DNA from: Nostoc sp. DedSLP01
GTDB lineage: Bacteria; Cyanobacteriota; Cyanobacteriia; Cyanobacteriales; Nostocaceae
Direction of reading: 5' to 3'
Assembly (NCBI GenBank): GCA_034530875.2
Contig: JAVRCJ020000014.1
Coordinates: 1-64,000 of the forward strand
Length of the DNA: 64,000 nt
A program made the position numbers and the translations under genes. Positions within the stretch are counted from its first letter, which is position 1. Every line of letters begins with the position of its first letter. Positions 1-64,000 of this stretch are shown here, piece after piece. The notes beneath the pieces are model-generated. The model had not been told where the DNA came from. It was given only the letters and a program-made list of their open reading frames with translations, and searched no databases.

Positions 1-36
1 AGGCATATTATCAGCGAGGTTTAAGGGCTATGAAGC

Positions 37-339
37 TTATACAGCAAGCACTTTAGGGAGCTTGTCGCCCCTTGAAGTCTTAGTGCGTGCTGTTAATAAA
101 ATTACAGGCAATAAACGGAACATAGGTTGTTGACGCACCCGGCGCACTAGTTCATAGCCGTTCATCTGTGGCATGACGATATCGGTAACAATCAAATCGG
201 GATGATACTCATCCACCATAAGCAAAGCCTCTTGACCGTCATTAGCCGTAATTACAGAGTAGCCAGACAGTTCAAGATAGTCGCTAACAGACAAACGAGT
301 GCCCAGATCGTCATCTACTACAAGGATCTTCAAGGGCAT
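37..339 (-). pseudogene. Response regulator receiver domain, truncated or interrupted after ...LLTARTKT
   Basis: KILVVDDD, DLIVTDIVMP (phospho-Asp) and PVILLTA motifs are present. The final beta strand with the conserved Lys-Pro and any output domain are missing, replaced by 12 unrelated codons and a stop. Confidence 0.75.
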
Positions 340-712
340 GGACAGTACACCCCTAGCATTTTTTTTACACAGAAATTTGCTTTTACAGCTCCGTCAGCGA
401 ACACCGGAAAGAATAGTGTTCTTATGTTTCATACTATGACAGGATTACCAGCTAATGACTGCCTGAGGGTTGATTTATAAAGAAAGTATTAAATCCTTAG
501 GAAGGGTTAACGAAGTGTAACTTAGCTTAGATTCCAGATGCTTACGAGGCATGGAGAGCTTTGTAATTTGTAACAACTCATAAATAAGAAAGAGCAAATA
601 CTCACTATTATGTAAATTAATATTGAATTAATCAATAATTAGTCATTAGCCATTAGTCATTTGTCTAATAAAAATACCTTATGCCCCATACCCAATACCC
701 CATGACTTAAAT

Positions 713-735
713 CTAGGTAACTTTAAGTTACCTAG
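713..735. other. Perfect inverted repeat CTAGGTAAC-N5-GTTACCTAG between the divergent response regulator and smpB
   Basis: Seen directly; function unknown. Confidence 0.4.
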
Positions 736-873
736 AAATTTTTAATTAGGAAGTTAGAAAAGCTAAATTAGTAAAATACAGTTTAGCATTTATAGAGGTT
801 ATAAAATACACTTTATAATTTATAAACCAATCCAAAGAATTTTTTAGGCACATTTAAAGTAAATAAACGATCG

Positions 874-1341
874 ATGAGTGACAAGAACGAAGGTTACAAA
901 GTTATTAGCGACAATCGGCAAGCCCGTTATTTGTATGAAATTTTGGAAACTTACGAAGCTGGAATTCAGTTGACAGGAACCGAGGTGAAGTCAATTCGTG
1001 CGGGTAAAGTCAATCTCCAAGATGGCTATGCTTTGCTTCGCGATGGTGAAGCATGGCTGATCAATGTCCATATCTCACCTTATACGGCTAGCGGACAATA
1101 TTTTAATCACGAACCACGCCGTACACGCAAGCTGTTGCTGCATCGCCAAGAACTTCGCAAGCTAATAGGCAAAGTAGAACAGCAGGGTTTAACCTTAGTC
1201 CCTTTGAAAATGTATTTCAAACGAGGCTGGGTAAAAATCAGTATAGCTCTTGGCAAGGGTAAAAAGTTGCATGATAAGCGAGAAGACCTCAAACGACGCC
1301 AAGACCAGCGCGACATACAACGGGCGATGAAAAACTATTAA
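874..1341 (+). CDS. smpB: SsrA-binding protein SmpB
   Basis: NRQARYLYEILETYEAGIQLTGTEVKSIR, RKLLLH and GKKLHDKRE motifs. Confidence 0.98.
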   Translation: MSDKNEGYKVISDNRQARYLYEILETYEAGIQLTGTEVKSIRAGKVNLQDGYALLRDGEAWLINVHISPYTASGQYFNHEPRRTRKLLLHRQELRKLIGKVEQQGLTLVPLKMYFKRGWVKISIALGKGKKLHDKREDLKRRQDQRDIQRAMKNY

Positions 1342-1382
1342 TATCAAGAGGGAGCAGGGAACGGACAATAGCCAACAGCGAA

Positions 1383-1416
1383 ATCTCCATAATTAAAATT
1401 AGGAGATTTTTTTTTA
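1383..1416 (+). terminator. Likely intrinsic terminator after smpB
   Basis: ATCTCC...GGAGAT stem followed by a T run. Confidence 0.6.
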
Positions 1417-1731
1417 AGAGTTATTTAAAGTTAGCGAGTGATGCCATCTTGTTTCAAATATGCAATAATTTTGGGTAAAAAATGGCTTTAACCTTTGATA
1501 CGGAGCTAATTCTTCCCCAATTCTCTATTTTCTGTTAGCGCTGGAAAAGCTCGATCGGTTGGCCAAAATCCTATCATTAGAATGAAAAATTCATTGCTGA
1601 GACAAGCATTTTGTATATCTATAGCGTGATTTGTGAAAATGCTTAGTTTCTAGCCATAGATTGATTTAGCAAAGGTTGAAAGTCGATACATTAGTCAGTA
1701 ACTTTGGATAGCATCAGGGATTTTTTCAACT

Positions 1732-2022
1732 ATGAAAAGTAATTTCATTACAGCTCTTAGCGCTGGGGTTCTCAGTTTGAGTATGGGCATTTTGCCATTC
1801 ACCGTATCTGCACAAGCTCAAACAAATACCGATACTGGATCTACAACTTCTCCAACAACGACGACCACTTACGATCGCAACAATAATAATGGTTTTGATT
1901 GGGGTTGGTTGGGATTACTTGGTCTATTGGGTCTAGCTGGTTTGACTGGCAAAAAACGTGACGATGAAACAACCCGCAATCGCGGCTCCAATCCTCCAAT
2001 CCCGACTAACTACGTAGACTAA
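1732..2022 (+). CDS. Small secreted protein with WGxxGxxG-type C-terminal membrane anchor
   Basis: Signal peptide (..VSAQAQ), Thr-rich linker, then FDWGWLGLLGLLGLAGLTGKKR. Confidence 0.85.
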   Translation: MKSNFITALSAGVLSLSMGILPFTVSAQAQTNTDTGSTTSPTTTTTYDRNNNNGFDWGWLGLLGLLGLAGLTGKKRDDETTRNRGSNPPIPTNYVD

Positions 2023-2060
2023 TAGAATTTTGTCTTGGAAATCATTTTTAAAATTCAAAT

Positions 2061-2096
2061 AATTGTCAGTTGCGATCGGGAAAACAACTGACAATT
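2061..2096. terminator. Hairpin between convergent genes, likely bidirectional terminator
   Basis: AATTGTCAGTTG...CAACTGACAATT. Confidence 0.55.
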
Positions 2097-2104
2097 TATT
2101 AATG

Positions 2105-3520
2105 TTAGCTTGCAGCCAATTCTGAATTAGATGAATTGGTTTTGTTTTGAGTTAATGGCGTCCAATAGCTAGAAATTAAGGCAACTATCAACCACCAGAG
2201 GGTATTGACTTCGGGACGATACCAAACAGTATCTACAGTACCGTGAGCTAGCATACCCAACAAAATAGCGATCGCTCCAATTAACCAAAATCCCTCTATG
2301 TTTCTCAGTTGTCGCAATCGTCGTATTTGCAACAATGCTGTATTTAATGCGACGATTATCAACCACAGAAAACAGGCTAAACCAACAAAACCAGTTTCTA
2401 CAGCCACCTCCAGCAAAATTGAATAGGCGCTCAAAGCTGTATAACGAGGACGTTGGTATAGGGGATAAACTTTATTAAAAGAGTTATGGCCGGGGCCTAT
2501 ACCTAAGATCGGGCGATCGCGAATCATCTCAAAGACAGCATCCCACACATTGCGACGGAAATTATTACTGCTATCTTGGCGATCGGCAAAAATACTAAAT
2601 ACCCGCAGGCGTACTGGTTCTACAAATATCACTGCTATTAGCAATACTCCAATCAAGCCTCCCAAGACGATGGGTAGCGACCAAGTACGCAAAAAAGGAG
2701 GCATTTCTATACTCTTCCAATAAACTAACAATGCCATCGCTGTTAAAGTTGCTACCACGAGTCCAATCCAACCACCACGACTAAAAGTCAGAATTAAGCA
2801 GGCAGCGTTGACAACGAACATTGTTAATGCCAAGGCTTTTTTGAGCCAGCCTTGCCATGCAAAGATTGCCACTAAGCTAAAAATTACCGCTGGTAGCAGG
2901 TAGCCAGCCAACAAATTAGGATTGCCTAAATAACTGTAGACCCTTGTTGTCTTGGACAAAGGAGATTGTGTGTCAACCCAAGTTGCCAGTTGTGCGGCTC
3001 CAAAAAACCATTGTCGCATACCATACACGCTGACAATTAAGGATACGTGCAGGTATAGGATGATAATCCAAGACCGGAGGCGAGGTGACCTTAATACCCT
3101 GGCGCAAAGGGCAAATAGTAGCAAATACAGGCTCAAGGTTGCTAAATCATTCAGCGCTGCCTTTTTGACTGGTGATAACGCTGTTGCTACTGCCGCAATT
3201 CCCCAGTAGAGCAATACCAACAGATGAATAGGAGTGAATGACGGGACATTTGTTGTTGTTTCATCGGATAAAGTCAACAGTAGCCAAAATCCCGCACAAG
3301 CCACCAGCAACAAACCAATCAAGGTACTGGAAGTAAAAGGTGCAAGGGCATACACCAAGCTCAGTAGTGCAGCGGCGATGGAATCTCCCCACTGTATCAA
3401 GACGCTGGTTTGCCGCCAAGAACTCAACGCTCCCACCAGAGAACGGTGGACGTAACTGGAGGCGAGATATTCTTTAACCGATAAAGATGATAAGGTAAAT
3501 CGTTGCCAGACTAAATTCAT
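2105..3520 (-). CDS. ictB: IctB family / O-antigen ligase-like membrane protein
   Basis: Multi-TM; RVYSYLGNPNLLAGYL, LTFSRGGW, DSSNNFRRNVW and GIGPG motifs. Confidence 0.9.
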   Translation of the reverse strand: MNLVWQRFTLSSLSVKEYLASSYVHRSLVGALSSWRQTSVLIQWGDSIAAALLSLVYALAPFTSSTLIGLLLVACAGFWLLLTLSDETTTNVPSFTPIHLLVLLYWGIAAVATALSPVKKAALNDLATLSLYLLLFALCARVLRSPRLRSWIIILYLHVSLIVSVYGMRQWFFGAAQLATWVDTQSPLSKTTRVYSYLGNPNLLAGYLLPAVIFSLVAIFAWQGWLKKALALTMFVVNAACLILTFSRGGWIGLVVATLTAMALLVYWKSIEMPPFLRTWSLPIVLGGLIGVLLIAVIFVEPVRLRVFSIFADRQDSSNNFRRNVWDAVFEMIRDRPILGIGPGHNSFNKVYPLYQRPRYTALSAYSILLEVAVETGFVGLACFLWLIIVALNTALLQIRRLRQLRNIEGFWLIGAIAILLGMLAHGTVDTVWYRPEVNTLWWLIVALISSYWTPLTQNKTNSSNSELAAS

Positions 3521-3779
3521 AAAAAACATTGCGATCGATTAGCCTGCCTACGCAGAACTTGGAATCGATCATAATGCGTATAGCTATAAAAAGGTAATAA
3601 TGTAGATTACAAATTAGTGATGGCGCTCTGATTCATAGCCATCAGTTCCACCTTTAATTCCAAAGCACTTCAGCTAATACTAACAAAAGATAGCTATTGA
3701 TTAACCCTTCATCTATTTCACAAACAATAAATTGATGGAAAATACTCCTTTCTTAATCCCCAATCCCCATTTTTTGGCA

Positions 3780-5339
3780 TCAAACATCGCTAATTACTTG
3801 TGAGGGAGTTGCCAGTTGCAGTGGCAAAGAAAGTACGTAACGATATCCTGATTCTGGCGAACCTTGAATCAAAATTTGTCCGCCATGCAACTCTGCCAAC
3901 TGGCAACTTAGCAACAGACCCAAGCTTTCGCGAGAAAGACTGCCGTTAGCTTTAGTTAAATTTATACCAGAATTAGCAGCTAAGAAATCTGGTTGGGAAT
4001 CGTTTAAGTTTTTTAACTTGTCTACTGCTACTGGTAAAATATCTGCTTGCTCCTGGCTTTCTTTGCGAGAGTTGTAATTTGCTACTTCACCTGTCAGTTC
4101 CAATAATGACAGGGAATTGAGGCGGAAATAAGGATCGACCTCAGTGATACCGTCTCCCAGCCAAGGATGAGAAACCCAAATAGTAACGTTGAGGGTATCT
4201 TCCTTGTAAGAGACATGAATGCGAACAACGCTACCTGTCGCCGAAAGTTGAATGACGCTAAAAACTAGGTGATACAAGATTTGTCGCACCTTGTCTTTAT
4301 CTAAAGGCCAAATGCGATTGCGTCCGGGTTCTATGGAAAGGCGAATATCTTGGTCGCGGCGATTAGCCGCTTCTTCTAAGGTATTGATAGCTTGCTGACA
4401 CAGCATTTCAATATCCACAGGAGCCAGATTTAGCACAGTTGAGTTGTCGTCAATAGTTCCTAGTTCGGTAATTTCGTTGACTAGAGAAAGTAAGTACCGA
4501 CCGCTGTGTTGGATAATTTCTAAATATTCTCTCTGTTTAGTTGTCAAAGGCCCGTAAATTTCACGTCCTAGAACGCTAGCCATGCCAAGTACAGACGTTA
4601 AGGGCGTCCGTAACTCGTGAGTTAGCTGTTCCAAAAGTTGCAGTTTCAGTTGCTTGGTAGAAACAGAGTCAGTTTCTAAACTGGCTGGGGTGATTTTAAT
4701 CTCAGTGTTACGTTCTTCGTTGAGTGAAAACATCGGAGCGATCGCCGGAGTACTTGACTCGAATCTCCCTTGCAGGAGCCGATTACGCTCAAACTCACTC
4801 ATACTCCAACGAGCAATGATTTGTAAAAACTCAATGTCTCGGTTTGTAAAATTGCGCGGTACTAAATCCATCACCGCTAATGCGCCTAAACAATGTCCGG
4901 ATGCATCAATCAGTGGCGCTCCTAAATAGGCACGAATCCCATAATCCTGCACTAATTTGCTGTTAGCCAATATTGGATCCGTAAGTTTATGCGTATCATT
5001 AATTACGAATATTTGAAAACTCTCTACTACTTGGGTGCAAAAAGATTCTCTGCGAGAGAGTTGACGGCTTTGTGCCAAATGATTCATTAATCCCAGTCTT
5101 GATAAGCCCACCGCCGACTTAAACCAATGGCGTTCTTGATCCACAAATCCCAAAATGGAGATTGGTGCTTCCAAAAAGTGGGCAGCAGTTTGAGTGGCTT
5201 CTTCAAAAACTGGAATTGTTTCTGGTTGTCGCAAACCTAGATCCGACAAAGCTTTTAGGCGTTGTTGTTCTCTTGTTTCCTGAGAAGTCCAACCATCCTT
5301 GAGGGCAAATAATTTGTTTTCAGGCTCTACCATTGCCAC
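3780..5339 (-). CDS. GAF-domain sensor histidine kinase-like protein with divergent ATPase domain
   Basis: GAF (SFCTQVV, IRAYLGAPL, GALAVMD) and H-box THELRTPLTSV; N and G boxes degenerate. Confidence 0.85.
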   Translation of the reverse strand: MAMVEPENKLFALKDGWTSQETREQQRLKALSDLGLRQPETIPVFEEATQTAAHFLEAPISILGFVDQERHWFKSAVGLSRLGLMNHLAQSRQLSRRESFCTQVVESFQIFVINDTHKLTDPILANSKLVQDYGIRAYLGAPLIDASGHCLGALAVMDLVPRNFTNRDIEFLQIIARWSMSEFERNRLLQGRFESSTPAIAPMFSLNEERNTEIKITPASLETDSVSTKQLKLQLLEQLTHELRTPLTSVLGMASVLGREIYGPLTTKQREYLEIIQHSGRYLLSLVNEITELGTIDDNSTVLNLAPVDIEMLCQQAINTLEEAANRRDQDIRLSIEPGRNRIWPLDKDKVRQILYHLVFSVIQLSATGSVVRIHVSYKEDTLNVTIWVSHPWLGDGITEVDPYFRLNSLSLLELTGEVANYNSRKESQEQADILPVAVDKLKNLNDSQPDFLAANSGINLTKANGSLSRESLGLLLSCQLAELHGGQILIQGSPESGYRYVLSLPLQLATPSQVISDV

Positions 5340-6268
5340 TGCTACCTTAATAATTTCTCGAAACTGTAAATTGATATATGCCCTATTTCTGGGTTATCAA
5401 TTGCTATTTTTAAGCATTCCCTAATTTTGTCTCTGACAAACAAGTTTAAGGCAAAAATTTTTTACCTCTTGCATTAAGTCGGCGGTGGTGTCTCCACAAG
5501 TTACTATTTAGTGGTACTGAATGTTCTTTATTTATCATTGCCCTAGTCTCTATTACTTGAGATTTTGCAATCGGACTACGTTAGATTTTGATTCAGCCAG
5601 GGTAACCTAATCTTAAGGATACAATACAAAGGGTCTGTGATTATTGAGTACAGAAGCAAAAATTTCTATTAGTATATTTAGCGTAAATTTACTTAAAAAA
5701 TATAAAACAATGTAATTTTTGCTAACAATTTTTACCGATGGCAGCTAGTACTGCTGGGTGACTTCAAAATTCCAAATTTGTCTGAGAAATTTTCGGTACT
5801 ACATTGGAGAACTGGCAAGGTGTTTTTGAGTTTCGCAAACATTGAGCTACTAACATCGGGTCTTTTGTCTTAAAGCAAGCCGCATCTCAAGATTTGGAAA
5901 CTAACACAATCTGCTCTGAGTAAGCTACAGAGACACTTTATGGAGATTTCAAATATTTTATATTTTCTGGCTTAGAGGAGATTATTGTCCCTAAAAAATA
6001 CAAGATAGTAAATCAGAATAAAACCTAGAAACAACCCTCAAAATGAAGATATATTTCTACATAGTTTCTTGTTTCAGCTAGTTTATAGAAACAAATCAAA
6101 CCTATTACAATTTATCTGTAATAATTGTGCCTAAAATTTATTTCTTTCTAGTAGTATTTTCTTGCTCTGGCAAACAATAGCGGCGGATTACGCCCTAGAT
6201 TTTTAAATTTCTTTTGTAACCATCTGCAATTCAAGACAACTAAATCACTAAGGTGAGGAGAATTCATC

Positions 6269-7429
6269 ATGAATAAAATAGCTGTTAGAGTTCCTTTTGT
6301 AGACCTGAAGTTACAACACGAACCAATTCAAGAACAACTGCAAAATGCAATCCAATCTGTTTTGGAAAAAGGGGATTTTGTTTTAGGGCAAGCACTTGCA
6401 GATTTTGAAGCAGCTTTTGCGGCTGTGTCTGGGGGAGAATATGGGGTTGGCGTGGCTTCGGGAACAGATGCGATCGCTTTAGGATTGCAAGCGTGTAATA
6501 TTGGTGCTGGCGATGAGGTGATTTTACCAGCCAACACTTTTGTTGCAACCTTGATTGGAGTCTTACGCGCTGGTGCGAAGCCGATTTTGGTAGATTGCGA
6601 CCGCCAAACAGCTTTAATTGATTTAGAAGCAGCAGCCAAGGCAATTACGCCTCATACTAAAGCAATTATTCCCGTGCATCTCTACGGGCAAATGGTATCA
6701 CCCAAAGAACTATTTAAATTTGCCGATACCTACAAAGTACTCATTTTTGAAGATGCAGCCCAAGCACACCTCGCCCAAAGAGACGGATATCATGCTGGTT
6801 CAGTGGGAATAGCAGCAGCTTTCAGTTTCTACCCCAGCAAAAATTTGGGAGCATTTGGCGATGGGGGAATGGTGGTAACACGAAATTCCGATGTCGCTCA
6901 GAAGATGGTGCGTTTGCGAAATTATGGTGCATCGCAAAAATATTTTCACACTGAACCAGGCACAAATAGCCGCTTGGATACCTTGCAAGCAGCTATCTTG
7001 CACCAGAAACTACCATATTTGCCACAGTGGAATCGCGATCGCTTAACTGTTGCCGAACAATACGATCGAGAACTAGCACCTTTAGCAACTGCTGGCATTA
7101 TCCCACTAGAAAATCAAAGTGGTGCGGGACATGTCTATCATCTTTATGTCATTAGAGTTGATGAGTCTTGCTCAATAGAACGCCAGCAACTCCAAGAACA
7201 GCTAACAGCAGCCGGAATTCAAACAGGTATTCATTATCCAATACCTTGCCATCTCCAGCCAGCATTCACCTACTTGGGTTATCAGCCAGGAGATTTTCCC
7301 CAAGCGGAAAAGTTATCAAAGCAAATATTATCATTACCTATGTATCCTGGTTTGACCAGCAGCCAAATTAAAGAAGTTGTAGCCGCGGTCGGCAATGCAG
7401 TTTCACAGTCATTAGTCATTAGTCATTAG
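6269..7429 (+). CDS. DegT/DnrJ/EryC1/StrS PLP-dependent sugar aminotransferase
   Basis: SGTDA, PVHLYGQ, EDAAQAH, FSFYPSKNLGAFGDGG and NSRLD motifs. Confidence 0.95.
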   Translation: MNKIAVRVPFVDLKLQHEPIQEQLQNAIQSVLEKGDFVLGQALADFEAAFAAVSGGEYGVGVASGTDAIALGLQACNIGAGDEVILPANTFVATLIGVLRAGAKPILVDCDRQTALIDLEAAAKAITPHTKAIIPVHLYGQMVSPKELFKFADTYKVLIFEDAAQAHLAQRDGYHAGSVGIAAAFSFYPSKNLGAFGDGGMVVTRNSDVAQKMVRLRNYGASQKYFHTEPGTNSRLDTLQAAILHQKLPYLPQWNRDRLTVAEQYDRELAPLATAGIIPLENQSGAGHVYHLYVIRVDESCSIERQQLQEQLTAAGIQTGIHYPIPCHLQPAFTYLGYQPGDFPQAEKLSKQILSLPMYPGLTSSQIKEVVAAVGNAVSQSLVISH

Positions 7430-7504
7430 TCATTAGTCATTTATCTATAAATAATGTCCGATGCTCGATGCCCCATGCCCCATGCCCAATAATTAATTAA
7501 AATC

Positions 7505-8401
7505 ATGGCACTCCAGCAACAGATTAAAAACAGAAACGTGTCAGGCTTGTTAAATTTGGCCATTCTAAGCGTTTTGCTGCTGCTTTATGCTCCTATATTG
7601 TTACATTGGTTGGATGGTTGGCTGCACAAAAATATCAGTACAGAACACGAATATTTCAGTCACGGGATTATTGGCCTCCCATTTGCGGCTTATTTAGGCT
7701 GGACGAACCGGAAACAGTGGGTACGTTTGCCAGATACTATCAATCCTTTGGGTGGTGTTTTATTGTTATTAGGAGGAGTATTTTATCTTAGCGGTGTTAC
7801 AGAGTGTGTTAATCTTTCCTTGCCTGTAATACTAGCGGGGTTGTGCTTGTGGTTTAAAGGAATATCGGGTTTGCGATCGCAAGCATTTCCGCTATTACTG
7901 GTATTTTTGGCAACCCCAACTTCTGTACCCTACCTGATTGCTCCTTATACCTTACCTCTTCAAAGTTTCATCGCTGGCACAGCAGGCTTCATACTGAATC
8001 AATTTGGTATGGAAGTAACTGTGGATGAGATAAATCTCTACGTGGGAGGTCGAATTGTCGAAGTTGCCCCTTATTGTGCGGGGCTAAAAATGTTGTTTAC
8101 CACCCTCTACGTCGGCTTGATGTTGCTTTATTGGACAGGCTCGTTATCTTCACGCCGCACGACTATATACTTTTTATCTCTTGCTGTAATAATTAGTATT
8201 ACTGCCAATATTATTCGTAACACCTTACTGACTTTTTTTCACGGCACAGGTAAAGAAGCAGCTTTTACATGGCTCCATGATGGTTGGGGTGGTGACCTCT
8301 ATTCTGCTTGTATGCTCGTGTCATTAGTACCATTGCTGAATTGGATGAATAACTATTTTTCACCGTCTCTAGAAACTGGAGAAACTGGTGATGGGGCATA
8401 G
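7505..8401 (+). CDS. crtB: Cyanoexosortase B (exosortase family transpeptidase)
   Basis: EYFSHG, VEVAPYCAG (catalytic Cys), ANIIR (Arg) and WLHDGWG (His); multi-TM. Confidence 0.88.
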   Translation: MALQQQIKNRNVSGLLNLAILSVLLLLYAPILLHWLDGWLHKNISTEHEYFSHGIIGLPFAAYLGWTNRKQWVRLPDTINPLGGVLLLLGGVFYLSGVTECVNLSLPVILAGLCLWFKGISGLRSQAFPLLLVFLATPTSVPYLIAPYTLPLQSFIAGTAGFILNQFGMEVTVDEINLYVGGRIVEVAPYCAGLKMLFTTLYVGLMLLYWTGSLSSRRTTIYFLSLAVIISITANIIRNTLLTFFHGTGKEAAFTWLHDGWGGDLYSACMLVSLVPLLNWMNNYFSPSLETGETGDGA

Positions 8402-8416
8402 GGAATGGGTCAGCAA

Positions 8417-8572
8417 CAGGGTGTAGGGGGTAGGGTGTAGGGTGTAGTGAAGACGGTGTTGGAAGGGGCTTGAAACTCCTACCAACACAATGCCCGCGTA
8501 TAGCAGGGCTTGTACCCACTGGTTGTTGGGGCTATTTTTCCCGACACCCCACACCCCACACCCCGCCCCAAC
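8417..8572. repeat. Composite intergenic element: GGGTGTA heptamers and inverted CACCCCA heptamers around an internal hairpin
   Basis: Seen directly. Confidence 0.6.
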
Positions 8573-8736
8573 GGGGCTTGGTCAAATAGGGAGGATGGGG
8601 AAGAAATCTTTCCCCCGTCTTCTCATACTTCCCTGTTACCAATCATCAGTTCCCAGCCCCTAACTCCTAAATATTACTGAACTCATAGTGTAATTTTTCA
8701 ATGTAAACTTTTGCCTAAGTATTGCAATTTTTACTG

Positions 8737-9459
8737 ATGATTTCCTTATCTAAATTTTTCAAAGAAAACCAACTCAGTCAAGTAACAGCACTTTTGTTAT
8801 TGCTACTGCTGTTGGCAATGGGAGGAGTTCCTGGATACTTGACAGGACACTGGCAATGGAAACAGCCGCCTCCTGTGGCACATCTCAAGGAGTTAAAACA
8901 AATCCGCAAGGCTGGATTAATTGTTCCTGGTTGGCAAACTATCGAACAAGCAGAACAGCAAATTGGCGAACATAAATGGTCTTTGCAGGTAATTAAAAAA
9001 GAAGGTGCCGAAACTCAAGCAATCGTACTTTTACTGCCGCAAAACGGGCCTAGCGATCGACCAGAAGTAGAGTGGACAGAGATTAACGGTTGGGGAAGGT
9101 CGCGCTGGGGAAAATGGGATGTAGCTCAATATCGTGCTGCTGAATTTTCTGTCAAACCTTCTGTTAAGTTGGCTGCTAATGGTGAAACGAAAGTAGAAGC
9201 TAGGTTCTTTCGTGCCTCGACGCCGCAGCAAACCTTTGCTGTTTTGCAATGGTACGCTATGCCCAACGGCGGAAATCCATCACCTTTTCCTTGGTTCGTT
9301 GCAGACCAATTGTCACAGTGGCGTAAACAGCGCACTCCTTGGGTGAGCGTAAGCATTCTAATTCCTATGGAACCATTGGGACAAGTAGAAACATCTTGGT
9401 CTGTAGCCCAGTCTCTTGGGGAAACGGTGCAAGCTGCATTGATGGCATTGCCTATATAA
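8737..9459 (+). CDS. Cyanoexosortase B system-associated protein
   Basis: N-terminal TM segment, PGYLTGHWQW, TFAVLQWYA; directly downstream of the exosortase. Confidence 0.8.
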   Translation: MISLSKFFKENQLSQVTALLLLLLLLAMGGVPGYLTGHWQWKQPPPVAHLKELKQIRKAGLIVPGWQTIEQAEQQIGEHKWSLQVIKKEGAETQAIVLLLPQNGPSDRPEVEWTEINGWGRSRWGKWDVAQYRAAEFSVKPSVKLAANGETKVEARFFRASTPQQTFAVLQWYAMPNGGNPSPFPWFVADQLSQWRKQRTPWVSVSILIPMEPLGQVETSWSVAQSLGETVQAALMALPI

Positions 9460-9708
9460 ATGTTAAAGCTAGATGATGCAGAGTTTAGAAAAGTATTTGG
9501 GCAATCGCCCCATAGCTCCAACTCAGTTAAAAGATATTCAATAATATGAAGCTAGCAATTAGAATTGACACAATTTTTCGGCTTTTTCTTGGTAAATTCT
9601 TGTAGACAAAAGAGACATTGAGTACATTTTTAGGGTAAAATAACGAGTCGGGGCGACTATTATTACATAAGTTTTCCTGCACCGATGTTGATAACTCCCA
9701 GTTCTTAT

Positions 9709-11037
9709 ATGCGTGCATTCAGCGCCCTGTGTTTTGTCAGTCTTCAAGTAGGGGCTTTTTTAGCAACACCTATTCAGGTTGTTGTTGCTCAGCCTTTCCC
9801 ATCTCAAGCACAACCCCCTGCCCCCGTACCGGGTACTGAGGAAGTTGTACCTCCAAGTGTAAATGACGAAATTTCGCCTCAACTCAGCCGTTATCTTTTG
9901 GGTCCCGGTGATGCGATTGGCGTTGTGCTTCAGCGTCCTCCTGGCCCGTATCGCTTAGGAATCGGAGATGCAATTAGCGTTTCGGTTCAGCGCTTTCCAG
10001 AGTTAAGCTTTCAAGCTGTAATTAATCCAGAAGGTAACATTGTCGTACCTTTACTGGGAACAGTTTCCTTGCAAGGTTTAACTTTGGCAGAAGCTCAAGA
10101 AAAAATTCGCTTGGGTTTGAATCGTTATGTTGTCGATCCGGTAATAGTTTTAGCCTTAGCAAGCCAGCGTCAAGAGTTTGGTTTTCAAGCTGTAATTAGT
10201 CCAGAAGGCAACGTTGTAGTGCCACAAGTAGGAACGGTGTCAGTACAAGGTTTAACTTTGGAAGAAGCTCAAGAAAAAATTCGCTTGGGTTTAAGTCGGA
10301 TTTTTGCAGATCCTATAGTGGTAGTATCCTTAGTAGGAACGCGACCAGTACAAGTGACTATTAGTGGGGAAATATTTCGGCCAGGAATTTATCCGGTTAA
10401 TTCACCAACACCCCGTGTAGCCGATGCTTTGTTAATATCTGGTGGTTCAACAGTGAACGCAGACCTGCGACAAGTACAAATACGCCGGAAGTTGGTGGAT
10501 GGTTCAGTAGTGTCGCAAACTATAGACTTGTATGCAGCACTGCAAAACGGTGGCTCAATCCCCAATTTGCGCTTACAAGACGGAGATGCGATCTTTGTAC
10601 CTCGGCGTGAAATTGGTAATGATGATGGTTACGACCGCAATTTGGTCGCACGTTCATCCTTAGCTACGCCACAGATCAAAGTTCGAGTTTTAAACTACGC
10701 TGCCGGTGGTATTTCTACTCAAGCGCTGCCTAATGGCAGTACATTTGTAGATGCTTTGGGAGGAGTAAATCTGGATACTGCTAACCTACGGAGCATTGCC
10801 TTGGTTCGCTTCGATCCCGAACGAGGTAGAGCTGTTACCCAAAAACTGGATGCCAAAAAAGCTCTGGGAGGCGATGCATCTCAAAACGTGCCACTTCAAG
10901 ATAATGATGTTATTGTTGTTGGCCGAAACCTTGTCGGTAGAATTACTAATTTACTCAGTACCATTACCCAACCCTTCTTTAATGTGCAATCTTTTCTCCG
11001 ATTTTTTGATAACTTCGGCGGCGGTGGTTCTAATTAG
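9709..11037 (+). CDS. Polysaccharide export protein (Wza-like, SLBB domains)
   Basis: YRLGIGDAISVSV/PEGNIVVP export domain (duplicated), GEIFRPGIY and LQDGDAIFVP. Confidence 0.9.
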   Translation: MRAFSALCFVSLQVGAFLATPIQVVVAQPFPSQAQPPAPVPGTEEVVPPSVNDEISPQLSRYLLGPGDAIGVVLQRPPGPYRLGIGDAISVSVQRFPELSFQAVINPEGNIVVPLLGTVSLQGLTLAEAQEKIRLGLNRYVVDPVIVLALASQRQEFGFQAVISPEGNVVVPQVGTVSVQGLTLEEAQEKIRLGLSRIFADPIVVVSLVGTRPVQVTISGEIFRPGIYPVNSPTPRVADALLISGGSTVNADLRQVQIRRKLVDGSVVSQTIDLYAALQNGGSIPNLRLQDGDAIFVPRREIGNDDGYDRNLVARSSLATPQIKVRVLNYAAGGISTQALPNGSTFVDALGGVNLDTANLRSIALVRFDPERGRAVTQKLDAKKALGGDASQNVPLQDNDVIVVGRNLVGRITNLLSTITQPFFNVQSFLRFFDNFGGGGSN

Positions 11038-11186
11038 GGAATGGGAAAATGCGGCAAAGGAGACAAGGAGACAAGGAGACAAGGGGAATAATTCTTAATT
11101 GCTAACTCTTAACTGCTCACTTAGTACTTCTTATGCCCAATGACTAATGACTAATGACTAATGACTAACTACAACACGCCTCTGCC

Positions 11187-13355
11187 ATGACCCCACCAAT
11201 CGTTAAACGCTATCTTATTGCTTTTGAAAAATACAAGTGGATTGGACTAGCTAGTTTTGGTTTAGTTGTAGTAGGGTCAACGGTGGTGGCTATGCAACCA
11301 GAACCACCTGCTAGTTATATAGCATCCGCTGCACTGACATATAGCGGACCGCCAGTTTCTTTCTCTGCAACTGGTAGTGAAATCCAACAGCAAGGAAAGG
11401 AATTAAATGAGGAAGTTTTACTATCAAATCAGATAGTTGCAGCAGTAGCAGAGAAAGTAAATATTAAACCTAAACAACTCGGTTCAAGTGTTGTTCTTTC
11501 TCTTCCTAAAAAAAATCCCAGGACAGGAGATTTTGAAACTACTACTTTTGAACTGAAATATATAGATACCGATCCTAAAAGAGCCATAGAAGTGTTGGCA
11601 GAATTGATGCAATCAATGGTCAAGTTGAGCAGTGACATCAATACTGGACGATTACAAGCTATTATTCAAAAAATTAACGAGCGCCTACCACAAGCTAAAC
11701 GGGAATTGCAAATTGCTGAAAAGAAATTAGAACGGTACGATCGCATTGAGCGTACAGCAATATTAGCAGCGGAAAATGGCAGTTTGCTGGCTGCGGTTAC
11801 TTCCAGCCAAAATCTCCAACGGCAAATTCAATTAACTATTTCTGGGGTTGACGGGCAAATTCGCAGTTTACAAAATAAGTTAGGCTTAACAGTCGGACAG
11901 GCTTATATTTCCTCTGCTTTAAGTGCCGATCCTATTATTGGCAACTTGCGATCGCAAATTTATCAAACAGAGTCGCAAATCGCTCTACTCAGAAAAGATT
12001 TACGACTCGAACACCCAACGATGGTTCAGTTGCTACGTCAGAAACAAGCTTCTGAGGAATTACTGCAACAACGTGCTGCTGAGGTTTTAGGTGGTAATGG
12101 CATAGCGTCTCCACTCCGGGGTGACATTTCTGGAATTCGCACTTCATCCAGTTTAGATCCAGCACGGCAACAACTGGCAAATCAAATGGTGTCTTTGCAA
12201 ACCCAACGAGAGACACTGCAACAACAACTAAATCAAGAAATCCAACAGGAAGGACGCCTCCGAAAAGAGTATGCTTTAATACCTAACAAGCAATTAGAGC
12301 GATCGCGTTTAGAGCAGGAAGTAGCACTCAAAAAAGCCATCTATGACCAAATGCAGGCGAAGCTAACAGATGCTAAAACTGCCGAGGCAGAAACTACAAG
12401 CAGTCTCAGCATTGCCAGACGCCCAACAGTTATTCCCGATATCAAACCTCCTAAGAGCGTACCTATTACCCTAGCTGTAGGTGGTTTCTTGGGTGTGTTG
12501 GTTGGTGGCGGGGTGATATTTTTATTAGGCTCGTTGGAAGCGACTTTCAAAACCAGAGAAGATATCCGCGAGAGCCTCAAACAGCGGGAAGTGGCACTCT
12601 TGGGAGAGTTGCCTTTAATGCTAGTTGACGATCTGGATAAAGAAGCAGTACCAGTAGTACTTTCTATAGAATCTCCTTATTTAGAATTTTATGAAAAGTT
12701 CCGTAGTAATCTGCGGCGGATTGGTGGTAGAAATTTAAAAGTGGTTTTAATTACTAGTACCAGTAGCTCAGAGGGTAAAACGGCTAGTGCATATAACTTG
12801 GGTATTGCTTCTGCCCGTGCTGGTAAAAGAACCTTGATTATCGAAACAGATTTGCGATCGCCTTCTCGTTGTGCGTCGTTGAAAGTTATTCCCGATCCTG
12901 AGTCCACCATTGAACCCCTGCGTTATTACGCTGACTTGAGTGAATGTATTCGTTTAGTGCCTGATGTTGAAAATTTATACATAGTCCCCAGTCCCGGCCC
13001 TGTACGGCAATCGGCTGCTGTTCTCGAATCTAGCGAAATACGGCGGCTGATGGATGATGTCCGCGAACGCTTTGATTTAGTAATTTTAGATACTAGCCCT
13101 TTAAGTCTATCCAACGATCCGTTGTTAATTCAACCCTACAGCGATGGCATAGTAATAGTGGCGCGACCACATTATACAGAAGAGAACATGTTAGGGGAAG
13201 CGATCGATCAATTAGTTGAATCGGAACTGGGGTTATTAGGAGCAATTATTAATGGCGCTGATATTATCGTTTCTTTACCTCCACAAACATTGCCATCTGA
13301 AGTAGAACCAGAAATTGTCGAAGAATCAGAAGAAGTTTCAGCACGTGCGAGTTGA
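11187..13355 (+). CDS. GumC/Wzc-like polysaccharide chain-length determinant with BY-kinase-like domain
   Basis: Two TM segments, coiled coil, ITSTSSSEGKT Walker A, IIETDLRSP and VILDTSP. Confidence 0.88.
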   Translation: MTPPIVKRYLIAFEKYKWIGLASFGLVVVGSTVVAMQPEPPASYIASAALTYSGPPVSFSATGSEIQQQGKELNEEVLLSNQIVAAVAEKVNIKPKQLGSSVVLSLPKKNPRTGDFETTTFELKYIDTDPKRAIEVLAELMQSMVKLSSDINTGRLQAIIQKINERLPQAKRELQIAEKKLERYDRIERTAILAAENGSLLAAVTSSQNLQRQIQLTISGVDGQIRSLQNKLGLTVGQAYISSALSADPIIGNLRSQIYQTESQIALLRKDLRLEHPTMVQLLRQKQASEELLQQRAAEVLGGNGIASPLRGDISGIRTSSSLDPARQQLANQMVSLQTQRETLQQQLNQEIQQEGRLRKEYALIPNKQLERSRLEQEVALKKAIYDQMQAKLTDAKTAEAETTSSLSIARRPTVIPDIKPPKSVPITLAVGGFLGVLVGGGVIFLLGSLEATFKTREDIRESLKQREVALLGELPLMLVDDLDKEAVPVVLSIESPYLEFYEKFRSNLRRIGGRNLKVVLITSTSSSEGKTASAYNLGIASARAGKRTLIIETDLRSPSRCASLKVIPDPESTIEPLRYYADLSECIRLVPDVENLYIVPSPGPVRQSAAVLESSEIRRLMDDVRERFDLVILDTSPLSLSNDPLLIQPYSDGIVIVARPHYTEENMLGEAIDQLVESELGLLGAIINGADIIVSLPPQTLPSEVEPEIVEESEEVSARAS

Positions 13356-13541
13356 AAAGAGGGACTGGGGACTGGTGAATAGGGAGTAGGGATTAGGAAT
13401 TAGGATTTTGAAAAAACTTTCCTAATAAGCTAATAATCATTCAAATTGCATCAGAGCGTCTCCCCTTTTGTGCGTCCCCGCGTCTTTCTGAGGCTAAGGA
13501 TTATGCAACTTAAAGACGGATTAGCTTACCTAGTCCCTCCA

Positions 13542-14213
13542 TTAATCAGGTCTAAATAATCCAAATACAGGAGCAAGAATTATTCCGAAAACAAAACCAC
13601 CGATGTGCGCCCAGTAGGCAACTCCACCAGTTTCCACACTCATACGAGCAGCGACTTGCAGACTTGCAAGACCGGAGAACACATTTTGTACAAAGAAAAG
13701 TCCAATTATTACTAGTGCTGGAATTCTGATGGTGGTGACAAAAAACCCCAAAAATATTAAAGTCATCACTCTAGCTTGGGGAAAGCGAATAATGTAGGCA
13801 CCTAAAACCCCAGAAATTGCACCACTTGCCCCTAAAGAAGGAATTTCAGAATTGATGCCAATAAACCACTGGCACAATGCAGCTAAAGCACCACATGCCA
13901 AATAAAAAATTAAATATTTAAGATGACCTAAACGATCTTCAATATTGTTACCAAAAACCCAGAGAAACAGCATATTTGAGATTAAGTGCCACCAACCGCC
14001 GTGTAAGAATTGCGAGGTGAATAATGTTATCCATTCTCCAGACAAATTGGAGGTTAACTCTCGAGGGATTACTGCATACCGATCTAAAAACAGATTCAAT
14101 TGTGCATTTGACAGGCTCACCTCGTGAAGAAAAACTAGAATATTCATACCAATTAACCCATAGGTGAAATACGGGGTAATTCGCGTAGGATTTTCATCGT
14201 AAAGAGGAAACAC
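13542..14213 (-). CDS. Rhomboid family intramembrane serine protease
   Basis: FLHGGWWHLISNM, GASGA (Ser) and WAHIGGF (His); GTG start after AGGA. Confidence 0.93.
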   Translation of the reverse strand: MFPLYDENPTRITPYFTYGLIGMNILVFLHEVSLSNAQLNLFLDRYAVIPRELTSNLSGEWITLFTSQFLHGGWWHLISNMLFLWVFGNNIEDRLGHLKYLIFYLACGALAALCQWFIGINSEIPSLGASGAISGVLGAYIIRFPQARVMTLIFLGFFVTTIRIPALVIIGLFFVQNVFSGLASLQVAARMSVETGGVAYWAHIGGFVFGIILAPVFGLFRPD

Positions 14214-14545
14214 AGGTGTTTTTCCTAAATTATTAACTAATTGCAATATAGCTTGTATGGCTAGCAGTTGTTGAGTTTAAGTATTTTGACTCACAGTAGC
14301 TCGGTAAAAATACAGCACGATTCACAATTCACAAGTCAGAATTGACAATTAGAATCGTCTGTGTACTCAACTTGGAAAGCTAGATGGTATAGCAATTGAA
14401 GAATTAGGATGATGAATTGACTGTAAAACAAAGATAACAACAGACTTTCAAGGCTATTGCCTCTTGCCTGCCATAACAAATTAATGCAAAATCCCACTCT
14501 TTTTAGGAGTGGGATAAGCTCAAAAATGAAAACTTTTGATAACTA

Positions 14546-15262
14546 CTATAACCAAGATTCCTCTGCGGATTTATCGCTAAATAAACCCAACACGGGGCCG
14601 AGAATTGCTCCAAAGATAAAGCCACCTGCATGGGCCCAGTAAGCAATACCGCCGCTTTCCATACCTATGTTGGTAGGTGTTTCGAGGCTGGCAAGTCCGT
14701 AGAAGGCTTGTTCGAGAAACCAAAATCCTAGAAAGAAATATGCCGGGACGCGGAAAGTGGGAAAGAAAAATCCTAAAGGCACAACGCCAATAACTTCAGC
14801 ATTGGGAAAACGGAGAATGTATGCTCCCATAACACCTGCGATCGCACCACTCGCCCCCAATGAAGGAATGCTAGAATTTTGACTGAAATACCACTGGGTC
14901 AATGAGGCTAAAACGCCGCAAGACAAATAAAATATCAAATATTTGATATGACCTAATTTATCTTCAACGTTGTTGCCAAAAATCCAGAGAAACAACATAT
15001 TGCCGCCTAAGTGCAGCAAACCGCCGTGCAAAAATTGTGAGGTAACTAAAGTAGCCCACTCTGGTACTGGTTGATTTACAGAAATGCCCCCAAAGCTCAA
15101 GGTAAGTTCTCGTGGAACTACAGCTGCAAGGTGTAAAAACCCATCTAATGCTCGTGGGGGAAGACTTGATTCATAAATAAATGCAAGCACGTTGAGAGCA
15201 ACTAGTGCATAAGTCACATAAGGGGTAATTTTTGTAGGATTATTATCTCTAATGGGAACCAC
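14546..15262 (-). CDS. Rhomboid family intramembrane serine protease (tandem paralog)
   Basis: FLHGGLLHLGGNM, GASGA and WAHAGGF. Confidence 0.93.
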   Translation of the reverse strand: MVPIRDNNPTKITPYVTYALVALNVLAFIYESSLPPRALDGFLHLAAVVPRELTLSFGGISVNQPVPEWATLVTSQFLHGGLLHLGGNMLFLWIFGNNVEDKLGHIKYLIFYLSCGVLASLTQWYFSQNSSIPSLGASGAIAGVMGAYILRFPNAEVIGVVPLGFFFPTFRVPAYFFLGFWFLEQAFYGLASLETPTNIGMESGGIAYWAHAGGFIFGAILGPVLGLFSDKSAEESWL

Positions 15263-15590
15263 AGGCGTTTTTCCTGATTCTAAAGCACAAGCTTTACGTT
15301 ACTGAATTTTGCAAGTAGTTTCTTCTACCTCGTGGATGGATTTTGCTTTAGATTTGAGATTGAGTGCTGATTAATCTTGGGCAAGAGATGGCGATCGCTT
15401 AAAACTCTTTGCTGACCTAGCACCACTGCCCAGAATTAAAAATGCTTTATTGTATAGCCTTTTGAAGAATTTTTCATGATATCTTAATCTCAGCCAGTCT
15501 ACTAGTAAGATTCATAATCATTACAGTACATTTTTCACAATATACAAAGCAGATTGCCAATAACCTACCTTGAGGCTAGCAAATGAAATT

Positions 15591-16526
15591 ATGCGGCCAG
15601 AATTATTTTTGATGCAGCAAGATGTTATACCGTTAATTGAGTCGCTGATTACATTTGCAATTATGTTTGGCAATGCTAGTGATCGCCTGACTGTTCTGCA
15701 AAACGCTAATATTGATAAAGCTTTCCTGAGCAGTCTAAATCTTAGTGATGAGCCTAGAAAATTTGCTCAACAGTTAGTCTCAAGATTTAGAACTTATCGT
15801 GTTTCCAATAACAAATTGGACTATCACCCTATGATAAAACTGCTCACACACCTGTGTGAAATTGCGCCTAACTACAATGAACTAATCAATGATGTACCTT
15901 TATTCAGCAGACTAGCTCAACAGGGCCAAGAAAACTTAAAAGCTTTGGTTGCTCGTAATAGCGTTGCCAGTATTATTATGGACTCACCTAAAGGTAGTCA
16001 TATTGGAACAGGTGTGTTAATCCGCAAAAGTTGGCTACTCACTTGTAATCATATTTTTAGCAAAAGTCAGGCAAAAACAGCTTGGGCACGGTTTAATTAC
16101 ATCGAAGGAAGCCACAATTTAGATTCAGATGTCTTTGAACTCGATTTAGCAACACTGATACGCTCCAGTCAACTTGATTATGCTGTGGCTAGAGTCAAAA
16201 ATGTGCCACAACAACAAAATGTTACAGCTAGCGATGCTCTATTAGATAGTGGGCAGAAAATTCGTTTGATTCACCATCCGCAAGGACAACATGCAGTCAT
16301 TTCAGAGCTAGGTGAGATTGTGCAAGTGGGAGCAGATTACATCGACCATAATATCAGCACTGAGGATGGTTCATCTGGTGCGCCAATCTTCAATTGTGAT
16401 TGGCAATTAGTGGCTATACATCGAGGAAATTTAGGTATAGGTGTGGGGCGATCGCAAGAGCCAGGAACAACCTCTGGTTTTCCCGTTTGTGCCTTCTGGC
16501 AAAATATTCAAACTCAACTGTTTTAA
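15591..16526 (+). CDS. Trypsin-like serine peptidase with N-terminal helical effector-associated-like domain
   Basis: GTGVLI..LLTCNH (His), LDYA (Asp), IHHPQG and GSSGAPIF (Ser); ~110-aa helical N-terminus; start uncertain (TTG 15570 possible). Confidence 0.88.
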   Translation: MRPELFLMQQDVIPLIESLITFAIMFGNASDRLTVLQNANIDKAFLSSLNLSDEPRKFAQQLVSRFRTYRVSNNKLDYHPMIKLLTHLCEIAPNYNELINDVPLFSRLAQQGQENLKALVARNSVASIIMDSPKGSHIGTGVLIRKSWLLTCNHIFSKSQAKTAWARFNYIEGSHNLDSDVFELDLATLIRSSQLDYAVARVKNVPQQQNVTASDALLDSGQKIRLIHHPQGQHAVISELGEIVQVGADYIDHNISTEDGSSGAPIFNCDWQLVAIHRGNLGIGVGRSQEPGTTSGFPVCAFWQNIQTQLF

Positions 16527-16546
16527 TATTATTTAGAAATTGATTT

Positions 16547-17653
16547 ATGAACTTGCCATTTTCAGAATTGTTCAGACGAAACTCCCCAAGGTATCAAGCC
16601 CAGTTTCTAGAAGAATATTGCGTTGATGTAGATTATGATGCTACACCAATCAAAGCAGGAGAAGCTTATTGTCGCCTATGGTTAGTAGAGATGCATTTAG
16701 CTAAAGACGTGCATTGGTTGAGGGAAAGATATCCAGTAGTTCATGCTGCTATTCGCTTTAATCATGATGGTAAATCTTTAACAGTTCCCTATCTTGCCGA
16801 ACCAGGACATTTAAAAGAACTGACAAAAGATAATTTAAATAAAGTAATTCAATATAACTATCCGCTTACACCTCTATTTCCTTTCAACAACGGTTTAGTA
16901 GAGTTGCAAGCAGGTTTATTCAGTATGGTCAATAGCGATCCTATTGGTAAATTTATTAAAACAATGGGAAGGTTTTCGGAGTTATTGCCAGTACCGAATA
17001 TCTCATCTTTACTGAAGATAGTAGAACCTATATATCGAGGAATTGAAGACTTAATTGGTGCTGGAGAAGGTCATTTAGAGTTAGGTTATCAGCAAACATT
17101 TTCGGCAGCAGGTGGAGGAGGTAACAATGATTTGAGAGCAGGTTATTTAGTCGCAATTTTAGCTGAAGAAAACCAAATTAATCCAGATACACTGTGTATC
17201 GTAAATGATAGTCTAAAAATCGTTCATTATAAGCTAAAAGAACCTGGATTTGGAAGATCCAAAGATTTCATTAGGGATGCCAAACCACTGGAAGGCTACA
17301 GCTATATGCTATTCCGTATAGAAAAACGTACATCTCAAGATTGGGAGTCGCTAACCCAAATTAAGGAATTGGTGAATAAAGCTCAGGATGCTGTATTTGA
17401 TGGTAATTATGACAAAGCAAAAAATCTTCTTTTGCCTGCAATTAAAATAGCAATTTATTCTAGCCCTGATTTGATAAAGGTTGACCGTGAAAACATGGTA
17501 CTGAAAATTCAAGATTATTTGAGTGAGATTGGTTTACAAGGTGCTAGCACACAAAAGCGATCGCTCTTTTCAATTATGCAGCGTCCTCTACCAGTTTTAG
17601 ATGCTCAGACAGAGGCAGAATTGACAGCGTTAGAACAAATTTTTGTACAGTAA
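16547..17653 (+). CDS. Uncharacterised 368-aa protein in the MoxR-vWA operon
   Basis: Long ORF 20 bp after the protease, co-oriented; no family recognised. Confidence 0.8.
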   Translation: MNLPFSELFRRNSPRYQAQFLEEYCVDVDYDATPIKAGEAYCRLWLVEMHLAKDVHWLRERYPVVHAAIRFNHDGKSLTVPYLAEPGHLKELTKDNLNKVIQYNYPLTPLFPFNNGLVELQAGLFSMVNSDPIGKFIKTMGRFSELLPVPNISSLLKIVEPIYRGIEDLIGAGEGHLELGYQQTFSAAGGGGNNDLRAGYLVAILAEENQINPDTLCIVNDSLKIVHYKLKEPGFGRSKDFIRDAKPLEGYSYMLFRIEKRTSQDWESLTQIKELVNKAQDAVFDGNYDKAKNLLLPAIKIAIYSSPDLIKVDRENMVLKIQDYLSEIGLQGASTQKRSLFSIMQRPLPVLDAQTEAELTALEQIFVQ

Positions 17654-17705
17654 AGTATACCCACAATTACTATTCATTGGATTTTACTCCTTCTGAAACT
17701 GATTT

Positions 17706-18782
17706 ATGACGTCGATCAATCATAAACTTTCTGCTGAGTTGCAGAAAGTTTTAATTAACAATACTTACTTTCAAGCTTTAAATAATAATTCTAGACAAGA
17801 CCTATTAGTTAACTGTGGCTTAGGCAAATACTGTCATAAAATTATTTTAGATAAGAGATTACCTGATTTTATTTCTAGCATTTTTAGTCAATTTATCCAA
17901 ATTAATATTGACGAAAAACCAGCATTAATTATTTTTTTAGAACATATATTTATTTTAAGTGATGTGAATTTTGATTTCTCATCTCAAGAACAACAATTAA
18001 TTAAGCTTTTTATTGAACAATTAGAAAGAAATAATAGATATAATAACTTGCTAACTGAAGGTAGGAATACACCTACTCCAGTTCAACAACCGATCAAAGT
18101 CGATCGGGGTATAATCGTTAACTACGACTTAGAAATTCTGATGAGTAAATTCAGACAAAAAGTCAGGCATGAAGGAGCATTTGCTTTTGCTGTTAAAGGC
18201 GAGCATCGAATTTTGGAGGAGTATATTATCGAGCGAATACAGAGAGAATTGAAATTGTTAACTGGTCGTCCAAATACAAAATTAGAAATACGGCTTTGCC
18301 CAGAAAGCATTTCAACTTCTTCAAGTATAAAAAATAAATTTTTAAATAAATATAATTATCAAGACTTTCCTGAATTATTTAATACAGAATGCAATCCAGA
18401 TGTTTTACTAATTATCTGGAATCACAATGATTCTCAGGAATATAGGAATTTATTAGCTTCATCATCTCAATCTTTTTGGCAAGATATTTTACCTTCTTTA
18501 TTACCGTGTCTAATTAATAAAAGTCGCTGCTTTGTCATAATTTGGGCGAATGTTGGTAAATATTTATTAAGCGGATTTACTGTCTTAAAAACTCCAAATA
18601 ATTTTCAATTGGAAGATTTAGAACCGTGGTTTCGTGGCCAGCTAAGAATGATAGGAATTGAAGCTACGCAGATCGAAAAATACCTCAAGCGGCTGCGAAG
18701 TCAATGTGGAGATTTAACAACAACTTATTTAGAAATGAAAGACATCCTCCAAGAGTTAGGAGGTACTAGGCGTTATGGATAA
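17706..18782 (+). CDS. EAD-like N-terminus plus inactive STAND (iSTAND)-like NTPase-fold protein
   Basis: Helical N-terminus, then NYD..F.. FAFAVKGE strand with no GKT; sits directly before the MoxR gene with an 8-bp overlap. Confidence 0.6.
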   Translation: MTSINHKLSAELQKVLINNTYFQALNNNSRQDLLVNCGLGKYCHKIILDKRLPDFISSIFSQFIQINIDEKPALIIFLEHIFILSDVNFDFSSQEQQLIKLFIEQLERNNRYNNLLTEGRNTPTPVQQPIKVDRGIIVNYDLEILMSKFRQKVRHEGAFAFAVKGEHRILEEYIIERIQRELKLLTGRPNTKLEIRLCPESISTSSSIKNKFLNKYNYQDFPELFNTECNPDVLLIIWNHNDSQEYRNLLASSSQSFWQDILPSLLPCLINKSRCFVIIWANVGKYLLSGFTVLKTPNNFQLEDLEPWFRGQLRMIGIEATQIEKYLKRLRSQCGDLTTTYLEMKDILQELGGTRRYG

Positions 18783-19746
18783 ATTAGCAAGAATTTACAA
18801 AGGTGAGGGTAAACGCCGCTATAAGCAATTTACGGATGCATGGATGCATGAAGAACCTTATATTGCCTCTAAATCCTTAACTGATGCTGTTAACACCGCC
18901 CTTTATCTGCGTCGTCCTTTATTGCTTGAAGGCGATCCAGGTTGCGGTAAAACTCGTTTAGCTTATGCAGTTGCTTATGAATTAGGTTATCCCCTTCATA
19001 CTTGCTACATCCGTTCTTCGAGTCGAGCGCAAGATTTACTATATGATTATGATGCTTTGAGGCGATTATATGATATTCAAGAAGGAAAAGTAGCAAATAA
19101 TCAAAATCAAGCGGCATCAAGAGAGAAGTATGTCACTTTAGGAGAATTAGGAAAAGCGATCGCACAGTCCCAAAATGATATTCCCTCAGTTGTACTCATC
19201 GATGAAATTGATAAAGCCGATATTGATTTTCCCAATGACTTGTTACTGGAACTGGATAGATTGCAATTTCAAGTCAAAGAAGTGCCGGAAATGAAGTATG
19301 ATGCTTTAAAGGGTAAAACACGTCAGGAACGGCGAGACTGTTTACCACTAATTATCATCACTAGCAACCGAGAGAAAGAATTGCCACAACCTTTTCTCCG
19401 GCGTTGTTTATTCTACTATCTTGAATTTCCTAATCAAGAAACACTGAAACAAATTCTCCAGAGCCATTTTCGCAACCAGATTACGCCCATATTTGAAGTA
19501 GCGCTGAAAAAATTTTGGGATCTGCGGTATGAGTTAAAAAGTTGGCGAAAAATCCCTGGAACCAGTGAATTTTTGGATTGGGTAGCAATTTTAGAGCAAA
19601 AACAGCAGACTAACCAACTAAATGCCGAAAAATTGGCAAGTACCAATGTAGTATATTTACCTCATTTAGAGACGCTGGTGAAAACTCAAAGCGATCGCAA
19701 CGCCCTTAATAGCAGGAGAAAAAATCTGGACAAGAAGAATGGCTAA
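18775..19746 (+). CDS. MoxR family AAA+ ATPase
   Basis: RPLLLEGDPGCGKT Walker A, VVLIDEIDKADIDFPNDLL Walker B and ITSNREKELP.PFLRRC. Confidence 0.95.
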   Translation: MDKLARIYKGEGKRRYKQFTDAWMHEEPYIASKSLTDAVNTALYLRRPLLLEGDPGCGKTRLAYAVAYELGYPLHTCYIRSSSRAQDLLYDYDALRRLYDIQEGKVANNQNQAASREKYVTLGELGKAIAQSQNDIPSVVLIDEIDKADIDFPNDLLLELDRLQFQVKEVPEMKYDALKGKTRQERRDCLPLIIITSNREKELPQPFLRRCLFYYLEFPNQETLKQILQSHFRNQITPIFEVALKKFWDLRYELKSWRKIPGTSEFLDWVAILEQKQQTNQLNAEKLASTNVVYLPHLETLVKTQSDRNALNSRRKNLDKKNG

Positions 19747-20896
19747 ACTAGATTTCTTACTGCTTCAAGTTTTTGAACGGTTACGCAAGCAGGGCGTACC
19801 GCTGGGAGTATCAGATTATCTTACAGTGATCGAGGCAATGCAAAGCGGAGTAGGGCTAGAAGATCCTGACAGTTTCAAAGGATTATTTCGCTTACTTTGG
19901 GCAAAGTCGCGGGAAGATCAAGGACTGTTCGATTTGGCTTTTGCAGAGTTAGTAGAACCCGAACTGCAAAATACTACTGTACCTGATGACTTAAATATTC
20001 TTACTCCCACTATTACACATGGCGAAAAGTTTTTTGAAAGTTTACCAGAACGTTTTATTTCTCAATTCCAAACTGCAAAAGATATTTCGCAACTAGGTAA
20101 CAATCTGCCAGAATCTGAGCTAGTTATGAAATCACCACAGCAGTGGAAGAAACTACCTCTAAAGCTTGTAAAAAAGCCATTTGTACTGAATACTAAGCCA
20201 ATAGAAAAACATCATTATTACCAGTTAACAACCCGGTTGCCTATCAGTCGGCGAGAGATGGCAGGAGTCTGGCGACATCTACGCCGTCCTCAACGAGTAG
20301 GTGTCCTTGAAGAGTTAGATGTGGAAGCTACAATTAGCAATCTGTGTAGTTCTGGCTTATTGCTACAACCCGTGTTGAGGCCCCGTCGTCGCAATCAAGC
20401 TCAATTAGTGGTACTAGTAGATCGGCAGGGTTCAATGGCTCCCTTTGCTTCTTTAATTGAAGCAACAATTGAAAGTATCTTGCGAGGCGGTTTACTTGGC
20501 AAAACCAGACTTTACTATTTTCACGATTGCCCAGAAAATCTGCTTTATCAACGCCCTAACTTGACTAATGCTCTACCTTTAGAAACAATATTAAATGAGG
20601 GGGCTAAAGGCAACAGTGTATTGATTATTGGTGATGCAGGCGCAGCCCGCGGCTATTACGATCTCCAGCGAGTAACAGAAACCAAATTATTTCTCCAAAC
20701 CCTTAGTACCTACACTTACCTCTATGCTTGGCTCAACCCCATGCCGAAATCTCGTTGGGTAGCAACAACAGCAGAAGATATTGCCTGTATGATACCGATG
20801 TTTCCTTTAGACCGAGAAGGTTTGAATGATGCAGTAAACATTTTACGAGGGCATCCATTTCCTCCGGGAGTTGGTATCGATGAGCAAAATTATTGA
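19739..20896 (+). CDS. vWA domain protein (CoxE-like partner of MoxR)
   Basis: ELDVEATI, VVLVDRQGSM (MIDAS-like), YYFHDCP, IIGDAGAARG and WLNPMP. Confidence 0.9.
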   Translation: MAKLDFLLLQVFERLRKQGVPLGVSDYLTVIEAMQSGVGLEDPDSFKGLFRLLWAKSREDQGLFDLAFAELVEPELQNTTVPDDLNILTPTITHGEKFFESLPERFISQFQTAKDISQLGNNLPESELVMKSPQQWKKLPLKLVKKPFVLNTKPIEKHHYYQLTTRLPISRREMAGVWRHLRRPQRVGVLEELDVEATISNLCSSGLLLQPVLRPRRRNQAQLVVLVDRQGSMAPFASLIEATIESILRGGLLGKTRLYYFHDCPENLLYQRPNLTNALPLETILNEGAKGNSVLIIGDAGAARGYYDLQRVTETKLFLQTLSTYTYLYAWLNPMPKSRWVATTAEDIACMIPMFPLDREGLNDAVNILRGHPFPPGVGIDEQNY

Positions 20897-21974
20897 AGAG
20901 ATTATTAAAGCTCCCAGTGCGGTTAGAGAACAATGGCTTTCTCCCGATTTAGCAGTACGGGAAATATTGGCATTTGAACGAAGCTTTGGTTCCAAGCATT
21001 TGATACTTGCTTGCCATGCTGCCTTGCCGTTGATTTTAACACCAGAACTCTTGAATTTAATCCACATCAATTTTCTGGATGATAAACAAATTCCTTGGTT
21101 TGCTGAAGTTGATTTTCTGCTCTCGTCTTTATGTCGTCCGATTGATGATGGTGTCTATGAAGTCGAACCATCAATCAGAGAAGTATTGCTTTTAGAATTA
21201 GAAAATAAGTTTGGTTTAGAACGCCCGTTTAGTTTAGCTAATTTTTTACAGTTCTACTTGGATGAAAAATCTGGTTTAAAGCAAAGTTCAGAAGTAACTC
21301 GTACTCAACTGTGGATTGCACAAGCTTATATTGACCCAGATAAAATAATTATTGAACTGACTAAGTTACTGGAGTCAAGTCTATCTCAAAGTAATGATAT
21401 TTTCAGCCTTTCGCAGAAAATACAAGTTACTAGAATGCTGGAAATTTTAACAGATGCGCTTCAGCATACAAATCAGTGGAATGAATATCAATATTTGATC
21501 AGTAACAGCAGAGTTGTGGCAAAGATGCTTTATGGAGATGAGCAAACTTTAAAACGAAAAATTAGGGAAGAACAAGCAAAAGGAAATATAGATAATAGTA
21601 CATTAAAGCTACTCTCACTTTCTATACTCAAAACATTAGAAATTAACCAAAACCCTGATGAATATGAAATAAATGCTTTATTTAAAAAAATTGAAACTAT
21701 ATTTTTAGCAAATCCTGAAAATTGGAATTTAAATACATTATATAAAGACTTATCATCAGCTAAACAAATATTGACTCGTGGCAAAGAAAAGGAATTAACA
21801 CCATTTGAAAAGCAATGTTTACATGTGATGCTTTTCCTTGATAACGAACGTAATTATTATGGATATTTGTCACGGAAGGAAATTAAACAAATAGAGCAAA
21901 TATTAAATAATTCTAATCTCAATCTCTATCGATATATTGAACAAATTACAAAAAAATGGCGAGAAACACATTAA
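20880..21974 (+). CDS. MoxR-vWA system effector, N-terminal part (helical adaptor plus start of an HTH-like domain)
   Basis: LACHAALPLILTPELL..I..NF..PW.AE.DFLLS.LC motif of proteins following cyanobacterial vWA genes; WNLNTLYKDLSSAK..LTP.EK..LYRY domain cut at the A7 run. Confidence 0.75.
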   Translation: MSKIIEEIIKAPSAVREQWLSPDLAVREILAFERSFGSKHLILACHAALPLILTPELLNLIHINFLDDKQIPWFAEVDFLLSSLCRPIDDGVYEVEPSIREVLLLELENKFGLERPFSLANFLQFYLDEKSGLKQSSEVTRTQLWIAQAYIDPDKIIIELTKLLESSLSQSNDIFSLSQKIQVTRMLEILTDALQHTNQWNEYQYLISNSRVVAKMLYGDEQTLKRKIREEQAKGNIDNSTLKLLSLSILKTLEINQNPDEYEINALFKKIETIFLANPENWNLNTLYKDLSSAKQILTRGKEKELTPFEKQCLHVMLFLDNERNYYGYLSRKEIKQIEQILNNSNLNLYRYIEQITKKWRETH

Positions 21975-22459
21975 ATAACTGGAGAGAAGCAACTGAGCTA
22001 CTCAAGAAAGCTGGTTATCAAGAAAAAGGAAGTCATTTTAGTACTTTACGTACTAAAATTACTGATGCTAATTTACTCATAAAGACTCTCCGAGATTTGG
22101 GGATTGCTGTCAAAACTGATGCAGAAGTTCGTGGCTACAATGGTCAAAGGGTTCATGCTGACGTTGTTGCTGTTCTTGAAGGAAATTATGACATAGGTTG
22201 GGTACTAAATTCTGATGGTAGTTTTGATTTAATAGTAGATATATGGGGTATTTCTAATAAGTACGATCAAACTGAACTAATTAACAGTATGAATCAGAGA
22301 TATGCTGTTAATAAAGCTTTGGCAGAGGCTAAAAATAGAGCATTTATAAAACCTAAATGTCCAAGATGTAGCTCAACTCAAATTGTTAAATCTGGATATC
22401 ATAACTATAAGAAAACTTATAAGTGTCAGAGTTGCGGTAATGAATTTTTTGAAGCTTAA
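21956..22459 (+). CDS. DUF1257/Ycf35-like domain plus C-terminal CxxC..CxxC zinc ribbon; probably the -1 frame continuation of 20880..21974
   Basis: SHFSTLRTKITD..LRDLGI.VKT.A.VRGYNGQRV..D.VAVLEG.YD.GW..N.DGSFDLI.D.WG matches Ycf35; CPRCSS..IVKSG..YKCQSCG. Confidence 0.8.
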   Translation: MARNTLNNWREATELLKKAGYQEKGSHFSTLRTKITDANLLIKTLRDLGIAVKTDAEVRGYNGQRVHADVVAVLEGNYDIGWVLNSDGSFDLIVDIWGISNKYDQTELINSMNQRYAVNKALAEAKNRAFIKPKCPRCSSTQIVKSGYHNYKKTYKCQSCGNEFFEA

Positions 22460-22625
22460 TTTTTTACTTAAAACTAAATCAGTTTCAAAAGGATAAAAAA
22501 TGTAATCTTTACTTTCTTACTGTGGTGTAATTAAGTAAAATAGTGTGATTCACTGCTTTGGCTAAGTTTTTATTTTCTCATGTGCAGAATTAATATATTA
22601 CTTAGCTGGGGCCAATTTTTTAGAC

Positions 22626-23393
22626 TTAAAAACCGAAAGCTAAAAATCCACCATCAACAGTGATGCATTGTCCTGTGATGAAAGATGCCACAGGCATACA
22701 AAGAAATGCCACTATACCTGCTACTTCTTCTGGTTGACCGACTCTTCCCATAGGTGTCTGGGACAGAACTAATTTCAAGAAATCTTGGTTATCGAGTACA
22801 GACTCGGTTAGAGGCGTCCGAATAGCCCAAGGTGCAACGGTATTGACTCTAATTTTATCTAAAGCCCATTCAACTGATAGCGATCGCGTTAGTTGATTTA
22901 TAGCCGCTTTTGTCATACCATAGGGCGCGCCTGTACGATTCGAGACTAAACCCGCCACAGAACTAATATTAACAATGCTGCCATTATTGCTGTTTTGTAG
23001 CAGAGGATAAAACAGACGGCACATCTCAAAAATTGATGTCTGGTTTGTCTGGATGATAAATTTATACTCAGTTAGCGTATAGTCTACGAGTTTTTTACTA
23101 ATATTTGTTCCAACATTGTTGACCAGAATATCTAATTTATCCCAGGTTTTGTTAACCTGCTCAAAGATGACTTGACGACCATCAGAAGTTGCAACATCTG
23201 CTGTTATCCCAGATGCAGGTAATCCATCCTGTTGCCAGATACTCACTTGTCGGTCAATCTCTTCAGAATTCCGTGCTACTATTATGACTTCTGCACCGAG
23301 AGATAAAAACTCATTGGCAACAGCTAGTCCAATGCCTTTGGTTGCACCTGTAATCAGTGCTTTCTTTTCTGTCAATGTCCAGCGATTGCTCAT
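22626..23393 (-). CDS. SDR oxidoreductase (tropinone reductase-like)
   Basis: [20 protein letters not shown] and [11 protein letters not shown]. Confidence 0.93.
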
Positions 23394-23468
23394 TTGAATT
23401 CTACTGATTTTTTCTTTTCAAGCTTTGCAGGTGTCCAATGCGATCGCCTTTTGTCATAATCTAGATGA

Positions 23469-24158
23469 TTGCCATCCCTAAACGATTCATCGCATTTGAT
23501 TGTAATTCAAGAGTTGACCCAAACTATTGACAAACTTATGTTTTTTGCAAATTCTCTGGAAAATCAACTCCAGCGCTGGAACGAAACGATTCACAATCAA
23601 CCGCAAAATCCCAATGCTTACATTCGCCGAGGCATGGTAAAGTTTCAACTGACCAAAATTGATGAATCTATTGAAGATTTTGACATGGCAGAACAATTGG
23701 ACGCCCGTATCAAACCCTACCTCTGGCAGCGTGGATTATCGTACTATTATGCACAAAGATTTGCCCAGGGCGCTCAACAGTTTGAAATAGATTTAACGGT
23801 GAATGCTCAAGATGTAGAAGAAACAGTATGGCGATATCTCTGCATAGCTCGTTTGTCAGGTGTTGAAGAGGCACGTAATTCTTTACTAACTGTGAAAAAT
23901 GACCCCCGGCGTGTGATGGGGCGTGTATACGATCTGTATGCAGGAGATTGTACGCCAGATGATGTTTTAAATGTTGGGCGATCGCAAGGGATAAATGGAA
24001 ACTTTTACAGTCATCTTTATTTGGGATTATATTACGAAGCTGAGAATAATCTTGATTTGGCTAAGGAATATATAGTTAAAGCTGCTGATAATTACAAAAT
24101 TGATGATTATATGTGGTATTTGGCGCAAGTACATAAAACACTGAGAAAATGGTCGTGA
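23469..24158 (+). CDS. TPR-repeat protein (NlpI-like)
   Basis: AYIRRGMVKF, YLWQRGLSYYY, D.EETVW and YSHLYLGLYYE; start uncertain. Confidence 0.8.
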   Translation: MPSLNDSSHLIVIQELTQTIDKLMFFANSLENQLQRWNETIHNQPQNPNAYIRRGMVKFQLTKIDESIEDFDMAEQLDARIKPYLWQRGLSYYYAQRFAQGAQQFEIDLTVNAQDVEETVWRYLCIARLSGVEEARNSLLTVKNDPRRVMGRVYDLYAGDCTPDDVLNVGRSQGINGNFYSHLYLGLYYEAENNLDLAKEYIVKAADNYKIDDYMWYLAQVHKTLRKWS

Positions 24159-24314
24159 AAGCGATCGCCTGAACGATCGACAATATTTCCTTTCCCAACT
24201 CAATCAACGCCTAGAGAAGATTGTTGGTAATGGGTGGGTGTTTGAGCGTAGTCAGGTTGTGGGGGGATGAGGGCGATGAGGGGGTGCGATCGCAGCTTGA
24301 GCAATGAAGATAAA

Positions 24315-24675
24315 CTAAGGCAGTGGACGCTGACGTAACTGTGTACGCTCTACAACTGTAAAATTTCCTTCTAATGATATGCTTTTTATACTCAGCAAGC
24401 GTAGCAAGTCTTCAGCAGGTCCCTCTGGTGTAGCCGGAAAATAACGGAATATATACAACACCAACTGGCGATGGCATTCGCAGGCGGTAAATTAACTCAC
24501 CATAATCTCGGTCAAATGTCAGAATGATTCGCCTCTCACGAAGTGCGCGTGTCAAAACTTCAGAATCTTCTGCACCTGCTGCATCTTCACTTCCATAGGC
24601 TACATCGTAACCACCAGAACGCAAATATCTAAGACTCATCACAGGAAAATTTTCATTTGCTAAAAACAGCATCAT
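24315..24675 (-). pseudogene. DUF5615 PIN-like toxin with +1 frameshift near 24450
   Basis: FLANENFP, ILTFDRDYGEL; removing one base after ..GVVY gives FRYFPATPEGPAEDLLRLLSIKSISLEGNFTVVERTQLRQRPLP*. Confidence 0.8.
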
Positions 24676-24917
24676 CTCGTCTTAGACAAAAGCGGTAGGG
24701 TATACAAAGATTCTTCACGCATACACTCTGCTGTAAAAGCAAATACTGCCCTTAGTGCTTCTTTTGTCAAGGTAGGATAGTTTTCTAGCACTTGTTGTTC
24801 TGTCCATCCCGCAGCAAACAAACCCAACAAGAACTCTACAGATAAACGAGTTCCTTTCACAGTCGGCTTACCCAGCAAAATTTTGGGGTCTGAATGAATG
24901 TACTGTTGCCAGTCCAT
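24672..24917 (-). CDS. DUF433 family antitoxin
   Basis: IHSDPKILLGKPTVKGTRLSV..GWT..VLENYPTL. Confidence 0.92.
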   Translation of the reverse strand: MDWQQYIHSDPKILLGKPTVKGTRLSVEFLLGLFAAGWTEQQVLENYPTLTKEALRAVFAFTAECMREESLYTLPLLSKTR

Positions 24918-25009
24918 AATTTTTACTCCGACAAAGTTACAACCATTTTTGCACAGGATGATTTTTGTTTGGTTGCATAAAGAGGAGATGGGATGAAGAT
25001 AAGGGAGAT

Positions 25010-25105
25010 GCGATCTCGCTCATCGCAAGTCACTACTACATCTGGATAAAAAAACTTTTGCCCCGGTTCTACCTGCACCTTCACATCTACAATGTATACT
25101 TCACT
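25010..25105 (-). pseudogene. Internal fragment of a Uma2 (DUF820) endonuclease gene
   Basis: VYIVDVKVQV..FFYPDVVVTCDERDR motif only. Confidence 0.7.
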
Positions 25106-25107
25106 GG

Positions 25108-25209
25108 TCAACTAGGGAATGCTTGTGCTAATTCAGTACGTTGTTCTGCATAGTATTGGACAGCTTCAGCATACTCAGCAAGTGCTTCAGGATGAAATAT
25201 ATACTTCAT
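25108..25209 (-). pseudogene. Truncated RelE/ParE family toxin (33 aa)
   Basis: MKYIFHPEALAEYAEAVQYYAEQRTELAQAF then PS*; ATG overlaps the antitoxin stop. Confidence 0.75.
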
Positions 25210-25436
25210 TACTCAAGCAGCTGCCTTACTTGAGCTAATGCTTCATCCCCCGGAATTCCTTGCAAAGAACTGTTTCGGATCTCGTCACGGCGTCTTTTTG
25301 CCTCATTTTTCCAAGCGGTCTCAATTTTTGGATCGATATCGAATTCTAAACTTTCCACTAGCTTTTCTGCCAAAAACGCTCTTGATGCACTAGGTAGAGA
25401 TAAAAGCTCTTGTGTCAGCTGCTCAATCGATCGCAT
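25209..25436 (-). CDS. Addiction module antitoxin component
   Basis: LSLP..RAFLAEKLVESL..IETAW..EAKRR..I..IPGDE. Confidence 0.85.
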   Translation of the reverse strand: MRSIEQLTQELLSLPSASRAFLAEKLVESLEFDIDPKIETAWKNEAKRRRDEIRNSSLQGIPGDEALAQVRQLLE

Positions 25437-25537
25437 AGCTCCTCTTTAACTGCTGAATGTTGCTCATAGTCTAACAAACAAAGTATTTTAAACCCCACCT
25501 ATAAATCGTGGGGTAATAATTACAAATTAACTCAGCA

Positions 25538-27535
<1,998 letters not shown>

Positions 27536-27783
27536 ACAGTTTTGCTGAAAATACCCTGTCTGATGGTGACGATTTCACGCTCTATCTATTCTAGCTAGGG
27601 AATCAAGCTAATAAATAGCAATAATACTTTACAAAGTTTTACTATTCCGATTTACTTATGTGGAAGTTTTAAAGATTCTTATATATATATAAGGTTTTTT
27701 AAGGTTAAACTTTGATACATAGGAAAAATTCACCTTTCCTTAATTATTGTAAAATTCAATTAATAAACCAGAGGTATTTACTT

Positions 27784-28251
27784 ATGGCTATTAGCAATGG
27801 TGCTAAAGCAGTCAGTCCTCGGCAGAAGTACGCAAAACTGAAAGGGGAAACTACAGTGGAAGTTGAAAATCACCAAGGACAGAATGTGAGTGCAGATAAA
27901 GTCGAGCAACCTAGCGAACAGTCAGCATCAGAAACTCGTGGAACCCTTGCCATTGCTGGAGTTCGTCCCATAGGCAGCAGCGACTTGCAAGTTGCTGAAA
28001 AGCTTACAATTTCTGGAGAGCGTCCCATTAGCACCAGTAGCCTCGAAGTAGTTGAAACCTACAACGCAATGGGTATTCGTCCAATTGGTGCTAATACCTT
28101 CAAAGTTGTTGAAAGTATTAATCTCTCTGGTGTTCGTCCAGTTAGCTCAAGTTCATTAGTAGTAGCCGAAAGCTATTCAGTATTTGGTAACCGTCCAGTA
28201 GCATCGAATGATATAGACGATTCTAATAACCTCATGGGTTTTCTAGATTAA
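27784..28251 (+). CDS. Hypothetical protein with five ~19-aa G.RP(I/V) repeats
   Basis: Repeats visible; GAGG RBS before ATG 27784; terminator follows. Confidence 0.75.
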   Translation: MAISNGAKAVSPRQKYAKLKGETTVEVENHQGQNVSADKVEQPSEQSASETRGTLAIAGVRPIGSSDLQVAEKLTISGERPISTSSLEVVETYNAMGIRPIGANTFKVVESINLSGVRPVSSSSLVVAESYSVFGNRPVASNDIDDSNNLMGFLD

Positions 28252-28279
28252 ACCAAAAAAATATTGCAATAACTTTATT

Positions 28280-28310
28280 TACCCAGTTTCTCTACGAAAC
28301 TGGGTTTTTT
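28280..28310 (+). terminator. Intrinsic terminator
   Basis: ACCCAGTTTC..GAAACTGGGT plus T run. Confidence 0.75.
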
Positions 28311-28622
28311 AGTTTCTATAGCCCTAATATATGTGTATTTGTTCTATGTCTTTTAGCATAGGTAACTAAACTTAAGTTTTATTAAATTACATTTAAATAA
28401 TAGCTACAATGCTTACTACAATTCCTTTTAACAAGTCTGAATTTTGAGTCGCACCTTTGGTGCGCTTCCAGCGCAAGTTGAATTTTGAATTTTCTAATAT
28501 GTCTTGTGGTGGAAGGCTTTAGCAAAAACCTTAAGTTAGGGTGTAAGAGTAATAACAAAGAATTTCAAAGTTTAGTTTACAGCTTTGAAATAATCTTTTC
28601 ATAAAATCATTAGGAGCATCAC

Positions 28623-28805
28623 ATGAGCTTAGAAGATCGTGCTAAAGCTGCTGCTAAAAATGTTGAAGGTAAAGCTCAAGAAGCAGCAGGAGAAGTAACC
28701 GGAGATCCAGAAAATAAGGCTGAAGGTAAAGCTAAACAAGCCGAAAGCGAAGTGCGTCAAGGCATTGAAGACGTCAAAGACAATATCAAGAAAAAAATTG
28801 ACTAA
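28623..28805 (+). CDS. CsbD family stress protein
   Basis: EGKAQEAAGEVTGD...AEGKAKQ; AGGAG RBS. Confidence 0.92.
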   Translation: MSLEDRAKAAAKNVEGKAQEAAGEVTGDPENKAEGKAKQAESEVRQGIEDVKDNIKKKID

Positions 28806-29116
28806 CGTTTCATATTTTTTTGCAGAATCTCTATAAAAATAGCCAGGGTGCATTCTGATTTTTGCAAACAAAGTATGAGATGTTCAACAGCTAAGCTTAA
28901 TTCATTTTGTATCCTCTGAAAAATGGATAGATTAAGGATATAAGCTCGATTGGCAAAACTTATGTAGAGACGTAACTCGCGTCTCTACGCTCATTAAAAG
29001 ATTTTTTGGAATATAGAGATTCATTTGTAAAAAATAAAATCTTTAAAAAATTCATTAGCTCGGAATTTACCAGCTGTTTAGTTTGTTATCCCAGGTGTTT
29101 CTTTAGGAGGAAAATA

Positions 29117-29560
29117 ATGAGCCTAATTCAACAAAGTCGCAAAATATTGACGACTTTCGTTTTAATTGCAGTGCTAGTGATAACTACTGCTTGTAGTGGT
29201 GGTGGTACAGTAGCACAACTAGACCGGACAACAAACCCGGCAGGAATTGGTCGAGATGTAGCTTACGCAGAGTTAGAACGTGGCAATACCCCAGGAGGGC
29301 AAACCTTTGGTAACTGGGTCGTGCAAACATCTCAAGGTTTAATTAAAGACGCTTACGTTCGCGATAACAACAAATTAGGTGTTGTAATTTCTCCTCAAGT
29401 TCGCCCTAATGAAGTGCGATCGTTAGCAAAATCTTTAGTTCAAGGTTTTCGGAAAAATTTCCCAAATCAAGACTTGAAAGTTTTGGTTTACGGCCCTGAT
29501 AAGCAATTAATTTTGACTACTGAATATGACGTTCAAAGTAATCAAGTCAAATATAGTTAA
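29117..29560 (+). CDS. Conserved cyanobacterial lipoprotein
   Basis: AGGAGG RBS, signal peptide with TTAC lipobox. Confidence 0.8.
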   Translation: MSLIQQSRKILTTFVLIAVLVITTACSGGGTVAQLDRTTNPAGIGRDVAYAELERGNTPGGQTFGNWVVQTSQGLIKDAYVRDNNKLGVVISPQVRPNEVRSLAKSLVQGFRKNFPNQDLKVLVYGPDKQLILTTEYDVQSNQVKYS

Positions 29561-29657
29561 TTGCTGAATTTGTAACCAAGACAATCAGAAATTTGTAGAA
29601 ACGCGATGAATTGCGTCTGTATGAGAGTAGGGGAATTGAGCCGTAAAAAAGGAGAGA

Positions 29658-30185
29658 ATGAAAATGACAAGAAGTGAAGAATATAGACGGGAAATAATGA
29701 AAGATTTGGCGAAGGGAGATGTTGAATCTCTAGATGAGCCTACATCGAATTCAACAACTGAATATCAAAGTTTTGATGATTTTGCCCAACGGACAACACC
29801 AGATCAGCGTCGCCAGTTGTTTGGTCGGTCTTTACATCCAGATCGCATTCCTACTAGCCAAATGGAACCAGAATTACAAAAGGCGATCGCCCAAATTAAA
29901 CCCAATGAGCGCGATGATGTAGCCAGGGACTTCTTCAAACATTTAAAGCAAAGAGGACTAGATGAACGACATCTAGAGCAACAATTGGGTCTGTCTACAC
30001 ATCACGCCAGCCGTATGAGTGCTGATGATGTTAGCAAACTCGCATCGTTTGTCTATCACAACCACCCAGATATTTTCCGCGAAGTTTTGGCGGAACAACC
30101 AGCTATTATCAAATTCCTCAGCAATCCTGTAGTCGCAGGTATTCTTGGAATTGCAGCTGCGAAATGGTTAGGTGGTCGCAAATAA
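29658..30185 (+). CDS. Hypothetical protein with C-terminal amphipathic/hydrophobic tail
   Basis: AGGAG RBS; long ORF co-oriented with csbD. Confidence 0.8.
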   Translation: MKMTRSEEYRREIMKDLAKGDVESLDEPTSNSTTEYQSFDDFAQRTTPDQRRQLFGRSLHPDRIPTSQMEPELQKAIAQIKPNERDDVARDFFKHLKQRGLDERHLEQQLGLSTHHASRMSADDVSKLASFVYHNHPDIFREVLAEQPAIIKFLSNPVVAGILGIAAAKWLGGRK

Positions 30186-30342
30186 ATTTTGAGTTCTTAC
30201 TCCCTTTCCGCAGAAAGAATACCTAAATTTTTTAATTTAGACTCGTAGCGCTTGGCCGCCGGTTACCGTAAAGGATACAAAATAAAAAATAGGTAATCTG
30301 ATAGCGCAAGGGGGTAATATGTTGTGTTGCGTAACAAAGTAA

Positions 30343-30367
30343 GGTGGGCTTATGCCCACCTTTTTTT
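30343..30367 (+). terminator. Intrinsic terminator-like hairpin
   Basis: GGTGGGC-TTAT-GCCCACC plus T run. Confidence 0.65.
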
Positions 30368-30685
30368 GCTTAATTTATTTTTCTAAATTCTGTTCTATAT
30401 CCAAAAATTATAGTAATATACTACAGGCATTAATACCAATTCAAAATTAAAAACTCAAAATTAAAAAAGCTAGATATCACAAGGGTTCGATCTGATATAT
30501 TGGGAGCATTTATATAGTAGGATTGTTAGGCCCTTAAATTCATAATCCATAAAAATATATTATAATACCAAATTGTCAAAAATAGTATTGTTTGAATAAT
30601 GGATTAAAGCCTTGGAAGCAAACTGTATCAAGCCTTTTACAGTGCGTATTAATTACGAATTACGAATTACGAATTACAAATTAGT

Positions 30686-31321
30686 ATGCTAACTCTTTAT
30701 TTTCTCCGTCACGGACAGACAGAATGTAGTCGGAATAATTCCTTTTGTGGTTCTCTAAACTCAGAACTTACCCCAGAAGGCTTAGAAATGGCAAAAGCTT
30801 TTGCTGCTGCATATAGTTCCAAACCTTGGACAGCAATCTTTTGTAGTCCAATGCAGCGCACTGTGGACACAGCAAAACCTTTATATCAAGCCATCGGAAT
30901 GGAACCCCAACTTAGAGATGGTTTGAAGGAAATTAATTATGGCGACTGGGAAGGAAAAACTCCAGAAGTAATTAGCCGTGAATATCACGATGATTATATT
31001 CGTTGGTCAGCAGATCCAGCCTGGAATGCACCAAATGGCGGAGAAATGGCAGGTACAATTGCTTATCGCGCTATGCAAGTAATTGAAGAAATCAAGCACA
31101 ATTACAATAGCGGCAATGTTTTAGTAGTTTCCCACAAAGCAACTATCAGAATTATTGTATGTAATTTATTAGGAATTGATGTCGGACGTTTCCGCTTTCG
31201 TTTGGGATGTCCTGTGGGGTCAGTAAGTATTGTAGAATTTACCTCACACGGCCCGTTGTTAAAAGTTTTGGCAGACCGTACTCATTTAGATGAACGTTTG
31301 CGAAATTTGCCAGGAACGTAA
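30686..31321 (+). CDS. Histidine phosphatase family protein
   Basis: LYFLRHGQT, SPMQRT, LKEINYGDWEG and LVVSH. Confidence 0.93.
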   Translation: MLTLYFLRHGQTECSRNNSFCGSLNSELTPEGLEMAKAFAAAYSSKPWTAIFCSPMQRTVDTAKPLYQAIGMEPQLRDGLKEINYGDWEGKTPEVISREYHDDYIRWSADPAWNAPNGGEMAGTIAYRAMQVIEEIKHNYNSGNVLVVSHKATIRIIVCNLLGIDVGRFRFRLGCPVGSVSIVEFTSHGPLLKVLADRTHLDERLRNLPGT

Positions 31322-31411
31322 GGAAGTTAGGAGTTAAGAGTTAGGAGTTATTATTATTGTCTCCCTTGTCGCTTTATCCTTACAAAGGGTTCTAAATCTC
31401 AATCACAAAAC

Positions 31412-31447
31412 GTAATTACGAATTACGAATTACGAATTACGAATTAT
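31412..31447. repeat. AATTACG heptamer tandem repeat (second array at ~30650-30677)
   Basis: Seen directly. Confidence 0.85.
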
Positions 31448-31870
31448 TTATGGTTCAGTGTATTTGCAGAAAACGTTGATGCCGATTTTTAGAATATATA
31501 ACACGACTATTGTGGCGATCGCTCCATCAATCGGAATCCCATGTACTGCTGCAACCGCAACCAATGAGCCAATAATACTGTTAAACAAAGAAGCACTACC
31601 AGGATTATTAGTGTATTCTTTGATTTTGCCCCGCAAACCATCATCACCACAGATTTCGGTGCGAATTTCATCAAGGGTGAGTTGCAACAGAGATTTTTTA
31701 CCCTGACTATAATCTGTTTTGCCGACTTTCTCTTGCCAGAGTGCATCAAAAGTAGTTTCTAGATTGCCATTGTGTTGTTGTAGAGTAGTAAGGGCTTGTT
31801 GCGCTGGCGTGTCATTTGCCAGAAGTTGCTGAAACTCTTGGATTTCGCCAGAGGTTAATTGGATATTCAT
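31448..31870 (-). CDS. Hypothetical protein with C-terminal hydrophobic hairpin
   Basis: ATG 1 bp after the aspartic protease stop; two hydrophobic helices at the C-terminus. Confidence 0.75.
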   Translation of the reverse strand: MNIQLTSGEIQEFQQLLANDTPAQQALTTLQQHNGNLETTFDALWQEKVGKTDYSQGKKSLLQLTLDEIRTEICGDDGLRGKIKEYTNNPGSASLFNSIIGSLVAVAAVHGIPIDGAIATIVVLYILKIGINVFCKYTEP

Positions 31871-31871
31871 G

Positions 31872-32324
31872 CTATATCCTGAGTACGGGATAATTGGGAT
31901 GTTCGGGATTTGGTACAAGTCGCTGATTCTTACAATCTGCTAATAAATCAACGGTTTCCAGTACTGTTTGTCCAATCAGCACAGTATTTCCTGTCACTAA
32001 TGTAGCTTCAGTAGTTTCCCGCCCTTCTAATTCTATAATTACAGGTTCCGTCACGCTGATAGATTCTTCCATACCGTTAGCATATTGAGCAATCTGCTGA
32101 CCCCGAATCCTCAAACCTAACTGCTCTACAATTAATATTGGTAAAACTGTACGTACAGCCCCAGTATCTACAAGTGCTTCTGTTTCACATACTCGCAGCA
32201 TATTGGGGTTAAGCATTCCTCGACTCACAAGTGCTTCGTCTATGGCATTTGTCAGTTTAACTTTGATACGAACAGCACCCATAGAATTATTGCTAGTATT
32301 ATTGCAACGATTGAGATTTACCAT
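31872..32324 (-). CDS. Clan AA aspartic protease (AF_0612-like)
   Basis: EALVDTGA and VLIGQTVLETVDL. Confidence 0.85.
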   Translation of the reverse strand: MVNLNRCNNTSNNSMGAVRIKVKLTNAIDEALVSRGMLNPNMLRVCETEALVDTGAVRTVLPILIVEQLGLRIRGQQIAQYANGMEESISVTEPVIIELEGRETTEATLVTGNTVLIGQTVLETVDLLADCKNQRLVPNPEHPNYPVLRI

Positions 32325-32348
32325 AATTTATATCTCCTCAAAAATTAT

Positions 32349-32768
32349 CTATGGAGAATTTGTTAATTCTTGAATCAACTGTTGAGGTGTGAGAATTCGG
32401 AGAGTAGTAACTGGGAAATCTGCAGGGTTGCGAGTAATGATAGCATCTAAATAATTGAGTACCGCAGTGCTGTATTGAATAGCGTCTTCAAAATCTGCGA
32501 AGTTAGCGGTTAGTGCTAGGTTGATTGTGGCACTGTCTACAGTGGCGATACGGCAAAAGTTAACTAATTGCTTTAAATAAATAAGTGTCCACTCTCGACC
32601 TCTTGCCCTGCGGATAATGTAATACAAATCGCTAAAAGTTGAGGCGGAAATATAACCTTCTATCTGTCCTTGCTCAACGAACACCAACACTTGTTCGCTT
32701 GCATCTAAAAAAGGTTCGCGTTCTAGGGCATCGTCTACAATGATGTTGGTGTCTAACAAGATTTTCAC
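32349..32768 (-). CDS. PIN domain toxin
   Basis: ILLDTNIIVD, DFEDAIQ and IITRN..DF. Confidence 0.92.
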   Translation of the reverse strand: MKILLDTNIIVDDALEREPFLDASEQVLVFVEQGQIEGYISASTFSDLYYIIRRARGREWTLIYLKQLVNFCRIATVDSATINLALTANFADFEDAIQYSTAVLNYLDAIITRNPADFPVTTLRILTPQQLIQELTNSP

Positions 32769-33049
32769 AGATTATGTTTCTCCTTTAAAGCTTCCCATCG
32801 AGCTTGGTCTGGGTCAAAGTCTGGTGGTGTGGGTGGGGCATTTTCAAATAAACCTTCAAATGCTTTTACTTTAGACTTTCTCTTCGGCTTCTCTGGCTGT
32901 GACTGAGTTTGGGTTTCTGTAGAACTTTCCAAGGATGGAACTGGCTGCAAAATAATCACTTCCACTTTTCCAGGAGCAATATCTAGAGGTTCGTCAATAA
33001 TTAAATGGCCTGATTCATCAATTGTGGCGTTGAGCTTGTAGGCTTGCAT
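32765..33049 (-). CDS. Putative antitoxin coupled to the PIN gene
   Basis: 4-bp overlap with the PIN gene; ATIDESGHLII..PGKVEVII N-terminus. Confidence 0.7.
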   Translation of the reverse strand: MQAYKLNATIDESGHLIIDEPLDIAPGKVEVIILQPVPSLESSTETQTQSQPEKPKRKSKVKAFEGLFENAPPTPPDFDPDQARWEALKEKHNL

Positions 33050-33165
33050 ACTTCTGCTCCTTTTTGTTTCTAGGATAGAACACTGCTGTAAATGTTGCGT
33101 AGTTTTAGCCCGTCGTAGACATTCGCACTTGTAAATAACCGCCTTGTCGTGACCAAAATAACGAT

Positions 33166-33291
33166 GTTGGTCATGAAAGCGATCGCTTTGGTCATAAAAA
33201 CGATCGCTTTGGTCATAAAAACGATCGCTTTGGTTATGAAAACAATTGCTTTGGTCATGAAAACGATTGCTTTGGTCATGAAAACGATCGC
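33166..33291. repeat. Six tandem 21-bp units, consensus TTTGGTCATRAAAACGATCGC
   Basis: Counted directly; no spacers. Confidence 0.92.
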
Positions 33292-33495
33292 TTTTGTGGT
33301 CAACGCTTATGCGATCGCTAACAACACTTAAACAAAACTTATGAATTAATAAAACCCGCTAGGTAAAAATCTTCATTAGCGTCAACTTAACCTGCAACCC
33401 TTTTTAAATCTTCCAGATAGGCAGAAAATTGACTAAAATACCAATCATATTTCCTAAAATTAAGATAATAAACCAAAAATCAACCCAAATAGAAA

Positions 33496-33738
33496 ATGTT
33501 AACAAACTATATTCAAGCAGCTTTACACCAGGCTACTTATGAACTTTTAGACGATGGCACTTTTTATGCAGAAATACCTGGGCTACAAGGATTATACGCT
33601 AATGCTCCGACACTTGAAGCCTGCCGAGAAGAGTTAAAAGATTCTTTGGAAGAGTGGATTGTATTAGGGTTACAGCTAGGGCATAGTTTACCTGTACTAG
33701 ATGAAATTTCCCTTTCTTTTAATAAGGATGTGGCTTAA
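33496..33738 (+). CDS. hicB: HicB family antitoxin
   Basis: FYAEIPGLQGLYANAPTLEAC..L...LEEW. Confidence 0.88.
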   Translation: MLTNYIQAALHQATYELLDDGTFYAEIPGLQGLYANAPTLEACREELKDSLEEWIVLGLQLGHSLPVLDEISLSFNKDVA

Positions 33739-33956
33739 TGCCTGCTTTTGGAGCAATTAACCGACGGGACTTGATTTATTACCTAAAACAACTTGGTTTT
33801 GAAGGGCCATATTCAGGTAAAAAACATCAATTTATGATTAAGGATGAACTCAAATTAATCATTCCTAATCAGCACGAAGGAGACATCAGCAAAGGTTTAG
33901 TCGCAAAAATATTAAAACAGGCACAAATCAGTAAAGATGAATGGGAAGCACTCTAA
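33738..33956 (+). CDS. hicA: HicA family toxin
   Basis: LKQLGF..SGKKHQFM..IIPNQH..DI..GL..KILKQA; 1-bp overlap with hicB. Confidence 0.88.
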   Translation: MPAFGAINRRDLIYYLKQLGFEGPYSGKKHQFMIKDELKLIIPNQHEGDISKGLVAKILKQAQISKDEWEAL

Positions 33957-34023
33957 AAAATATTGTGCTTGTTACCATCTGGGTCGATTTTATCCTTGAG
34001 TTTGTCAACTTGCATGGTGTTTC

Positions 34024-37000
34024 CTATGATGTTTCTAGGCTATCCCGCGCTGCCCAAATTACCTCACGTACCTCTCCCGCGCACTCTTCACCCGTCGCCT
34101 CGCGCCAAATGGCTTGAAATTGGCTTTCTTCGAGAGTTTTAAGGATTTCTCCTAACTTGTCAATAGGATTTCTAGGGTGAGCAAGATCTTTTATATCTAC
34201 AACAACTAACTTGCTAGCTTTCAGAAAGTAAACAATAGCCTCTTTAAAATGCTGTTGCTCTTGCAGCACTGTACCTAGCTGGTAATAAATTCTACTAGCT
34301 TTAGTCAAATTTTCAAGGTCATGAGTATTTTCGTAAATTAGAAGAGCTTCTTGGTAACAGTGTTGTGCTTCTTCAAGTTTTTTTTGTTCATGCTCTAAAA
34401 GACCTAGTTCGTGATAAGTATCAGCAACAAAATTCAAATCTCCAGAATTCTTATAAATTGAAAGACATTTTTGGTAATAGTATTGTGCTTCTTCAAATTT
34501 ATTTTGTTTATGTGTCAGACGACCCAGTTGTAAATACTGACTACAAGTCTTATATAAATCTCCCATTTTTTTGTAAATCTCTAAAGCTTTTTGATGGTAT
34601 AAAATTGCTTCTTCAACTAGCCGTTGCCTATACGGGAAAAGATTTATAGTAACCAATAGATAATTGATTATGCCTAAACTATGATATTCATCAGCAGCCT
34701 TATACAGATCTCCAGCATCTTCATAAATCTTTAAAGCTTTTCTGTGAAAAGTAATTGCTTCGTCAAATTGCCATTCCTCCATTGAAAGTGAGCCTAAGTG
34801 ATGATACACAACAGCAGTTTTATAAATATCTCCTGCAATTTCCCAAGTTTTTAGAGCTTTGTGGTGATAGTCTCGTGCATCATCAAAAAAACCTCGCTTC
34901 TCTGCAACTATTCCTAATTGGTGATATTCACCAGCAGTGTTATATGAATCCCCGAATCTCTTATAAATTTTTAGAGCTTTTTGGTAATAAGGGATAGCAT
35001 CTTCAAACCTCTGTTGTACAATTTTTAAGTTACCTATTTGATGATATACGTAAGCAGTTTTGTAAACATCTCCTTCTTCTTCCCAAATAGTTAATGCTTT
35101 TTGGTAAAAAGCCATCGCCTTATCAAACTGGTGTTGATTTTCAGCAACATAGCCTAGGTTATAATGAATATTAGCAACAACATTAATATCTTGATTCATT
35201 GCTTGGTCAGGCAAAGCAGCAAGAATTTCTTCCAAGATTGTCCCTGCTTTATTCCAATTGGAATTTTCAGTTTCTTCAAGAACATCATCTGTTCGTAAGA
35301 GCATCCATAGTTTAAAAGCATCTTCACCCTTTGCTTTTACTTCCGTAGATTCAATACAAATTTCTTTCAGTACTCTTTTTCGCAATGAATAATATTCTAA
35401 TTTACGCCCCAATCGGATGTACATTTCTCCCAAAGGATATAGAACAGAACTCACACTATCCCAGTTTTGTTGCTGTTGTGCTAGTCGCAAGTTTTGTAAA
35501 AGATTTGGTTCTTCAACCTTTAGCATCAAAATTGCTAGTTCAGCGTTGCTGATCAGTTGGTCGCTACAGATACTTGCAAAATTTGCATAGAAAAATAGCA
35601 ATTTTTTTTCTAGCTCCTCAATAACCTGATTTGAGTGTTTATCTGCAAGCCTGTGACGTAAATACCAAGGTAGAGTAGGATGAATCTTACAGATGGTTTC
35701 ATTTAAAAATTCTAGTAGCCCTGCTGTTGCTGCTTCCTTAAAAATTATCAGCCAATCAGAACCTTCTAAGTTTTCACCAAATACTAGCTCATATACTTTT
35801 CTAAATTCCCCATTTTTAGGATTACCAGAAAAATTATGTAGTATTTCAGCATTAACGCGTTCAGAAAAGAAACTTAAAAACGGTAAATGTCGCCGCGCCT
35901 TCTCCGATAACTTAGAAAAAGAATAATCCAACGACACCGTTAACGACTTATCCCTACCTTCCTCCTCTGCACCTTTAAAAGTATCCAACCCCAGCCGTAA
36001 GGCTTCAATTAATTGAGTTGGTGTCTGTGTCTTTAAATGCGGTAACACCACCCGCAACGACAGGGGATGTCCACCCAACAATTTCAGCAATTCCAAATAC
36101 TCTGCTGGCAGGTTCTTTCTCTCCACACCCACCGTTTGCAAAATCTTCGCGGCTAACTCTTGGGCATCCGCTTGAGACAACCCTCGCAAATTGATTAAAC
36201 TATACCCACAATCCAACCAAGCTTCTTCGCGGCGACTGGTAATTAATACCCAAGATTTACCACCCCGCAATTCCTTCAGAAACCGCTTGAGCTTATTTCT
36301 TTCTTCGCCACTTAATAAAGGTTCATTCCCCGTAGGAAAACCATTGACAGGTTCAAAGTTATCCCAAATCAACAAACAAGGATGAGTTTGCAGATATTCC
36401 CGCACCACAGCATCTTGCTGTTCTGGCATCATTTGGGAAAATCTCTCACCTCCCAACGCCCTACCAATTTGGTTAATTATCTGACTCAACCCCGCACCTT
36501 GTTCAAAGGAGGTGAAAAAAATATGTTCGCGTCCTTGGGTATCATGCAACCACCGGGCGAAACCTGCGACTAACTCAGTTTTACCGACACCACCCATTCC
36601 CTGCACCAGCACCACATGATTTTGCCGAAATGCTCTCTCTAAACGCAAAATCTCATAATCCCGCCCAATAAAACCATAAGCACTTTCATCAGGTAAACTT
36701 ACAGCTTTGCTGCTTTCTGGGGTATTGTCTGTTTGCACCATCAAATCGGCAAAACTGGGTGCTGTCTTTTTAGGAACAAAAGGCGTGTAAGGTTCTTGCT
36801 GATACAACACCGGCACTAACCAATCTTGTAATGGTAAATTTCCTTTGGGACTGGGGCGCATTTTTTCAATAGACATGGACTTCCGCCCTGCTGCAACTGC
36901 TGTGGCGATACACTCTCCCCTGACTAATTCCCCATACAACCGCCCAATAAAGTGTTCTGCACCTTTGGCGTAAACTGAATACGCCATCGCTACTACACCC

Positions 37001-37884
37001 TTTGCCCCCAACTTTACCAACTGTCCCGCCACAGAAGAAAAAGCTTCTTCGCCTACTTGTCCAGACTTACAAGCATTCAGCACAAAAATCGGCACGCGAC
37101 AATCTGTTAAATATTGGGCAATTTCTCTGGCGCTGACAGCTTGCTCGTTTCCCTGTTCGTCCTCAAAGATTAAAATTCCTTGAGTATCGCTGTCAAAATT
37201 TCCATGTCCATCAAAATGGACGATATGATAAAAACCCTTATTCGCTTGCAATTCCGCTTCAAACGCTTTCAAGCTAGGGGGACGCAATACCTTAAGATTG
37301 ACTCGCTGACGTATTGGTTGCAGCGCCGCCAGCAAGGGACGGGCAATGGTTTTAAAATTTACGTCTTGCTCGTCGTAAGGGCGGGCAATGACTAATAAAA
37401 TATTCAGTTGGTCATCGGGCATTAGTGGCAATGGTGCTTTTACGCCCTGAGTGCTGAGATTGCGATACATTCCCGCCAGTGAAGGTGCAAGAAATTGATA
37501 GTCCGGGGAATACAGCAATTCCCAAGGTAAATTCAGCACGTTGGCGTTATCGGCAATGATGCCCAGTTCGCATTTATCGAGTCCGTCTCGTGTGGCTTCT
37601 TGAAAAAACTCTCTGGCTTTGTCTGTGCTGCGAAATACTAGCTCAAATAGCTGTTGTCCCCAATGCTGTAATTTTTGTTCGATTTTTGCAGCGTTATCTG
37701 GAAAAATTCCGTAGGGAAAGTTTAAATAATCTTCTAAATACCAGCGCAGTTCAGCGGCGTTTTCTTTGTCAAAGGGTTGTTGGAAGGGGACTGGTGGGGC
37801 TTGGCGAGGATTTTCGTGTCCGCGTTGCCAGGAAAGTTGGATTGTTTCGCTTTGATGTGTGATTCGCAACCAATTTGTTGCCAT
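34024..37884 (-). CDS. CHAT (caspase-like) protease + NB-ARC/STAND NTPase + TPR repeats (NLR-like)
   Basis: LPWE, VHFDGHG (His), VLNACKSG (Cys), GMGGVGKT, LLIWDNFE, GHPLSL and multiple C-terminal TPRs. Confidence 0.92.
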   Translation of the reverse strand: MATNWLRITHQSETIQLSWQRGHENPRQAPPVPFQQPFDKENAAELRWYLEDYLNFPYGIFPDNAAKIEQKLQHWGQQLFELVFRSTDKAREFFQEATRDGLDKCELGIIADNANVLNLPWELLYSPDYQFLAPSLAGMYRNLSTQGVKAPLPLMPDDQLNILLVIARPYDEQDVNFKTIARPLLAALQPIRQRVNLKVLRPPSLKAFEAELQANKGFYHIVHFDGHGNFDSDTQGILIFEDEQGNEQAVSAREIAQYLTDCRVPIFVLNACKSGQVGEEAFSSVAGQLVKLGAKGVVAMAYSVYAKGAEHFIGRLYGELVRGECIATAVAAGRKSMSIEKMRPSPKGNLPLQDWLVPVLYQQEPYTPFVPKKTAPSFADLMVQTDNTPESSKAVSLPDESAYGFIGRDYEILRLERAFRQNHVVLVQGMGGVGKTELVAGFARWLHDTQGREHIFFTSFEQGAGLSQIINQIGRALGGERFSQMMPEQQDAVVREYLQTHPCLLIWDNFEPVNGFPTGNEPLLSGEERNKLKRFLKELRGGKSWVLITSRREEAWLDCGYSLINLRGLSQADAQELAAKILQTVGVERKNLPAEYLELLKLLGGHPLSLRVVLPHLKTQTPTQLIEALRLGLDTFKGAEEEGRDKSLTVSLDYSFSKLSEKARRHLPFLSFFSERVNAEILHNFSGNPKNGEFRKVYELVFGENLEGSDWLIIFKEAATAGLLEFLNETICKIHPTLPWYLRHRLADKHSNQVIEELEKKLLFFYANFASICSDQLISNAELAILMLKVEEPNLLQNLRLAQQQQNWDSVSSVLYPLGEMYIRLGRKLEYYSLRKRVLKEICIESTEVKAKGEDAFKLWMLLRTDDVLEETENSNWNKAGTILEEILAALPDQAMNQDINVVANIHYNLGYVAENQHQFDKAMAFYQKALTIWEEEGDVYKTAYVYHQIGNLKIVQQRFEDAIPYYQKALKIYKRFGDSYNTAGEYHQLGIVAEKRGFFDDARDYHHKALKTWEIAGDIYKTAVVYHHLGSLSMEEWQFDEAITFHRKALKIYEDAGDLYKAADEYHSLGIINYLLVTINLFPYRQRLVEEAILYHQKALEIYKKMGDLYKTCSQYLQLGRLTHKQNKFEEAQYYYQKCLSIYKNSGDLNFVADTYHELGLLEHEQKKLEEAQHCYQEALLIYENTHDLENLTKASRIYYQLGTVLQEQQHFKEAIVYFLKASKLVVVDIKDLAHPRNPIDKLGEILKTLEESQFQAIWREATGEECAGEVREVIWAARDSLETS

Positions 37885-38038
37885 TGCTGCTGTGCTGGTT
37901 ACTGGGTTATTTGATGTTAGCTTAAGTTGGGGAATTCACGCAGAGGCGCAGAGGCGCGGAGAGGGAGATTGAGTTTTTGGAGTTTTAATTCAGTATAGAT
38001 ACAGGGATAATGTAGTTAAATTATCGCCGAATTATTTT

Positions 38039-39166
38039 ATGCTGCCAGTTATTGAGACTATTCCTTTACGTCAAATGGCTTCGGGCGATCGCCTTTTTCT
38101 CCAAGTTTACAAATTCATCGGCGCTCAACCTGGTAAAAAAGTTTATATTCAATCTAATTTGCACGGTGCAGAAATAGCTGGTAATGCCGTTATTCACCAG
38201 ATAATCGAGTTTTTATTAACAATAAATGATACAAATTTAACTGGAGAAATTTGGCTCGTTCCTGTTTGTAATCCAATAGGAACAAACGAACGCGCTCACC
38301 AATTTTCTCCTGGGCGTTACTGCATTTACGAAGCTAAAGACTGGAATCGCATATTTTGGGATTATGAAAAAGAAGCTGATGATTTAGTAGCTTTTACTAA
38401 ATCTCAACTTCATAATGATCTAGAGGTCGTTCGACAAAATTATCTAACTATAATTCAGCAACAATTCGCAAAAATTTTAGAAAAAATTAATTCTTTTAGT
38501 GGTGTACCCTACACTGAGCTTTTTAGCTACAAACTACAGAAGCTCAGTTTAGATGCAGATTATTTAATTGACTTGCATAGCTCTACTAATCAGGCTTTGG
38601 ACTACGTTTATTACTTCCGAAATCGAGAAGAAAGTGCAAAATACTTCCTCCTTGATTTGGGAATTTTACTCGATAAATATGATGGCGATGCTTTTGATGA
38701 AGCTTTTATCAAACCTTGGTTAGCGCTAGAAGCTTGTTTTCAAGAGTTGGGTAGAGAAATTAAATTTGATATCGAAGCTTGGACGCTAGAATTAGGAGCA
38801 GGAATGCAAATGAATCCTGATTCAGTTGCTAAAGGTGTAAGAGGCGTGAAAAATTATTTAGCACAAAAAGGTGTACTGCAAATTCTCGATTCTTCATCTG
38901 AAACAAAAAGCCATAACATGAATTTTGTATGCAGCCGCAACAGGAAAAAATATTATGCGATCGCTGGCGGCATGATTCAAGAAAGAATCGCATTAAATAG
39001 TTACGTAAAAACTGGAGAAAAGTTGTATCAAATTCTCAGTTTTAATAAAGAAAGTAAGTTACCTACTCTTATTAATGTCTGCGCTCAAGAAGATGGATTA
39101 GTTTATGATGTCGCAACTAATCAAGCTGTTAATGAAGGCGAATTTGTATTAGGAGTTATTAGTTAG
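38039..39166 (+). CDS. Succinylglutamate desuccinylase/aspartoacylase family (M14) protein
   Basis: HGAE, DWNR, IDLHS and TLELG. Confidence 0.88.
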   Translation: MLPVIETIPLRQMASGDRLFLQVYKFIGAQPGKKVYIQSNLHGAEIAGNAVIHQIIEFLLTINDTNLTGEIWLVPVCNPIGTNERAHQFSPGRYCIYEAKDWNRIFWDYEKEADDLVAFTKSQLHNDLEVVRQNYLTIIQQQFAKILEKINSFSGVPYTELFSYKLQKLSLDADYLIDLHSSTNQALDYVYYFRNREESAKYFLLDLGILLDKYDGDAFDEAFIKPWLALEACFQELGREIKFDIEAWTLELGAGMQMNPDSVAKGVRGVKNYLAQKGVLQILDSSSETKSHNMNFVCSRNRKKYYAIAGGMIQERIALNSYVKTGEKLYQILSFNKESKLPTLINVCAQEDGLVYDVATNQAVNEGEFVLGVIS

Positions 39167-39257
39167 AATAACGGTTATTATGATTTAAAACAACAGACGC
39201 GATAAATGGCTTTGTAGAGACGGCGATTTATCGCGTCTTTGTTATTTCGTATACCGA

Positions 39258-40112
39258 TTAAAAATACTTAGACAATAACCAGATAACTATACCAGTTCCC
39301 AATAGACAAATAATTCCTGCAAACCCAGCTAGAGGTTTTTTATTCTTACCTGTGAACCAGTCAGAGACTTTACCTGTGTAAGTAATCAGTTGTGCTGTAT
39401 CTATAGTAGCGATCGCCCATACCCATCCGGCGTGCAATCCCCAAGCTAAACCTAAATTACCGCGATCGACAAACCGCGCCAACACCAGCACCATTCCCAT
39501 CAGCCACAATCCAGGAAGTTGAGGTACAGTTTCCCGCTGCTCCCAAACCAGGTGTAACGAGGCAAAAATCAAGCTAGAAACTATTGCCGCTAGCCAAACC
39601 GGATAATCCTGCAATAATTCAGTTACTAAAAAACCGCGAAAAACTAACTCTTCTATGGCACCAACTAATAAGGCGATCGCGAAAATTGGTAGTAAGATTG
39701 GTACTACTAACTTGAGATTCGAGTTTTCAAAAGAACACCAACCTAACCCAATTTCTCCACCAAATACAATAGCTAGGCTCAGCACTCCCAAGCCGAAACC
39801 TAGCACCAAAGAATTTAAAGTTGAAAGATTAACAGCAAAGCCGTAATCTAAAAAAGATCTATTTACCAACCAACTAACTCCCCAGATAACCAGGGGAGCT
39901 AACAGGTAAAGTGACACCAACAATGGCATCTTTTGCTCTGGCTGCAAAAATTTTGTAGGTTGCCAATTGAGCAATATTGCTAATATTGTTACCAGTGGTA
40001 ACCAACACCCTACCCAGCTAATTAGGAATGCCATTACTACAACTAGTGCAGGTGCATTTTCCATAAATGCTAGTAAGGCGTTGACTGATAGCTCAAAAAA
40101 ATTTGCCAACAT
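39258..40112 (-). CDS. CPBP/Abi (CAAX-like) intramembrane metalloprotease
   Basis: EELVFRG, FASLH and GLHAGW; start uncertain. Confidence 0.88.
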   Translation of the reverse strand: MLANFFELSVNALLAFMENAPALVVVMAFLISWVGCWLPLVTILAILLNWQPTKFLQPEQKMPLLVSLYLLAPLVIWGVSWLVNRSFLDYGFAVNLSTLNSLVLGFGLGVLSLAIVFGGEIGLGWCSFENSNLKLVVPILLPIFAIALLVGAIEELVFRGFLVTELLQDYPVWLAAIVSSLIFASLHLVWEQRETVPQLPGLWLMGMVLVLARFVDRGNLGLAWGLHAGWVWAIATIDTAQLITYTGKVSDWFTGKNKKPLAGFAGIICLLGTGIVIWLLSKYF

Positions 40113-40317
40113 AAACAAAAAAACACGATAGACTTCTTGCACAATAGATTTCCTACTGATTAATCAAGACTCTACCAAACTTAGTGACTCCAGCAAGGGG
40201 TCTAATCGTATTTTTTTACTCGACAAAATTTTTTTTAACAAGCCTACCAGTTTCTTGTCCGAGTAAGGATAAGTTATCAAGTATTCACCTGAAACTTATC
40301 CCTACCATTAGCTTTGT

Positions 40318-40761
40318 TTACTCTTCGTCGTCCAAATCTTCGTCCGATTCGTCGTCAATATCGTCTATATCTGGTGAGGTTAGTTTTTTATCACTTTCAC
40401 CAAGTTGAATCAGGTGAATATGCTTGTATCCCAACCTAATTTCAAACTCATCTCCAGGCTTTAAACCCATTGCTTTGGTATATGTAGCACCAATGACAAT
40501 TTGACCGTTTTGATGAACGCTAACGCGATACGTCGGTTCGCGGCCGCGACCATCTTTTGGTGCTTCAGGACTTAGAGGAATTCCTCTAGCGGATAGCAAT
40601 GCGTCATAAAAATCTGTGAGATTGACGCGAACTTGATTATTCTTAGTAACAGTGTAATAGCCACACTGCTTAGCTCTTTCTCTGCGTGGTAAAGTGGAAA
40701 GTTCTTTTACTTTAGCAAGTAACGCTTTTCCGGTTAATGGCGCGGTTGCTGTTTCACTCAT
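40318..40761 (-). CDS. calA: Cyanobacterial AbrB-like regulator (cyAbrB, CalA type)
   Basis: PLTGKALL.KVKEL, CGYY, YRVSVHQNGQIVIGATYT..MGLKPGDEFEI and acidic tail; followed by a CAAX protease gene. Confidence 0.85.
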   Translation of the reverse strand: MSETATAPLTGKALLAKVKELSTLPRRERAKQCGYYTVTKNNQVRVNLTDFYDALLSARGIPLSPEAPKDGRGREPTYRVSVHQNGQIVIGATYTKAMGLKPGDEFEIRLGYKHIHLIQLGESDKKLTSPDIDDIDDESDEDLDDEE

Positions 40762-42204
40762 TATGCTCAATTTTTCCTTACTCTCTCCAAACTGATAAAC
40801 GATGTAGTTTCATGCCAGTATTGGGCTTTTTAGCATTTGCATAAAGCTACTTAGGACTCTAGTGTGATGGGTGAATTCCTGCTGAACGAAGCCAAAAGTA
40901 CTTCTATTATGGTTGTTCGCAACCTATTAGAGGTCATAGTTACCAAAGAGATTAATTTTGGTGATTTTACGGTAGTTTTAACCATTATTCGCCATTAGAA
41001 AGGAAACTATTTTCTCTTTTGGCGCTAGTGTAGCGGTGTAATTTTCAGCCACCTTTACAAATCGGTTAGGTTCTACTACAAATATGTCGTAGATCCAATA
41101 TATTGCAGGTTTTTCACTTTCAGTGCTTGCCTTTCTTGCCAATGAGCAAGTAGAGTTTTCTCCACTCATCCTCAAAAGCTGAAGACTGCATAGTATTTCA
41201 ATAGAGTCCTACGGGTATAGACCCATTTGTTCTGCCAGTAGAGACGTGAATTTTCTTGTCTCTACATTACGATTTAACAAAGCAGTAGTAGCCGCGATGA
41301 TACGGCTATTGATTCTGGTTTTGTCTTTTCGTAATTTTATATTAAATACTAGCATGGACTAATAATAGCAAAATAGTTGTTTAATTTTGAATTAAATTTG
41401 CGGGTAAATTTTTATTTAAATTACTGGACTTCAGCCAGAAAAACCAGTGACCTTTTTTGTAACCCTTGATTGCAAGCGTGAGTATTGCCATTTGGCTTTT
41501 ATAAAAATTTATCTATCTTAGACGAGCAGTTTTGGCGAATGAGTAAAATCGAAGATTTCCTTGATTCAAAGGAGCCAAAAAGCAAAAAGTCTCACATATC
41601 GAGGTTTCCTGGTGTCAGATCTTTTATTTGAAAGTGGTGAGGATTTTTTTTGGGATTATTACCCTCAAGTAAAAAGTGGTAAGAGGATTCTGTACTTCTG
41701 TCTATGGGAAGAATAAATCTCTTAACATATCCTTACCGCTTAATTGTCACCGATATCTGTTGCTCATGGGCTTTTACACTTCTATATAATCAAAACATTC
41801 CGCCTTAGCTACTGCTTGGTCAATTTTGAGAGCCGATTGCTGTGATACAAGTTGATATACATTTCATTTGGATATTATCGCTAGGTAGAAAATGAAGCTA
41901 AGTCACTTTTAAGGGAAATTGCCTTTGGTTGACAGTTCCAAACAGGTAAATTGCATTTCTAGCTGCGATGGCAATTTTACTGTTTTAGCTCAAAACTGGA
42001 CGCAAATCTGTTTTATAGCAGTGCTACAAGTAAAACTTTAATCGTTATCCTTAAGCTAGAATCAGTTACTCTTTTATTGTCAGCTTATTAACATCAGGCT
42101 TGGGATTCAAAGCAAAAAGAATATGACTGATTTTTGCCAACTACCGGCCTTAACTGATGATTTTCGAGGCTAGTGAAGTAATTTTAAAATTTTGGTTAGA
42201 AGCA

Positions 42205-43218
42205 ATGGAAGTTATTTTTAAGGTGATTCGACAGCAACACAATTCCTCCCCTGTTGTACAAACCTATATTGTGGAGGCTCAACCAGGTAATACAATCTTG
42301 GATTGTCTCAATCAAATTAAGTGGGAGCAAGATGGAACTTTAGCATTTCGCAAAAATTGTCGCAATACCATTTGTGGCAGTTGTGCTATGCGAATTAATG
42401 GACGTTCGGCTTTAGCTTGTAAGGAAAATGTTGGCAGCGAACTCGCCAGATTACAACAAATACCATCATCCGAAAGCAAAGTAAATGCCGTTGCTGAAAT
42501 CACGATCGCCCCTCTCGGCAATATGCCCGTGATTAAAGATTTGGTTGTAGATATGAACAGTTTCTGGAACAATCTAGAAGCAGTTGCTCCTTATGTAAGT
42601 ACGGCAGCACGACAAGTACCAGAAAGAGAGTTTTTACAAACACCCGAAGAGCGATCGCGCCTCGATAAAACTGGCAACTGTATTATGTGCGGTGCTTGTT
42701 ACTCTGAGTGCAATGCCCGCGAAATTAATCCAGATTTTGTCGGGCCTCATGCCCTTGCCAAAGCTTACCGCATGGTAGCAGACTCACGAGATAGCGACAC
42801 CAAAAATCGTTTAGCAAATTACAACGAAGGTACTAAAGGCGTGTGGGGTTGTACCCGTTGTTTGTACTGCGATAGTGTTTGCCCAATGGAAGTTGCACCG
42901 CTAGAACAAATCACCAAAATTAAACAAGAAATTCTCACTGAAAAACAAGCTACTGAGAGTCGATCAATTCGCCACCGCAGAGTATTAATCGATTTAGTGA
43001 AACAAGGTGGTTGGATTGACGAACGTCAATTTGGTTTACAAGTAGTCGGTAATTATTTTCGCGACCTCAGAGGACTACTCAGCCTCGCACCTTTAGGATT
43101 GCGGATGTTAGTCCGAGGAAAATTTCCCTTATCATTTGAAGCTTCCCAAGGGACAGAACAAGTGCGATCGCTCATTGAATCTGTGCAGCAAGAAGAGGGA
43201 GTGGGGAGTAGGGAGTAG
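42205..43218 (+). CDS. sdhB: Succinate dehydrogenase/fumarate reductase Fe-S subunit
   Basis: CRNTICGSC, CIMCGACYSEC and CTRCLYCDSVCP. Confidence 0.93.
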   Translation: MEVIFKVIRQQHNSSPVVQTYIVEAQPGNTILDCLNQIKWEQDGTLAFRKNCRNTICGSCAMRINGRSALACKENVGSELARLQQIPSSESKVNAVAEITIAPLGNMPVIKDLVVDMNSFWNNLEAVAPYVSTAARQVPEREFLQTPEERSRLDKTGNCIMCGACYSECNAREINPDFVGPHALAKAYRMVADSRDSDTKNRLANYNEGTKGVWGCTRCLYCDSVCPMEVAPLEQITKIKQEILTEKQATESRSIRHRRVLIDLVKQGGWIDERQFGLQVVGNYFRDLRGLLSLAPLGLRMLVRGKFPLSFEASQGTEQVRSLIESVQQEEGVGSRE

Positions 43219-43311
43219 GGAATGGGACGGTGAGGCAGGGGAAGCAAGGGGACAATAACTCTTAACTCAGCAGTTTCCCAGTCCCCAATCCCCAGTCACC
43301 AGTCCCCATCC

Positions 43312-43836
43312 CTAACGCGGTTCTTGGGGTACATTCAACGGTCGTCCATAACGGTCGTATACTAAAACATCCCACTGCCCGTTATTACTGGACTCAAAAG
43401 CAATGCGATTGCCATCAGCGCTAATTGTGGGGTTGCGGACTTCAGCTTGTAGGTTAGAAGTTAAATTCCTTGATTGGCGCGTTTCTCGGTCGTAAAGAAA
43501 AATAGCCGATCGCCCTTGGCGGCTAGCCGCAAACACAATAAAACGACCATCTTGGGAAACGCTAGGATGATTGGCGATCGCATCAAACGAATTTAAACCC
43601 GGTAAATCAACCAAATCGCGAGTTAGGGTATCAAACATATAAACATCTTGGCTACCTCGTCGGTCAGTCACAAAAACAATGTATCTCCCAGAAATTTGGG
43701 GTTCTACTTCCGAAGCGAAACTATTAAGACCCCGCCCCCCCGGATCGAAGGGATAACTCAAAATTCGAGGGTAGCCAAAACACCCACTCAATAAACTTAA
43801 GAATATAAATACAGGAATAAAAAAGATACGTTTCAT
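43312..43836 (-). CDS. TolB-like (PD40 repeat) lipoprotein
   Basis: LSGC lipobox; PSVSQDGRFIVF and PTISADGNRIAF repeats. Confidence 0.85.
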   Translation of the reverse strand: MKRIFFIPVFIFLSLLSGCFGYPRILSYPFDPGGRGLNSFASEVEPQISGRYIVFVTDRRGSQDVYMFDTLTRDLVDLPGLNSFDAIANHPSVSQDGRFIVFAASRQGRSAIFLYDRETRQSRNLTSNLQAEVRNPTISADGNRIAFESSNNGQWDVLVYDRYGRPLNVPQEPR

Positions 43837-44513
43837 AATAGGGCTGGTGATTGGGTACTGGGGATTGGCGACTGGGAATATTGACTATTGACTGCTGAGT
43901 TAAGAGTTATTCTCCCTCTGCCTCCCCTGCTTCCCCAGCCCCTCTGCCCCACCCCCGAGGGAGGCGTTACAGTTGCACCATTAGGAATATCTAACTCTAC
44001 ATTTGGCCCCCGGTCTAGGACTTCAACATCCCATTGACCGCGGCTGGCGCTTTCAAAGACAACATAACGTCCATCTGGGCTAATATTGGGCTTTCTGACC
44101 CAACCGCGATAGATTGGGGTGAGGATTTGCAACTGTTGAACGGCGCGATCGTAAAGTGCTACTACTGGCCTACCTTGGTCGCTAGTAATATAAGCAATGT
44201 AACGCCCGGTGTAGCTCAAGCTAGGACTTTCCGCAATGGTTTCCTGTCGGTTTATACCTGGTGTGGAAATAAACATCTGTCTTTCCAAATCGTACACCAG
44301 TAGCTGCTGATTGCCATTGCGATTTGATACAAATGCTAAAAGACGCCCATTTCCACTCAAAGCAGGTTGCTCCTCAGTGTAGCGACTGTTGAGAGAAGTA
44401 GGCCCTATGGGAATATCGTTAGAACCACAAGATACAAGCAAACTTGTAAAACCAAAAACCAGGCTCCAATGAATTGGTCTTTGGAGCCAGAATCTAGGCG
44501 TAAATTTTTTCAC
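43833..44513 (-). CDS. TolB-like (PD40 repeat) lipoprotein with repeat-derived C-terminal tail
   Basis: LVSC lipobox; PALSGNGRLLAF and PNISPDGRYVVF. Confidence 0.85.
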   Translation of the reverse strand: MKKFTPRFWLQRPIHWSLVFGFTSLLVSCGSNDIPIGPTSLNSRYTEEQPALSGNGRLLAFVSNRNGNQQLLVYDLERQMFISTPGINRQETIAESPSLSYTGRYIAYITSDQGRPVVALYDRAVQQLQILTPIYRGWVRKPNISPDGRYVVFESASRGQWDVEVLDRGPNVELDIPNGATVTPPSGVGQRGWGSRGGRGRITLNSAVNSQYSQSPIPSTQSPALL

Positions 44514-44571
44514 CTCAAGTTTTTTCCGTTGCCTTTAAACCTATCTCTACACCAGCTGTTTTAACAATAAA

Positions 44572-44894
44572 GAATTCAGGAGTCAGGAGTCAGAATTCAG
44601 AATTTTTATCTGTGCGACACTTCATTGAGCTTCAGTGCATCGCTGGCGGATAGCGAAGCGTAAAGCCTTCTCTACGAGAGGCTTTGCCAACGGCATGGCT
44701 TCGCTTAGAGCGAGTCCTGTCTGCGACACGCTACGCGAACGAGCGTCTGAATAAACTCTTTTTAGTTCCCCACCAAATCATAGATTTGGTGGTGCTTCTA
44801 GGTGGTGGGTCTAAATCTCCCACTGATAGCGAAGCGTTAGCGAGTCCGCGAGCGTCTTGCATTCTGAATTCTGAATTCTGAATTCTGAGTTCTG
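44572..44894. mobile_element. Composite repeat element: inverted AATTCAG/CTGAATT heptamer arrays enclosing nested short dispersed repeats
   Basis: 44648-44701 equals the reverse complement of 51647-51700 (53/54); ~44826-44857 resembles the reverse complement of ~53674-53703. Confidence 0.7.
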
Positions 44895-44896
44895 TT

Positions 44897-45814
44897 TTAA
44901 ACATCGTCATCAAAATCCGTTGAATTATCTGGCCCCTCACTAGGCTTTTCAATTGGATTATACGGTACATATTCAGTTGGGATCGCATCATCATCTTCGC
45001 GGGGTCTGCGAGGAGCCGAGTCACTGGCTGGACGACGCCTTCTTGGTCTAGGAGCAACATCATCTTCCCGGTTTTCTGGTCGCCCAGACCCGTTATTACC
45101 GCGACGAGACGGTTTTCTAACTTCTCCACCCGAACTGTCCCAATCATCAACTTCCCTAGATGAAGAACCCCAATTTTCATCTTCAAAACTTTCAGAAGGA
45201 CGGTTTACGGGACGCCCAGAACTACGGCGTCGCGTTCTATCGCTTGAACTTTGCCTTTCATTAGTACTGCTGTTGCGCCGTTCTGAACGACGGGGGGGTT
45301 GATCCTCGTAATAGTCATCACGAGTTGAATTTTCATCCCTGCTACCGGGAATCCGGCGACGGACGCGGCGTTCTTCCTCGTCGTCATAAGGCAGCGGCTC
45401 CAAGTCTGCAATCTCAGCTCGATAATCCTTGCGATTGCGTCTGTACTCATAATTTCCGCTGACCTCTCGCTCATCATCCACAATCGGAGTGTTGCGTTTA
45501 GCTTGCTGGGTGGCTATACTTCGTAGTCGAATACTTTCAACTGCAAAAAATACAGTAGTGCCGACTAAGAGTAATTGACCAAATTGGAGAATCGGGTCTA
45601 GTCGCCATCCTTGGAAGATGAGAATGAAGCCGCACAACAACCCGACTGCTGCAAAAAAGATATCTTGATCTCGTGACAGTTCGGGGCGTACAGTGCGGAG
45701 AAAATACAGTGCTGCCCCAGCCACAGCCAGGAAAATTCCTAGAATACTGGCTGAGTTCGCCCCAAAATTTACCTGAGCCAGAACACTGGCTGAGTTCAGC
45801 CCAAAATTTATCAT
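44897..45814 (-). CDS. ycf66: Ycf66 family protein
   Basis: LYFLRTVRPELSRDQDIFFAAVGLLCG..QGWRLDPILQFGQ followed by a charged tail. Confidence 0.9.
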   Translation of the reverse strand: MINFGLNSASVLAQVNFGANSASILGIFLAVAGAALYFLRTVRPELSRDQDIFFAAVGLLCGFILIFQGWRLDPILQFGQLLLVGTTVFFAVESIRLRSIATQQAKRNTPIVDDEREVSGNYEYRRNRKDYRAEIADLEPLPYDDEEERRVRRRIPGSRDENSTRDDYYEDQPPRRSERRNSSTNERQSSSDRTRRRSSGRPVNRPSESFEDENWGSSSREVDDWDSSGGEVRKPSRRGNNGSGRPENREDDVAPRPRRRRPASDSAPRRPREDDDAIPTEYVPYNPIEKPSEGPDNSTDFDDDV

Positions 45815-46063
45815 TGCTGTTTTCCCAATATCAAATCTATGTTAGCGAGTCACAATTAAAATCACTACTCTAATTAGTCATCATAATATTGAAGCTTCAA
45901 AGCCTCTAGCAAAGAAGCTCTGAAGCTGTTCGCCCAAAAGTAAAAAAATGTTTTTCTCAGCTATAAGTGCGCCTAGAGCAAAAACTGCTGTTTTTGGTGC
46001 AATTATTTAAGTAGATAGCTGAGAAAAAACTGCTTGTGAGAGTCGATTAGACAGTCGAAAGCA

Positions 46064-46183
46064 TTATGAACGTTGAATTTTATCTTTTTGGCTAATGAAA
46101 ATCAGAGCGCCTGTAACGGGGACTACAACAATTACAGCACCCCAAAAGAGACTCCAAAGAAAATTTGCTAAAGCGGGCGTCAT
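46064..46183 (-). CDS. psbX: Photosystem II protein X (not in the ORF track)
   Basis: Hand translation: [39 protein letters not shown]. Confidence 0.95.
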
Positions 46184-46445
46184 ACTTCTCAACCTTTTTT
46201 TACACACTTCATCACTAATTTTAATGGTGTAGTACTTTCTTGAGAAGCCTCTAGACAGGAACTGTCAAACTTGATAATTGCTATTTCTCAAGTAATGCTT
46301 AGTAAATTCAGTGCTGACTTCCTCTCTATTGAAATAAAATTGTAATGAGAGTGCTTTACAAAGCTTCAAATTTGCTGGCGTTAGCGAAGCGCGGCTTGCC
46401 GTTCACCCAAGTGTTTTGTTTATTCACAAATAGCTGCTTAAACCG

Positions 46446-46739
46446 ATGACTGCTGTTGACCTGAGTACTTGGATTCTTGGCCCAGTGTTAGGGCTAATGA
46501 CATTTTTATTTATATTTCGGATTATTCTCACTTGGTATCCCCAAGTAAATCTGAATCGTTTGCCCTTTAATTTAATAGCTTGGCCCACCGAACCATTTTT
46601 AATTCCTCTACGAAAACTCGTACCACCCATCGGCGGAGTAGACATTACCCCCATTATTTGGGTTGGTATTTTTAGCCTGCTACGAGAAATTCTCTTAGGC
46701 CAGCAAGGATTATTAACTATGCTGGCTCATGTGAGTTAA
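46446..46739 (+). CDS. YggT family membrane protein
   Basis: RIILTWYP, TEPFL.P.RK.VPPIGGVDITP. Confidence 0.92.
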   Translation: MTAVDLSTWILGPVLGLMTFLFIFRIILTWYPQVNLNRLPFNLIAWPTEPFLIPLRKLVPPIGGVDITPIIWVGIFSLLREILLGQQGLLTMLAHVS

Positions 46740-46777
46740 GAATTGGGCATTGGGCATTGGGCATTGGGCATTGGGCA

Positions 46778-46838
46778 AGGGGAAAGGGGAAAGATTAAGT
46801 TTATCCCTTTTCCCTTTTCCCTTTAACCTTTTCCCCTA
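46778..46838. repeat. GGGGAAA/TTTTCCC inverted-arm dispersed repeat (similar copies ~48838-48915, 54855-54911, 55922-55962, 60435-60487)
   Basis: Seen directly. Confidence 0.65.
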
Positions 46839-46877
46839 CCCCCTGCCCCTCCCCCCATCTCCCCAGTCCCCAATCCC

Positions 46878-48221
46878 CTACCCGTTCATCTCCTGCACAA
46901 AATTTGTATACACATTACCTTGCAAAAATTGTGGAGTTTCCATAATTTTTTGATGAAAGCCGATGGTGGTGGGTAATCCGGTAATCGCACATTCACGTAG
47001 TGCGCGTTTCATGCGGTTAATAGCAGTAGGACGATCTGCTCCCCAAACAATTAACTTGCCAATCAAGGAATCGTAATAAGGGGGAATTTGGTAATCTGTG
47101 TAGACGTGGGAATCAATGCGAACGCCGGGGCCTCCAGGGGGGAGATAGCCGCTGATGCGTCCTGGAGATGGGCGAAAATCGCGATCGGGGTCTTCAGCAT
47201 TAATCCGGCATTCGATCGCATGACCGCGCAGAACTACTTGGTCTTGAGTAAGCTTCAGTCTTTCACCTTGGGCAATCCGGATTTGTTCGGCAACTAAGTC
47301 TACTCCCGTAATCATCTCTGTTACAGGATGTTCTACTTGAATCCGGGTGTTCATTTCCATAAAGTAAAATTTACCGGATCTATCCAAGAGAAACTCGATC
47401 GTCCCTGCCCCACTGTAGTTAATAAATTGGGCAGCTTTAACAGCAGCTTGTCCCATTTTCTCGCGCAAGTCTGAGTCCAGAGCCGGACTTGGAGCTTCTT
47501 CGAGTAGCTTTTGATTTCGGCGCTGAATCGAACAATCTCTTTCGCCTAAGTGGATGACATTGCCGTAATTATCTGCCAAAACTTGAAATTCAATGTGGCG
47601 AGGACGTTCAATAAATTTTTCTATGTAAACGCCAGAATTACCAAAAGCTGCTCCTGCTTCCCCTTGGGCTGCTAAGAAAAGTTTGACAAATTCCTCTTCA
47701 GAACGTACCAAGCGCATACCCCGGCCACCGCCACCTGCTGTAGCTTTAATCATCACTGGATAGCCGATATCCTTAGCAAACTGTAATCCTTCCTGCTCGG
47801 ATTCTACCAACCCATTACTACCGGGTACTGTTGGGACTCCAGCCTTTTGCATAGTTTCTTTGGCAGTGGATTTATCCCCCATAAGCCTGATAGCTTCCGG
47901 AGTCGGGCCGATAAAGGCAATGTCATGAGCAGTACAGATTTCTGCAAATTTGGCATTTTCTGCTAAAAAACCATAACCTGGATGAATAGCAGTGGCATTG
48001 CGGGTCAATGCAGCAGCGATGATATTGGGAATATTCAAATAACTTTTACTGCTAGGAGGTTCGCCAATGCAAACCGCTTCATCAGCAAGTTGAACGTGGA
48101 GAGCATTACGGTCAACACTGGAGTGAACCGCAACTGTGGCAATTCCCATTTCTTCACAGGCGCGGAGAATGCGAAGGGCAATTTCTCCTCGATTGGCAAT
48201 TAATATTTTGTCAAACTTCAT
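46878..48221 (-). CDS. accC: Acetyl-CoA carboxylase biotin carboxylase subunit
   Basis: [29 protein letters not shown] and [14 protein letters not shown]. Confidence 0.98.
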
Positions 48222-48657
48222 TTTGGAGTTTCGATATTAGTAACAGTAGATTGACATTTTCTCCTATCTAAGGTGCAACAACGCTTTGGCGTTATTTCAA
48301 ATTATGACAGGAGATTCCCAACCTTCATCTTCACCAAAGTCAAGAATTGGGCTTGCTGCCTCTAGGGGGCTTAACTAGATTAACAACATTGCTGTTGCCA
48401 ATCTTGATAGTTTCCCGAATTAGTTTTTAGCTTGAAAGGCATCACCCTTTCAACGACAGCTTTTGTCCCTCATTGTGCCTCTTACAGTAGCTCTAACCCT
48501 TTTAATATCACTTGTGTACCTGCTACATTTCTGTCAGCCTGATACCGCCTTGAGGAAATTTATAAAACCGTACACCGAAATTTTTCCCAACTGGAACTGA
48601 GAACTCACCTTACTATAATTATTTTCTTATGCTATAGTCTATATTTAGAGAACCTGC

Positions 48658-48738
48658 GCGGATGTGGCGGAATTGGTATACGCGCACGCTTGAGGTGCGT
48701 GTGGCTTTGCCTTGCGAGTTCGAGTCTCGCCATCCGCA
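48658..48738 (+). tRNA. trnL: tRNA-Leu (GAG)
   Basis: Acceptor GCGGATG/CATCCGC, D-loop GGAATTGG, anticodon stem CACGC-TTGAGGT-GCGTG, long variable arm, GTTCGAGTC; CCA not encoded. Confidence 0.96.
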
Positions 48739-48999
48739 TTTTTTGCATATTAGCCAAGGGTCAATAGTCAAAGGGTCGAACACCTGAGACTGTTGACCCT
48801 TTAAGCTAGGTGGGCAAACAGCGTATGGAGGAGACAAGGGGAAAAGGTTAAACGGAAAAGGGAAAAGGAATAAATTTAATCTTTCCCCTTTTCCCCTTAA
48901 CCCTTTCCCTTTCCCCATACCCTGTTTGCCCAATGACTAATGACTAAGCCTATGGTTTTTTATGCTTTTATAGAGATAGGTGAAGTTTTGTAAAAAACA

Positions 49000-49629
49000 T
49001 TGACTATTAGTTTTCAGCCAACAAACAACTTAACACTGCCAGCGGCTTGGCATCGCCTGACTCCAATTTGGCAAGGAGGGGAGGAAGTAATTCAAAAAAG
49101 TTTGCCTCACACTCAGCTAGCACCGGCTTGGCAATTGCTACTTTTAGGGGACGGTTCGCCAACACGTCACTTAGAGTTGCTCACAGGTGAGCCAACAGAA
49201 GTAGATGTCATTGATATGTCATTAATTGGTATGGATTTGGATAATGCCCCTGAGTTAATCCAAGCTGTGCCAGGGCCGCGACTACGGCGACAAGTGTGGC
49301 TGCGTACTCCTTCTGGCCAGCGATTAGCATACGCGACTTCGTGGTGGGAAGCCAGCCATGTAGATGAGTATTTGCAAAATCGCTCATTACCAATTTGGGC
49401 TAGTTTAGCTCGTCTCCGCACAGAGTTGTATCGCGATGTACGAGGAATTTATTACGGTTACTCTTCGGCGCTAGAGTCAGGTTTTAATGTAAACGGGCCT
49501 TTTTGGGGTCGCCATTACTTATTTTGGCATCATGGACAGCCACTTACCTTGATTTATGAAGTGTTTTCGCCTTATTTAACCAAATATTTGGGGCCTATGC
49601 AGCTTAGTCCTGTGAATACTCAAGCATAG
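49000..49629 (+). CDS. Chorismate pyruvate-lyase-like protein (Ycf21/DUF98)
   Basis: LLLGDGSPTRHL, RRQVWL, AYATSWW and IYEVFSP. Confidence 0.85.
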   Translation: MTISFQPTNNLTLPAAWHRLTPIWQGGEEVIQKSLPHTQLAPAWQLLLLGDGSPTRHLELLTGEPTEVDVIDMSLIGMDLDNAPELIQAVPGPRLRRQVWLRTPSGQRLAYATSWWEASHVDEYLQNRSLPIWASLARLRTELYRDVRGIYYGYSSALESGFNVNGPFWGRHYLFWHHGQPLTLIYEVFSPYLTKYLGPMQLSPVNTQA

Positions 49630-49643
49630 TTCTGACCTCTAGC

Positions 49644-51008
49644 TTATGTTTGGTCTACAGTTTGAATTGTCAGCATTTGAGGGGGCGTAGCATCAGGTGG
49701 GTAGAGAAAATCCACTTCTACCAGTCGCCGCTGGCTAGGAGCTATTTTTAATTGAGCAAGGGGTTCTCCCATCTGTCCCCGTTGTTGAACTAAATGCCAG
49801 TATTGGGTTCTGGGTAAACCATTATCGTCATTGTAGCGAATACGAACTGTGCCTCGGAAAAAGACGGATGGTTCGGGTGGTGAAAAAAAGCGAAGCCCTG
49901 GTTTACTTAACTCATCTTCTTTAATAGGTGTTTGAAAAAGCACATTTATAGTTTGCGGCTTACTCGTATTGTTGAATAATGGTAGAGAGATGTTGTATTC
50001 AATTCCGTAGTTGCCGTGAGCTTCGTAAGCAGTACCAGGATAACGCGCTACGAGTTTAGCAGTTTGGTTTTGTCCAGTACCCATTTTGCCTGCCAAAAGA
50101 GTACTTAAACCGTAGGAAAAAGCTTGTCCTGATTCGGGAATTGTCAGGTATGAACTATTAGAGTCGGTAACTTGTACTTGCCAACGAGAGCCAATAGCTA
50201 CCCCCGCTACCCGTCCGTAAATTTCTGTTGCCCCTTCAAGGTGATTTGGAGGACTCGGGGCAGGTTCACGCGGCCCAGCAAAATCAGCATTTTCTAACAA
50301 GTTTTCCCATTCTTCTAAAGTGGGTGCTCGTTCGCTACTATCGGGATTGGGTTTGGCAAACATGGCCAGGTTCGCCAGATAAACTGGACGATCGCTATAC
50401 AAATGCAACAAAGTAGAACGTCCATTCAATGGCGGGGTTAAAGGACGCACTGGAATTGGATGATTCATTAACATCCGGCTTTGTTTTGGTGGAATTACCA
50501 ACTGAGCTGGCCATCCTGACTGCCGTCTGCCTCGCAGCAGATCGTTCATCACGCGATCGCCTGGCCCAGCATAAATGTTTCCCGAATTATTTGACTGCAT
50601 CGGGGGAAGCTTGATAAAAGGTGCATCAGGTTGACTAACATAACTAGCTGCTTGCAAGATGTTGACAGTTGCAGGGCGATCGCTTGGATTGTAAACAATC
50701 ACCCCTAAATAAAGAGTCCGTAAATCATTTGGAGTCTCGATCGCTCTAGCAATATGGTGAGAAAATAAATCAAACCTGCCCTGAAATGGAAAGTTCAGGT
50801 GTGCGCTGGGAACTCTTTTGCCTTGAGGAGGAAATGTAGACAGCAGAATTCCTTCACTCTGAACTACTTCTGGGTTATTACTGTTAAATACTGGTACTGC
50901 ATCAAGATGTCCTGTTAAAGGTCTTGTTTGTTGCGGAATCAAGATTTCCTGTGGTGCGGTAGAAGGTGATGCTTGAGCCAAAAACAAATAGGAAATAAAA
51001 TTAAGCAT
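49644..51008 (-). CDS. DUF3370 family protein
   Basis: PVFNSNNPE..EGILLSTFP, YGRVAGV, AHGNYG and YPPDATPPQ. Confidence 0.85.
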   Translation of the reverse strand: MLNFISYLFLAQASPSTAPQEILIPQQTRPLTGHLDAVPVFNSNNPEVVQSEGILLSTFPPQGKRVPSAHLNFPFQGRFDLFSHHIARAIETPNDLRTLYLGVIVYNPSDRPATVNILQAASYVSQPDAPFIKLPPMQSNNSGNIYAGPGDRVMNDLLRGRRQSGWPAQLVIPPKQSRMLMNHPIPVRPLTPPLNGRSTLLHLYSDRPVYLANLAMFAKPNPDSSERAPTLEEWENLLENADFAGPREPAPSPPNHLEGATEIYGRVAGVAIGSRWQVQVTDSNSSYLTIPESGQAFSYGLSTLLAGKMGTGQNQTAKLVARYPGTAYEAHGNYGIEYNISLPLFNNTSKPQTINVLFQTPIKEDELSKPGLRFFSPPEPSVFFRGTVRIRYNDDNGLPRTQYWHLVQQRGQMGEPLAQLKIAPSQRRLVEVDFLYPPDATPPQMLTIQTVDQT

Positions 51009-51569
51009 TTATGCAAAAAGCAATTTATCGCTGAAGTGATGGAAGAAGGCTAAGCTCAAAAGCGTGATTCAAGTTTAATTATTTAATTTTTGATTTAAAA
51101 AATTAGCAGTTGGTTCTCAGCAAAAATAACAATTATTTTGGCTCAAAATTATACAACTTAACGAAAATTATAATTCAATAACATATATTGAGTTGTGGGA
51201 TTGGCGACCCATAGAAAATCATAAATACTGAATTTTTGTCAGTAAAATAAAGTCAATTTAACAGATAGTATTTATGTAAATACAAGGAAGTGTAGGTTGC
51301 TGATGACTTGTAGCTTTGTCAACTTAGCTATATCCTCAAAGTGCTTGAAATAACGAATTTAACTATCGAAAAGTTTTCCCAGATGCATCCGTTCAAAGGA
51401 AGTGTCCTGCGAAATTCAATAAAGCATGTTAAAAAAGGTAACTAAACACAAAAACACTGCTTTTCAAAGACTAAGAAAATTGGTTATGGAATTATCGAAA
51501 CAATCGGGTCTAAAACCGTACTTCGTCCAAAGTTTTTGGAACGGGGTATAAATCCTCGTTACAAAAACG

Positions 51570-51720
51570 ACCTCCTGCCGACGCTCGCGGACTCGCTCTA
51601 AGCGTACCCCTACGGGGAAGCAAGCTACGCGTAGCGTCTCGTAGAGAAGCCATGCCGTTGGCAAAGCCTCTCGTAGAGAAGGCTTTACGCTGCGCTATCC
51701 TGCCCCCTGCCTCCTGCCTT
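51570..51720. repeat. Nested short dispersed repeat cluster
   Basis: Contains the reverse complement of 44648-44701 plus further palindromic units, flanked by CTCCTGCC-like repeats. Confidence 0.7.
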
Positions 51721-51939
51721 CGTTAACATCAATGTCTAGGGTGGAAAAGTTTATATACTTAGCTGCCCTATATTAAGAAAAAACTTTTTGGTTGACCGTG
51801 CCGATTTTAGATTATTTTGGTTCAGACCCTGCCACTAATGTGCGGAACAAATCCAAAATCCCAAATTTAAAATCCAAAATTGATAGACTGAACCAATCGA
51901 GTAAGTAATGAGTTTGCAAGTATGAGGTATTAGGTTTCA

Positions 51940-53640
51940 ATGGCACTGCCTCTTGTGTCTGTTCCCATGAAGAAAAATAAGAAGCCGTCTTTGGTACTGG
52001 CGCTTTCGGCTGCTGGATTATTAATTGGTGGAGGAAGTGCAGCATATTGGTTGCTAACCCAAAGACAACCATCTTGGGATGATTTGCTAGTAGGTGCAAA
52101 TATTATTCCTGGCGATGCTCTATTTGCAGTTTCTTTAACAACAGATCCCCAGCAATGGCAGAAATTACGGGAGTTTGGAACTAAAGAAACGCAAGCAGAA
52201 CTAGATAAAAATTTAGTCCAGTTGCGCGATCGCTTTCTCACTAATAATGGTTACGACTTCCAAAAAGATATTGCTCCTTGGGTAGGCAATAACGTTACAA
52301 TTGCGATTCTCGCGCCCAAAACAGCGAGTAAATCTGTACCCAAACCAGTTACCACCGATGAAAATGTTGCTGTCGAACAGCAGTCGATGGTAATGGTATT
52401 GCCAGTTAAAAATCCAGAAATAGCCAAAAGCGTCTTCGCACAACCCAAAGCCCTCAAAGAAGGAAAATGGGTTGAGCGCACTTATCAAGGAATTGCTATC
52501 AAACAAAATCAGGGACAAACAGGAGAAAACTTTTCCGCAGCATTGCTAGATGGGCGTTTCTTAGTGATAACTGATAGTCCCAAAGCCACAGAACGAGCTA
52601 TTGATGCCTACAAAAATCAAACATCCCTAGCCACAACAGGGGGTTTTGCGGAAAATTTCCCGAAAATTGCCAACAAACAGCCCTTTGCCCAGTTTTACGT
52701 CAATGTACCAACAGCAGCTAAGATAGCCGCTGCTTCTCCCAACCGTCCCTTACCTGCTCAAGTTTTAGCTCAACTGCAAAATAATCAAGGTTTAGCGGCA
52801 TCAATGACGTTGGAACCGGAAGGAATCGGCTTAAAAGGCGTTTCTTGGCTCAATCCTAATAGTCAACGCGTGCTAGCGGTAGAAAACAAGGCCGGGAAAA
52901 TGCCAAGCCGCGTACCAGCAGAAACCTTAATGATGATTTCTGGCGGTAACTTGTACCGATGGTGGGGAGACTATGTTTTAACATCTCAGGGAAATCCCCT
53001 CTCGCCGATCGCACCAGAACAACTACGAGGTGGTGTAAAATCTCTTACCGACCTGGATTTAGATAAAGACTTACTCAGTTGGATGAAAGGTGAGTTTTCC
53101 TTATCACTGATTCCTAATACGCCAAAACAAGATTCACCAGATAATTTTCGTGCGGGTTTACTGTTCATGGTACAGACAAGCGATCGCAAATTAGCTGAAG
53201 AATCCATCAGCCAGCTTGATGAAGTGATGGCAAATCAATACCAGTACCAAGTCCAACTGGCGAAAGTCGCAGGTAAACCTGTTGTTAATTGGGTATCACC
53301 TTATGGCACTTTAGCCGCCACCCACGGCTGGTTAGATGGAGATGTCGCTTTCTTGGTAGTGGGCGCTCCCATCACTGATAAAATCCTTCCCAAACCCAAC
53401 ACTACACTAGCTACTACTCTGCCCTTCCTACAAACAGTGCCTACAGAACTCAATCCCACAAATGGTCAATTTTTCTTGGATGTGGAACGAACTGTGAAAA
53501 ACTTTCCCTTACCAACTCTGATCCCCAATCAACAAATTTTACTAGGTGCAACCCGTTCAATTGGGATGACATCTGCTGTCAGCGACAATCGTAGTCATCG
53601 TTACGACATTTTTATAGCACTCAAAAAAGTGAGTAGATAG
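51940..53640 (+). CDS. DUF3352 family protein
   Basis: N-terminal TM, GANIIP, DIAPWVG and DLLSWMKGEF. Confidence 0.82.
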   Translation: MALPLVSVPMKKNKKPSLVLALSAAGLLIGGGSAAYWLLTQRQPSWDDLLVGANIIPGDALFAVSLTTDPQQWQKLREFGTKETQAELDKNLVQLRDRFLTNNGYDFQKDIAPWVGNNVTIAILAPKTASKSVPKPVTTDENVAVEQQSMVMVLPVKNPEIAKSVFAQPKALKEGKWVERTYQGIAIKQNQGQTGENFSAALLDGRFLVITDSPKATERAIDAYKNQTSLATTGGFAENFPKIANKQPFAQFYVNVPTAAKIAAASPNRPLPAQVLAQLQNNQGLAASMTLEPEGIGLKGVSWLNPNSQRVLAVENKAGKMPSRVPAETLMMISGGNLYRWWGDYVLTSQGNPLSPIAPEQLRGGVKSLTDLDLDKDLLSWMKGEFSLSLIPNTPKQDSPDNFRAGLLFMVQTSDRKLAEESISQLDEVMANQYQYQVQLAKVAGKPVVNWVSPYGTLAATHGWLDGDVAFLVVGAPITDKILPKPNTTLATTLPFLQTVPTELNPTNGQFFLDVERTVKNFPLPTLIPNQQILLGATRSIGMTSAVSDNRSHRYDIFIALKKVSR

Positions 53641-53658
53641 GGGAATGTGGGGTGGCGG

Positions 53659-53777
53659 ATACCAATTCAAAATGACGCTCGTAGACTCGCTAACGCTGCG
53701 CTAACAAAATTAAGAAATCCATGTTTGGCAGCGGTTTCTGAATTGGGATCTGTTTCAAAATTTTAGTGAATTGGTAT
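53659..53777. mobile_element. MITE-like element with 11-bp terminal inverted repeats ATACCAATTCA/TGAATTGGTAT and a nested short repeat
   Basis: Perfect TIRs seen; the same left end recurs at 30433. Confidence 0.6.
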
Positions 53778-53879
53778 GACAGGTACAGGTTTTTTACAAG
53801 AACGCTTCTCTGCTACCCTGCCTCAAGAACTTACACAACGATGGGATATTTTTAGTTACAAGTCCCTTATGTTCAAACT

Positions 53880-54701
53880 TCAATGAGACGAACGAAATAG
53901 ATGACTATGTTCGGGATGATATAAACGCGATCGCCCTGTTGCTGAAGAGAGTGCGGGGCTGATTATATAAAGTGTGGTGCGAATTAGTTTTTCTTGATGA
54001 GTACAATCTGCCATTTGATTGAGAGGCACAACCCTAATTTTTTCATCCGGCCATCCGATGCGGAAGCAGATTGCTACTGGCGTTGTGGCTGGGTAATGTT
54101 CGAGTAATTTGGCTTGGGCATTTTCGATATGACGCGCACTTAAGTATAAGCAAAGGCTAGCCTGATGTGCTGCTAAAGAAGCTAACTCTTCGCGGGCGGG
54201 GACTTCTGTACGTCCGCGGATGCGTGTCAGGATGATGGTTTGGACTAAACCAGGTACAGTCAATTCTGTCTTGAGTTTGGCAGCAGCAGCTTGAAAAGCG
54301 CTGATACCGGGTATGACTTCAAAAGGAATATTTGCCTCTGCTAACAGGTGCATTTGTTCGTGGATAGCGCTATAGAGACTGGGATCGCCCGAATGCAGAC
54401 GGACTAGAGATTTGTGTTGCGATCGCACCTTTTCTACCATAATCGCCAAAATCTCTTCTAAAGTTTGATTTGCGGTTCTAATTATCTCGGCATCTCTTCG
54501 GCAAACTTCTAAAATCTGTTCTGGAATTAAAGAATCAGCAAATAAAATCACATCAGCGACGGCTAATAATTTCTGCGCCTTCACCGTTAATAGATCGGGA
54601 TCTCCGGGGCCTGCTCCGACAATATACACAGATGCTTCGATAGGATATAGCGGTTTTTTATTACTCAAATTTTCTGTATTTTCACTTAAAAAAGCACCCA
54701 C
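53880..54701 (-). CDS. cobM: Precorrin-4 C11-methyltransferase
   Basis: VGAGPGDPDLLT, RLHSGDPSLY and ELTVPGLVQTIILTR. Confidence 0.93.
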   Translation of the reverse strand: MGAFLSENTENLSNKKPLYPIEASVYIVGAGPGDPDLLTVKAQKLLAVADVILFADSLIPEQILEVCRRDAEIIRTANQTLEEILAIMVEKVRSQHKSLVRLHSGDPSLYSAIHEQMHLLAEANIPFEVIPGISAFQAAAAKLKTELTVPGLVQTIILTRIRGRTEVPAREELASLAAHQASLCLYLSARHIENAQAKLLEHYPATTPVAICFRIGWPDEKIRVVPLNQMADCTHQEKLIRTTLYIISPALSSATGRSRLYHPEHSHLFRSSH

Positions 54702-54925
54702 AGCAAACCCTCAAAAAATTTTTTTGTTATTTTCTCAGTATCTTTCCGGATTTACCCTCTTTCCTTAGTAGAGAGTAATGGTAGATGCACCCTGGTTAAG
54801 CCCTAGAGAAAACTCTGGGGCATTTTTTATTTTTGGGCATTGGGCATAAAGCATAGGAAACGAGAAAGATTAAATTTATTCATTTTCCCTTTTCCCTTTA
54901 ACCTTTTCCCCTGTCTCCTCTGCCC

Positions 54926-55801
54926 TCAGCTCCTCAGTTCCCCATCTCTATTAGAAGTAGGAATTACATCAGGCAAAGGACGTTTGAGTAAGTAAAGCCA
55001 AGCTAACCCAAATAATCCGAATAAAATTCCCAGACAACTTACGACTTGTGCCATCTTTAAAGGCCCCAGCATCAAGCTATCAGTGCGAAACCCTTCAATC
55101 CACAGGCGTCCTAAGCTGTAGGCTGGCCAGTAAACTAGAAACAGCGTGCCTACTTTTAGGCGTGGCTTGCCAGATAAAGACCGGAAAAACAAAGTTATTA
55201 GCAGCGCAAACACCATTAAATCCCACAGAGATTCGTAGAGGAAGGTGGGATGGAAGTAATCAAAATTAACATACTCTAGAGGACGACGTTCTGGTGGAAT
55301 ATATAGCTTCCAAGGTAAATCGGTAGGGTCGCCAAAAGCTTCCGAGTTGAAAAAATTGCCCCAACGGCCGATCGCTTGTCCTAAAATCAGCGAAGGCGCT
55401 ACTAAATCGGCCAGTTGCCAGAAAGAAACCTGCTTGACTTTGGCAAAAATTAATGCTGCCAAAACCCCACCAATAATTGCTCCGTGAATGGCAATACCTC
55501 CCTCCCAGATCGCAAAGATTTTTTCTGGAGTTGAGGCATATTTTGACCATTCAAAGAAAACGTAATATAGCCGTGCGCCAGGAATTGCACCAATTAACAA
55601 CCAAAAGAACAAATCGCTTAGCAACTCCGGATTCACGTGACGGCGCTTTGCCAAATATTGGGAAAGGGTGACGCCGATTAAAACTGCTGTGGCAATTAAC
55701 AAGCCATACCAGCGGATAGTCAATGGCCCTATTCTCACCAGAATCGGTCCTGGAGAAGTAAATTGAAACGCCAAGGGCAAGGTGGAAAAATCCAGTGCCA
55801 T
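54926..55801 (-). CDS. lgt: Prolipoprotein diacylglyceryl transferase
   Basis: [30 protein letters not shown] and HPTFLYES. Confidence 0.97.
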
Positions 55802-56202
55802 GAAAAATTACCTAGAAGAGTTCGTTAACTACCCGCGCACTTTACTAAGTACGGAGTTTCTGACGTCTGGAATACCAGATCGACCTTGAATCCTTTACAA
55901 CATTAAACTTCTTGTAGAAGTGGGTAAAGGGTAAAGGACTAAGAAAAAACCTTTTCCCTTTAACATGCATCCCTTTTGTGCATCTTGCAAAAATAGTTTT
56001 GCAAGATATTTATTGTGAAGGCATAGGTAGAAATCCAGAATCCATATTTAGCAGTCTAGTTCCTAACGCTTAGTTGAGCATAACTTGTACCACTAGAACA
56101 ATTGGCTTTAGCATTCTTACTCAGGGTGCAAGATGATAAATTTGAGTAAGTTACACAAAACAGTTTCAATATAAACACTTAAATTAAGTTTGATATATCA
56201 TT

Positions 56203-56754
56203 GTGATTGCGATTTATCCTGGCAGCTTTGACCCCATTACCTTGGGACATCTTGACCTCATCCAGCGTGGCAGTCGGCTATTTGAACGGGTAATTGTCGC
56301 AGTACTGCGGAACCCTAATAAAACACCACTTTTTAGCGTTCAGCAACGGTTAGATCAAATCCGTCTTTCTACAGAACATCTACCTAATGTAGAAGTAGAC
56401 AGCTTTGATGGTCTGACCGTTAATTATGCCCAGATGCGAAATGCACAAGTTTTGCTACGGGGCTTACGGGCTGTGTCAGATTTTGAAGTGGAACTGCAAA
56501 TGGCTCACACAAACAAAACTCTTTCTACCCAAATAGAAACAGTTTTTCTCGCAACCTCAAATGAGTATAGTTTTTTAAGTAGTAGTGTGGTAAAAGAGAT
56601 TGCAAGGTTTGGTGGCTCTATCGATCATCTCGTCCCCCCACACATTGCCCTAGATATATACCAATGCTACAATCACAAATCTCCAATGTTGAACCCAATC
56701 TCAACGGAAGCAACCCTCCCCCTCAAGAGTATGTCGGCGGAGAGGGAAGCATAG
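56203..56754 (+). CDS. coaD: Phosphopantetheine adenylyltransferase
   Basis: [22 protein letters not shown] and SSSVVKE. Confidence 0.97.
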
Positions 56755-57332
56755 ATATTCAGGAAGAACTCAACCGCCTAGAGGAAATGGTTCTCTCTAG
56801 TCTGAGAATTCCCCTGACGGGACGCACTCTCATCGATGAAGAAAAGCTACTAGATCAGCTTGATTACATCCGCGTTGCTTTGCCAGCACTTTTTCAAGAA
56901 GCAGCAGTAGTTCTCGAACAAAAGGAGGAAATTCTTCTAGAAGCAGAAGAATACGGACAGCAAATAGTTGAAGCCGCCCAAGCGAAAAAAGCGCAAATTT
57001 TAGCTGAAAGCGAGATTATTCAACAGGCACAACAAGAAGCCGAACTAATGCGGCGAAAAGTGCAACAAGAGTGCGATGCAATCATGCAAGAAACCCTCGC
57101 TGAAATTGAACGTAAGCGGTATGCTTGTCAGCAAGAGTTAGAACAAATGCGACAAACTGCGATCGCTCACGCTCAAGAAATTGAAGATGGTGCTGATGCT
57201 TATGCTGATGGCGTCCTAGAAAATATCGAGCACGATCTCAAAGAAATGTTGCGAATTATCACCAACGGACGGCAACAACTCCAAGTTGATAACATGACGC
57301 AACGTAATTCACGTCATGGTCATAAGAGATAG
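56664..57332 (+). CDS. DivIVA-like coiled-coil protein (Cdv3-like)
   Basis: Long coiled coil with GAD.YA motif; overlaps the coaD 3' end. Confidence 0.75.
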
Positions 57333-57723
57333 AGGTTCTGGCAAAATGAGCAAGAATTCTCGGTTGGGTTTGGCGATCGCTTAACCCAACAATTCTTATC
57401 AAAGAAATCTTTGAAATTCCATATACTTTAGTAAAATAGGGACTAAATTAACTGAAACTTTGAAATAGATAAATAGCCTATAGAATAAGACTTTTTTCTC
57501 TGAATCAGGCAAGATTCAGCTACTAACAAATTTAAAATTTTACCTTGTAATTAAACAGGATTATTAATAAATACGGTTAAATTGTAAGAGTATATCTGAC
57601 AAATTTTATTTTAGAATAGCCAAGTTGTGACACTCTGACACGACGATAAGGAGAATGAGGGAGTGAGGCAGTGAGGGAGAATAATTAATAACCAATGCCC
57701 TATGCCCCATTCCCCATTTTTAA

Positions 57724-58329
57724 TTATTTTTGAGATGAGGAAGATGAACCGCCACTTTCTCTCGGGTAGGGAGAATCAACAAAACCCAATTCAAACAATT
57801 GTTTATAAGCTTTCTTACCTAAATCCCGTGTTGGGTTTTGACTCTTAATGATTTGAATCAATAATGGCACTGCTAATTCTGGCTGATTTTGTGCCCGATG
57901 TACCAACGCGAGTTGAAAGGTCGCTTCATCTCGTTTTTGGGCTGTTAATAAAGCTTTTTGACGCTGAGAATCAGAAACTCTATTGTCAATTCCTGAAAAA
58001 CTAGCGTTTAAATCTTGATAAAAATTAGATAGCTGATTGAAAACTTGACGCGCTTCTTGGAGTTTCTTGGCAGCTAAGGTGTAATTTTGAGCAGAAACGG
58101 CTTGTTCTGCATCTTTCATTAAGCGATCGCCCCCTTCAATGCTCAAAAGGCTGTTATTTTGAGTTACCGGACGGAGGTTATTCGGATTGTTGGGATCGAT
58201 GGGTTGTGCTTGGCTGGTAGTGTCTGGTGACTGCAATACCTGAGCATTGACAGGTGAGAGCAAGCTAAGGACTGCTAAGACTGATAAAAAAGCACGGTGC
58301 ATCAAGGTAACAGCGGCAGCAGTGTTCAT
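57724..58329 (-). CDS. Secreted helical (TPR-like) hypothetical protein
   Basis: Signal peptide; LSNFYQDL..SF.G.D and LFELGF. Confidence 0.8.
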   Translation of the reverse strand: MNTAAAVTLMHRAFLSVLAVLSLLSPVNAQVLQSPDTTSQAQPIDPNNPNNLRPVTQNNSLLSIEGGDRLMKDAEQAVSAQNYTLAAKKLQEARQVFNQLSNFYQDLNASFSGIDNRVSDSQRQKALLTAQKRDEATFQLALVHRAQNQPELAVPLLIQIIKSQNPTRDLGKKAYKQLFELGFVDSPYPRESGGSSSSSQK

Positions 58330-58632
58330 GGGGTCAATTTAGTGCAACAACTATATAGAAAAGTTATGGATACTTCGGGTATCTTAACTCTGTTTTGGTT
58401 TTGGTCAAAGCAAAACCACATAACTAAGTTTCTCAGATTTAGACTAAAAATTACTCGGATAGAGTTCCCATTGCCGCTGTATAATTGCGATCGCACACTA
58501 ATTGTGTGTTTTGTAGTCAGAAATTACTTATTTGCCCAAAAACTCCCAGTTTGACAGAACACTCTCTCAATAGAGGCAAATATTATAGATATACATCCTC
58601 AAAAGTTTGCAAAATATCATTAATTTTTTTTT

Positions 58633-58744
58633 GGCGTTACTGAATTGCAGCATGAATACATACGTAGAGACGTTGCATTGCAACGTCTCTACAAGGATTT
58701 TGATATTACGCACAATCGTTTTCATACATCAAATCAGCAACGCG
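58633..58744. mobile_element. MITE-like element with imperfect TIRs and an internal perfect GTAGAGACG hairpin
   Basis: GCGTTACTGA...TCAGCAACGC ends; hairpin at 58664-58692. Confidence 0.55.
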
Positions 58745-58840
58745 ATTTTTTTGGTAGCTGATGCAAGCTAAATATAACAGTTAGTAATTAGTACCAAAGC
58801 TTGAAACTATCTATTGCTTAGTTCTAAAATTTTTCTGTCA

Positions 58841-59623
58841 TTAGCTGTTTTGATACTCTTGACGAGATCGGGAATTGGTAATTTCTGCAAATGTATGATT
58901 GGTAATCTCTGTTTCTTGATGAGTTAATTGTTGCAGCGCTTTTGCTAAATCAGCTGTCAGACTTTTAGCATCTTGTTTGATACAGCCACACATATAATCC
59001 TTAACTTTTATGGGAGAACCAATGTGAATGCTCACATCCGTACCCCAACTAGGATATGGTTGGCCGTAATTAATGCTTATAGGTACAATTTTTACTCCTA
59101 GTTCGCGATCGCTAGATTCAGCACTCAATGCCAAACGTGCAATTCCTGACTTCAAAGGAGCTTGATTGTGACGGTAAATATTACCTTCTGGAAAAATCAC
59201 TACGGCTTTTCGCTGTTTGAGCAGCTCGACTCCATGTCGTAGAGTGCGAATTGATGGGTGTCGAGTATTTACAGGAAAACCCCCCAAACGTCGCACAAAC
59301 CAGCCTTGCAGTCCTTGGCATTCGTCACTAGTGACCATAAACCGCAGGTCTTTCGCTGTTATACAATCAGCAACGGCGTAGGGTACAAGCAGTGCATCCC
59401 AACGCGCTCTATGGGTAGGAGCGAAGATAACAGGCCCGGTTGTGGGGATATTTTTTTGTCCGGTTATTCTAATTCGCCCAAAGAAGAATGGTAGTAGGCA
59501 GTGACGACCCAATAAATACGCTAAAGGACTTAACCAGGGAGAAACCCTTGAGGTAGCATCATCTGTTTGAGTATTTACTGGTGTCTGTTGGCAAGTATCA
59601 AATAAAGAGTAAAATTCCATCAT
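58841..59623 (-). CDS. 1-acyl-sn-glycerol-3-phosphate acyltransferase family
   Basis: PTHRARWD (HX4D) and IFPEG. Confidence 0.9.
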   Translation of the reverse strand: MMEFYSLFDTCQQTPVNTQTDDATSRVSPWLSPLAYLLGRHCLLPFFFGRIRITGQKNIPTTGPVIFAPTHRARWDALLVPYAVADCITAKDLRFMVTSDECQGLQGWFVRRLGGFPVNTRHPSIRTLRHGVELLKQRKAVVIFPEGNIYRHNQAPLKSGIARLALSAESSDRELGVKIVPISINYGQPYPSWGTDVSIHIGSPIKVKDYMCGCIKQDAKSLTADLAKALQQLTHQETEITNHTFAEITNSRSRQEYQNS

Positions 59624-59735
59624 GATGGAGACAGCTGAGTGACGGATACAATTTAACGAAAAGCCTGATTAGTTCCACCGTAGATTCTCTTGCGTGGGTT
59701 GTGCCATCTTCGATGGACACTTTTACCTCTGTCTG

Positions 59736-60221
59736 TTATTTTCTCTTAGATCGCTTAGTTGCAAACCAAGCTTGTAATTGTTGGCGACAAGCTGATTCTA
59801 GAATGCCTCCGATTACCTGTAAGCGGTGATTAGAAGCAGCACTATCGGGTATGTTCGTAACTGTACGAACTGCGCCAGTTTTTGTATCGTCCACCCCGTA
59901 TACTAGTAGTCCTAAACGCGCTTGGACGATCGCGCCCGCACACATCGGACAAGGTTCCAAAGTTACGTACAGCGTACAATCATTAAGATGCCAATTTTGT
60001 AAACTCGTGGCAGCTGCCCTCAGAGCCAGAATTTCCGCGTGAGCAGTGGGGTCTCGATCGCGCTCTTTTCTGTTTTCTGCTTCGGCAATTTCATTTCCAC
60101 TTGAATTGATAATAACAGCACCTACAGGAACTTCACCTGCATCACCTGCTGCTTTTGCTAATTCTAGGGCACGACTCATCCATTTTTGATGTATGAGATA
60201 ATCACCATATTTATTAACCAT
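59736..60221 (-). CDS. tadA: tRNA adenosine(34) deaminase
   Basis: EVPVGAV, DPTAHAE and TLEPCPMC. Confidence 0.95.
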   Translation of the reverse strand: MVNKYGDYLIHQKWMSRALELAKAAGDAGEVPVGAVIINSSGNEIAEAENRKERDRDPTAHAEILALRAAATSLQNWHLNDCTLYVTLEPCPMCAGAIVQARLGLLVYGVDDTKTGAVRTVTNIPDSAASNHRLQVIGGILESACRQQLQAWFATKRSKRK

Positions 60222-60518
60222 CCTGAAGTAATAAAAAAATTTTATAAAAGTTTCACACCCTAATTTTGTCATTAGTCATTATGTCTTTTACCCAATGACC
60301 AATGACTACTTGAAAATAGGGAGTAGGGAATGGGGAATAGGGAAAAAAAATTTTCATTGTTCCTTGTGAGCGCAACTTATGGAGTAAGAGCGCAAAAAGA
60401 GTTTTGCACTCTTGGGGCAAAGGTATGCATGTAAAAGAGAAAGGGTTTTTTCTTATCCCTTTCCCCTTTACCCTTTACCCTTTACCCGACTTCTGCAAGA
60501 AGTCTAATGACTAAGTAA

Positions 60519-60824
60519 CTATTGAGCTAACAGAGGATCGAGCTGACTTTGTGTATCTAGTTGATAAAGATCGTCACAACCACCAATGTGTTGGTTATTG
60601 ATAAAAATTTGTGGTACGGTGCGGCGTCCGTTAGCGCGTTCTGCCATTTTCGCTCTAGCTGCTTCATCGCCGTCGATTTTATATTCGGTAAAGTTTACAC
60701 CTTTCCACCACAGCAGCATCTTCGCTCGAATGCAGTAAGGGCAAGTTTGCCATGTGTAGATTTCGACGTTGGCTTTAACTCGCTCTGGATGACGGTTTAA
60801 AAGAGGATTTAGAAAGTCCAGCAT
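60519..60824 (-). CDS. grxC: Glutaredoxin 3
   Basis: CPYC, TVPQIFI and GGCDDL. Confidence 0.93.
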   Translation of the reverse strand: MLDFLNPLLNRHPERVKANVEIYTWQTCPYCIRAKMLLWWKGVNFTEYKIDGDEAARAKMAERANGRRTVPQIFINNQHIGGCDDLYQLDTQSQLDPLLAQ

Positions 60825-61002
60825 TTTTAATCTTCAGCAAGATTTTAACTATGTTTCTAGCTTAAATCTTTACTATAGAACTCATATTTGAATTCTGAAA
60901 AAAATCAGTACACCCAAACAAGGCTTCTTTCCTACTCCCCACTCCCTACTCCCTGTCTACGCAAGTAAATTCACAAATCAAACCAGATTCCTATAGCATT
61001 AC

Positions 61003-61575
61003 TTAGCGCATCGGCGCCGGAACCCACTTTTGGAAACCTTCTAAATGATTCCAGTAAGACAAATATCCAGTAAAAGCCCAAATTAAAGCGGCTACTATTA
61101 AGACAGCGACACCAATTAGACGCCAAGTTCTGTTGGTTTTCCAGTAGAGAGTGGGTGCAGCAAATACACCAGCTAACCCTGTGAGAATAAAACCGAGTCC
61201 TGACAAAAACGGTTGTTTTGTCATATTCAAATTGATGATGCGGATACCTATGACGATCGCTACTAAACCAGCAAAAAAACCGTAAACTGCCACTGTGAAT
61301 AAATCCCAACCTACAGCAAGAGCGATCGCTGCTGCAACAAACAAGATGCCAAATAAAACGCTTGTTTCTCCGTAGGCAATGTTAAAACTACCAGTAATCG
61401 GCCAAGTGAAACTCATGTGTAAACCAGTAGTTAAGGCGATCGCACCCACGATTCCAAATCCGGGAATCCACTGTTTTTGATGTGAGCTATCTATCCCACG
61501 ATACACATAATCAGCTAGTATAAATAAACCGGCCACCATGTTAATTAACATGAGTGTGATGTAGTCGATAAACAC
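61003..61575 (-). CDS. DUF981 family membrane protein
   Basis: MFIDYITLML and TWP..GSFNI.YGE; multi-TM. Confidence 0.75.
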   Translation of the reverse strand: MFIDYITLMLINMVAGLFILADYVYRGIDSSHQKQWIPGFGIVGAIALTTGLHMSFTWPITGSFNIAYGETSVLFGILFVAAAIALAVGWDLFTVAVYGFFAGLVAIVIGIRIINLNMTKQPFLSGLGFILTGLAGVFAAPTLYWKTNRTWRLIGVAVLIVAALIWAFTGYLSYWNHLEGFQKWVPAPMR

Positions 61576-61890
61576 GATTCACCTCTTAATGCTTTTTTGG
61601 GTTGATTATGAATTATCTGAGATTACACTGTTACACTTCTAAATATCTAAAAATACCCATAAGCACAGATTAACATTACGACAAGTATTTTAAGTATTTA
61701 TTCTCACCAGTACTAGGGTAAAGCGAAGCTGAGTAGATGTATGAAATTATTGAGAACAGTGTCAATAATTTTCAAGTTGACACTTCGTTAACATTTGTAA
61801 TCGAAATTTGGTAACCGCCCTTTGGTAGACTTAAAGACTGAAATAGCCAGATAAAGTATCGCAAATTCAAGCAGTTGAGAGGGTAGCTCT

Positions 61891-62928
61891 GTGGAAAATA
61901 CACTTGGGTTAGAGATTATTGAGGTAGTAGAGCAAGCGGCGATCGCATCCGCCAAGTGGATGGGTAAAGGCGAAAAGAACACTGCTGACCAGGTAGCAGT
62001 GGAAGCCATGCGGGAACGGATGAACAAAATCTACATGCGGGGTCGCATCGTGATTGGGGAAGGCGAACGCGACGACGCTCCGATGCTTTACATCGGAGAA
62101 GAAGTTGGTATCTGTACCCAACCAAATGCCACAGACTTCTGTAACCCTGATGAACTAATTGAAATTGACATCGCCGTTGACCCGTGTGAAGGTACAAACT
62201 TGGTAGCCTACGGACAACCAGGTTCGATGGCTGTGTTGGCAATTTCAGAAAAGGGCGGATTGTTTGCTGCTCCCGACTTTTACATGAAGAAACTAGCTGC
62301 ACCCCCCGCAGCCAAGGGTAAGGTAGACATCAACAAGTCAGCAACAGAAAACCTCAAGATTCTCTCTGAGTCTCTAGACCGGGCAATTGATGAACTTGTG
62401 GTAGTTGTCATGAAGCGCGATCGCCACAATGATTTAATTAAAGAAATTCGTAACGCTGGAGCGAGAGTACAACTAATTTCCGATGGTGACGTGGGTGCAG
62501 CCTTATCTTGTGGTTTTGCCGGAACTAATATCCACGCCCTCATGGGTATCGGTGCGGCTCCAGAAGGCGTAATCTCCGCAGCAGCAATGCGTGCTTTGGG
62601 CGGACACTTCCAAGGCCAATTGATCTACGATCCAGAAGTAGTGAAAACAGGTCTGATTGGAGAAAGCAAAGAAGCTAACCTCGATCGCTTGAAGTCTATG
62701 GGTATCAATGACCCCGATAAAGTCTACGATGCTCACGAACTCGCATCTGGTGAAACTGTTTTGTTTGCTGCTTGCGGTATCACCTCTGGTAACCTCATCG
62801 AAGGTGTACGCTTCTTCAACGGTGGCGCAAGAACTCAAAGCTTGGTAATTTCTAACCAATCAAAAACTGCTCGGTTTGTTGATACTATCCACATGTTTGG
62901 CGAACCGAAGACCCTCCAACTGGTGTAA
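61891..62928 (+). CDS. glpX: Class II fructose-1,6-/sedoheptulose-1,7-bisphosphatase
   Basis: [26 protein letters not shown] and GAAPEGVI. Confidence 0.97.
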
Positions 62929-63125
62929 TTTTTGGGGAATGGGGAATGGTAATACTACGGGCGAAACATTCAAATGCTTCACTCGTTAAGTAGTTAGTAG
63001 TTAGTAGTTAGTAATTAATTTTTGTTTGTTGCTTGGAAAAACTACCAAGCAACAACCTCTAATTCCCCATTCCCTAGTTTCATCCCCTAATTATCAACTA
63101 CCAACTAGTAACTACGATTTAGCAA

Positions 63126-64000
63126 ATGAATATAGCAGTGGTGGGGTTAAGCCATAAAACAGCCCCAGTAGAAGTCCGGGAAAAGTTGAGCATTCCAGAA
63201 CAACAAATTGAAAGTGCGATCGCTCATCTTACCAGTTGCCCCCATATTGACGAAGTTGCAATTCTTAGCACCTGCAACCGCCTGGAAATTTACATTGTTA
63301 CCAGCGAAGCAGATCAAGGTATCCGGGAAGTAACTCAATTTCTCGCAGAACATAGCAAATTACCTGTGAATTCTTTGCGGCAACACCTGTTTATGTTGTT
63401 GCATGATGATGCAGTCATGCATGTGATGCGGGTAGCTGGCGGTTTAGATAGTCTGGTACTCGGAGAAGGTCAAATTCTAGCCCAAGTCAAGACTACTCAC
63501 AAATTGGGACAGCAATATAACGGTATAAAAACCATTTTGAATCGATTATTTAAACAAGCGCTAACAGCTGGTAAGCGAGTTCGCACTGAAACTAGTATTG
63601 GTACTGGCGCTGTCTCTATCAGTTCGGCAGCTGTGGAATTAGCACAAATGAAAGTAGCAAATTTAGCTGCTTGTCGAGTGGCAATTCTGGGTGCTGGGAA
63701 AATGTCGCGGTTGCTAGTACAACACTTGCTTTCTAAAGGTGCCGTGGAAATTAGCATTGTCAATCGCTCTCGCGAACGCGCCCAAGAATTAACCAAACAG
63801 TTCCCAGAACAACCTATTAAAATTCACACCCTATCGGAAATGATGACAGTAATTGCCGATAGCGATTTAGTGTTTACAAGTACTTCTGCAACAGAGCCGA
63901 TACTCGACCGTGCCAAATTGGAAATGGTTTTAGAAACTCAGCGCTCTTTGATGTTATTTGATATTTCTGTGCCGCGCAACGTTCATGCAGATGTAAACGA
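63126..64000 (+). CDS. hemA: Glutamyl-tRNA reductase (5' part, runs off the window)
   Basis: Hand translation [21 protein letters not shown].., [20 protein letters not shown] and GAGKM. Confidence 0.96.

Follow-up and report, generated by a model that had tools for sequence, protein, structure and literature searches.

A Nostoc cassette of the iSTAND2 ternary type joins a split, putative Ycf35-bearing effector to a portable protease-partner pair whose partner has a predicted C2-like fold

In multicellular bacteria, ternary systems have been predicted, and the only tested relative that we found in the accessible text is an actinobacterial MoxR-vWA pathway (10.64898/2026.09.08.750141). The iSTAND2 type was predicted computationally (Kaur et al. 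2021, PMC8195603), and its described features include an EAD8-trypsin and a separate gene for vWA-L plus effector. The classic iSTAND system (Kaur et al. 2020, PMC7159879; PF19995) likewise combines MoxR, a CoxE-type vWA and an EAD-fused inactive STAND. In addition, a range of protease-effector modules has been described in the main text of a preprint (MBL, alpha/beta-hydrolase, Pepco (Trypco1/2), EACC1, CATASP, MPE, gasdermin, Csx30, CalpT and PCaspase; Evans et al. 2025, PMC12642450), of which protease-activated MBL, hydrolase, Pepco and EACC1 provide tested precedent for protease-effector logic.

The locus examined here lies in a window of 64,000 nucleotides from Nostoc sp. DedSLP01, a host that is syntenic with Nostoc calcicola L007 and whose proteins are 90-98% identical to the counterparts there. 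Seven ORFs on the + strand (311, 368, 358, 323, 385, 364 and 167 aa from ORF1 to ORF7), with gaps of 20 and 52 bp and overlaps of 8, 8, 17 and 19 bp, make up a cassette of ~7.3 kb (15350..22617, +) inserted between an SDR and a rhomboid gene. Its bounds are approximate, set where blastn homology to loci with an empty site stops (near 15350) and restarts (22618). The two flanking genes are adjacent in 20/20 loci with a close SDR match in other genomes of the genus. Domain searches found no integrase domain in any of the seven ORFs, and a promoter/terminator scan remained at chance level (22 vs 24.8; 4 vs 4.5). The cassette has a GC content of 36.6% (ORFs 31-43%) compared to 40.9% for the genome. 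HIP1 sites are present at 16448, 17557, 19156 and 19691, that is, 4 per 6,869 bp where 0.03 are expected from base composition; the genome average is 8.9 per 10 kb. This layout agrees with the original prediction in its co-oriented ORFs, spacing, AT-richness, flanks, missing integrase and HIP1 positions, to which the 19-bp overlap of ORF6 and ORF7 is now added.

ORF3 (17706..18782, +) carries a divergent EAD8 followed by iSTAND2, an inactive STAND NTPase module, and is the predicted sensor or scaffold. EAD8 (PF19961) matched the ORF3-like protein for 4/9 orthologous genes scanned. The C-terminal part gave Atlas feature matches of 0.91-0.95 to iSTAND clusters and TM scores of 0.57-0.75 to AAA+/STAND-like models, and the Walker A/B consensus is absent from the ORF3-family alignment. 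The 90% cluster of ORF3 includes a 291-aa partial protein of N. calcicola FACHB-389, which corresponds to a listed iSTAND2 entry with vWA-L+HTH downstream (PMC8195603); this match is by organism, length and partial flag rather than by accession or an iSTAND2 HMM. Downstream, ORF4 (18775..19746, +) is a MoxR AAA+ ATPase (AAA_5 above cut-off), whose translation shows intact Walker A (aa 53-60) and Walker B motifs, and ORF5 (19739..20896, +) is a stand-alone CoxE-type vWA with its DxxGS motif (VWA_CoxE, E 2e-10; SAV_2336_NTERM, E 1e-9, below cut-off), so that the intact motifs read earlier in both proteins were confirmed. ORF6 supplies the separate, adjacent vWA-L gene with a variable effector, and ORF1 the neighboring trypsin, whose fused EAD is of the kind that iSTAND2 carries. 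Nostoc is filamentous in habit, and the kinship of the host to N. calcicola L007 places the cassette in a multicellular cyanobacterium.

Taken together, the cassette almost certainly belongs to the iSTAND2 systems, sharing with them EAD8-trypsin, EAD8-iSTAND2, MoxR, stand-alone vWA and the separate vWA-L+effector gene (PMC8195603). The original prediction of a MoxR-vWA ternary system with EAD and peptidase therefore stands, and of the domains it expected, EAD8, AAA_5, VWA_CoxE and DUF1257 were found; its classic iSTAND was not. PF19995 matched neither ORF3 nor 8 orthologues, hhalign to a true iSTAND reached 6.7%, and a protein at locus L024 matches PF19995 at E 5e-28. Furthermore, unlike in the classic system, the effector is not fused to the vWA. 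A VMAP ternary system was also rejected, as there was no VMAP Pfam match at E<=1 and the effector has its own gene. Nor is the architecture a new variant, as had been proposed, because the features are described and the gene order, with the unknown gene shown as '?', is listed for apparent orthologues in Figure 2-source data 1 of Kaur et al. 2021 ('EAD8+Trypsin_2->?->EAD8(+)iSTAND2->MoxR->vWA->vWA-L+??'; PMC8195603). Cassettes of this type had thus been predicted before as anti-invader systems. In those entries ORF2 is '?' and the effector 'HTH' or '??'; what our analysis adds to them is the Ycf35 and Zn-ribbon continuation, the conserved fission of the effector gene and the independent spread of ORF1-ORF2.

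ORF6 (20880..21974, +) consists of a vWA-L linker domain (~aa 1-230) and a helical domain that ends at the split; the vWA-L and 'HTH' labels are carried over from the N. calcicola listing (PMC8195603) rather than from a vWA-L model. Its predicted structure has a pLDDT of 45. Residues 1-230 are common to proteins with at least 10 kinds of C-terminal domain, and in relatives vWA-L is joined to subtilase, FGE-sulfatase, TPR, TIR/sigma54/nSTAND1, HEAT/S1, RelA-SpoT, kinases and others. Rather than being universal with an invariant effector, full-length ORF6 orthologues occur in 3/127 genomes of the genus and the effector is exchanged among relatives, in line with the earlier expectation of a variable C-terminus. 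No paralogue of the helical domain was found in the genome, or in the fetched loci outside Ycf35-type effectors. ORF7 (21956..22459, +) begins with 25 helical residues that are continuous with ORF6 in fused relatives, followed by Ycf35/DUF1257 (aa 26-130; E 7e-21) and a 4-Cys Zn ribbon (aa 134-164; IS1_IS1595_Zn above cut-off).

The original prediction took the last gene to be split by a frameshift. The split is real, since ORF6 and ORF7 are one ORF in L035, P0270 and P0271. It falls at an A7 run (21950..21974, +), where the ATG of ORF7 (21956) lies in the -1 frame upstream of the ORF6 stop (21972-21974), and the sequence is 2 nt longer than in the fused relative L035. A decaying island, with a broken effector gene and a partly inactive cassette, is nevertheless improbable. 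In its favor, the fused relatives have no linker where the split falls, ORF3 of G150 is in two pieces, the vWA of L014 is split, and dN/dS for ORF5-7 (0.33-0.62) exceeds that of flanking genes (0.09-0.16). Against this, the split is at the identical place in the window, L007, G150 and P0310, and contigs X4-X6 have no indel there, every gap being explained elsewhere; an assembly error at the junction was rejected. ORF7 has stayed open, with its ATG conserved, over a dS of 0.36. Its dN/dS is 0.34-0.39 (p values of 6e-4 and 0.03 in a binomial test for which site counts were approximated), and all catalytic motifs of the cassette are intact. We conclude that selection acts on ORF7, and the frameshift is not recent damage.

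A different reading of the junction, otherwise compatible with two modules, is that programmed -1 frameshifting or transcriptional slippage at A-AAA-AAA yields one protein. Both the window and L007 have the heptamer in the register required, and fused forms exist in nature, but G150, where the run is broken (AAAAAGA), still keeps the split and the ATG; a conserved slippery site is not supported. We also found 5 stand-alone helical+Ycf35+Zn proteins without vWA-L; separate polypeptides are therefore tolerated. We consider such decoding unlikely.

The predicted Ycf35-bearing tail proved to be a captured Ycf35: aa 26-130 of ORF7 are 72% identical to the chromosomal ycf35 of the host (C4), from which it differs in sitting in the effector slot with a helical domain and a Zn ribbon. 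Elsewhere Ycf35 is fused to vWA-L, CHAT or TIR-containing proteins, which suggests its repeated capture as a decoy; in the openly accessible literature we found no description of Ycf35 as an effector. The host ycf35 directly follows a 503-aa AAA-type gene, and this, together with the 72% identity and the MoxR and CoxE-type vWA core, could fit a CoxD/CoxE-like housekeeping or stress chaperone for Ycf35/Ycf46 physiology. That explanation is very hard to reconcile with presence in so few congeners, an empty site in every comparable locus, effector exchange, EAD8 adaptors, and the recurrence of ORF1-2 beside NACHT/STAND and Hhe-like genes, and we give it hardly any weight. A defense or cell-death role is, in our judgment, probable.

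ORF1 (15591..16526, +) joins an EAD8 adaptor (aa 9-122; E 9e-16) to a trypsin-like serine protease (aa 139-276; Trypsin_2, E 7e-17), and its triad (H154, D196, S262), recognized earlier as intact, is invariant in 49/49 homologues. The N-termini of ORF1 and ORF3 align (hhalign 95%, E 3e-8) and are the sole two of their kind found in the genome. The 368-aa ORF2 had been noted as an unrecognized extra part of the MoxR-vWA system; it is not specific to such systems and goes with the protease. It lies directly 3' of ORF1 in 50/59 loci, only 9 of the 59 have a MoxR core, and 24 have a DUF4011 helicase-REase (PADLOC PDC-S37, Hhe-like) upstream. At other loci EAD8-NACHT/NB-ARC/nSTAND1 genes follow ORF1-ORF2, and in L024 the pair stands before a classic iSTAND system. 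Among long relatives of ORF2, 11/31 bear CHAT, C14, C25 or S8 protease domains, and in an even draw of 800 genomes from two other phyla, protease neighbors were present at 3/4 family loci. ORF1-ORF2 thus resembles the modules of PMC12642450 in being a conserved protease-partner pair, adjacent or fused, that is reshuffled among sensors (STAND, helicase), and, like MBL there, the partner is tied to trypsin-, caspase- and subtilisin-like proteases.

A complex model predicts that ORF1 binds ORF2, with a score of 0.72 against 0.02 for the best of 3 controls; runs share at least 62% of contacts and partner pLDDT is at least 73. The mark used was attained by 116/157 solved and 2/215 mismatched pairs, counts that are only rough. 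The modeled interface includes the conserved D265-W266-E267 and S339-F341 of ORF2 and lies beside the protease active site, not inside it.

ORF2 (16547..17653, +) is predicted to form a C2-like beta-sandwich with an inserted hairpin and a C-terminal helical bundle and tail (AlphaFold pLDDT 87, fold searches and the complex model). Its sequence gave nothing usable against Pfam, PADLOC, NCBIfam or PDB and only unnamed clusters in the Atlas; there was no consistent Pfam match among 114 family members (the best reached E 0.008, and no match recurred in more than 2 of them), and in 31 distant relatives no Pfam match covered the ORF2 domain. Named protease-partner families have Pfam models, and Trypco1/2, EACC1, CATASP, CATRA, MBL, alpha/beta-hydrolase and gasdermin were rejected for lack of a Pfam or PADLOC profile match. 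Residues 38-263 (16658..17335, +) align to C2 domains (cPLA2, otoferlin, perforin, PI3K, syNOS) at 6-14% identity, and the model suggests a fold like that of a membrane-targeting C2 domain. ORF2 differs from these in its 45-residue hairpin insert, its extra helical bundle and the lack of profile similarity to PF00168, a weak test with only 1-2 sequences on the C2 side. Pfam C2 is present in 2/301 cyanobacterial genomes. Foldseek against PDB returned nothing at E<=0.001, and gasdermin, MACPF-domain and other pore-forming folds were absent among the matches listed. From the viral library came a single match, an uncharacterised protein of Hokovirus (E 8e-7, TM 0.41), and one scan of viral contigs with the distant relative P0145 yielded no match. 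The amphipathic helical hairpin (aa 131-172; 16937..17062, +) is the most hydrophobic part across the broad family, yet under transmembrane level. Residues 330-368 (17534..17650, +) comprise an invariant Leu330, a variable loop (332-338) and, where the protease is predicted to bind, a conserved S339-L340 helix, and may provide a cleavage loop and tail. The family exceeds 1,000 clusters at 50% identity in several phyla. Unlike the partners in the text of PMC12642450, ORF2 has no Pfam or PADLOC match, and its predicted fold is of the C2 kind. We found no published description of ORF2 or of a C2-like defense effector in the open literature and that text; an earlier name may exist in subscription papers or in the preprint's figures and supplements.

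We favor, with some confidence, an iSTAND2-type counter-invader system of two joined modules, ORF3-7 and the portable pair ORF1-2, in which ORF2 would be cut by the protease and attack the membrane. The EAD8-iSTAND2 protein would sense the invader; a MoxR hexamer with its vWA co-chaperone would then remodel the complex and license the vWA-L-tethered variable effector, here the helical domain, captured Ycf35 and Zn ribbon, which would be synthesized as two chains with coupled translation. Docking of the ORF1 EAD8 onto that of ORF3 would, by clustering, switch on the protease, which would act on pre-bound ORF2 and most likely cut it in the C-terminal loop, with Leu330 as a candidate. In the freed sandwich the amphipathic hairpin would attack the membrane, and the infected filament cell would be killed or arrested. 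ORF2 may thus be a protease-triggered killing protein; that it is a cleaved effector we rate at slightly short of an even chance.

A less probable reading keeps the iSTAND2 system and makes ORF2 a regulator, that is, an inhibitor, scaffold or membrane anchor that restrains the protease, or keeps it at the membrane, as long as the sensor is silent. Once the sensor has fired, the protease would cleave either the vWA-L effector or proteins of the host, in line with the proteolytic effector-release model of Kaur. C2 domains are usually targeting modules. The position of the modeled interface would suit a regulator, as would relatives fused N-terminally to caspase-like and subtilisin proteases or embedded in multi-protease runs (CHAT, large NTPase-like gene, ORF2, caspase, EAD1-trypsin), and ORF2 ranks with the best-conserved genes of the cassette (dN/dS 0.14 and 0.27). 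However, in most of the helicase-REase loci, which consist of helicase-REase, trypsin and ORF2, the co-oriented genes end with ORF2, which is where a dedicated substrate would stand. Three unrelated protease folds as partners, as for the tested MBL effector, are also hard to explain for a specific inhibitor. Returning to the effector reading, we tentatively suggest, as a possibility short of likely, that ORF2 founds an undescribed family of protease-activated, membrane-attacking C2-fold immune effectors, with an amphipathic hairpin in place of the membrane-binding loop. EAD adaptors would couple the family both to sensors (ternary MoxR-vWA, NACHT/STAND, helicase-nuclease) and to proteases of the trypsin, caspase and subtilisin types.

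The locus is a compact, intact example of a ternary system with a defined empty site. That Ycf35 seems to have been taken up more than once for the effector slot hints at the Ycf35/Ycf46 pair as a target of phages. Of greater importance is ORF2, which represents a large unnamed family found with proteases of three unrelated folds and with many sensors; the same pattern had pointed the way to the death effectors MBL, Pepco and EACC1. Should the C2-like fold and the cleavage of ORF2 be borne out, a membrane-targeting fold usually thought eukaryotic would join bacterial immunity, and the two genes would serve as an assay for sensor activation. With a protease-activated C2-fold family, C2-guided lytic proteins would have their counterpart in bacteria, and its simple readout would make ternary systems testable.

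The seven co-oriented ORFs of the original prediction (15591-22459) were borne out in position; the intergenic gaps measure 20 and 52 bp, and the overlaps 8, 8, 17 and 19 bp. The cassette has a GC content of 36.6%, compared with 40.9% for the 8.57-Mb genome, and carries the four HIP1 sites noted earlier, where base composition predicts 0.03. Each ORF is present once in the host genome, except for parts of ORF7 (21956-22459): the chromosome holds two relatives of its Ycf35 part and one of its Zn ribbon. The same seven genes occupy the same rhomboid/SDR site in Nostoc calcicola (locus L007, 90-98% identical) and in genome G150. Elsewhere in the genus, the SDR gene adjoins the rhomboid gene in 20 of 20 loci that closely match the SDR, and homology to the empty site stops near 15350 and restarts at 22618. 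Of 127 genomes of the genus, 3 (this one included) were found to carry a full-length ORF6 orthologue. Two tandem rhomboid protease paralogues, ~57% identical, lie at 13542-15262, and their order with the SDR gene is kept across the genus. A cluster 2 kb downstream (24412-25436), between a TPR gene and uvrB, consists of small minus-strand ORFs (87, 81, 62 and 75 aa) that are toxin-antitoxin-like by appearance only.

Pfam searches identified EAD8 (an effector-associated adaptor domain) and a trypsin-like protease, with an invariant catalytic triad, in ORF1 (15591-16526), a MoxR ATPase in ORF4 (18775-19746) and a CoxE-type vWA protein in ORF5 (19739-20896). ORF3 (17706-18782) itself had no Pfam match, and a classic iSTAND, as had been proposed, is ruled out because the protein does not fit that profile. 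EAD8 was matched in 4 of the 9 ORF3-orthologous genes scanned, and the ORF3 N-terminus aligned with the ORF1 EAD8 (hhalign 95%, E 3e-8). In Atlas comparisons, the C-terminal part of ORF3 was similar to iSTAND clusters and to folds of the AAA+/STAND type; Walker motifs were not found there. At the G150 locus (L096), the ORF3 orthologue is divided between two frames, EAD8 of 159 aa and iSTAND2 of 223 aa (L096:6585-7744), and the start of the vWA gene is an apparent ~180-bp duplication (L096:8695-8878).

The first 230 residues of ORF6 (20880-21974) are common to proteins with C-terminal subtilase, FGE-sulfatase, TPR, TIR/sigma54/nSTAND1, HEAT/S1, RelA-SpoT, kinase, NACHT and other domains. Given so many different C-terminal domains, we take this region to be a constant linker (vWA-L) joined to an exchangeable effector. 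In proteins P0279-P0306, one of them named Microcystis aeruginosa, vWA-L is joined to a complete RelA/SpoT (761 aa), in agreement with the Microcystis iSTAND2 entry in the accessible part of Kaur et al. 2021 (PMC8195603). Loci L013 and L014 have subtilase genes both upstream of the ternary cassette and as its effector.

In that accessible part, iSTAND2 systems are defined by an inactive STAND fused to EAD1, EAD8 or bDLD3, MoxR, vWA, a vWA-L+effector protein encoded by its own gene, and a trypsin fused to an EAD (PMC8195603). The Nostoc sphaeroides entry reads 'EAD8+Trypsin_2->?->EAD8->iSTAND2->MoxR->vWA->vWA-L+??', the Microcystis gene order is similar, and the N. calcicola entry gives a partial iSTAND2 of 291 aa, then vWA-L+HTH. 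The 90% cluster of ORF3 includes a partial, 291-aa protein of N. calcicola FACHB-389, and the ORF2 and ORF6 relatives from N. sphaeroides (P0002 and P0331) have accession numbers that flank the listed one. These matching gene orders indicate that the architecture, which had been proposed as a new variant, was already catalogued with ORF2 as '?', and the cassette is near certainly a member of the iSTAND2 systems. Descriptions of the protease partner with a predicted C2-like fold (ORF2) were not found in searches of the open-access literature and the Kaur source data, nor of Ycf35 as an effector in that literature; ORF2 may have been named earlier in subscription papers.

ORF2 (16547-17653) is a protease-associated protein that belongs with ORF1 rather than with the MoxR core. 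An EAD8-trypsin gene lies directly 5' of ORF2 in 50 of 59 genome loci, and the MoxR core lies 3' of the pair in only 9. Of the 50 adjoining pairs, 31, from several cyanobacterial genera, have a spacer of exactly 20 bp (16527-16546 in the window). Closer inspection added two pairings (L051, L058); three loci without an ORF1 neighbour are contig ends or fragments, the protease lies 6 kb away in L042, and a CHAT protease and large NTPase replace EAD8-trypsin in L061 and L062. No protease was found near the L049 homologue. A DUF4011 helicase-REase (PADLOC PDC-S37, Hhe-like) is 5' of the pair in 24 loci; elsewhere EAD8-fused NACHT, NB-ARC, nSTAND1 or TIR genes are 3' of it. The 59 loci were recovered using patterns derived from the clade of the window, and related Nostoc account for many of them. 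In less biased samples, CHAT, C14, C25 or S8 domains occur in 11 of 31 long ORF2 relatives, including all 11 of at least 734 aa, and evenly sampling 800 genomes of two other phyla yielded four new loci, three with caspase-like and/or EAD1-trypsin neighbours; the fourth has nSTAND1 and no protease among the genes scanned. ORF1 and ORF2 trees correlate over the 59 pairs (Spearman 0.75; 0/999 permutations; without species-tree control) and conflict at 17 of 30 supported splits.

The commonest ORF2 home in Nostocales is a three-gene unit (L015:143-7241 and 23 similar loci, e.g. L023, L026, L033 and L047) of the DUF4011 helicase-REase, a ~630-aa protein (unannotated 320-aa N-terminal domain, EAD8, trypsin) and an ORF2 homologue, a candidate separate defence system. 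A run of CHAT protease, 1,600-2,600-aa NTPase-like gene, ORF2 homologue, caspase (C14) and EAD1-trypsin, complete in L182:5063-17371 and L183:1-12747 and partial in L184:594-12828, L061, L062, L159 and L163, would place the ORF2 family within a putative cascade of three proteases. On a Nostoc plasmid, ~1.5 kb (L057:8583-10079) interrupts an ORF2 homologue.

In L035, a single 522-aa frame spans ORF6 together with the Ycf35 part of ORF7, and P0270 and P0271 are fused with the Zn ribbon as well. Compared with L035, the window has 2 additional nt at the junction. The split is shared by the window, L007, G150 (counted once with P0331, possibly of its lineage) and P0310, and no junction indel was seen in contigs X4-X6 from three other studies, ~95% alike; a further contig, X3, may be the window's own source. 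A conserved slippery site is disfavoured because G150, which retains the ATG, lacks the A7 run. ORF7 has dN/dS of 0.34 and 0.39 (cassette range 0.12-0.62) and differs from neutrality (p 0.03 and 6e-4, from approximate site counts). The best-fitting account is a stable fission in which translation of the two parts is coupled. The stand-alone helical domain+Ycf35+Zn ribbon proteins P0343, P0351, P0352, P0354 and P0361 (292-300 aa, without vWA-L) represent a second fission point of the same effector.

The ORF7 Ycf35 domain is 72% identical to the host gene on contig C4, which lies directly 3' of a 503-aa AAA-type gene, presumably Ycf46. Of the 120 proteins listed, 18 have a DUF1257 annotation, with CHAT in 4 of the 18 and TIR in one; these several partners point to recurrent capture. 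Besides vWA-L fusions, P0368, P0370, P0373, P0382 and P0374 join Ycf35/DUF1257 to CHAT proteases or TIR-containing proteins. The uncharacterised, plastid-conserved Ycf35 has been repeatedly recruited into conflict proteins. Captured host modules are decoys in the predicted model of Kaur et al. 2020 (PMC7159879, accessible part), by which Ycf35 may be one.

A complex model supports predicted ORF1-ORF2 binding: it scored 0.72 against 0.02 for the best control, with contact agreement of at least 62% and partner pLDDT of at least 73, a mark reached by 116/157 solved and 2/215 mismatched pairs, counts only roughly valid here. The modelled interface joins trypsin-domain residues 157, 191-194, 217-221, 245-248 and 284-288, with no catalytic residues, to conserved ORF2 residues 263-270 and 337-345 and a hairpin tip. 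Invariant Leu330 and a variable loop of ORF2 adjoin it and could be a cut site. Against viral structures, the sole significant match of the ORF2 model was an uncharacterised 323-aa Hokovirus protein (BFVD A0A1V0SF49, E 8e-7, TM 0.41-0.46). Canonical Pfam C2 domains occurred in only 2 of 301 genomes searched, both filed with cyanobacteria (L171:1486-1860 and L172:1429-1803, minus strand, in 850-910-aa frames).

Protease partners can act as latent death effectors (Evans et al., preprint, PMC12642450, accessible part); one of them, MBL, is linked to the three protease classes also found with ORF2. ORF2 matches none of the partner families named there. A putative effector role for ORF2 is the leading option, ranked above that of a regulator or anchor. 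In the predicted ternary mechanism, a third component senses, MoxR-vWA remodels, EAD-EAD contacts recruit and proteolysis releases (Kaur et al. 2020, PMC7159879, accessible part). Here, the EAD8-iSTAND2 protein (ORF3) would sense the invader, MoxR-vWA would license the vWA-L/Ycf35 effector, and the protease, switched on via EAD8, would work on bound ORF2, most likely freeing a membrane-active fragment that would sacrifice the infected cell. The cassette is likely to have a defence role.
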